From Mycobacterium leprae TN (lineage in GTDB: Bacteria; Actinomycetota; Actinomycetes; Mycobacteriales; Mycobacteriaceae), in the NCBI RefSeq assembly GCF_000195855.1, contig NC_002677.1, positions 990,001 to 1,022,000 of the forward strand: a DNA stretch of 32,000 nucleotides, written 5' to 3'. The position numbers and the translations under genes were made by a program. The notes below the pieces were generated by a model that was given only the letters and a program-made list of their open reading frames with translations, was not told where the DNA came from and made no database searches. This document shows, one piece after another, positions 1-32,000 of this stretch; the stretch's first letter is position 1; the number at the start of each line of letters is the position of its first letter.

Positions 1-386
1 GTTTCACTCATCCCGGCTACGGAGCCGTTCGCGCGGCCATTGACGCGGCGGGCGGGGCGTCGGCCGGCATCACCGGAGCACAATGGATCGACGTGGTGCG
101 CCAGCAAACCACATCGGCGCTGATCGCCGGTCTGATCAATGAGCTAGGTGTGGAGTCGATCCAGGTCGACGACGAGAAGCTGCCGCGCTATATCGATGGG
201 GTGCTGGCTCGCTTGCAGGAAGTGTGGATGGGCCGACAGATTGCCGAGGTGAAATCCAAGTTGCAGCGTATGTCGCCGATTGACCAGGGTGACGAATATC
301 ATGAACTGTTCGGCGATCTGGTCGCCATGGAAGCTTATCGACGCAGCCTGTTGGAGCAAGCCAGCGGCGACGATATGACCGCCTGA
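1..386 (+). CDS. dnaG: DNA primase DnaG, C-terminal end (5' part lies outside the window)
   Basis: The frame is open from base 3 (FTHPGYGAVRAAIDAAGGASAGITGAQWIDVVRQ...) through listed ORF 93..386 to the TGA at 384-386. The sequence reads like the mycobacterial DnaG C-terminal helper domain. The following small membrane gene and tRNA-Asn match the dnaG neighbourhood I recall from M. tuberculosis (Rv2343c, Rv2342, asnT). Confidence 0.8.
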   Translation, partial: FTHPGYGAVRAAIDAAGGASAGITGAQWIDVVRQQTTSALIAGLINELGVESIQVDDEKLPRYIDGVLARLQEVWMGRQIAEVKSKLQRMSPIDQGDEYHELFGDLVAMEAYRRSLLEQASGDDMTA

Positions 387-400
387 GGTAGTGTTGGCTT

Positions 401-673
401 TCAGTTTCCGCCGTTCTCCCGCCACTCGGCAGAGCGTTCGATAACAGTGGTCTGGTTATCGATTTCAGCCAGGGTCACAAACCCCTCGTCAGGTGAGATC
501 CGATTCGCGACCTTGCGGCGCCCCTCTGCGATCATTGACTTGGCCATGGGACTACCGGTAAGCGTGCGATATATACCTACGATCTGCTCGTAGCGGCGGC
601 GGCCAGCTTTCGCACCCAGCACGTAACCCAGTCCAAGCACGATGACATACCGGATCAAAGCGGTTCCTCCCAC
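401..673 (-). CDS. small conserved membrane protein (Rv2342-like)
   Basis: Listed ORF 401..703 (-). One hydrophobic helix (LIRYVIVLGLGYVLGA) is followed by a basic/charged tail. Candidate starts are GTG 703, GTG 673 and TTG 658, and I cannot choose between them from sequence. It is convergent with dnaG across a 14-bp gap. Confidence 0.5.
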   Translation of the reverse strand: MGGTALIRYVIVLGLGYVLGAKAGRRRYEQIVGIYRTLTGSPMAKSMIAEGRRKVANRISPDEGFVTLAEIDNQTTVIERSAEWRENGGN

Positions 674-773
674 GACGGTGCGGCTGGCTCCATCCTGCCT
701 CACGTACCGGGATGTGTGCGCGCCGAAGCCGGGCGAGCTGGGGCGGCCGCCGGCTAGTTGCCTGGCCTCGTTC

Positions 774-803
774 TTGGGTTCGGGTAGGTCAGTACGCTAG
801 AGT
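774..803 (+). promoter_or_regulatory. candidate promoter for tRNA-Asn (-35 TTGGGT at 774-779, -10 TAGAGT at 798-803)
   Basis: The hexamer TAGAGT fits the mycobacterial TANNNT -10 pattern, with a TTG-type -35 hexamer 18 nt upstream, about 40 nt ahead of the tRNA 5' end. This rests on a pattern match only. Confidence 0.3.
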
Positions 804-843
804 CATCCCGCGATCTACGCCATCGTTCACGTGGGTCGAGTGG

Positions 844-916
844 TCCCCTGTAGCTCAATTGGCAGAGCATTCGGCTGTTAACCGAACGGTTGGAGGTTCG
901 AGTCCTCCCGGGGGAG
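844..916 (+). tRNA. asnT: tRNA-Asn (anticodon GTT)
   Basis: I folded the cloverleaf by hand. The acceptor stem pairs tcccctg (844-850) with cggggga (909-915). The anticodon loop is ct-GTT-aa. The T arm is ggagg-ttcgagt-cctcc (892-908), and the discriminator is g916. No CCA is encoded. Confidence 0.95.
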
Positions 917-957
917 CTGTGGTTAGCAGCACACGTTGCATGCTGCCGGCGCGGGGT

Positions 958-2595
958 TTACCCGTAAACCGGTCGCCACGTGGCGTCGCGGATGGCTTGC
1001 GCGACATCGGTCTGGATCCTGGTCACTACACTGTCTTCGACGGCGGCTTCATAGACAGCTGCAGCGACGGCGCACAAGTTCCGAACATCCGGCAACAGCG
1101 CATTTACCAGATTCTGGGTGTGGCGTCTGCATTCCCTGGGTTAGCCGCTTGGCACCGGCCACGATGACGTCCATTCCGAGTCCGGTAAACACCGGCGTGT
1201 TGTTGGCCTGGCCAATAATGAGGTGGTGTGCTCGTCCTATTCAACGGGGAGGACCGGGCTGCCGGTAGTAACCAGCGTTCTGTCGTTCGAACAGGACAGA
1301 ATGTCTGTAGGCATGGCTTCACACATGTGAGGTCGGGTTGGGCAACGGAAAGATCATCGGGCGCTCGCAGGACACCGTCATCGTCTCGACAACTTTCCGG
1401 CTGAACGCACCGAACACCGCTGAGCAGGAGGGTGGGTGATGCTATCTTGATCGCGGCGACCAATCCGATCCGCTCTCCTCTCCTGTAGCCACACCGAGCT
1501 GTCGGTGGTCCTTCGCATCGGGTACCTGAAAATCGCATAGTTAGTCCATGTCGTTGAGTAGCAGATTCTGCTTGTCAATCGCCCTAGATCTACGACGTGG
1601 CTTGCTTGACGGTGGCGCCGTCGTCGATCCATTGCGTCGCGTATCTGATTCAGCAACATCGATCCCGGTCGTCCTGGTTCCGAAGACGACGGTCATCTGG
1701 TCGTGTATCCGGGATACCGGTGACACGGGATCGGTCGTGCATGGTGGACAACACCACGGCGTCGTGCCTGGCATGTCATACTTGAAACATGCAATAGTCG
1801 CTGCCATAGGTCTGCAGGATATTCCGCGTGTTTCCTGGCCTGAAGTCCTCTAAATGCAGGTTTACGTGCGGACAAAGCCAGTTTGCGATCTCGATGTAGC
1901 GCTTGATGAATTCGTCTTATTCGGTTCCACGCGTGGCGGTTGCCGAGATAGAACGGGGGTCTTGCGGCAGTTGCTTATTAATCAATTCCAGACATCAAGG
2001 GAGACCGCCAGACAGCGGTGCTAATCGACTCTGCCTCAGGCGGTGTAGAGCGTCGGTTTGCCCACCGTGATTTGGATGCCACCCACATCCCAATAGTCGA
2101 TACCTAGGATGGCCTTGGCGTCGGTGCAGGCGGTCGGGTCGACGTTGTTGGGCCTTAATCCGAAGGTTTGGTAAGGCCGCGGTGATGTCGTCTGGTTCTT
2201 CAATGCTCAGAAGGAGTCCCCGTTGCTCACGGTATTGATCGGAGAAGTGTTGGATGGCTTCACCTACGGTAGGTGTAGACCACCGGTATCAGCTCCGGTA
2301 AATGGTCGGCCAGCACCTTGCAGTAGAACAGTTTGTGTCGGTGATGCGACTGCGTAAGCAGGATCCGGTCAAGGTTAGTTGCGAAGCTTTGCACTTGAAT
2401 CCAGACGCGGTCGGCTTGTTGTTTCAGATTTAGCATGACCGGCGGTAGTAAACTGGTCAGTTCAAGCCGTCGCCGCTCTTTGTGAGTGAAACCCACCCCG
2501 CGGTTGAGAGTTGGTGAGGACATCGTGACCTGGGGTAGTAGCGTGAGGGCGTCGCTCACCAAAACCTCCATTGGTGTCTTGGTGTGTGTGATCAC
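958..2595 (-). pseudogene. mez: NAD(P)-malic enzyme pseudogene (multiple frameshifts and stops)
   Basis: Minus-strand fragments in different frames match malic enzyme along its length. The N-terminus is SSPTLNRGVGFTHKERRRLELT...LFYCKVLADHLPELIPVVYT (ORF 2260..2595). The middle reads GERIGLVAAIKIASPTLLL (ORF 1104..1538). The C-terminus is DVAQAIRDATWRPVYG followed by TAA, whose complement lies at 958-960. No single frame stays open. Confidence 0.75.
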
Positions 2596-2789
2596 GGTAA
2601 CGCGGATCGAGATGAACGTGTTTTGACGAGCATTTGAAACCTACTGTTCGGGTGTCACCGCCCCACGGTGCCCGGTTCCGTCGTCGGCTAGTGGGCGCAT
2701 GCCTTGCCGGGCAATCCAGTCTGGTCGAGTCAAAGGTTGGCGTTGGGACTGATTTGTGGTTCTGATGTTTGTTGTGGTGACACCTGAGT

Positions 2790-3815
2790 AGCGGTCCGAG
2801 CCCAATACTCGTAATTAGATTGTGTGGACCGATGGCGCGCTGGTTCTCGTCAATTAGCACGTGCTGCCTTACTAGCTGCAGCATTTGCGGATCGCAACGG
2901 TCGACGAGCTCATTGTGGCGATCAAAACCGGGTGGTTCGGGGAGGGGCACCAGCACTTGGGGTGGCTGGATCGTTTGAGGTGGTGTTGGCGGTTTTGGCA
3001 CACCCCGTCGATGATGAAAAGGTTGAGCTGAAGCTGGCGAGAAAGCATTTCGGCTCGGCTCGCCGCGGTGAATCTGGCGTGGGGCGTGCAACAGGCGCTG
3101 GCCAAGTTGCACGATGGGCAGCAGGCCGTGCTGCATGAGGTTCTGCGGATTTGAATGAAGATGACCAGGTCAGACCGGGCGACCGCGACTCATGCGGCGG
3201 ACTTTATCCAGCGGTTAAAGCCGGGTCCGCCAGTGCGCGTTCTGGCCCACTGCAATATTAGGTTATTGGCCACGACCGCGTTCGATAACGCACTATGGTG
3301 CGTTGCGGGTACTGTACGTGCCGGCAGATCGCGACTGTCTTGGTCGACGAGACCAGCCTGCTGCTGCAGGGGGCCTGGCTGGCCGCGTGGGAGCTGGCCG
3401 ATGCCGGCATCCCGCAACGGCTGACGATCGATTCGGCTGCGGTGTGTGCTATGGCCACCCGGGGAGGTGGACTGTGTGATCGTCGGTGCTGACTGCATCA
3501 CTGTTGACGGTTCGGTCGCCAACAAGATCGGCACCTATGGCATGGCACTCGTCGCTTATCGGCACGGCATTCCGTTCATCTTGGTCGCTCCTGAATCTAC
3601 GGGTGGTCCGGCTACCGCCACCGGGCGCGAGATCGCTGTGAAACAGCGGGCCGCAGATGAAATCACTCATTTGGGTGGGGTCGCGATCACCCCGGACGAC
3701 ACCGCTGTCGTCACCCTTGCCACTTCGATCTCGCCCCATCTGAATTGGTGACTGTGATCGTCACCGAGAATGATGTGGTGGATAACTACGCTGCAGATCG
3801 ACTTTCGGATGCGTC
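2790..3815 (+). pseudogene. mtnA: S-methyl-5-thioribose-1-phosphate isomerase pseudogene (eIF-2B alpha/beta/delta family)
   Basis: Fragments in three frames match MtnA: VWTDGALVLVN*HVLPY*..LRIATVDELIVAIKT, VRGGAPALGVAGSF, ATHAADFIQRL..VRVLAHCN..LATTAF, DETSLLLQGAWLAAWELADAGIP, VDCVIVGADCITVDGSVANKIGTYGMALVAYRHGIPFILVAPEST and VTVIVTENDVV. In-frame TAG stops are visible near 2850-2870. The ends are approximate. Confidence 0.7.
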
Positions 3816-4426
3816 GTCGCCCACCGATCTTGATCGGGCCACAGATCGCCAGCATCACCTCGGGTCTCTATGTGTGGTTAGATGCCAGACACGACCAGTA
3901 ACATTGCGGTTCGCAGCGGGCGGACCGTAGTAATCACCGGCAGTGGATTGGCCAAGGTTGAGCTTACCGCTGACGATATGGTAAAAGTGAATATTGCTGA
4001 TCCCCAAATTATTTCGGGAATACGATGCCTGTCGGCAGGGGCCATCATTCACACCGGTGTTTTCCGTGCTAGTTATACCGATGCCGTGGTGCACATCCAT
4101 CTGTCATATGTGATGGCACAGTCGCTTGACGTCCCAAGTGTGCTGCGGTTCAGTGGCTATGAGCTGATCAAACGGCTGGGGATCAGACGAACCATTGCCA
4201 TTCCGGTCTTTGGCGATCACGCCGATATTTCGCGCGTCGGCATCGATATTGAGCGTCATCTGTGAGCGGGAATCCGGATGCATCGCCGGTCTTGTTCGTA
4301 GCTGGCTACGACATCACCTCCTGGAATGCGTGCCTCGCGCAAGCTCGCGATCGCGCCAAGTGTTTGGAGGCGATGTTCGACCTGGCGACACTGATCGGAT
4401 GCCGCGAAACCGGAGCACAGGTGTGA
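3816..4426 (+). pseudogene. mtnB: methylthioribulose-1-phosphate dehydratase pseudogene (class II aldolase/adducin fold)
   Basis: ORF 3882..4265 (TSNIAVRSGRTVVITGSGLAKVELTADDMVKV...DAVVHIHLSYV...GYELIKRLG...IPVFGD) stops prematurely. The C-terminus continues in another frame (NPDASPVLFVAGYDITSWNACLAQARDRAKCLEAMFDL) to the TGA at 4424-4426. The 5' end is approximate. Confidence 0.65.
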
Positions 4427-4928
4427 TGACGTTGGTCCAGGTCATATCCGACAGTGACGTTGTCGACGTACGGTTGCGCACCGACGATGCGGAACTCATT
4501 AGCGTCGAACGAACCAAGCGTGGCGATTATTTTTGATCGCTGGCCCACGATGCCTGACCTCGATGCGGTCACCCCGATCACTGAAATCCGGGCGCACTAT
4601 CGCCACCACATTGCCGAACTGAATGCCGATAGCCGCTACCAGCACATCGACGTGGCGTGGCTGCAGCCCGTCTATAGTGAGACTTGCATTGGCTGGACAT
4701 GCCCAAGGTGGCCCGCTCGAAGTTTCTTGTCGAGCACCTGCACGCCGAGGACGAAGTGCGCTTCTTTGTCGCCGGCTGAGGCTGCTTCTATCCTGCATCT
4801 GGAACCTGAAATCGTGGCGGTAGTGTGCGACGGCGGTGACCTGTTGTTGTTGCCATCGTGTATCCGGCATTGGTGTGACATGGGCGTTCATCCCGATTTC
4901 GTGGCGATTCTGTTCTTAGAGGGAACCC
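4426..4928 (+). pseudogene. mtnD: acireductone dioxygenase (ARD) pseudogene
   Basis: The ATG at 4426 overlaps the mtnB stop by 1 nt. The frame MTLVQVISDSDVVDVRLRTDDAELISVERTKRGDYF hits a stop. Continuations in other frames are FDRWP...TEIRAHYRHHIAELNADSRYQHIDV, SKFLVEHLHAEDEVRFFVAG and HWCDMGVHPDFVAILF, the cupin C-terminal motif. The native 3' end is replaced by the left arm of the palindrome. Confidence 0.6.
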
Positions 4929-4988
4929 GGCGATTGCGGCGAGCACAGCGCGGATCAGCTGATCCGCGCTGTGCTCGCCGCAATCGCC
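4929..4988. repeat. perfect 60-bp palindrome (30 + 30 nt, no spacer)
   Basis: ggcgattgcggcgagcacagcgcggatcag (4929-4958) is the exact reverse complement of ctgatccgcgctgtgctcgccgcaatcgcc (4959-4988), checked base by base. It explains why ORFs on both strands contain the identical peptide RRAQRGSADPRCARRNR. Confidence 0.97.
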
Positions 4989-5640
4989 ATCGGGGAAACC
5001 ACCAGTCCGACCAGTTCGGTGCGCGAGTGTCTGCACGAGTGCAATTGCCCCATTTTGCGCAGTGGCTTGTCGATAACTGAAGCAGTCCTGTGGATTTGGT
5101 TATCATCGACAGTCGGCAATTGGTCGGACGACCCAGCGCTGATGCTGCGGAGGAAGTCGAATATCTCTTGCAGTCGGCTGGATTCCGATGTGAAGGACGA
5201 ACCGCTAAAGATAGCTCAAGGTCTGATCTGTGTAACTGGTTTCCGCAGTGGTGCCCTGCGCTGGGAATTCTTCTTCGACGTACCTCAGGCATTGACGATG
5301 TGGCACGACATGAGTATTGCTTTGCGCGTGTTTTCACTGGGTTCTGTTCGTAATCAACAGGCTTGGTCTGTCCACGCGCGGAGGTGAGCTGGTGTCGTTG
5401 ATCAGTGGCTGGTTCGATCTCACCAGCGCGGACGCTAAGCGCGAGGTGGCTTCCTACCACAAGATCTCCGATGCGATAGAAGTGCCAGACGCGAGAGGAT
5501 CCTCTTTCTGTTCGACTATCCCGACGAACTTGATGTGGCCGTCGCAGCGGGCTGGCTGGTGCTCGAGATGGCGTGCACAGGCCAGCCGAACTCCTCACGC
5601 CCCTATACTGTTGGCGTCATTCCTTTGCTGAAGTTGATTA
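4959..5640 (+). pseudogene. mtnC: enolase-phosphatase E1 (HAD family) pseudogene
   Basis: LIRAVLAAIAIGETTSPTSSV is a degenerate version of the HAD motif I region (xLLDIEGTTSPI). LKIAQGLICVTGFRSGALRWEFFFDVPQALTMWHDMSIALRVFSLGSVRNQQ follows. GELVSLISGWFDLTSADAKREVASYHKISDAIEV is in another frame. Frameshifts are present and the 3' end is approximate. Confidence 0.6.
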
Positions 5641-5669
5641 CCCACCTGTCGACCTGATGTCGAAAACAC

Positions 5670-6353
5670 TCAGATTGAGAAGTCCTCGCCGTGCCAAACC
5701 CCGGCTTCGGGTAGCCGGATGACGCGGTAGGTTTGCGAACCGCCGTCTTCGGCTTCCAGCTTGGCCACCCTGGTGAGCAGGGATTGCAGGCTGACGCCCA
5801 CGAAGTCGGGCAGCACAGAATCGTCCCCGTTGGCCGGGCTGTCGCTGCTGATGATTTGTCCGGGAACCCCGACGGCCACAGCGCTGGCTGGGACCTCCTT
5901 GACCACGACTGCGTTGGCGCCAATCCGGCTGTCCTCGCCGATCTTGATGGCACCGAGGACCTTGGCGCCGGCGCCGATGGTTACTCGATCCCCGATGGTT
6001 GGGTGACGTTTACCCGTTTCCCGGCCGGTGCCGCCGAGAGTGACTCCATGGAAGATGGTGACGTCATCGCCCACTTCCGCGGTTTCCCCGATCACCACGC
6101 CGGTCGCGTGATCGATGAACAGGCCGGCTCCGAGCACGGCACCGGGGTGGATGTCGACCCCAGTCAGGATGCGGGTGAGTTCGGCGAACGCCCGCGCGGC
6201 CAGTCTGGCGCGACGATTCCACAACCAGTGACTGATTCGATGACCCCAGACGGCGTGCACGCCTGGGTAGCAGCAGATGACCTCCAGCACCGTGGGCTGT
6301 GCCGGATCTCGCTGTCTTGCTGCCTGGATATCACGCCGGATTGCCGCAAACAT
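5670..6353 (-). CDS. cysE: serine O-acetyltransferase
   Basis: ORF 5670..6476 trimmed to the ATG at 6353 ([18 protein letters not shown]...), 2 nt after the cysK stop. The left-handed beta-helix hexapeptide region reads [44 protein letters not shown]. The C-terminus ends ...EDFSI, and as I recall a C-terminal Ile docks into the CysK active site in cysteine synthase complexes. Confidence 0.93.
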
Positions 6354-6355
6354 GG

Positions 6356-7288
6356 CTAGTTGGCTAAGTCCGCGAATAGCATCGTGCTTAAATATCGCTC
6401 GCCGAAATCGGGCAGCACGACGACGATCAGTTTTCCTGTATTCTCTGGCCGGCGGGCCACGTGCAGGGCGGCGCAAACGGCCGCCCCTGCGGAGATGCCG
6501 ACCAGCAGTCCCTCTTCCTTAGCCAGTCTGCGGGCTAGGTCGAGCGCTTCTTCGTTGCCGACGGTAACGATCTCGTCCACCAGGTCCAGGACCAGCACCG
6601 ACGGGACGAATCCAGCACCGATGCCCTGAATGGGGTGAGGACCCTTCTGGCCACCGGATAACACCGGCGACGCGGCGGGCTCTACGGCGACGAACTGCGT
6701 GGCGGGCCGGCGTTCTTTAATGATTCGGGCAACACCAGTGATAGTGCCTCCGGTCCCGATTCCAGAAACGAAGATGTCTACCTTGCCATCGGTGTCGCGC
6801 CACACTTCCTCGGCGGTTGTGGCGGCGTGGATGGCTGGGTTCGCTGGGTTCTCGAATTGCTGTGGTATAAAATACCTTTTATCGGACTTGGCTAATTCCT
6901 CAGCCTTGGCGATGGCTCCTGACATGCCATCGGCGCCCGGAGTCAAGATGAGTTCGGCGCCGTACGCTCGCAACAACATTCGTCGTTCGATGCTCATTGT
7001 CTCGGGCATGGTCAGCACGCAGTGGTAGCCACGTGCTGCGCATACCATAGCTAGTGCGATGCCGGTGTTCCCGCTCGTCGGCTCAAGGATGACGGTGTCC
7101 GGCTTGATCAAACCCGCTTCCTCGGCCGTGTCGATCATGGCCACGCCTATCCTGTCCTTCACGCTGTTGGCGGGATTGAAGGATTCCAGCTTGGCGACAA
7201 CGTCAGCCAGCGCACCTTCGGTAACTCGGCGTAGCCGGACCAGTGGCGTGTTACCAACTAGTTGTGTGACGTCTTCAGCAATGCTCAT
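6356..7288 (-). CDS. cysK: O-acetylserine sulfhydrylase (cysteine synthase A)
   Basis: Intact 310-aa ORF with the PLP-lysine motif NPANSVKDR, the substrate loop [10 protein letters not shown] and the glycine loop [10 protein letters not shown]. Its ATG (7288-7286) overlaps the upstream gene's TGA (7287-7285) in an ATGA arrangement. Confidence 0.96.
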
Positions 7289-8589
7289 CTATCTTCATCT
7301 CCAAGGGGCTCGGCTTCTTCAAACATCTCAGCCTCATTGGCCTCCCAGCTAATGTCGAACTCTATGGCCATTTCAGTGGGGATGGCTAGGGCAATGGGGG
7401 TTAGCCGCTGTGGTGTCCCCTCGATTGCCACTCCGGTTACTACTCGACCGGCGACGTTATGTGGCGTGGTTGCGGTCAGCGTTGTCGTCGACTTACCTGC
7501 AGTTTGGCGCAGGTAGAAGTCTGTTCCCGGTTGGATGATGTCGTCGATGACGTAGCCGTAGGAGTTGACGAGTGTGTGACCGTCGCTGGCATTGAACATC
7601 AGCGGTATTCGCACCTGGAACGGGCCCACGAGTTCGGGTTCTGCTATGGCGTTCGTGTCGACTAGATCCGGTTCGTCGGTTTGGTGCAGAACGTGGCTTG
7701 TCTCCGCAAGCAAGTAGTTGTAGAGGTATACAACTCGGTCGGCGTTGTGGTAATGGCGAGTGCCGGTTAACCAGAAGTCTACGTGATCGATTGTTGGGGA
7801 AGCGGCATCGGTGGTGGCGATCAATCGGTAGTAGCGGTAGCCGCGTCCACCTCGGCCGTGACTGCTGGCCAACAGTGTGCTACCGACGCCAAGTGTCTGT
7901 TGGTGACGGCCGATGCCGGCGGGTATAGTCCGTTGTGATCCGGAAACATCTTGCCAAACAACGCCATTGGATGATTTTTGCAGCTTCAGGTCGACCGGGG
8001 CTTCCGCGTCGACCCATGCTGAATAGCCGCCGAGCTGTGGTTCGCCGTCGAATTCGAACGTGATCACCGGTCCAGGGCAGCGATGTACCGCGACGGGTAC
8101 GTTTCGCGGTCGAGTATCAAGAGCCAAGCCGTTGGTCAGATACCAGATCGCGGCCTGGGTTGCTGCAATTGCTTCGTGTTCGCTGATATTGGCTGGCCCT
8201 AGTGGGTAGCCGGCTTCGCGTATCCGTTGGCTCAGGTCGGTGGTGGAGCGCATCGGGAAGGAGTGACGCAAAATCCAGTCCACCTCGGCTTCGCAGGAGT
8301 GCGCGCTCAGGTGCGGTAGTGCAGAGAACGTTCCCAGGCGATAACGCGACGGGTGTTGCGGTGCGATCCCGGTGAAATCGAGAGAGTAAGCGTGCAGGTT
8401 GGGGTTGAGCCTGATCAGATCGGTGCGTGCGCATGTGCCGTCGGCAAATATAATTGTGTCGACTGTGTGGGAGTAGGTACCGCTTCGGTAGCGAGTCATG
8501 TGAGTTAGTTCGGTGGTCGGTCTCACTGTGATGCGTCGGCAGGTCACCACCTGGGCTAGGGCGCGACTGGATATGGACAACACGGTCAT
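7285..8589 (-). CDS. TQXA (Cys-Gln thioester) domain-containing protein, no signal peptide or sorting motif
   Basis: Intact 434-aa ORF with GGAAG 11 nt upstream of the ATG at 8589. The block [11 protein letters not shown]...[20 protein letters not shown] (TQAAIW at 8143-8160) matches the TQXA motif region of thioester-domain adhesins. An upstream Cys sits in the expected context ([18 protein letters not shown], Cys codon 8431-8433). There is a central extra domain (..[11 protein letters not shown]..) and an acidic tail ([19 protein letters not shown]). The functional call rests on motifs only. Confidence 0.65.
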
Positions 8590-8737
8590 CGGTGGTTGAA
8601 CTTCCTAAAGGACGAGTTGGGTAGCGCGCGTCTCGATGCTGCCGGACGCGCAGGTATAGCGCTCGCGTAGGCGAGAACGTGAATGATTTGCTGAGAGCGT
8701 TAAAAGGTGTCAGGAATCAGCAACAGCGACAATAACA

Positions 8738-8829
8738 GTCCACGGTAAAGCGGCGCGTAAAGACAAAGCGTGGCTGTGTGGACTGATGCATAGGTCCACT
8801 ATAAGGTGTCGTGTGACTTTAAGCGCGCC
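8738..8829. promoter_or_regulatory. nested inverted and direct repeats in the divergent intergenic region (candidate operator)
   Basis: The inner inverted repeat is GTGGAC (8778-8783) and GTCCAC (8794-8799) with a 10-nt spacer. The outer imperfect inverted repeat is GGCGCGTAAAG (8751-8761) and CTTTAAGCGCGCC (8817-8829). The direct repeat is GTCCACGGTAAAG (8738-8750) and GTCCACTATAAGG (8794-8806). All sit in the 382-bp region between the divergent TQXA-cysK-cysE and encapsulin-desulfurase units. No regulator is assigned. Confidence 0.3.
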
Positions 8830-8971
8830 AGTTGGAGACCCCTGCAGTTTAAATCATTTTGCTCATACTTAGACTTACTTGCACTTCAGTGCGAGCCCGA
8901 TTTTTAGTGGGTGCTCACCGGGAGGGTGTTCAAAGCCAGCTGCTGTATTCGATCAACATGGAAGGACCAGG

Positions 8972-9895
8972 ATGACGTCGGCTCAGAATGAGTCTCAGGC
9001 ACTCGGCGATCTTGCTGCCGGGCAACTAGCCAACGCGACAAAAACTGTACCACAGCTCTCAACTATTACGCCGCGTTGGTTGCTGCATTTGCTCAACTGG
9101 GTTCCGGTGGAAGCGGGTGTCTATCGGGTGAACCGCGTGGTCAACCCCGAGCGGGTTGCAGTCAAAGCCGAGGCTGGCGCCGGCACCGAGGCACCGCTGC
9201 CGGAGACCTTCGTCGACTACGAGACCAGTCCGCGGGAATACACGCTGCGCACGATTTCGACGTTGCTAGATATTCACACACGGGTGTCGGATCTATACTC
9301 CAGCCCACATGACCAGATTACCCAACAACTGCGGCTGACCATCGAGACCATCAAGGAAAGGCAGGAGTGCGAGCTGGTCAACAGTCCCGAGTTCGGGTTG
9401 CTCGCGCAGGTGACTCCGGAGCAGACGATCCGGACTTTTGCCGGTGCTCCCACGCCCGACGACCTTGACGCACTGATTACCAAGGTCTGGAAGATGCCGA
9501 GCTTTTTCCTGACGCATCCGCAGGGCATCGCCGCGTTCGGCCGCGAGGCCACCTACCGTGGTGTGCCGCCCGTAGTCGTGAGCCTGTTCGGCGCACAGTT
9601 CATCACCTGGCGTGGCATTCCGCTGATCCCGTCGGACAAAGTCCCGGTGCAGGACGGTGAAACCAAGTTCATCTTGGTGCGCACTGGTGAGGAACGTCAG
9701 GGCGTGGTTGGGCTGTTCCAACCGGGCTTGGTCGGTGAGCAGGCGCCGGGACTGTCGGTGCGGTTCACTGGCATCAACCAGGCAGCGATCGCGACCTACT
9801 TGGTCACCCTCTACACGTCCTTGGCTGTCCTCACTGACGATGCGTTGGCTGTGCTTGACAACGTAGCTGTGGATCAGTTCCATGAGTACAAGTGA
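8972..9895 (+). CDS. mmpI: Family 2A encapsulin shell protein (M. leprae 35-kDa major membrane protein I)
   Basis: ORF 8879..9895 trimmed to the ATG at 8972, which follows the SD-like GGAAGGA (8960-8966), giving 307 aa. The strings QLANATKTVPQLSTITPRWLLHLLNWVPVEAGVYRVNRV, PETFVDYETSPREY, DLYSSPHDQITQQLRLTIE and LAVLTDDALAVLDNV are the hallmark blocks I recall from Family 2A encapsulins (Synechococcus SrpI type). A desulfurase gene overlaps its 3' end. Confidence 0.9.
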   Translation: MTSAQNESQALGDLAAGQLANATKTVPQLSTITPRWLLHLLNWVPVEAGVYRVNRVVNPERVAVKAEAGAGTEAPLPETFVDYETSPREYTLRTISTLLDIHTRVSDLYSSPHDQITQQLRLTIETIKERQECELVNSPEFGLLAQVTPEQTIRTFAGAPTPDDLDALITKVWKMPSFFLTHPQGIAAFGREATYRGVPPVVVSLFGAQFITWRGIPLIPSDKVPVQDGETKFILVRTGEERQGVVGLFQPGLVGEQAPGLSVRFTGINQAAIATYLVTLYTSLAVLTDDALAVLDNVAVDQFHEYK

Positions 9896-11786
9896 GTACC
9901 GGCCGGTAGACGCCGAAGACGAGTTGTTCGTCAGTGCTGCCCAACTTGCCGTGCGGGCCACGCAGCTGTATGCGGCCAGCTTTCGGCCCGGGTTTGACAG
10001 CCCGCCGCAGCTGGTGCCTGTTGCCCTGCGCGGCAGCGCGCCAGACACGACGACTGTGGCGTCGGCTGGCGAGTTAGCCGTGGGCACCACTGATCCGTGC
10101 CCGGCACCAGTTGCGCAGATCGGTGTCGCTGACGTCTATGTCCCAGCGCCGACGTCACCCGAGCCCGAAGGATTACCACAGGTGGCACCAGTCTTCTCAC
10201 GCGGCAATGTCCCCGACACCACGGCGGTGCCGGCGGCGGCCGGGACAACCGTGGGTGTGGCCGATCCCTATCTGCCGCCCGGGGTAGGTCACCTGAGTGG
10301 GTTCGCAGTGCCCAGCCACGGTATCGTGCCCACCGTTCCTGGCGTGTTGGCCGGCGGGCCGCCGACTGCTCCGGTGGCCCCGCGCAATTCGGCGCCTGTT
10401 TTGCGGCCCGAGTGGCCGTACCATGTGCCGTCGGTGAGTGATTTGGACTGGTTTGATGCGGTGCCAGCGGGTGTGCCTGGAGGCGACGAACACAATTACA
10501 ATTTTCTGATCGCAGCCCCCCAAGTGCCTCGGTTGGCCGATGAACACGAGATGGTCGACGTCTTCGATATTCAGGCCGTGCGGGCGGACTTTCCGATTCT
10601 GCAGGAGACCGTCAACGGCAAGCCGTTGATCTGGTTCGACAATGCCGCGACCACCCAGAAGCCGCAGGTAGTCATCGACCGACTGTCTTACTTCTATGCC
10701 CACGAAAACTCCAACATTCACCGCGCGGCGCATGAACTGGCGGCTCGGGCCACCGATGCTTACGAGGAAGCCCGGGAAACAGCACGGCGTTTTATCGGTG
10801 CAGCCAAGGCCCAAGAGATCATCTTCGTGCGCGGTACTACTGAAGCGATTAACCTGGTTGCCTATGCGTGGGGGGGTAAGCATTTGCAACCTGGTGACGA
10901 GGTAGTCATCACTCATCTCGAACATCACGCTAATATCGTTCCTTGGCAATTGCTTTCGTCACAAACTGGGGCAATCCTGAAAGTCGCACCGGTTGACGAT
11001 GCGGGCAACTTGTTAATGTCGGAATTCGAGGATCTGCTGGGTCCCAGAACGAAGTTGGTGGCTGCGACTCAGGTGTCGAACGCATTAGGCACGGTTACAC
11101 AAGGTGAGAAGATCGTTGAGTTGGGTCATCGCTACGGTGCTCGGGTGCTGATCGACGGCGCACAGTCGATTCCGCATCTGCCGATCAATGTCTCCGAGCT
11201 CGGCGCCGATTTCTTCGTGTTTTCCGGACATAAGATTTACGGCCCCACCGGGATCGGTGTGCTTTACGGGTGCGAGGATGTGCTGACGGAGATGCCACCG
11301 TGGCAGGGCGGTGGCAACATGATCGTCGATGTGACGCTGGAACGGTCGCTATATCAGGGGCCGCCCAACAAGTTTGAGGCCGGCACCGGGAATATCGCTG
11401 ACGCCGTCGGACTGGGGGAGGCGCTGCGTTACGTCGAGCGGGTGGGCGTCCAGCGTATTGCGTCCCATGAGCAAGCACTGCTCGACTATGCGACACCTCG
11501 GCTGGCCGACATACCCGGTGTTCGCCTGGTGGGCACCGCAACGGAGAAAGCCAGCGTGCTGTCGTTCGTGCTGGCTGGACACGAGCCGCTAGAGGTGGGC
11601 AAGGCACTCAATGCCGAAGGGATTGCGGTGCGTGCTGGTCATCATTGCGCACAGCCAGTTCTGCGGCGCCTTGGGTTGGAGGCCACGGTTCGCCCATCGT
11701 TCGCCTTTTACAACACATACGAAGAGATCGACGTCTTCATCAATGTGGTGCGTCGGATCGCAGAGGGCGGTACCAATATCGGCTGA
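9882..11786 (+). CDS. SufS/CsdA-type cysteine desulfurase with ~225-aa disordered N-terminal cargo-loading extension
   Basis: Intact 634-aa ORF whose ATG at 9882 overlaps the encapsulin stop by 14 nt. Residues ~226-634 read VRADFPIL..WFDNAATTQKP..THLEHHANIVPW..FSGHKIYGPTGIGVLYG (PLP Lys451)..RAGHHCAQP (catalytic Cys589). Residues 1-225 are Pro/Ala/Val/Gly/Thr-rich with no enzyme-like sequence. Confidence 0.92.
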   Translation: MSTSEYRPVDAEDELFVSAAQLAVRATQLYAASFRPGFDSPPQLVPVALRGSAPDTTTVASAGELAVGTTDPCPAPVAQIGVADVYVPAPTSPEPEGLPQVAPVFSRGNVPDTTAVPAAAGTTVGVADPYLPPGVGHLSGFAVPSHGIVPTVPGVLAGGPPTAPVAPRNSAPVLRPEWPYHVPSVSDLDWFDAVPAGVPGGDEHNYNFLIAAPQVPRLADEHEMVDVFDIQAVRADFPILQETVNGKPLIWFDNAATTQKPQVVIDRLSYFYAHENSNIHRAAHELAARATDAYEEARETARRFIGAAKAQEIIFVRGTTEAINLVAYAWGGKHLQPGDEVVITHLEHHANIVPWQLLSSQTGAILKVAPVDDAGNLLMSEFEDLLGPRTKLVAATQVSNALGTVTQGEKIVELGHRYGARVLIDGAQSIPHLPINVSELGADFFVFSGHKIYGPTGIGVLYGCEDVLTEMPPWQGGGNMIVDVTLERSLYQGPPNKFEAGTGNIADAVGLGEALRYVERVGVQRIASHEQALLDYATPRLADIPGVRLVGTATEKASVLSFVLAGHEPLEVGKALNAEGIAVRAGHHCAQPVLRRLGLEATVRPSFAFYNTYEEIDVFINVVRRIAEGGTNIG

Positions 11787-11910
11787 TCGGTCGTCCTTTA
11801 TACTCTACTGCATTTAGGTTGTTGAGCCTTGGGCCTGACGCGGACTTCGGCGAAACAAACGGTAGGTTCATAGGCTTCGCTAAGCTCGCGGGGCAGGTCG
11901 TCAGCTGGTC

Positions 11911-12398
11911 ATGATGTTGCTGGCTTTGTGCCCAGGTCTGGCTAGCACCGGATGTGGATGGAAGCCGCAGACACCATCACCACCGCCTCTCGACACATGC
12001 AAAGTCTCCGACGGATCGACGACCCAGACAGTGCAGCAGGCCATCATCTTAGTTCCGATCCTGACAGCTGGATCGATCTGGGTCGAAATGCCCGGGGACA
12101 TACCCAGAATTGCTATTTGTAGTGGGTGCAGATCATCCCCTACCATTGCTACCGAATCGACTCCCCAGCAGTTGTTGTTTTTCGACCACAACACCCGGCT
12201 GGGTGCACCGACCCGGAACCCGAAGGCCTATAACCCTATATAACTGTGCTGCCTCCTGGCGAGGAGGCGGTGACGGTTCAGTATCGATGGCGGGTCGGCA
12301 ATGAGCAGCCGTGCTGCCCTAACGGTATTGGCACAGTGCGATTCCAGATTGGATCCGACGGCAAGCTGAAAACTCTCGGCACGATCCCGCACCAGTAG
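11911..12398 (+). pseudogene. lppP: LppP-like lipoprotein gene, apparently frameshifted
   Basis: It has a signal/lipobox-like N-terminus (MMLLALCPGLASTGCG). Frame 1 ends at TAA 12241-12243. The C-terminal part (VLPPGEEAVTVQYRWRVGNEQPCCPNGIGTVRFQIGSDGKLKTLGTIPHQ, stop at 12396-12398) is in another frame that opens only after 12233. Its position next to narK matches lppP-narK1 adjacency in M. tuberculosis as I recall it. Confidence 0.5.
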
Positions 12399-12558
12399 TC
12401 TTGGTGCGCTGATTTTTTTGGCTCAACGGTTCGCCCAGATAGGCAGAGTTTTCAGGAGTTCTACAGGAGGTTCAGGCTCTCCGGGATGCGTTTCGCGCCC
12501 CGAAGCCTGTCACCCTTGGGCGTCCGTGGCTTTAGGCGCAGCTGGGTTAAGGAGGGTG

Positions 12559-14112
12559 ATGGATCAGCTGGTGTTGCTGCAAGCCGAGGAGTCGCTGTAC
12601 GGCCCCGGTCGCAGATCGAAAACTGTACCGATTGACCATCGGCACAGTCTAAAGTCGAGCTTTTTCCGGCTGCGTTTGAGGAGAGCGTGTCGCATCTCGC
12701 ATTGGGACCCCGAGGATCAAGCGGCTTGGGAGGCTGGCAACAAAACCATCGCCCGGCTCAATCTGCTCTGGTCGGTCCTGACCGTCCACCTGGGGTATTC
12801 GGTGTGGACGCTCTGGCCGGTGATGGAGCTGTTCATGCCCAAGGACGTATATGGCTTTTCCGCGGGTGACAAGTTTCTGCTCGCTACCACCGCAACCTTG
12901 GTTGGGGCGTGCCTGCGGGTGCCGTACTCGTTGGCCACCGCACTTTTCGGTGGCCGCAACTGGGCGATTTTCTCGGTGATGGTGCTGTTGATCCCCACTA
13001 TTGCCACCATGGTGCTGTTGGCTCATCCAGGCTTGCCGCTTTGGCCTTATCTGGCGTGCGCGGCACTGACCGGCTTGGGCGGCGGTAATTTCGCGGCGTC
13101 GATGACTAACGCCAACGCCTTCTACCCGCATCGGCTCAAGGGTGCGGCATTCGGGCTCGCTGGTGGGGCCGGCAACCTTGGGGTGTCGGTGATCCAGGTG
13201 GTCGGGATGCTGGTCATCGCCAGCGTCGGTGACCGAAAGCCTTACATTGTGTGTGGACTTTATGTGGTGCTGTTGATAATCGCCGGGATCGGAGCAATGT
13301 TGTTCATGAACGACATTGAGCATCACCGTATCGGGGTGAACACCATCCGGCCAGTACTGTTCGTCGTGGTTTCCACGCGTGATAGCTGGGTTCTCGCGCT
13401 GCTCTACCTGGCGAGTTTCGGTTCGTTCATCGGTTTTTCATTCGCATTCGGCCAGGTGCTGGAAACCAACTTCGTCGCCGGCGGACAAAGTACGGCTCAG
13501 GCCGCGTTGCACGCCGCTGAGCTTGCATTCATCGGACCGACGTTGGCCGCGGTAGCCCGGTTTTGGGGTGGCCGACTGGCCGACCGACTTGGAGGGAGTC
13601 GCGTCACCCTGGTGGTCTTCGGTGCCATGGTTTTTGCCGCCGGGTTGCTGGGTGTACTGGGCATAATTGAGGGCTCACGCGTGTGCCCGATCAGGGGTGT
13701 CATGATGGCCAGCTACTTCGCTGGATTCATCACTCTGTTCATCTTGTCTGGGTTGGGCAATGGATCGGTGTACAAGATGATCCCGACAATTTTCGAGGCC
13801 TGCAGCCATTCCCTGGGAATCAACGACGACGAGTGCCGCGACTGGTCACGAGTGATTTCCGGGGTCGTCATTGGCTTTGTCGCGGAGGTCGGCGCACTCG
13901 GCGGTGTTGGGATCGACCTGGCGTTGCGAGAGTCCTACCTCAACACTGGCGGGGTTACCGCAGCGTTTTGGATATTCATGTTGTGCTATGCCGCGGCCGG
14001 TGTCCTGACCTGGAAGATGTACGTGTGTCGACCATTGCCAGGCAACTTGCACGACGAAGCGGCTAATGCGTTTGCGGCCAGCGTCGGAGCCAGCAGAACT
14101 CACCGGGGCTGA
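12559..14112 (+). CDS. narK: NarK-type nitrate/nitrite MFS transporter
   Basis: ORF 12418..14112 trimmed to the ATG at 12559, preceded by AAGGAGG (12549-12555), giving 517 aa. It is multi-helical and hydrophobic. Both nitrate-signature motifs are present: LGGGNFAASMTN..GLAGGAGNLGVS and GLGNGSVYKMIP. Confidence 0.88.
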   Translation: MDQLVLLQAEESLYGPGRRSKTVPIDHRHSLKSSFFRLRLRRACRISHWDPEDQAAWEAGNKTIARLNLLWSVLTVHLGYSVWTLWPVMELFMPKDVYGFSAGDKFLLATTATLVGACLRVPYSLATALFGGRNWAIFSVMVLLIPTIATMVLLAHPGLPLWPYLACAALTGLGGGNFAASMTNANAFYPHRLKGAAFGLAGGAGNLGVSVIQVVGMLVIASVGDRKPYIVCGLYVVLLIIAGIGAMLFMNDIEHHRIGVNTIRPVLFVVVSTRDSWVLALLYLASFGSFIGFSFAFGQVLETNFVAGGQSTAQAALHAAELAFIGPTLAAVARFWGGRLADRLGGSRVTLVVFGAMVFAAGLLGVLGIIEGSRVCPIRGVMMASYFAGFITLFILSGLGNGSVYKMIPTIFEACSHSLGINDDECRDWSRVISGVVIGFVAEVGALGGVGIDLALRESYLNTGGVTAAFWIFMLCYAAAGVLTWKMYVCRPLPGNLHDEAANAFAASVGASRTHRG

Positions 14113-14115
14113 AGC

Positions 14116-14830
14116 TCAGACGGGCAGATTCTCGAAGTGCGGCATCTCGGCGTAACGCAACTGCTTTGGGACTCCGAAAACCGTCGACCAACGTCTCGGC
14201 ATAGGGCTGCAGCGCTCGGCATCGGTCTGCTCCCCTTGGCGATCGCCTTTAGTGCGCTCGGTGGAGAGGTATCGATGCTCGATGTACCATGCCTTGCCTT
14301 TACTGACAACGCATACAAGTCGCACACGATGTCTAGCAATTTGCGAGCCGCTGGGTCGTTGCATGATTCGATGCCGGCTAGGAACGTTTCCAATACCACT
14401 CGGTCGGTGTGCTCGTTTGCCGCGTGCAGCAAGTGATCCTGCACGGTGTTGAATGTGTCGAAAGCGAACATCTCTTTGGATTTGACCTGCCGCCGGCGCG
14501 CGACCGCGGATAGCAGACAGTCTTCGCACTTCTCGAAGATAGTGCCTTGGGTGCCGCGGTTGAATAGGCTGCCCTTCTTTTCGCTGTCTTGGCGGGCGCC
14601 CACCATTCTCTGCAAAATTGTTTCGGTTGCAGTCCGTTTTGTTACCCGCTCACTGGCAGCGTTGGTCGGGCGAAGCGGCACTTCATTCGAGTTCGAGCGG
14701 GCGCATACATGTTTATATCGTCAACGTAAGCGCGCGTAGCGGCAGTTGCTCTTCGGCGTCGTTGCCGCTTATTTGCCTGGTTCGCTTGTGGCAGTTGTCA
14801 GGTGATGCTCCCGTAGCCGATAGAGGATAA
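14116..14830 (-). pseudogene. acyl-CoA oxidase/dehydrogenase-like pseudogene (C-terminal part)
   Basis: Two minus-strand frames carry consecutive pieces: ..FNTVQDHLLHAANEHTDRVVLETFLAGIESCNDPAARKLLDIVCDLYALSV, then GKAWYIEHRYLSTERTKGD..VFGVPKQLRYAEMP. This resembles the C-terminal helical domain of actinobacterial acyl-CoA oxidases. It is frameshifted and the upstream extent is unknown. Confidence 0.5.
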
Positions 14831-15329
14831 GCCCGGCCGCAACATCGTTACCTCGTTGTGGGGCAATTGCACCATGAAAGTGATGGTCAGCTTAGGCATA
14901 TATCTTATATCCTGCGTTTGTCGCCACTGAGTCGACCCTGTGCAGATCTACGGTGGACGCTGGTGCTGCGGAAGCTCCACTGCGTCGGGATGAACTAAAA
15001 TATCTGCTGGAACCACCACTTGCCTACCACGGCAACCAGGCTTCTGGTGAACAGCAGTGCTGCCAGGATTATCGGCCTAAGTAGTGGCAAGACCTCCTGC
15101 AGCAGGCTCACCAGTGCCGGCACGGTGATCGCCGAGATGATGCCTATGGCGGCGACGTTCCCTTAGAGCTCGACATTGGGGTTGTGCAACAGCACGGCGT
15201 CGTACACCGGCTAACCTTTGAGGTTGACGATGATGGCGGTCAGGATAGCGGCAGTGACGTCAGAGACGATCTACCTTGTGGAGCCGATAAGGTCGGCTGC
15301 TGTCGAGAATCCTACGGGTCCGTTCACGG

Positions 15330-15790
15330 TGGAAAGTATGGGCTCTGAAACCATGTTGCGGCTGGCCAAGGTGGGGGCCCATCCTAACCGCGGCAACGTT
15401 GCCGCGGTTAGGATCTCGATGGTCTCATGCGAGTTAGGGCCGTTCGAGTTTGCCCGGTCCAGGTTGGACTTGCCGGGGAGCAGTGAGTGTCAGTGCCGCA
15501 AACACGAATGGCCGGACCGGTCGGGAAGACAAAGTAAATGCGGTCGGCCCGGACCGCGTTCAGTGTGTTTATCCTTTGGGGCGTGGTGGCGGATTCGGAC
15601 AGCACGGCCATCTTCGATGGTCGATGGTTCGGGTAACTAGGCTGGCATCCTGGAGTCGTCGCGCCTGCGTGGTCATCGTTGGTTGGCGAACAGTGATCGA
15701 CAGCGGCCAGGTCACCGATGTGTGCGTCACCGTGGGCTTCTATAATGGCTAGCACCTTGGCTTGCGTAGAAGGCAATGGCGTTTAGATGC
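15330..15790 (-). pseudogene. MarR-family regulator pseudogene
   Basis: The minus-strand fragment STQAKVLAIIEAHGDAHIGDLAAVDHCSP looks like a winged-HTH. A frame switch leads to ..STIEDGRAVRIRHHAPKD, which resembles the DP-DRR wing. Frameshifts are present and the boundaries are rough. Confidence 0.4.
15381..15414. repeat. perfect 34-bp palindrome
   Basis: In atcctaaccgcggcaac|gttgccgcggttaggat the two halves are exact reverse complements, checked by hand. It lies inside pseudogene debris. Confidence 0.95.
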
Positions 15791-16034
15791 GCTGTGTAGT
15801 CAATAGGTTCAGCTGCGTGGCCACCGTTCGTGGGTCCACTTTCAAGCCTTCTTGGGCTCAAATGTTCGTGGGTTCGCTGACCTTGGCGTCACGTGCCCGA
15901 TGCAGATGGATCTATGCATCCATCGTCGTATGGCTTTGCTATGCCAGGCCACTAGGCGATGCCATCGCTGGAAAACCCAACTGGGTCGGTGCGCTGCGCC
16001 GGACTTAGCCCCAGGGACTGGCACAATTGGTAAA

Positions 16035-18080
16035 GTGACCGCGCACGATCCACGCCATTTGCATCATCGGAGCGGATCGCTGCAACCGGGTGAATTGGCA
16101 CAAGCTTCGGTCTTGGCAGCCCTGTGCGCGGTCACCGCGATCGTCTCGGTCGTGGTCCCCTTCGCGGCCGGACTAGCCTTGCTTGGTACCGTGCCCATGG
16201 GCTTGCTCGCCTACCGCTACCGCTTCCGTGTGCTGATGACCGCGATGGTTGCGGCCGGGGTAATTGCCTTTCTGATCACCGGGTTGGGCGGTTTCATAGC
16301 TGTTGTCAACAGCGCTTATATCGGCGGGTTGACCGGAGTCGTCAAGCGTAAAGGCCAGGGCACACTAACGGTGATTGCGCTTGCCCTGTTCGCCGGATTG
16401 GCTTTCGGCGCCGCCAACGTTGTTGCGCTGGTCGTGCTCGGCCGGCTGCGGCACTTGATCTTTAAAGCGATGACTGCAAACGTGGATGGCATTGCGGCCA
16501 CCCTGACTTGGATGCATCTGCCGTGGGTCGCGGTCCAGCTAAAGCGGTATTTCGCTGACGGGTTGCAGCACTGGCCGTGGATGCTGCTCGGCTATTTTGT
16601 CATCACCATTCTGGTCGTGTCGTTGATCGGTTGGTGGGTCTTATCGCGCGTGCTGGAGCGGATTCGTGACATCCCCGACGTCCATAAACTGGACGCCCCA
16701 AGCGCTTGCAACGAGGATGCTCCTGTCGGGCCAGTTCCGGTGTGGCTAGACAAGGTGCGCTTCCGTTACCCTCACGCCGGTCAAGACGCGTTGCGTGAGG
16801 TCAGTTTGGACCTGCGGGTCGGTGAACATGTGGCGGTCACTGGTGCCAACGGTTCCGGGAAGACCACGCTGATGCTGATCCTTGCCGGCAGGGAACCGAC
16901 GTCGGGCACAGTGGATCGTCCGGGCGCGGTGGGTTTGGGCAAGCTCGGTGGCACTGCCGTTGTTCTGCAACACCCCGAAAGCCAGGTTCTGGGCACCCGG
17001 GTCGCCGACGATGTGGTGTGGGGGTTGCCGCCGGGAACCGATGTCGACGTCAACCGGTTACTTCGGGAGGTCGGCCTCGACGCATTCGCCGAACGCGACA
17101 CCGGTAGCCTCTCCGGCGGTGAACTGCAGCGCCTCGCACTGGCAGCGGCCTTAGCCCGAGAGCCATCGCTGTTGATCGCCGACGAAGTCACCAGCATGGT
17201 TGACCGACAGGGCCGGGATGCCTTGCTGGGTGTGCTATCCGGTCTCACCAAACGACACCCCATCGCCTTGGTACACATCACACACTACAACAACGAAGCC
17301 GATACCGCTGATCGAACGATCAACCTCAGTGATTCACCCGACAACGCCGGCATGGCTGAGACCGTTGCGCCACCGGTGTCGACCGTTGCGGTGGATCACC
17401 GCCCGCACGCACCGGTACTCGAACTTGTAGGTGTTGGCCACGAATACGGCAGCGGTACTCCATGGGCCAAGGCCGCGCTACACGATATCAGCTTCGTGGT
17501 CAGGCAGGGAGATGGGGTACTGGTGTATGGGAGTAACGGCTCGGGCAAGTCGACGCTGGCGTGGATCATGGCCGGATTGATGGTTCCCACGACCGGTGCA
17601 TGCCTGATCGATGGTCGGCCCACTCACGAGCACGTCGGCGCCGTAGCATTGTCTTTCCAGGCTGCCAGGTTGCAGCTTATGCGCAGTCGCGTTGATTTGG
17701 AAGTGGCTTCGGCGGCAGGCTTTTCGCCCCGTGACGAAGACCGCGTGGCTGCCGCACTGGGCGTTGTCGGGCTAGATCCCGCGCTGGCCAAACGGCGCAT
17801 CGACCAGCTCAGCGGCGGCCAGATGCGCCGGGTTGTGCTGGCCGGTCTGTTAGCGTGTTCGCCGCGCGCGTTGATACTTGACGAGCCACTGGCGGGGTTG
17901 GATGCGGTCAGCCAGCGTGGCCTGCTGCGGTTGCTGGAGGACCTGCGCTGTGAGCGGGGTCTGACGGTGGTCGTTACTTCCCATGACTTCGTCGGGTTGG
18001 AGGACGTGTGTCCGCGCACCGTACATTTGCGTAATGGTGCGTTGGAATCGGTGTCGACCACCGCTGGTGGTACGTCGTGA
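16035..18080 (+). CDS. ECF/ABC transporter fusion protein: N-terminal membrane domain plus two ATPase domains
   Basis: This is ORF 15852..18080. I prefer the GTG at 16035 as start because the upstream residues are Cys/Arg/Trp-rich and look non-coding; ATG 15930 is the alternative. About 5 hydrophobic helices come first. ATPase 1 has Walker [10 protein letters not shown], signature LSGGELQR and Walker [10 protein letters not shown]. ATPase 2 has [17 protein letters not shown] and [10 protein letters not shown]. Confidence 0.85.
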
Positions 18081-18928
18081 CCTCACTTTCGATGTCTGAA
18101 CATCACGTTCCTCGTCGCCGCTCTCGTCCGGTTGTGTTGTTGGTTCCGGTACCTGGAACTTCGACCATTCACGATTTGTGGGCTGGAACCAAGCTGCTGG
18201 TTGTTTTCGGTGTGGAGGTGCTTCTGACCTTCTATCCGGGTTGGGTGACGATCGGTTTGGTGGCGGCCCTGGTGTGTGGGGCAGCTTGGATCGCGCGCAT
18301 TCCGCGCGACGTGTTGCCGTCGATGCCACGCTGGTTGTGGATCGTTGTTGTCCTGGGCGGTTTCACAGCTGCACTGGCCGGTGGCAGTCCGGTGGTCTCG
18401 ATGGGCGGGGTCGACATCGGACTCGGCGGGGTGTTGAATTTCCTGCGTATCACAGCTTGGTCGGTGGTGTTACTTGGGCTGGGGGCGATGGTGTCGTGGA
18501 CCACCAATGTCGCCGAAATTGGGCCGGCAATGGCGACTTTGGGTCGTCCGTTGCGGATATTCCGGATCCCAGTTGACGAATGGGCAGTGGCTGTGGCGCT
18601 CGCGCTGCGCGCCTTCCCAATGCTGATCAACGAGTTCCAGGTGCTCTACGCAGCTCGCCGATTGCGTCCCAAACAAATTCTGAACAGCCGTAAGGCTCGT
18701 CGACAGCGACAAGCCAGAGAGCTGATCGACCTGCTTGCCGCTGCCATCACCGTGACGCTGCGGCGCGCCGACGAAATGGGCGACGCGATCACCGCCCGTG
18801 GTGGCATCGGTCAACTATCTGCCTACCCGGCCCGGCCGAAATTGGCGGATTGGGTGACACTGGCGATCACGATCACTACCAGCAGCACCGCGGTGGTGCT
18901 TGAGACAATCTTGCACACCGCTTCCTAG
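18077..18928 (+). CDS. ECF transporter transmembrane T component (CbiQ/EcfT family)
   Basis: Intact 283-aa hydrophobic ORF whose GTG start overlaps the upstream TGA (GTGA at 18077-18080). The EcfT-type coupling helices carry Ala-Arg motifs (YAARRLRP and [13 protein letters not shown]). Confidence 0.85.
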
Positions 18929-19080
18929 GTGCAGGGTAATGCATTGAGACTGCAGCGGGTACGGTTGGCTACGTCAGGTCAATTGTGACATATCCTGCCG
19001 GTTGCCGACCACGCCAATGAGTTCGACACACGGGCCACAGCACCGCAGCGACCTGTGCGAGTCAGCATCGGACGGGGCAT

Positions 19081-19650
19081 TGTTGGGGTGATTGAGGCCT
19101 TGGGTGGTGGTGTTGTGGTGGGCTGGTGGGGTGTGGGTGGTTGATCTGCGCTAGAAGGTTGCCGTATGTGCCGCCGACGGCCGGATCATCGATGCACTGT
19201 TCACTAACACGATACTGCTGCACCCGGCGGCATGCCTGCTTGCTGGCTGAGGGCCGGTCAACAAGCCGCCGACACCGATACCAGCGGCAGAAATGGTGCA
19301 AGGGATAACATCAGGTGCGAATAGTTATACCGTGCACGGGGACGTGCCTGTTCAGGTGCGGCCACATTGACCACGCCGACACCTCAAGGCCATGACATGC
19401 ACACTAAAACGCCCCTACCCCGCGGCGCTAACAACTATCCTCACACTCACGCCTGCATCGATATCGCCTTCAGCACAGCCCAGGTGCCCAGCCCCTGGCA
19501 TCATCAACATGTAGACCAAGCAGCATCCACCACCGACATGCTTACGTGCGCCGCGCTAATCGTGTCCACTGCGGCAAAGCACACGAAGCCTCATCGAAAG
19601 CAGGCAGTCAGCCACCCACCAACAAAAACCCCGCAACACAGCAAAACACG
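19081..19650 (+). repeat. RLEP dispersed repeat, copy A
   Basis: It is near-identical, in inverted orientation, to 29033-29600. It contains caccgataccagcggcagaa (19271-19290) and other strings I recall as RLEP PCR targets. One end is G/T-rich. No transposase-like ORF is present. The left boundary is fuzzy at 19081-19101, and an A/C-rich flank may extend it past 19650. Confidence 0.93.
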
Positions 19651-19986
19651 TCAACAGGATTCCGGGCTGCCCCCCACGACTACCGAACATATCGGCCAGT
19701 CATAAAACGCAAAAACAGCCATTTCACCCACCACCTATGAAACCAACCGAACAACTCACTGCCACAGACACAAGACAGCAGAGCCCGGGAACCGCACGAT
19801 TTTTGACGCCACTCAGGCCAAGTTGGCAACCACGTGGTAGGGCCTAGATGCTACACCACGTACCTCGGCCCCTGAGCAGCCCGGCCACCTTAGTAGGGGT
19901 CCGGGCCGGTGCCTGGTTGTAGCCAAGGTTGCACATTTAGATGTTTAGGCGGCTTACGGTCGGAAGCGGCGCGCATGTCTAGCAGG

Positions 19987-21177
19987 ATGCCCAATCAACG
20001 GGCCCAACTAGGGTTTACGTTGTCGGTGTTGGTATGACGAAGTTCGGGAAGTTCGGCCCTAGCGAGGGCTGGTACTATCCCTAGATGGCGAGGGAGTCGA
20101 GTTCAACGCGCTCAATGATGCTGGTATCGGCCACCGTGAGGTGCAGCAGGGCTATGTTGGCTAAGTAGCCGGTGACTCGACGTCCGGGCAGCGGGTGCTC
20201 TACGAGGCTGGGCATGACCAGTATGCTGATCGTCAACGTCAACAACTGCTCAACCAGTTCGACGGCGCTTTTTTGTGAGGTACAGGCCATCCGCGTTGGA
20301 GGCTCTAACTACATCATCATCATCATCGCGCTGGGCTTTGAGAATATGCAATCTGGCTCTTTGAATAGTGGTACCCAGGGCCGCGAATCGCCGATGGCCG
20401 AGATCGACGCGTTCGCGATGCCCCGTCACTCCATGGATGTTCGGTGCCGCGGGTCGCAGGCGTATGAGGGTAATATGACATCGCTGCGGAGCACTTCGCC
20501 AAGATAGGCTGCAAAGAACCGGAAGTACTCGGTGAACAACCCGTATTGCGTATTTCCATAGAGTCCTGCACGCCAGACGACATCCTAGCGGCGCTGATGA
20601 TCTCCGAACGCTCACTAAGCTGCAATGCTCACCGACATCGGGTGGTTCGGGCGCGGCAATCCTGGCTTCGGAGTCTTATGTAGACAAGCACGAGCTGGCC
20701 GGCCGAGCGTTGAAGATTGTCGGCCCGGCCATGACGACCGACTTCACATCGACCTTCGACGGTACCGCCAAGAGGCTTAACCGGCTTCGATATGAATGTT
20801 TATGCGGTGCAACAAGTTTATAACCAATCTGGACTTGTCTCCGAAGACTTCCAGGTGATCGAGCTGCACGACTACGTTTCGGCAAACGAGTTACTGTTCT
20901 ATGAAGCCCTAGGCTTGTGTGGCCCAGGTGAGGAGCCCAAGCTGATCGACAACGGTGACACCACTTATGACGGACGCTGGGTGGTGAATTCGTCCAGCGG
21001 CTTGATTTCCAACAGGGCATCCACTGGGGGTGACTGAATTGGGGCAATGCGCCGAACTACCCTGGAAGCTGAGAGGTACTGCCGACAAGCGACACGTTGA
21101 CAACGTGACCGCCGCACTGCAACAACATCGGGCTAGGTGGTGCCGTCGTCGATGCCGATCAGCGGGCCGACCGCTAA
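19987..21177 (+). pseudogene. ltp1: SCP-x-type thiolase / lipid-transfer protein pseudogene
   Basis: MPNQ..VYVVGVGMTKFGKFGPSEGWYYP*MAREAVE..GYVG*VAGDSTSGQRVLYEAGMT..VNVNNCSTSSTALF..ALGFENM, then ..[53 protein letters not shown] and a GLGGAVV end. Several in-frame stops and frameshifts are visible. Confidence 0.8.
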
Positions 21178-21304
21178 GCGCGATCGTAGCTAGGCTGTTT
21201 GTGCTGCGATCTGCCGCACCCGGTTCCAGTGCAGCGTGGGCTAAATCGACGCTAACGCGAAAATGAGCGATTAGACCTCGCGCTAACGTCAATGTCGGCA
21301 ACAC

Positions 21305-21975
21305 TCACACCGCTAGCGACCAAGGTTCGGCTAGGTCACCACCCGGATCGCCCGGGTTGCCTAGTTCGACGGTGGTCGCCGCGGCGCTTGCTGATTCGAT
21401 TGCCGCCGAGATTATCCTGGCGGATTCGCGGCGGGCCAAGATCCGCACTCGCGAGTCAAGATTGATCCCGATGCTGGCGAAATAGCGCAGCATCTCGGGG
21501 TCGGCATCAGAGATGCGGGTTTACCGTCTTGACGTCTCCGTGGCTGCATGCCCAAGTTGACGTGGGGGCGGCCCCCCGTTGGCACATGCCTATCGGAGGT
21601 CGTTATCGGGCCACTGTGCGGGGCGTGCTGCGGGAACCCTAGCTTGGGTCGATGCGTTTTACCAGGCGATCTGATACTGTGTGCTCGAACACTTCAACCT
21701 CGTCGTGCACCTTGTCCCATGTGTAGCTAAGCTCACTGACTAGGAAGATCTCCAGCAGCTGATGCCGGCGGATCGTAGCCAGCGCTGCCTCGGTTCGGTC
21801 AAGGTCACGGTTCCAATACTTGACATACTTGATCACTCCACTGTTCGGTCAGCTTGTGGTGTAGAATTTGAAGCCGTGCTGGCCGGTACGCTGTTTTCTT
21901 GGCCAGCATCTGGGTGCTGGCCTTTTCCAGCGACCACTCTTGTCCAGTCCCGATGACTTTAACAATATGGTTCAT
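21305..21975 (-). pseudogene. sirR: DtxR/SirR-family metal-dependent regulator pseudogene
   Basis: Minus-strand fragments in different frames: VKVIGTGQEWSLEKASTQMLAKK.. (HTH region), ALATIRRHQLLEIFLVSELSYTWDKVHDEVEVFEHTVSDRLVKRID (dimerisation/metal site) and MLRYFASIGINLDSRVRILARRESARIISAAIES (C-terminal SH3-like domain). Confidence 0.75.
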
Positions 21976-22158
21976 GCACAACTACGGTTAGACGGCCCAG
22001 GCTCGTTGTTAGCTCTCACAGCGAAAATGTTTAGGCAACCTGGGGTAGGGAACTGACTGCTTGGGCGTCCCGCCCGGCAACCCTTGGTACAGCACGGATT
22101 AACTCGCAATTTGGATCTTGCACACCGGCGGATCATGGGGAGCCGTAGGCTTGCGATC

Positions 22159-23130
22159 GTGCAGCGGTGGCGGGGACAAGACGAGATCCCCACGGATTGG
22201 GGCAGATGCGTGCTTACTATCGGGGTGTTCGATGGTGTGCACCGCGGGCACACCGAGCTTATCGCACACACGGTGCAAACTGGCCGCGCACGCAACGTGC
22301 CTACCGTGTTGATGACGTTCGACCCGCACCCGATGGAAGTGGTCTATCCAGGCAGCCACCCGGCGCAGCTGACCACGTTGACCCGACGAGCTGAACTCAT
22401 CGAGGAGTTGGGCATCGACGTGTTCCTGGTGATGCCGTTCACGACCGATTTCATGAAACTCACCCCGGACCGCTACGTCCACGAGTTGCTGGTTGAACAC
22501 CTGCACGTGGTGGAGGTCGTGGTGGGGGAGAACTTCACCTTCGGCAAGAAAGCGGCCGGCAACGTCATCATGTTGCGTCGGGCCGGGCAGCGGTTTGGGT
22601 TTGCGGTCGGGTCGATGTCACTGTTGTCCGAACATCGCGGTAATGAGACCGTGGCGTTCTCATCGACCTACATCCGGTCCTGTGTGGACGCCGGTGACAT
22701 GATGGCGGCGACCGAAGCGCTGGGCCGCCCACACCGCGTCGAGGGGATGGTGGTCCGCGGCCAAGGCCGAGGCACTGAGCTTGGCTTTCCAACCGCGAAT
22801 GTGGCTTCGCCGATGTATTCGGCCACCCCAGCCGACGGTGTCTATGCCGCGTGGTTCACCGTGCTTGGGCACGGTCCGGTGACTGGTACCGTGGTCCCAG
22901 GTGAATGCTATCAGGCCGCAGTGTCTGTCGGGACCAATCCGACTTTTTCCGGACGCACCCGCACCGTAGAGGCGTTCGTTCTCGACGCCGTCGCCGACCT
23001 GTATGGACAGCATGTAGCGCTGGACTTCGTTGGGCGCATTCGTGGGCAACGAAAATTTGACTCGGTGGCCGATTTAGTCGCCGAGATGGAGAAGGACATT
23101 GACCGGGCGCGGGCCCTGCTGGCTGATTGA
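22159..23130 (+). CDS. ribF: bifunctional riboflavin kinase / FMN adenylyltransferase
   Basis: This is ORF 22084..23130. The start is probably GTG 22159 (VQRWRGQDEIPTDW...) or ATG 22135. The adenylyltransferase motif is GVFDGVHRGH and the kinase domain reads GRGTELGFPTANV..GTNPTF..VEAFVLD. Confidence 0.92.
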   Translation: MQRWRGQDEIPTDWGRCVLTIGVFDGVHRGHTELIAHTVQTGRARNVPTVLMTFDPHPMEVVYPGSHPAQLTTLTRRAELIEELGIDVFLVMPFTTDFMKLTPDRYVHELLVEHLHVVEVVVGENFTFGKKAAGNVIMLRRAGQRFGFAVGSMSLLSEHRGNETVAFSSTYIRSCVDAGDMMAATEALGRPHRVEGMVVRGQGRGTELGFPTANVASPMYSATPADGVYAAWFTVLGHGPVTGTVVPGECYQAAVSVGTNPTFSGRTRTVEAFVLDAVADLYGQHVALDFVGRIRGQRKFDSVADLVAEMEKDIDRARALLAD

Positions 23131-23247
23131 CTGGCCTTAGTTCGGCGAGCTGCTAAACTGCCGGACGACATCGGTGCGTGCTGCGGTTCGCGGTGGCCGC
23201 GCAGCAGTACTGTCCATGATCGCGGACCAATTGATGGAGATGTTTTC

Positions 23248-23517
23248 GTGGCGCTGACAAGCGAGCAGAAAAAAGAAATTTTGAGTTCCTACGGCCTGCA
23301 TGCCACCGATACCGGGTCCCCGGAGGCGCAAATCGCGTTGTTGACCAAGCGGATTGCGGACCTGACTGAGCACCTCAAGGTACACAAACACGATCATCAC
23401 TCGCGGCGCGGGTTGCTGCTGCTGGTCGGGCGCCGGCGGCGGCTGATCAAGTACCTATCGCTGATCGATGTGCAGCGTTATCGCTCGCTGATCGAGCGGC
23501 TTGGTCTGCGCCGCTGA
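23248..23517 (+). CDS. rpsO: 30S ribosomal protein S15
   Basis: Intact 89-aa ORF with a GTG start and GGAGA 9 nt upstream. The sequence [52 protein letters not shown] is canonical S15. Confidence 0.97.
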
Positions 23518-23530
23518 CCCGCGGTGCGGG
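23518..23530 (+). terminator. weak hairpin immediately after the rpsO stop
   Basis: cccgc-ggt-gcggg forms a 5-bp GC stem with a 3-nt loop, and a T-rich stretch (ctatttat) appears only ~15 nt later. It is marginal and could equally be an attenuator or processing element in the rpsO-gpsI leader. Confidence 0.25.
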
Positions 23531-23838
23531 GGATCGGTTCCTATTTATGTAGCGTTAGTGACCCGTGTAGAGTGAGGTAGTTCTGGGCCGGTTCGGTCCA
23601 AGCAAGTGGTGTGGTTCTCGCAAATCCGCGTGTTCCGCTCCAGTGTGTCACTGTGTAAGTCCGAGGGCGCTGCTCTGTCTGTATCGGGCGGTCTTCGGTA
23701 GTGGCTGTCGGGCTCTCCGGATCTGGAGCAGGTCGGCCGCTTCGATCGATGGCCGTAGTCGTATTCAGACTGTGCTCTCCGGGATTGCGTGCGTGGCGCC
23801 GAAACAGATTAATAACGAGAGAGGCTGTGCGGACGGTT

Positions 23839-26137
<2,299 letters not shown>

Positions 26138-26160
<23 letters not shown>

Positions 26161-27523
26161 CCCCGGAGCTAAGGGTAAGGGTGCCTTGCGGCGGAGCAAG
26201 CAGGGCGCCGAGGGGAAGGCGGAAAAGAAGGCCGCACGATCGGCTGGAGTGTGTCGCACCACACTGCCAGGCGGTCTTCGTGTGGTCACCGAACACTTAC
26301 CCGCGGTGCGCTCGGCGTCTGTCGGGGTCTGGGTGGGTGTCGGATCCCGTGATGAGGGTGCCACCGTGGCCGGGGCGGCGCACTTCCTTGAGCATCTGCT
26401 GTTCAAATCGACATCGACACGCACGGCCATGGATATTGCGCAGGCTATAGACGCTGTCGGTGGGGAGCTGAACGCGTTCACCGCCAAGGAGCACACCTGT
26501 TACTACGCACACGTGCTTGACAGCGACTTGGAACTGGCCGTCGACCTGGTCGCCGATGTCGTACTCAATGGTCGTTGCGCCGTTGACGATGTTGAGTTGG
26601 AACGTGACGTTGTGCTTGAGGAGATCGCGATGCGTGACGATGATCCCGAGGATGCGCTGGGTGACATGTTCTTAGCGGCGTTGTTCGGTGACCACCCGGT
26701 GGGGCGTCCAGTGATCGGCACTATGGAATCCGTGTCGGCGATGACGCGGACCCAACTGCACTCCTTTCATGTGCGGCGTTACACACCGGAACGGATGGTC
26801 GTTGCGGTGGCCGGAAACGTCGACCACGATGAGATGGTCGCGTTGGTGCGTGAGCATTTTGGGTCGCGTTTGATTCGCGGGCGCCAGTCAGCACCGCCGC
26901 GCAAGAGCACTGGAAGAATCAACGGCGGCCCCGCATTGACGCTGGGCAAGCGGGACGCCGAGCAGACCCACGTGTTGTTGGGGGTACGCACTCCTGGCCG
27001 CAGTTGGGAACATCGTTGGGCACTGTCGGTGTTGCACACTGCACTGGGCGGAGGCCTGAGCTCTCGTCTATTCCAAGAGATTCGCGAGACCCGCGGACTG
27101 GCCTACTCAGTGTATTCCGCGCTGGACATCTTCGCCGATAGTGGTGCGCTGTCCGTGTATGCTGCGTGTCTTCCTGGGCGTTTCGCCGACGTAATGCAGG
27201 TAATCAGCGAGGTGCTTGCGTCGGTGGCGGGTGATGGCATCACCGAAGCGGAGTGCCGTATTGCCAAGGGCTCTTTGCGCGGAGGGATCATCCTGGGATT
27301 GGAGGATTCCAATTCTTGGATGAGCCGGCTTGGTCGCAGCGAATTGAACTACGGCAAGTACCGCGGTATCGAGCATACCTTGCAGCAAATCGATGAGGTC
27401 ACCGTCGAGCAGGTCAACGCGCTTGCTCACCAGCTGTTGAACAAGCGCTACGGTGCCGCTGTTCTGGGTCCGTATGCGTCGAAAAAAACTCTGCCACGAC
27501 AACTTCGGATAATGGTAAATTAA
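26138..27523 (+). CDS. pepR: M16-family zinc protease
   Basis: ORF 25988..27523 trimmed to the ATG at 26138 (MLRRPVADP..), which overlaps the gpsI 3' end by 23 nt. TTG 26186 and GTG 26249 are alternative starts. The inverted zinc motif is HFLEHLLFK, and the core reads [31 protein letters not shown]. Confidence 0.9.
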
Positions 27524-27544
27524 CTGGATGGTACTGGTTTTCTG

Positions 27545-28551
27545 AGACATCGCAGTGAGGAACATTGTGAGCGCTCCAATGTTCGGTGCCCTGGTCTCTC
27601 CACGTTGGCCGCGGCGGTGTCCAATGTGGACGGGCTCGGCTTCATTCCCGCCGGCTACCTGAGTTTGGAGTGGTTTGCTGACTAAATCACCACCAGGCGC
27701 ACCGGCCACCACCGGTCCTCTTGGTGTGAACTTTTTGTGCCTCAACCTAGTGTTGCCGACTTGGTGTAGCTCGAGTAGCTACGCAGAAGAATTGGAGGAG
27801 GTCGCCGAGCATTACTAGGTGGAAGTCAGTCAGCCCCATGTCGGTGACAACGACTACTGAGAGCGCAAGTTCGAGGTGGTGGCCGGCGTACGCCCAGAGT
27901 TGGTGTCGTTCACGTTCGGTGTGCCATTCCCGGATGTCATCCGGCAGTGGGACGCCCCTGGTACTGTTGGTGATGGTTGCCGGTGACGTAGGGGCCCTAC
28001 GGGGCGGGAGTGGCTGACTCCGCCGGCGCAGACAGCCTGGTGGTCCAGAATCCCGGTGTCGGCGGGAACCGTGGCATGCTCGTGGTGGACATGGAGCCCA
28101 GTGCCGAGCCACTACTCGAGCGAATCGATAGCGCACACGATGTACCGATCACCGCAGCAGACTGCCTGGGCGCCGTCGACGTCACTGGCATATTGCGCAG
28201 GGGAACGGTGGGCCGGCAGGTCGCTACCGCGCTGTTGAGCGACGAAGCTGGCACCAGCTTTGCGCTAAATCATCCGCTGTTCGATAAAACTGTCGTGACG
28301 TGAGTGTTCTTCGATAAGTATGCGCGTTGGTCTGGTGAATGAATTCACCCTATTGCTGGATCACGTGGCGTTAGAGTATTCCCCAGTAAACCAGATGACG
28401 TCACCCATACGGCGCCCGCGTTCGAATGGGATGATCCAAACAGGGCAAACCTGTGGACAGGAACGGTGTACAGGGAGACATGCTCTGGGCTAGTGGCTGA
28501 CATCAGCGCTTCGCTGGCTTCCGACGTGCGGTCAGCCGTAGCGCTACTGTG
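27545..28551 (+). pseudogene. nitronate monooxygenase (2-nitropropane dioxygenase-like) pseudogene
   Basis: Fragments in shifting frames: SAPMFGALVSP then LAAAVSNVDGLGFIPAGYL, then GADSLVVQNPGVGGNRGM (the GADALVVQG-EAGGH motif region), then a C-terminal piece ..NLWTGTVYRE..VADISASLASDVRSAVALL followed by a stop near 28551. Confidence 0.65.
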
Positions 28552-29032
28552 AAAATTATTGCGCAGCTTGGTTGTGGCGCTCGCTAGGACAGAAACTAGG
28601 ACGAGGAAGAATCTGTGCCATCAATGTTGTGCCGGTGGGTGGCTGTTGGCTACTGTGCCAGTGCTAGCCTCCTGCGGACAAGTCCAGTTCACGGTGTGCT
28701 CGACGTTAAGGCCTCCCCAACGGGGCGGGTGCTGCAGAAAGTTGGGCACGACGAAATTTTATTTGCAGCAAGACATTTTTCACTGATCTGGCGGCGCTGC
28801 TCCCTTACTCTTCGGTGACGGTACCGCAGGCTGGCGACATCATGCCGTTGGCGCACCTGTGCATGGCCGCGCTGTAGCTTAGGGTTAGTTCGTTCCATCG
28901 TCGGCGATTGCACCCGGCTGGACCGGTGGGAGGTCGACCTCAACATGGCGCTTCCGGGTGATCTGCTCGACATCAGCACACCGTGGAAACTGGGCTGTAG
29001 TCCAATGCTTCCCTTGAACTGCAGGTTGCTGT

Positions 29033-29600
29033 CGTGTTTTGCTGTGTTGCGGGGTTTTTGTTGGTGGGTGGCTGACTGCCTGCTTTCGATGAGGCTTCGT
29101 GTGCTTTGCCGCAGTGGACACGATTAGCGCGGCGCACGTAAGCATGTCGGTGGTGGGTGCTGCTTGGTCTACATGTTGATGATGCCAGGGGCTGGGCACC
29201 TGGGCTGTGCTGAAGGCGATATCGATGCAGGCGTGGGTGTGAGGATAGTTGTTAGCGCCGCGGGGTAGGGGCGTTTTAGTGTGCATGTCATGGCCTTGAG
29301 GTGTCGGCGTGGTCAATGTGGCCGCACCTGAACAGGCACGTCCCCGTGCACGGTATAACTATTCGCACCTGATGTTATCCCTTGCACCATTTCTGCCGCT
29401 GGTATCGGTGTCGGCGGCTTGTTGACCGGCCCTCAGCCAGCAAGCAGGCATGCCGCCGGGTGCAGCAGTATCGTGTTAGTGAACAGTGCATCGATGATCC
29501 GGCCGTCGGCGGCACATACGGCAACCTTCTAGCGCAGATCAACCACCCACACCCCACCACAACACCACCACCCAAACCAAACCCAACATCAACAACACCC
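29033..29600 (-). repeat. RLEP dispersed repeat, copy B (inverted relative to copy A)
   Basis: It is the reverse complement of copy A, except for the differences listed in the findings. It contains tgcatgtcatggccttgagg (29283-29302) and gcagcagtatcgtgttagtgaacagtgcatcgatgatccggccgtcggcg (29462-29511), which I recall as RLEP PCR and probe targets. Confidence 0.93.
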
Positions 29601-29689
29601 TACGGTCGTAGCAAGGAGCGATAACTGCCCTGCTTGAAAGGTCGGGGTCGTCGCACCAGTCGCCCACGGTGTCACCCGCGAGCCGAGCG

Positions 29690-30442
29690 CTACTTGCGGC
29701 GCACCGTGCGTTGCACGCCGCGCATCTTGCCGGCGTTGGGCAGCGGTCCCTTCGGTATAAGACTCGCACCAGCTCGCGATCCCAGTGCTGCCAGCCGCGA
29801 TTCCAGTATGTCGACTTGTTTTACGCTGATATTGGCAGGCAAGCGGGCGAGGTGGCGCTCCAACTTGACCAGCGCAACCTCACCGTCGCCGTTGCCGACT
29901 ATGATGTCGTAGATCGGTACGTCGCCGACCAAGCGTGCGGTGCGCTTCTTCTCCTGCGCTAACAGCGGTTTGACTCGGGCAGCCGATCCCTCGGCGACGA
30001 AGATTACGCCAGGACGGCCGATCACCCGATGCACCGCGTCAAAGTGGCCATTAGCGGCCACACCCGGGCTCACCCGCCACTTGCCACGCAGATTGTCCAG
30101 GGCCCATGCCGCTCCGCCGGTTTGGCCTTCGGCTTTGTGGTAGACCGATTGCTGGGTCCGTCGACCGAAGATGATGAACGCCACCAACGCGCCGAGCACC
30201 ACGCCGAGCAGGATCAAGGTGATCATGGTCAATCCGCCGACTAGAACTCCTGCCGTCACCGAGGCGCTCACCATCAAGGAGAAGGCGGCAATCATGTACG
30301 GTATCAGTCGCTTGTCTTCCGTGCGTTGAATCGTGAACGCCTGCCACAACTGAAGGCGGCGTTGTCGAGACGCGGCCTTACGGGCAGCTTTCGCCTCCGC
30401 TCTCGCGGCCTTGTGCGCAGCGGCATTTCGGGGTTTAGCCAT
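29690..30442 (-). CDS. DUF4191-type conserved membrane protein (Rv2219-like)
   Basis: ORF 29690..30451 trimmed to the ATG at 30442 (MAKPRNAAAHKAARAEAKAARKAASRQRR..). A basic N-terminus is followed by two hydrophobic helices and a conserved soluble C-terminal domain. It lies directly downstream of lipA, as in M. tuberculosis. Confidence 0.85.
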   Translation of the reverse strand: MAKPRNAAAHKAARAEAKAARKAASRQRRLQLWQAFTIQRTEDKRLIPYMIAAFSLMVSASVTAGVLVGGLTMITLILLGVVLGALVAFIIFGRRTQQSVYHKAEGQTGGAAWALDNLRGKWRVSPGVAANGHFDAVHRVIGRPGVIFVAEGSAARVKPLLAQEKKRTARLVGDVPIYDIIVGNGDGEVALVKLERHLARLPANISVKQVDILESRLAALGSRAGASLIPKGPLPNAGKMRGVQRTVRRK

Positions 30443-30468
30443 AGTTATCAAGAATACGTAGGTGCGGC

Positions 30469-31413
30469 TTAACGGGATACCGAGGTACCGACGGTCCGGG
30501 TGCCTGCAGCCTGCTCGTAGAGCCGACCGGCGCGATACGATGACCGCACCAGCGGCCCGCCCAGCACACCCGAGAAGCCCAAACCTTCGGCGTATTGCGT
30601 GTACTCGACGAACTCCTCAGGCCTGACCCAGCGCTCGACCGGGTGGTGGCGCATCGACGGACGCAGATATTGGGTGATGGTGACGATGTCGCAGCCGGTT
30701 TTGCGCAAATCGGCCAGGGCAGTGCGCACCTCATCAGCGGTTTCGCCTAGGCCGAGGATCAGGTTGCTTTTGGTGACCAGGCCGGCCTCGCGCGCTGCAG
30801 TGAGCACGTCCAGGCTGCGTTGGTAGGTGAAAGCAGGCCGAATCCGTTTAAAGATGCGTGGCACGGTTTCGACGTTGTGCGCCAACACTTGTGGGCGTGA
30901 GTCGAAGACTTCCGCCAGTCGCGCGGGCTGCCCGTTGAAGTCCGGAATCAACAGTTCGACCCCGGTCGACGGATTGAGCTCTTTAATGGCTCGCACGGTT
31001 GTGGCGTACAGCCAGGCACCGCCGTCGGGCAAGTCGTCGCGGGCGACCCCAGTGACGGTGGTATACCGCAGCCCCATGGTTTGCACGCTCTCGGCGACCC
31101 GTCGGGGCTCGTCGCGGTCCAACGCAGCCGGCTTCCCGGTGTCGATCTGGCAGAAGTCGCACCGGCGGGTGCACTGATCACCACCGATCAGAAAGGTGGC
31201 TTCCCGATCTTCCCAGCATTCGAAGATGTTGGGGCAACCGGCCTCTTCGCAGACCGTGTGCAGAGCAACACGGCGGACCAGGTTTTTTAGCGCGGTGTAC
31301 TCTGGTCCCATGCGGGCCCGGGTTTTGATCCATGGCGGCTTGCGCTCGATCGGGGTCTGTGCGTTGCGCACTTCTAATCGCAGTAAGCGGCAGTCTTCGG
31401 GCGCAACAGTCAC
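30469..31413 (-). CDS. lipA: lipoyl synthase (radical SAM)
   Basis: ORF 30469..31617 trimmed to the GTG at 31413 ([30 protein letters not shown]), giving 314 aa. The auxiliary cluster motif is [12 protein letters not shown] and the radical-SAM motif is CTRRCDFC. The GTG overlaps the lipB TGA (GTGA at 31410-31413). Confidence 0.95.
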
Positions 31414-32000
31414 AGTGTCGATGTTACGCTGGCAGGAGTGGACAGCCAGCTCAGGGCTAACCAACCGTCCAAAGCGTCGTTGACGGCCTCGGCGATCGCT
31501 GAGCGGACATCGTTGACGGCAACGGTGCGTCCGAGTTCGGCGGACAACGATGTCACCCCGGCGTCGCTGATGCCGCAAGGTACGATGGCGTGGAAGGCGT
31601 CCAGATCGCACTGGCAATTAAGCGCGAATCCGTGCATCGTCGTCGCACGTGACACCCGGACGCCGATAGCGGCGATTTTGCGCGCAGGCTGACCGGCACT
31701 GCCCGGCACCCAGATCCCGGAGCGGCCGTTGACTCGGCTGGTGTCCAGGCCCAGTTCCGCACAGACCTTGATCAATGCTTCCTCGAGGCGTCGAACATAG
31801 TTGACTACGTCGAGCGGCTCGGCAAGCCCAATGATCGGGTAGCCGACCAACTGCCCTGGGCCATGCCAGGTGATCTTGCCTCCGCGGTCGGTTTCCACAA
31901 CGGGAACGCCGTGCAGCGACGGGTTTGGTCGTTCGTGTGGCTGAGTTCGCCGTCCGGCGGTGTAGACTGGCGGGTGCTGCAGTAGCAGCAGCGTGTCGGG
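31410..32000 (-). CDS. lipB: octanoyltransferase (lipoate-protein ligase B), 5' part outside the window
   Basis: The minus-strand frame is open from the window edge ([25 protein letters not shown]...[23 protein letters not shown]...[16 protein letters not shown]). It contains the conserved RGG-TWHGPGQ motif and the catalytic-Cys region. The listed ORF's initial M is an internal GTG valine. Confidence 0.9.

Follow-up and report, generated by a model that had tools for sequence, protein, structure and literature searches.

A window of 32,000 nucleotides from Mycobacterium leprae TN was analysed and found to carry a well-described compartment, the Family 2A desulfurase encapsulin, in its M. leprae version. 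The best explanation of the locus as a whole, to which we assign a probability of roughly 88%, is this known compartment next to a divergent, attenuated operon, with cysK-cysE as a lineage add-on. Its core was already known from the naming of ML0841 in UniProt (ENCP2_MYCLE, "Type 2A encapsulin shell protein") and of ML0842 in RefSeq as a Family 2A encapsulin cargo, from a solved shell of 87% identity, and from published experiments on cargo loading and sulfur storage with the M. smegmatis orthologue. The encapsulin family has been covered by Nichols 2021 (PMC8049743), Andreas & Giessen 2021, Benisch 2024 (PMC10836720), and Tang 2024 (PMC11659603). M. leprae is named in connection with Family 2A by Nichols, Benisch (who counts it among the carriers), and Tang, and is mentioned by Andreas & Giessen only for Family 1 peroxidase operons. 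Two items were missed by the initial annotation of this DNA, namely an ORF for a putative poly-cysteine attenuator and the TQXA gene as the shell gene's constant neighbour. The gene geometry given there was reproduced: an exact-sequence look-up identified the source as M. leprae ML0838–ML0842, and all five ORFs were intact, lay at the same coordinates, and scored above curated family cut-offs. The divergent TQXA and shell genes are separated by 382 bp (8590–8971).

The shell gene mmpI (ML0841; 8972–9895, forward strand) encodes the 35-kDa MMP-I antigen of 307 residues, which contains the blocks QLANATKTVPQL, ITPRWL, VEAGVYRVN, and LAVLTDDALAVLDNV. The protein matched the SrpI-like family (PF19307, E = 1.8e-97) and the 2A equivalog model NF041162 encap_f2a (495.6 bits; cut-off 380) from end to end, and was 87% identical without gaps (E = 1.8e-182) to the solved "Major membrane protein I/1" chains 9ksl and 8wol, the latter deposited as 60 chains. 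The closest solved relatives are the PDB entries for "Major membrane protein I" (8wol, 8won, and 9ksl) and the desulfurase 8kg1, and SrpI (6x8m) is a further relative of the shell. PDB entry 8t6r may be the A. baumannii 118362 desulfurase encapsulin. The gene of the cargo cysteine desulfurase (ML0842, 634 aa; 9882–11786, forward strand) overlaps the shell gene by 14 nt, and its product scored 824 bits with the family 2A cargo desulfurase model NF041166 (cut-off 800) and matched PDB entry 8kg1 (E = 6e-246). Aminotran_5 covers residues 250–619, and the SufS-type catalytic domain (10557–11786) begins at about residue 225–250, preceded by a non-enzymatic N-terminus; both the PLP-binding Lys451 (SGHK) and the catalytic Cys589 (GHHC) are present. 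The disordered loading domain (residues 1 to about 225; 9882–10556, same strand) is 52% Pro/Ala/Val/Gly with conserved short motifs, and its sequence conservation reaches back to residue 1 across 69 orthologues, in support of the start at 9882. The Family 2A identity of shell and cargo proposed earlier was thus confirmed by PF19307, NF041162, NF041166, and the solved relatives, and that of the shell with MMP-I by the exact-sequence match to ENCP2_MYCLE. The proposed lack of an M. tuberculosis counterpart agrees with the literature, according to which M. tuberculosis and M. bovis lack the shell (PMC4102069).

By analogy, ML0841 would self-assemble into a T=1 shell of approximately 20 nm with the HK97 fold, into which ML0842 would be loaded via its disordered N-terminal domain of about 225 residues. 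In the lumen, ML0842 would convert cysteine to alanine, and the freed sulfur would accumulate as stored sulfur. For M. leprae, we infer assembly, loading, and sulfur storage from the 87% shell identity and the conserved catalytic residues, the steps having been demonstrated by experiments on the M. smegmatis, A. baumannii, and S. elongatus orthologues. Tang 2024 (PMC11659603) described T=1 assembly, loading via the disordered N-terminal region, and sulfur puncta dependent on the active-site Cys; the compartments of the other species were described by Benisch 2024 (PMC10836720) and Nichols 2021 (PMC8049743). The M. smegmatis Mmp1/Enc-CD operon (MSMEG_4537–4538; PMC11659603) is orthologous, with overlapping shell and cargo genes and a cargo that likewise joins a long disordered N-terminal loading domain to a SufS-type catalytic domain. 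That N-terminal domain is however longer in M. leprae (about 225 residues versus 155), and the M. leprae locus, unlike that of M. smegmatis, lies in a decayed genome and is out of reach of tests in culture. S. elongatus SrpI/CyD (Nichols, eLife 2021; 6x8m), the founding structural example of Family 2A, shares the Pfam family and the principle of loading by a disordered N-terminal domain, but it is plasmid-borne, cyanobacterial, and induced by sulfur starvation, and the genes listed around it (serine acetyltransferase, rhodanese, and transporters) include no TQXA gene. The Family 2A shell and cargo of A. baumannii 118362, for which elemental sulfur storage was shown (Benisch, Sci Adv 2024), are encoded in a co-directional operon of four genes (rhodanese, serine acetyltransferase, shell, and cargo), whereas the locus in M. 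leprae lacks a rhodanese gene and carries cysK and cysE on the divergent strand, behind the TQXA gene and the putative poly-Cys attenuator.

The divergent TQXA-cysK-cysE operon is headed by a poly-cysteine sORF (MHQSTQPRFVFTRRFTVDCYCRCC, followed by a stop; 8717–8791, reverse strand). A −10 promoter hexamer TATAGT read directly at 8798–8803 on the same strand, 6 nt upstream of the ATG, is the signature of a putative leaderless transcript; a TANNNT hexamer, a spacer of 6–7 nt, the ATG, and the Cys run are common to 78 related loci. The most likely role of this sORF is that of a cysteine-sensing translational attenuator of the operon. When Cys-tRNA is scarce, ribosomes would stall at the sORF Cys codons, and the stall would keep the sORF tail from masking the Shine–Dalgarno (SD) sequence of the gene that follows. 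Between the sORF stop and the start of the TQXA gene, the leader (8590–8716, reverse strand) contains an anti-SD UUCCUGA (8710–8716) and the SD region UUAGGAAG (8601–8608), and in the predicted minimum-free-energy folds of three species the SD pairs with the post-stop UUCCU. The proposed 12-bp SD/anti-SD helix was 89% paired across 23 sequences and 28–55% paired when slid. Among slow growers, no covariation was detected in this helix because the sequences are too conserved, and RNAalifold did not recover it unaided; a compensatory UUUUCU/AGAAAG change occurs in fast growers and in two divergent lineages that lack adjacent cysK/cysE (L019 and L073). The element was already described by Seliverstov 2005 (PMC1262725), where ML0840 is listed in an M. 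leprae cys operon, and corresponds to Ms4536A/Rv2334A of Canestrari et al. (bioRxiv 10.1101/834739). It shares with these mycobacterial attenuators the leaderless ATG 6 nt past TANNNT, the C-terminal Cys run, and a sORF tail predicted to pair with the SD downstream. Whereas its orthologues end in VDCCCCCC before the stop, the M. leprae peptide carries a broken Cys run (CYCRCC) and may therefore be less sensitive. The M. smegmatis sORF and TQXA gene (Ms4536A–Ms4536) have a locus number adjoining that of the compartment operon, and there the sORF precedes a single gene, whereas the TQXA operon of M. leprae runs on into cysK-cysE. The order sORF-TQXA-cysK-cysE of M. leprae and M. avium unites the Ms4536A-TQXA and Rv2334A-cysK1-cysE contexts, which were termed non-homologous by Canestrari et al.

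Purifying selection on the shell and cargo, as originally proposed, was borne out by low dN/dS against 12 free-living orthologues (shell 0.04–0.10, cargo 0.11–0.14; cysK 0.06–0.12, cysE 0.12–0.20), all dN/dS values given here being pairwise, with the M. leprae branch not isolated. That the shell and cargo are instead relics without selected function that have not yet decayed is suggested by the many pseudogenes of M. leprae, by the decay of both flanks, and by higher dN/dS against M. lepromatosis for the cargo N-terminal domain (0.42) and TQXA (0.47). On one side, a mez (malic enzyme) pseudogene (964–2571, reverse strand) lies in pieces in several frames, to which the intact mez of two related loci (L001 and L083) aligned at 38–71% identity, and only a 40-residue malic N-terminal fragment scored in Pfam. 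It is followed by remnants of methionine-salvage genes (3425–5077, forward strand), which are truncated domain fragments of mtnA (IF-2B, 3425–3748), mtnB (Aldolase_II, 3882–4262), and, weakly, ARD/mtnD (4430–5077); open frames within positions 1 to 5670 do not exceed 242 aa. On the other side, the lppP (Lipoprotein_21) pseudogene (11914–12395, forward strand) is split between two frames, with residues 1–106 of M. haemophilum LppP aligning to 11914–12231 and residues 56–158 to 12069–12395. The claim that the flanks are pseudogenes thus held for all the genes named in it except mtnC, which was not detected in the flank. The relic explanation is nonetheless very improbable, since a comparison of the two leprosy bacilli gave no indels and dN/dS values of 0.11 (shell) and 0.07 (cargo catalytic domain), both proteins are full-length in both species while cysK/cysE decayed in one, and MMP-I is a major antigen, abundant and immunodominant in patients. 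Even less credible is the historical annotation, in which MMP-I is a genuine membrane protein or antigen whose role has nothing to do with compartments. MMP-I was first isolated from membrane fractions, hence its name, but its ungapped identity to the solved chains, including the 60-chain 8wol, its end-to-end match to the SrpI family and 2A models, the overlapping cargo gene with its loading domain, and the resolution of M. smegmatis Mmp1 as a T=1 shell (Tang 2024) all argue against such a role.

The genes cysK (ML0839, O-acetylserine sulfhydrylase, 310 aa; 6356–7288, reverse strand; TIGR01139, 465.7 bits, cut-off 351) and cysE (ML0838, serine O-acetyltransferase; 5670–6353, reverse strand; TIGR01172, 246.8 bits, cut-off 211) follow ML0840. 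The former is translationally coupled to ML0840 via a 4-nt overlap, and the length of the latter, 227 aa, is counted from an ATG 2 nt past the cysK stop. On a strict reading of the cycle suggested in the initial annotation, all five genes would form one selected unit, in which cysK/cysE feed the encapsulated desulfurase in an obligate synthesis–consumption cycle of sulfur buffering. The adjacency component of this reading stands: in 73 of 75 informative slow-grower loci the TQXA gene is followed by cysK and, where the contig reaches far enough, by cysE, the five M. leprae genes are intact with dN/dS below 0.25, and serine acetyltransferase (56%) and PALP/cysK-like genes (22.5%) are enriched near 2A shell genes generally, as already tabulated in the literature. 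The single selected unit does not. M. lepromatosis retains an intact shell (95%), cargo (92%), and TQXA gene (88%), but in its cysK and cysE, which are frameshifted pseudogenes, there are seven single-base indels plus in-frame stops, identical in two assemblies. Adjacent cysK/cysE are also missing from L019, L073, four fast growers, and two high-GC actinobacterial contigs, in all of which the TQXA gene adjoins the shell gene; the cargo gene follows the shell there, the L073 contig holding only the cargo start. M. tuberculosis, conversely, has the sORF-cysK1-cysE unit without any compartment. The obligate cycle is accordingly unlikely; cysK-cysE is an addition that one slow-grower lineage made to its TQXA operon, and the compartment can be kept without it.

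It is the TQXA gene, not cysK/cysE, that constantly accompanies the shell gene: the two adjoin in 76 of 76 informative loci, in 4/4 fast growers, and in the two distant high-GC actinobacterial contigs. The core conserved across mycobacteria is the poly-Cys sORF and TQXA gene, divergent to the shell and cargo genes. ML0840 (434 aa; 7285–8589, reverse strand), the first long gene of the putatively attenuated operon, encodes a TQXA/thioester-domain-like protein known as a T-cell antigen (PMC3040138). It scored 54.6 bits with TIGR03934 TQXA_dom, and its PF08341 match is limited to residues 98–156. A motif with an invariant Gln and the match to the centre of the TED model are shared with the TED/TQXA adhesins of Gram-positive bacteria (PF08341), from which the ML0840 family differs in having no conserved Cys; on inspection, ML0840 showed neither a signal peptide nor an LPXTG motif. 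Gln145 is invariant and no Cys is, so that no Cys-Gln thioester can form in this family, which is small (146 representatives at E ≤ 1e-10 among 1.84 billion). A sequence search found no solved relative of ML0840, and none of the papers searched linked it to encapsulins. The TQXA protein is a neglected companion of the compartment.

The initial annotation had described five intact genes, and the ORF list bore this out with each gene at the position given; every one passed a curated family cut-off, and an exact-sequence look-up equated all five with the M. leprae proteins ML0838–ML0842. The shell gene (ML0841), located at 8972–9895 on the plus strand, encodes a 307-aa protein carrying the sequence blocks quoted in that annotation. 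It matched the model NF041162 ‘family 2A encapsulin shell’ with 495.6 bits (cut-off 380), with residues 11–306 aligned to profile positions 1–295 of 295. The SrpI-like domain (PF19307, E = 1.8e-97) was the sole Pfam domain detected, with no cNMP-binding insertion, a feature by which 2A is told from 2B, and the 2B model aligned to ML0841 over its profile positions 210–449 only. Among solved structures, ML0841 showed 87% ungapped identity to the ‘Major membrane protein I/1’ chains 9ksl and 8wol, the latter deposited with 60 chains, and the SrpI structure 6x8m was a further relative. The Mmp1 shell of M. smegmatis has been structurally resolved as a T=1 assembly (Tang 2024, PMC11659603), and from this and the ungapped identity, M. 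leprae ML0841 is predicted to adopt an HK97-type fold and to form a closed icosahedral shell. The exact-sequence look-up also identified ML0841 as M. leprae MMP-I, which M. tuberculosis and M. bovis are reported to lack (PMC4102069), as the initial annotation had stated for M. tuberculosis. A terminator-like hairpin (CTTGCACTTCAGTGCGAG CCCGATTTTT; 8878–8895, plus strand) followed by a T run lies on the shell strand, 77 nt 5′ of the shell ATG.

The cargo desulfurase gene (ML0842; 9882–11786, plus strand; 634 aa) shares 14 nt with the shell gene. Such a dedicated cargo gene adjoining the shell gene was found in all 75 related loci that have enough downstream DNA. ML0842 matched NF041166 ‘family 2A cargo cysteine desulfurase’ with 824.2 bits (cut-off 800), had 8kg1 as its solved match, and keeps the SufS catalytic residues, namely the PLP lysine Lys451 (SGHK) and Cys589 (GHHC). 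Pro/Ala/Val/Gly make up 52% of its first 225 residues, which also contain short conserved motifs and constitute a putative loading domain by analogy with the M. smegmatis orthologue, for which loading via the disordered N-terminus has been shown, together with sulfur puncta that need the active-site cysteine (Tang 2024, PMC11659603). Public database entries place the start of ML0842 differently: the protein has 411 aa in the annotation first made for the genome, Swiss-Prot lists 611 aa, and the RefSeq entry WP_172591903 (‘family 2A encapsulin nanocompartment cargo protein cysteine desulfurase’) is 634 aa long. The 634-aa start is supported because the sequence is conserved from residue 1 in 69 orthologues; the 411-aa version drops the entire loading domain. 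Pairwise dN/dS against 12 orthologues was 0.04–0.10 for the shell and 0.11–0.14 for the cargo, and against M. lepromatosis it was 0.11 for the shell, 0.07 for the catalytic domain of the cargo, and a looser 0.42 for the loading domain.

M. leprae is listed among the carriers of this system, for which elemental sulfur storage was shown (Benisch 2024, PMC10836720), and SrpI had already been tied to the M. leprae / M. avium antigen (Nichols 2021, PMC8049743). The existing structures, experiments, and papers therefore establish that the Family 2A identification of shell and cargo is correct and already known. The initial annotation thus read a known system correctly; the sulfur-storing encapsulin role of the MMP-I antigen is already recognised, and the core finding contributes nothing beyond what has been published. 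A moderate side lead is provided by the TQXA gene: we put at about even odds (roughly 0.5) the reading in which Family 2A desulfurase encapsulin systems of actinobacteria include the Cys-less TQXA protein (ML0840 / MSMEG_4536 family) as a third component, one under cysteine attenuation.

The TQXA gene (ML0840; 7285–8589, minus strand; 434 aa, TIGR03934) is divergent from the shell gene across a gap of 382 bp. It is overlapped by 4 nt by cysK (ML0839; 6356–7288, minus strand), followed by cysE (ML0838; 5670–6353, minus strand), which encodes 227 aa from an ATG 2 nt past the cysK stop. These two genes matched TIGR01139 (465.7 bits, cut-off 351) and TIGR01172 (246.8 bits, cut-off 211), respectively, and gave pairwise dN/dS values of 0.06–0.12 and 0.12–0.20 against 12 orthologues. 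Their neighbourhood was sampled in 80 Mycobacterium loci around shell homologues, a set from which M. leprae itself is absent (closest match 94%). The TQXA gene adjoins the shell gene in 76/76 informative slow-grower loci, and cysK, plus cysE where the contig permits, lies behind TQXA in 73 of 75. Two divergent mycobacterial loci, L019 and L073, hold a poly-cysteine short ORF (sORF), TQXA, and the shell without cysK/cysE; the cargo is full in L019, and L073 stops inside it. The four fast growers M. mageritense, M. setense, M. aubagnense, and M. aquaticum have TQXA, shell, and cargo without cysK/cysE, TQXA again adjoining the shell in 4/4. In M. smegmatis, just one gene, Ms4536/TQXA, follows the sORF Ms4536A (Canestrari et al., bioRxiv 10.1101/834739), and the Ms4536 locus number adjoins MSMEG_4537–4538. 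Two distant high-GC actinobacterial metagenome contigs were also inspected, drawn from four loci that form two near-identical pairs. On both, a TQXA homologue of ~34% identity lies directly upstream of, and co-directional with, the shell gene: L088 (8001–12310; 76% GC) has a full cargo, and L090 (354–3241; 77% GC) has a short upstream ORF ending RRCCRR* and ends inside the next gene, which overlaps the shell gene and has no Pfam record.

These counts indicate that cysK/cysE adjacency is conserved among slow growers, yet not universal: it was seen in 73 of the 75 slow-grower loci and was missing from L019, L073, the fast growers, and the high-GC contigs. Serine O-acetyltransferase and rhodanese are common 2A accessory genes (Andreas & Giessen 2021; Benisch 2024, PMC10836720), and Hexapep and PALP occur in 56% and 22.5% of 2A neighbourhoods, respectively (Nichols 2021 supplementary table, PMC8049743). 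It had been proposed that cysK/cysE and the compartment are kept as one selected sulfur cycle, and this proposal was weakened most tellingly by the sister species M. lepromatosis, which keeps the shell (95%), the full-length cargo (92%), and TQXA (88%) intact with cysK/cysE frameshifted. The cysK/cysE pseudogenes (11302–12918 of L081, the complete chromosome CP155806.1; counterpart of window 5670–7288) carry seven 1-bp indels plus in-frame stops, and identical lesions were found in an independent read-set Logan assembly (L082). The decay of cysK/cysE beside an intact compartment means that the compartment is kept without local cysteine synthesis, and shows that its upkeep is independent of that synthesis. 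The proposed cycle is hence at most a lineage-specific convenience. A full-text literature search that did not cover the species’ genome paper returned nothing on M. lepromatosis cysK/cysE.

Pseudogene flanks had also been described on both sides of the locus, and this held for mez, mtnA, mtnB, weak mtnD fragments, and lppP, though not for mtnC, which was undetected in the left flank. Open frames between 1 and 5670 do not exceed 242 aa, and a Pfam search run on stop-to-stop segments of this flank gave truncated fragments only, from malic enzyme, mtnA, and mtnB, plus a weak one from mtnD; alignments of the relatives’ intact mez and lppP to the window are spread over several frames. Rfam placed a tRNA gene at 844–916 (plus strand) amid the decayed left-flank genes, and an Actino-pnp cis-regulatory RNA at 23687–23757 (plus strand). 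On the right, an intact MFS transporter ORF (12418–14112, plus strand; 564 aa) shares 89% identity with the protein of M. haemophilum, and its M. lepromatosis counterpart appears fragmentary (65% over residues 95–514, split gene calls). In M. haemophilum (L083, 3562–6327), a 921-aa metallo-beta-lactamase/rhodanese/sulfite-oxidase-like molybdopterin fusion lies directly 3′ of the cargo gene. M. leprae lacks this fusion, having ~130 bp from the cargo stop to the first lppP-homologous sequence (11914). The metallo-beta-lactamase plus rhodanese half adjoins cysE in 12 other loci, and the fusion was rejected as a conserved component, being full-length in M. haemophilum only. Three of the four fast growers have a small ANTAR-domain (RNA-binding antiterminator) gene after the cargo on the same strand (L084 2601–2852, L085 3564–3839, L087 3558–3833). 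Fast growers also have a sulfate-type ABC transporter ~2.5 kb past TQXA, with a 30-aa ORF of its own in front that ends ...CCR* (L084 11671–15272, L086 10717–14741, L087 10734–14762).

Aligning the divergent intergenic region revealed a poly-Cys leader that the initial annotation had missed. In 78 loci, the minus strand carries the −10 hexamer TATAGT and, after a 6–7-nt spacer, the ATG of a short ORF that finishes in a run of Cys codons. The M. leprae sORF (8717–8791, minus strand) encodes MHQSTQPRFVFTRRFTVDCYCRCC and ends ...DCYCRCC, with four Cys in the last six codons, two of them consecutive. Its layout is predicted to be leaderless, with the −10 hexamer TATAGT, 6 nt, and the ATG at 8803–8789, placing an RUG 6–8 nt after TANNNT. 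A sigma-70 consensus scan of 8500–9050 returned no promoter, as expected given that a −35 element is missing from most mycobacterial promoters, and Rfam at the gathering threshold gave no match in the intergenic region. Directly after the sORF stop, UUCCUGA is complementary to the region of the TQXA Shine–Dalgarno (SD) sequence, and MFE folds from three species paired the post-stop region with this SD. RNAalifold on the leader alone did not recover the SD/anti-SD helix, which was afterwards scored as a named structure; 89% of cells were paired across 23 sequences, versus 28–55% when slid. Covariation in this helix is absent among slow growers, and a compensatory change from UUCCU/AGGAA to UUUCU/AGAAA (pair UUUUCU/AGAAAG) is present in fast growers, L019, and L073. 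Following the published Ms5788A model, ribosome stalling at the Cys codons would unmask the TQXA SD. Cysteine-responsive expression was shown in M. smegmatis for Ms5788A (Canestrari et al., bioRxiv 10.1101/834739), and similar responsiveness is probable behind the M. leprae sORF by analogy with Ms5788A. The Cys run is interrupted in M. leprae (CYCRCC), reads CCCRCC in M. lepromatosis, and is CCCCCC in most relatives; its interruption may weaken cysteine sensing in M. leprae. The element itself corresponds to the cysteine leader peptide described in Seliverstov 2005 (PMC1262725), where ML0840 is already assigned to the cys operon, and falls within the published poly-cysteine leaderless sORF class (Canestrari et al., bioRxiv 10.1101/834739).

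The TQXA motif is present in ML0840, and its Gln145 is invariant in 26 orthologues and also found in 11 distant homologues. No invariant Cys column exists in either alignment, the M. leprae Cys53 being replaced by R/S/W/T in orthologues and by S/Q/V/D in distant homologues. The family thus shares the TQXA glutamine with thioester-domain (TED) proteins but differs in having no Cys for the Cys–Gln thioester, and ML0840 therefore fails a defining feature of TEDs. The N-termini are Arg/Pro/Ala-rich without a hydrophobic core, and neither a signal peptide nor LPXTG was seen, as judged by eye on the sequences only. The family is small (146 representatives at E ≤ 1e-10 among 1.84 billion), and dN/dS of ML0840 was 0.17–0.24 (pairwise, 12 orthologues), looser at 0.47 against M. 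lepromatosis. AlphaFold2 with 26 orthologues gave a poor model (mean pLDDT 53.6, pTM 0.46), for which Foldseek against the PDB found nothing at E ≤ 0.001, so no fold was assigned; the family sequence profile had no match among PDB sequences at E ≤ 1. A role as second cargo was unsupported, BLASTP against the desulfurase loading domain yielding chance matches (best E = 1.2). ML0840 has previously been identified as a T-cell antigen, and M. tuberculosis, BCG, M. marinum, and M. ulcerans are reported to have no homologue of it (PMC3040138); the M. tuberculosis complex lacks both the TQXA gene and the shell. Our search found no literature joining thioester domains with encapsulins, and the strict TQXA–shell co-location looks to be the only unexplored part of this locus.

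Two poly-Cys attenuator contexts formerly called non-homologous are reconciled by the order of genes in M. leprae. If TQXA is a third component, this sORF–TQXA–cysK–cysE order would be the ancestor of the M. tuberculosis sORF–cysK1–cysE arrangement. Of the two leprosy bacilli, M. leprae alone retains cysK/cysE, both being lost in M. lepromatosis; this natural experiment hints that the two differ in how far they depend on the host for cysteine. The TQXA protein, which consistently accompanies the compartment and is unstudied, might serve as an adaptor or as a factor remobilising stored sulfur. The M. smegmatis study notes that the sulfur acceptor of Enc-CD has yet to be named (Tang 2024, PMC11659603), and MSMEG_4536 offers a concrete candidate gene.

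Follow-up and report, generated by a model that had tools for sequence, protein, structure and literature searches.

A Thioester-Domain-Like Protein of Mycobacterium leprae, Encoded beside a Family 2A Encapsulin, Appears to Have Lost Its Thioester Chemistry

Introduction

Thioester domains (TEDs) of bacteria are nearly always accompanied by a secretion signal and an LPXTG cell-wall anchor. The genome of Mycobacterium leprae TN encodes a protein that matches the TED profiles, carries neither of these signals, and lies directly before a cysteine biosynthesis gene, cysK. What could such a protein do in the leprosy bacillus, and does it still form a thioester? An earlier note, written from the letters of this DNA, paired Cys53 with Gln145 as an internal thioester, and saw in the protein either a non-classically exported factor that captures the host covalently or a cytoplasmic thioester protein tied to cysteine and sulfur chemistry.

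This report addresses the gene, its protein and its neighbours, here and in related genomes. The window is the whole stretch of 32,000 nucleotides that was analysed (contig NC_002677.1, positions 990,001 to 1,022,000), and coordinates are counted from its first letter. The genes and leader elements of the locus are as follows.

5670..6476, minus strand: cysE (serine O-acetyltransferase); TIGR01172 246.8 bits, over amino acids 46-207 of a 268-amino-acid ORF
6356..7288, minus strand: cysK (O-acetylserine sulfhydrylase); TIGR01139 465.7 bits; its ATG overlaps the stop of the TED-like gene
7285..8589, minus strand: TED-like ORF, intact, 434 amino acids, the same length as ML0840
8717..8791, minus strand: polycysteine short ORF, MHQSTQPRFVFTRRFTVDCYCRCC and a stop, ending in DCYCRCC, 127 nt upstream of the TED start
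8798..8803, minus strand: TATAGT, a hexamer resembling a -10 box, 6 nt ahead of the ATG of the short ORF
8879..9895, plus strand: shell of a family 2A encapsulin (MMP-I type), divergent from the TED-like gene; likely start Met32 at 8972
9882..11786, plus strand: encapsulin cargo cysteine desulfurase with an N-terminal loading domain of about 220 amino acids; NF041166

A TED-Profile Protein without Export Signals

The intact frame of 434 amino acids described before is indeed present at 7285..8589 on the minus strand, and both TQAAIW (8160..8143) and Cys53 (8433..8431) lie where they had been placed. The gene corresponds to ML0840, which is entered as a hypothetical protein of 434 amino acids (PMC3040138). 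The profile searches proposed as a check both pass their curated cut-offs, with 32.1 bits against 22 for Pfam TED (PF08341) and 54.6 bits against 30.4 for TIGR03934 (TQXA_dom), the latter on amino acids 103-155. Pfam TED is matched as well by all 30 of 30 diverse members of the ML0840 family.

The lack of export signals is likewise confirmed. A search of ML0840 found no signal peptide, lipobox, LPXTG motif, transmembrane helix or hydrophobic N-terminus, and the highest Kyte-Doolittle mean over 19 residues is 1.04. Among the family members of about 400-520 amino acids none has a signal peptide. The secretion signal and LPXTG anchoring by which TEDs are recognised (Walden 2015; Miller 2018) are thus missing, and ML0840 can be described, as it had been, as a signal-less protein of the TED/TQXA profiles. 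That nothing of the kind had been described is true in part: the M. smegmatis orthologue has been named Ms4536/TQXA (bioRxiv 10.1101/834739), and ML0840 itself is a published T-cell antigen (PMC3040138).

Predicted Structure and Domain Architecture

An AlphaFold (AF2) model of ML0840, built from an alignment of 150 sequences, reached a pLDDT of 88.2 and a pTM of 0.83; a model from a shallow alignment of 30 sequences was unusable, at a pLDDT of 55.7 overall and under 50 for the first 97 residues. The best PDB match of the 150-sequence model in Foldseek is 6fwy, a class II TED, with an E value of 1.4e-7 and a probability of 1.00. Sequence searches of the PDB with two profiles and a 99-amino-acid fragment gave nothing significant, the best match being Cpa 2xi9 (E 0.24), on the TQ motif only. 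The parts of the protein, all on the minus strand, are these.

8431..8433: Cys53, the earlier candidate thioester Cys, a variable position
8377..8388: Y68-S69-L70-D71, the [YFL]C-Phi-zeta thioester-Cys motif with Ser for Cys
8143..8160: T144-Q145-A-A-I-W149, the TQxx-Phi-W helix motif, whose Gln is non-bonding
7765..8097: beta-sandwich of the CBM32 / F5-8 type C (discoidin-like) fold, amino acids about 165-275, between the TQ helix and the next helix
7345..7677: C-terminal beta-sandwich, amino acids about 305-415, in the position of the extra sandwich of class II TEDs, with no conserved Gln
7288..7344: acidic tail, amino acids 416-434, net charge -8, missing or different in orthologues

The central extra domain that had been noticed is real, and corresponds to the insert at amino acids about 165-275. 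Its Foldseek matches are 4a42, 2kd7, 2j7m, 2j1e and 4a44 (probability 1.00, about 105-122 columns), and weak profile matches lead to the CBM32 entries 4a42 and 4lks. The insert of ML0840 itself does not reach the cut-off of Pfam F5_F8_type_C; the homologous insert of a secreted paralogue, P0231, passes it (32.4 bits against 28.2). The C-terminal sandwich was assigned from the secondary structure of the model together with the class II TED match. The tail was rightly called strongly acidic, as its last 19 residues have a net charge of -8, but it is unconserved, and the M. lepromatosis orthologue stops 14 residues before the end of ML0840.

The Former Thioester Site

In TED structures the thioester joins the Cys of the N-terminal [YFL]C-Phi-zeta motif to a Gln that lies on a C-terminal strand. 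The TQxx-Phi-W motif supplies a different Gln, which can be dispensed with and does no more than hydrogen-bond to the backbone of the Cys, and a recognisable motif for the bonding Gln (Phi-Q-zeta-Phi-Phi) is often missing in class II TEDs (PMC4450167, PMC6194298). [quoted passage not shown] Positions 3-4 of the Pfam TED profile fall on a Y-S pair in P0133, P0164, P0177 and P0205. When the Ser at the Ser69 position was changed to Cys in silico in ML0840, in two relatives and in a secreted paralogue, four sequences in all, the Pfam TED score rose by 5.2-7.2 bits; a change to Ala at the same site, again in four sequences including ML0840, moved it by 0.1-0.4 bits. Ser69 therefore occupies the Cys column of the profile. 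Among 150 relatives this column holds Ser in 149, Thr in one and Cys in none.

Neither residue proposed for the bond can be upheld. Gln145, like W149, is invariant in the 150 sequences and is the sole invariant Gln, and it lies in the non-bonding motif. The Cys53 column contains Cys in only 19 of 150 (the six commonest residues being S 53, T 43, C 19, W 16, R 7 and V 4); the counts are S 37, C 30, W 26 and R 19 in close homologues, and in distant homologues Cys occurs in 2 of 70. Among the species that have this Cys are M. leprae, M. lepromatosis and M. haemophilum. No Cys at all is conserved in the ML0840 family. A conserved bonding Gln, sought across the 150 relatives, was not found: Gln occurs at the Q325 position in 47% and at Q394 in 31%, and about 21% (32/150) have Glu at Q185 and Q204. 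A structurally placed bonding Gln may exist in ML0840 itself, and it would still have no Cys partner. Because the bond-forming Cys has become a near-invariant Ser and no bond-forming Gln is conserved, ML0840 appears, as judged from sequence, to have kept the TED fold and lost the thioester chemistry.

The surroundings of the former site are well kept, with Y68, S69, L70, D71, T144, Q145 and W149 all nearly invariant. The near-invariance of Ser69 hints at some kept chemistry at the site, which our best explanation does not cover. Family member P0189 has Ala in place of this Ser, as do the two modules of the secreted relative P0231, and the family alignment revealed no invariant His or other catalytic partner.

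Neighbours: Encapsulin, cysK and cysE

The stop of the TED-like gene (TGA, 7287..7285) overlaps the cysK ATG (7288..7286) as ATGA, and cysE comes next, its true start likely being an ATG near 6350. The overlap had been read as translational coupling; it is real, but is confined to a few species, and in most Mycobacterium loci the two genes are separated by a gap of about 10-60 nt with no ATGA. Our Mycobacterium survey comprised 80 of 394 genome matches, all 80 from Mycobacterium, and the order TED-cysK-cysE is kept in nearly all of these loci. Orthologues do not always precede cysK, which had been offered as a check: cysK and cysE are missing downstream of the TED-like gene in M. mageritense and in Propionicimonas-type loci. 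On the strength of these loci, together with M. lepromatosis, cysK was rejected as the defining partner. Outside the leprosy bacilli, the M. tuberculosis short ORF Rv2334A directly precedes cysK1-cysE (bioRxiv 10.1101/834739), and orthologues of ML0840 are missing from M. tuberculosis, BCG, M. marinum and M. ulcerans (PMC3040138).

On its other side the gene adjoins a family 2A encapsulin locus. The shell ORF scores 495.1 bits against 380 for NF041162 and 325 bits for the Pfam SrpI-like family, and the cargo cysteine desulfurase scores 824.2 bits against 800 for NF041166. The shell gene lies directly upstream of the TED-like gene and divergent from it in 78 of the 80 Mycobacterium loci, and the two others are loci that lack the upstream flank. 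In non-mycobacterial contigs the order is TED, shell, desulfurase, all co-directional, in five of the five with usable flanks (a distant contig, P0162, stands outside the five, being too short to reveal the upstream neighbour). These neighbours were confirmed as shell, with 485-494 bits for NF041162, and desulfurase cargo, and in one such contig the TED-like and shell genes overlap stop to start as GTGA. M. mageritense, which has no cysK here, keeps the TED-like gene beside the encapsulin. The components of such an operon, a PF19307/NF041162 shell and a cysteine desulfurase cargo, thus adjoin the ML0840 gene.

By gene order, the encapsulin is the only constant neighbour of the TED-like gene in these loci, and the ML0840-type gene stands beside shell and cysteine desulfurase as a conserved third gene of family 2A encapsulin loci in actinobacteria. 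A literature search found no papers that tie encapsulins to TQXA or thioester domains. The proposed tie to sulfur and cysteine is borne out, and the cytoplasmic thioester that went with it is not; the encapsulin/desulfurase pair and the polycysteine leader ORF, which had been overlooked, form the real context. ML0840 was also considered as an encapsulin cargo, which would be expected to share the motifs of the disordered N-terminal loading domain of the desulfurase. This reading gained no support: when a profile built on the TED N-terminus was scored against the N-terminal domains of 76 desulfurases, every score was negative.

The Polycysteine Leader ORF

Polycysteine short ORFs of the type seen at 8717..8791 have been described before (PMC1262725; bioRxiv 10.1101/834739). 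In M. smegmatis they are experimentally cysteine-responsive attenuators, and one of this type, Ms4536A, precedes Ms4536/TQXA (bioRxiv 10.1101/834739). The attenuator regulon is recognised by a short ORF with a C-terminal Cys tract directly upstream of an operon (Canestrari 2020), and this is the arrangement found here. Of 85 loci, 83 have a Cys-run ORF at the corresponding place, among them loci that lack cysK. Since TATAGT lies 6 nt before its ATG, the short ORF would be leaderless, with a predicted start; the hexamer is conserved, with TATAGTGG kept in an alignment of 14 loci. The stretch from the leader ORF to the start of the TED-like gene yielded no Rfam family, no sigma-70 consensus promoter and no conserved RNA structure, RNAalifold giving -7.5 kcal/mol and one compensatory pair. 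By analogy with M. smegmatis, the short ORF is probably a cysteine-responsive attenuator. As ML0840 is the first gene behind it, the protein should be made when cysteine, and with it charged tRNA-Cys, is scarce; we infer this response of ML0840 from the one demonstrated for other polycysteine short ORFs, those of M. smegmatis.

Retention and Expression in the Leprosy Bacilli

The M. lepromatosis orthologue of ML0840 is 88% identical and its frame is intact. In that genome the TED, shell and cargo genes are all intact, and cysK and cysE are broken pseudogenes. The view that the gene was retained for a function gains from this second genome, and ML0840 is probably functional. Between M. leprae and M. 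lepromatosis, dN/dS is 0.455 for the TED-like gene, higher than that of the shell (0.11) or of the cargo (0.19), so its constraint is relaxed relative to these neighbours. ML0840 is a T-cell antigen in patients and elicits no serum IgG (PMC3040138). Its transcript has been measured. In M. smegmatis proteomics, Ms4536 was not detected (bioRxiv 10.1101/834739).

Alternative Explanations

The reading with which this locus was approached is a covalent "chemical harpoon" in which Cys53 and a Gln form a thioester, on a host-binding factor exported non-classically or in the cytoplasm. The TED and TQXA profile matches agree with it, as do the Cys53 shared by M. leprae, M. lepromatosis and M. haemophilum and a report that the neighbouring encapsulin shell promotes host-cell invasion by M. 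avium (PMC13577054). It is nevertheless highly improbable, given that Gln145 sits in the non-bonding TQ motif (PMC4450167, PMC6194298), that the canonical Cys position is Ser69, that 131 of 150 relatives have no Cys at position 53, and that the C-terminal Gln is unconserved; moreover, export and anchoring signals were not found in ML0840, and patients' T cells respond to it when serum IgG does not (PMC3040138). Some other covalent chemistry could be imagined for Ser69, either an oxo-ester with Gln or Glu, comparable to the Thr-Gln esters of adhesin stalks, or the nucleophile of an enzyme. Such chemistry would fit the near-invariant residues Y68 to D71, T144, Q145 and W149, whose conservation points to selection acting around the former thioester site. 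We consider it quite improbable, however, because the partner Gln is unconserved (Glu in about 21% at Q185 and Q204, Gln below 50% at Q325 and Q394), Ala takes the site in P0189 and both P0231 modules, and no invariant His or catalytic partner is seen.

The other alternatives concern the role of the gene. ML0840 could be an accessory or regulator of the CysK-CysE pair, translationally coupled to cysK and with no functional relation to the encapsulin, which the ATGA overlap in the window, the TED-cysK-cysE order of nearly all 80 Mycobacterium loci and a polycysteine leader common to all three genes would suggest. The loci that separate the partners make this unlikely: M. mageritense and Propionicimonas-type loci lack cysK and cysE downstream, M. 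lepromatosis has them as pseudogenes beside an intact TED-like gene, in M. tuberculosis the short ORF, cysK1 and cysE occur with no TED-like gene, and the encapsulin is the sole constant neighbour. An equally unlikely possibility is that the M. leprae gene drifts as a remnant whose function is slight or lost, intact by chance; its dN/dS above that of its neighbours, the unlike C-terminal tails of the two leprosy bacilli and the decay of the downstream genes in M. lepromatosis all point that way. Against drift stand the frame kept in both reduced genomes at 88% amino-acid identity, a dN/dS well below 1, the presence of all family-invariant residues in ML0840 (the reference sequence of the alignment), and the fact that it is transcribed and immunogenic.

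A Proposed Cytoplasmic Accessory of the Desulfurase Encapsulin

The explanation that we favour, and hold to be probably correct, is that ML0840 is a cytoplasmic, thioester-less accessory with a TED fold, acting non-covalently with the desulfurase encapsulin under cysteine limitation. The protein would be built from a TED head, an inserted CBM32/discoidin-like sandwich and a C-terminal sandwich of the class II type. It would be made at low cysteine, jointly with CysK and CysE in slow-growing mycobacteria, and would have a binding or adaptor role alongside the sulfur-storing encapsulin; by docking on the shell or binding a ligand, it may couple stored sulfur to the resynthesis of cysteine. A physical or functional link with the encapsulin, and the binding role itself, are what this explanation would add to the observed fold and profile membership, absent Cys, variable Cys53, synteny and leader ORF. 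Synteny and co-regulation could mean no more than a parallel role in sulfur starvation.

Lacking a conserved Cys, the family cannot carry persulfides in the classical way of the rhodanese found in proteobacterial operons. A more specific proposal, which we put forward as rather unlikely, is that the ML0840/Ms4536 family, as a degenerate module of the adhesin type, is a missing deployment factor for desulfurase encapsulins of actinobacteria and would fill the role of that rhodanese. At cysteine starvation it would dock on the Mmp1 shell, and its CBM32-like pocket would present a low-molecular-weight thiol such as mycothiol, so that stored sulfur could pass into CysK-dependent cysteine. Mycothiol is a glycoside specific to actinobacteria. 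As ML0840 has no Cys of its own to offer, the thiol in this proposal must come from a bound ligand.

Relation to Known Systems

Class II TEDs (TIE86-TED of E. faecium, 6FWY; BaTIE; SaTIE) have in common with ML0840 the TQxx-Phi-W motif, the Pfam TED match and an extra beta-sandwich after the helical bundle. ML0840 differs in having Ser for the thioester Cys, no conserved bonding Gln and an additional CBM32-like domain after the TQ helix; it also lacks the signal peptide, the sortase motif and the isopeptide or ester stalk, being a cytoplasmic protein encoded beside an encapsulin. Closer relatives are secreted actinobacterial proteins of the sortase type with two TED-like modules (P0203, P0205, P0214, P0228, P0231, P0239, P0260), which are homologous over the full ML0840 architecture, from the N-terminal strands and the TQ motif to the F5/8C insert and the C-terminal sandwich. 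They too have no Cys at the site, reading YS[VLA]D or YA[LA][ND]. Unlike ML0840, they begin with a signal peptide, end in a membrane or sortase-like anchor, and have their modules in tandem together with further domains; they are not known to be linked to encapsulins.

In M. smegmatis, Ms4536A and Ms4536/TQXA show the orthologous order of a polycysteine leaderless short ORF and then the TQXA gene; Canestrari et al. left the function and regulon membership of the gene open and did not mention the encapsulin (bioRxiv 10.1101/834739). M. mageritense has this single-gene layout, adjoining the encapsulin, whereas M. leprae and most slow growers have cysK and cysE further on in the unit. The contexts of Ms4536A and Rv2334A, called non-homologous by the authors (bioRxiv 10.1101/834739), are bridged by the M. 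leprae-type layout.

Family 2A operons have accessories, rhodanese and serine O-acetyltransferase, that like ML0840 are neither shell nor cargo and are linked to sulfur starvation (Benisch et al. 2024, PMC10836720). The latter, cysE, is also present at the ML0840 locus; the rhodanese differs from ML0840, which lacks a conserved Cys for the persulfide. Of the four operon types that have been published, none has a TED-like gene, the components being R, AT, Enc and CD only (PMC10836720).

Significance

An annotation as TQXA or TED does not imply a thioester. In public annotation the whole actinobacterial ML0840 family is called "thioester domain-containing" despite the missing Cys, and an attractive inference is here corrected. 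ML0840 is in use as a T-cell diagnostic antigen in leprosy, and so knowledge of its nature has practical value.

For the family 2A desulfurase encapsulin locus of actinobacteria, including the MMP-I antigen system of M. leprae and M. avium, the finding supplies an uncharacterised conserved third gene. The order short ORF-TED-cysK-cysE explains how the attenuators Ms4536A and Rv2334A can be homologous despite their differing published contexts, and places a putative encapsulin partner in a predicted cysteine-starvation regulon. ML0840 may thus serve as a concrete candidate for the entry, exit or recipient of encapsulin sulfur, with a tractable orthologue in M. smegmatis MSMEG_4536.

A TED-type protein of Mycobacterium leprae without the thioester Cys

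The gene under study is currently annotated as a 'TQXA/thioester domain-containing protein'. Its product scores 32.1 bits against the Pfam thioester domain (TED) profile (curated cut-off 22) and 54.6 bits against TIGR03934 TQXA_dom (curated cut-off 30.4). Its length and its closest relatives, from M. lepromatosis (88-89%) and M. haemophilum (86%), fit ML0840 of M. leprae, a 434-aa hypothetical protein already known as an antigen (PMC3040138). Profile search places cysK (TIGR01139, 465.7 bits) and then cysE (TIGR01172, 246.8 bits) downstream.

Features of the TED reading frame
7285..8589, minus: TED ORF, intact, 434 aa
8160..8143, minus: TQAAIW, coding position within the TED ORF
8433..8431, minus: Cys53 codon, within the TED ORF
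7287..7285 and 7288..7286, minus: TED stop TGA and cysK ATG, overlapping

No signal peptide, lipobox, LPXTG motif or transmembrane helix is found in the protein, in which 19-residue hydropathy peaks at 1.04. An earlier note had described an intact frame with TQAAIW and Cys53, devoid of export signals and coupled to cysK and cysE, and had proposed both profile searches. Because the frame, motifs, overlap, profile scores and missing export signals all hold, this sequence-level observation is confirmed.

Downstream of cysE, window 3136..5670 holds nothing but ORFs that overlap one another on the two strands (208, 236 and 138 aa), none of them matching Pfam, and is probably pseudogene debris. The window also carries a tRNA gene (844..916, plus, 69.4 bits) and an Actino-pnp cis-regulatory RNA (23687..23757, plus, 51.3 bits against 47.7), which precedes the polynucleotide phosphorylase gene.

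Loss of the thioester Cys

In TEDs, motif 1 is an N-terminal [YFL]C-Phi-zeta bearing the thioester Cys, motif 2 is the central-helix TQxx-Phi-W, and motif 3, on the C-terminal strand, provides the bond-forming Gln (PMC4450167, PMC6194298). The Gln and Trp of motif 2 merely hydrogen-bond the Cys backbone and are not needed for thioester formation (PMC4450167, PMC6194298). The Cys53-Gln145 thioester claimed earlier therefore involves the wrong Gln in principle, Gln145 being that of the TQ motif.

The Cys motif was located through those relatives that Pfam aligns right up to the beginning of the TED profile. Tyr-Ser of 'AYSLD' aligns with profile positions 3-4 in the homologous proteins P0133, P0164, P0177 and P0205, and the ML0840 counterpart is Y68-S69-L70-D71, an exact [YFL]-x-Phi-zeta. 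When this Ser was swapped in silico for Cys and the TED profile rescored, ML0840 gained 5.2 bits and its alignment grew from aa 98-156 to aa 67-156; three relatives gained 6.9, 7.2 and 7.0 bits. Replacement by Ala shifted the score by just 0.1-0.4 bits. Since Cys raises the score and Ala hardly matters, Ser69 lies in the profile's conserved Cys column.

Column compositions in the 150-sequence family alignment
Ser69: Ser 149, Thr 1, Cys 0
Cys53: Ser 53, Thr 43, Cys 19, Trp 16, Arg 7, Val 4 (six commonest)
Gln145: Gln 150, the sole invariant Gln
Gln325: Gln in 47%
Gln394: Gln in 31%

Cys53 does not stand as the thioester Cys, being Cys in so few relatives and lying away from the Cys-motif site, Ser69. 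No column of this alignment holds an invariant Cys, and the remaining ML0840 Cys residues (positions 17, 99 and 171) are variable too. Judged from the columns, the family thus appears to lack both residues that define a functional TED, and in ML0840 itself the absence of the thioester Cys is demonstrable.

Predicted fold

AlphaFold gave a confident model (pLDDT 88.2, pTM 0.83) when supplied with an alignment of 150 diverse sequences. Among PDB entries, Foldseek ranks the E. faecium TIE86 thioester domain, of class II, as the best match (6fwy, E 1.4e-7, probability 1.00), and for the stretch around aa 165-275 it finds CBM32 / F5-8 type C modules (4a42, 4a44, 2kd7, 2j7m and 2j1e, probability 1.00). 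The central extra domain suspected earlier is real and takes this fold in the predicted model; the acidic C-terminal tail is present but not conserved. In the model, strands at the N-terminus and a helical TED head with the disabled site come first; the TQ helix is followed by a discoidin-like insert, then by one more helix, a C-terminal beta-sandwich in common with class II TEDs, and the tail.

This architecture recurs as one module in secreted, sortase-type actinobacterial proteins, which have two modules each and, like ML0840, lack the Cys, reading YS[VLA]D or even YA[LA][ND]. These proteins (P0203, P0205, P0214, P0228, P0231, P0239 and P0260) are large, have signal peptides and anchor-like C-terminal tails, and carry the same F5/8 type C insert as ML0840 in their second TED-like module. 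An entire clade of 'thioester domains' may thus be thioester-less.

Linkage to a desulfurase encapsulin

Directly upstream of the TED gene, and divergent from it, lies a family 2A encapsulin shell gene of the MMP-I type (NF041162, 495 bits), accompanied by its cargo cysteine desulfurase (NF041166, 824 bits). Relatives were found in 394 species genomes, and the best 80 loci, all Mycobacterium, were inspected. The order desulfurase, shell, then divergent TED, cysK and cysE is kept in 78 of the 80, the other two being without upstream flank. Outside Mycobacterium, five contigs have usable flanks (from Propionicimonas and MAGs), and each carries TED, shell and desulfurase in this order on a single strand; a scan confirmed shell and cargo in two of these loci, L083 and L087, and in L087 the stop codon of TED and the GTG start of the encapsulin overlap (GTGA, 7413..7416). 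None of the five has an adjacent cysK/cysE pair, and in two a CysM-like/rhodanese fusion follows the desulfurase. TED and encapsulin are divergently oriented in Mycolicibacterium mageritense, where the next gene after TED is an unrelated, convergent one. M. lepromatosis keeps TED (420 aa), shell and cargo intact, with cysK and cysE broken by frameshifts and stops, apparently as pseudogenes. Orthologues thus do not always precede cysK, and across these loci the encapsulin, not cysK, is the constant neighbour. An ML0840 orthologue is absent from M. tuberculosis, BCG, M. marinum and M. ulcerans (PMC3040138).

Several further observations concern these loci. The fusion, a CysM-like PLP enzyme joined to a rhodanese domain, occupies 10097..11431 of L087 and is also present on the P0283 contig; both have a methionine-type ABC importer (Lipoprotein_9 / BPD_transp_1 / ABC_tran) divergently upstream. 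In M. lepromatosis FJ924 (L001), cysK and cysE are spread over three frames with internal stops (9302..10918). In the MAG MFD04540.bin.2.52 (L028, 4793..10919), every match, to TED, cysK, cysE, encapsulin or desulfurase, is frame-split, which may reflect either decay of the locus in a reduced genome or long-read assembly indel errors. A terminator-like hairpin in the divergent promoter region of the window (8878..8895, plus; 7 pairs, then CCCGATTTTT) falls within the extra 5' part of the encapsulin ORF as listed (8879..), whose true start is probably 8972, downstream of it.

A polycysteine leader

Features upstream of the TED gene
8717..8791, minus: polycysteine short ORF MHQSTQPRFVFTRRFTVDCYCRCC (then stop), Cys run at the end, 127 nt upstream of the TED start
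8798..8803, minus: TATAGT, conserved -10-like hexamer, 6 nt before the short-ORF ATG

An equivalent Cys-run ORF, typically ending CCCCCC, precedes the TED gene in 83/85 loci. It is present in M. mageritense, where there is no cysK, and in Propionicimonas it heads the TED-shell-desulfurase unit. The hexamer spacing would be as expected for a leaderless transcript. Neither conserved RNA structure nor an Rfam match was found in the spacer between the short ORF and the TED start.

Leader peptides rich in Cys were predicted at this site by Seliverstov et al. (2005), who noted ML0840 and MAP2122 as extra cys operon genes (PMC1262725). Canestrari et al. showed that in M. smegmatis polycysteine leaderless short ORFs act as cysteine-responsive attenuators; their list includes Ms4536A, which precedes 'Ms4536/TQXA', a gene for which they settled neither the function nor whether it belongs to the regulon (bioRxiv 10.1101/834739). 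Ms4536A and Rv2334A, which precedes cysK1-cysE in M. tuberculosis, are homologous, but their contexts are not (bioRxiv 10.1101/834739). The window short ORF is probably the orthologue of both, and its order with TED, cysK and cysE connects the two contexts.

Proposed role

What is established here is a protein of predicted TED fold with no conserved thioester Cys or Gln and no export signals, strict linkage of its gene to the desulfurase encapsulin, and an upstream ORF of the polycysteine attenuator type. Desulfurase encapsulins are sulfur-starvation-responsive stores of elemental sulfur, and their published operon schemes comprise shell, desulfurase, rhodanese and serine acetyltransferase only (PMC10836720). 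The TED protein would be made under cysteine limitation and would act together with the sulfur-storing encapsulin, as a non-covalent docking or ligand-binding accessory rather than a persulfide carrier or an enzyme. This is the most economical proposal, given that the TED and the CBM32 fold both serve in binding and that no Cys is conserved across the family. As a general statement, a thioester-less encapsulin accessory under cysteine control is somewhat favoured; any particular biochemical role is held with far less assurance.

Against an accessory role, Ms4536 went undetected in M. smegmatis proteomics (bioRxiv 10.1101/834739), and the protein has no similarity to the cargo-loading domain of the desulfurase. 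The near-invariant Ser69 also counts against the proposal, which leaves it unaccounted for; an ester or catalytic site based on this residue is quite improbable. Between M. leprae and M. lepromatosis, TED dN/dS is 0.455, where the shell has 0.11 and the cargo 0.19, so constraint between the two leprosy bacilli is relaxed; that the gene is a drifting remnant in M. leprae is unlikely, its frame being intact in both. The overlap with cysK would suit a CysK/CysE partner unrelated to encapsulin, an unlikely reading given loci where shell and cargo persist beside TED and cysK does not. A working thioester through Cys53 is scarcely credible with so variable a residue.

ML0840 was already known as an antigen, and its M. 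smegmatis orthologue had been mentioned behind a polycysteine short ORF (bioRxiv 10.1101/834739); no paper tying a TED/TQXA protein to encapsulins was found in the literature searched. Within that literature, what is new is a family without the thioester Cys, its place as a conserved component of actinobacterial family 2A desulfurase-encapsulin loci, and an M. leprae-type operon that joins two published attenuator contexts.
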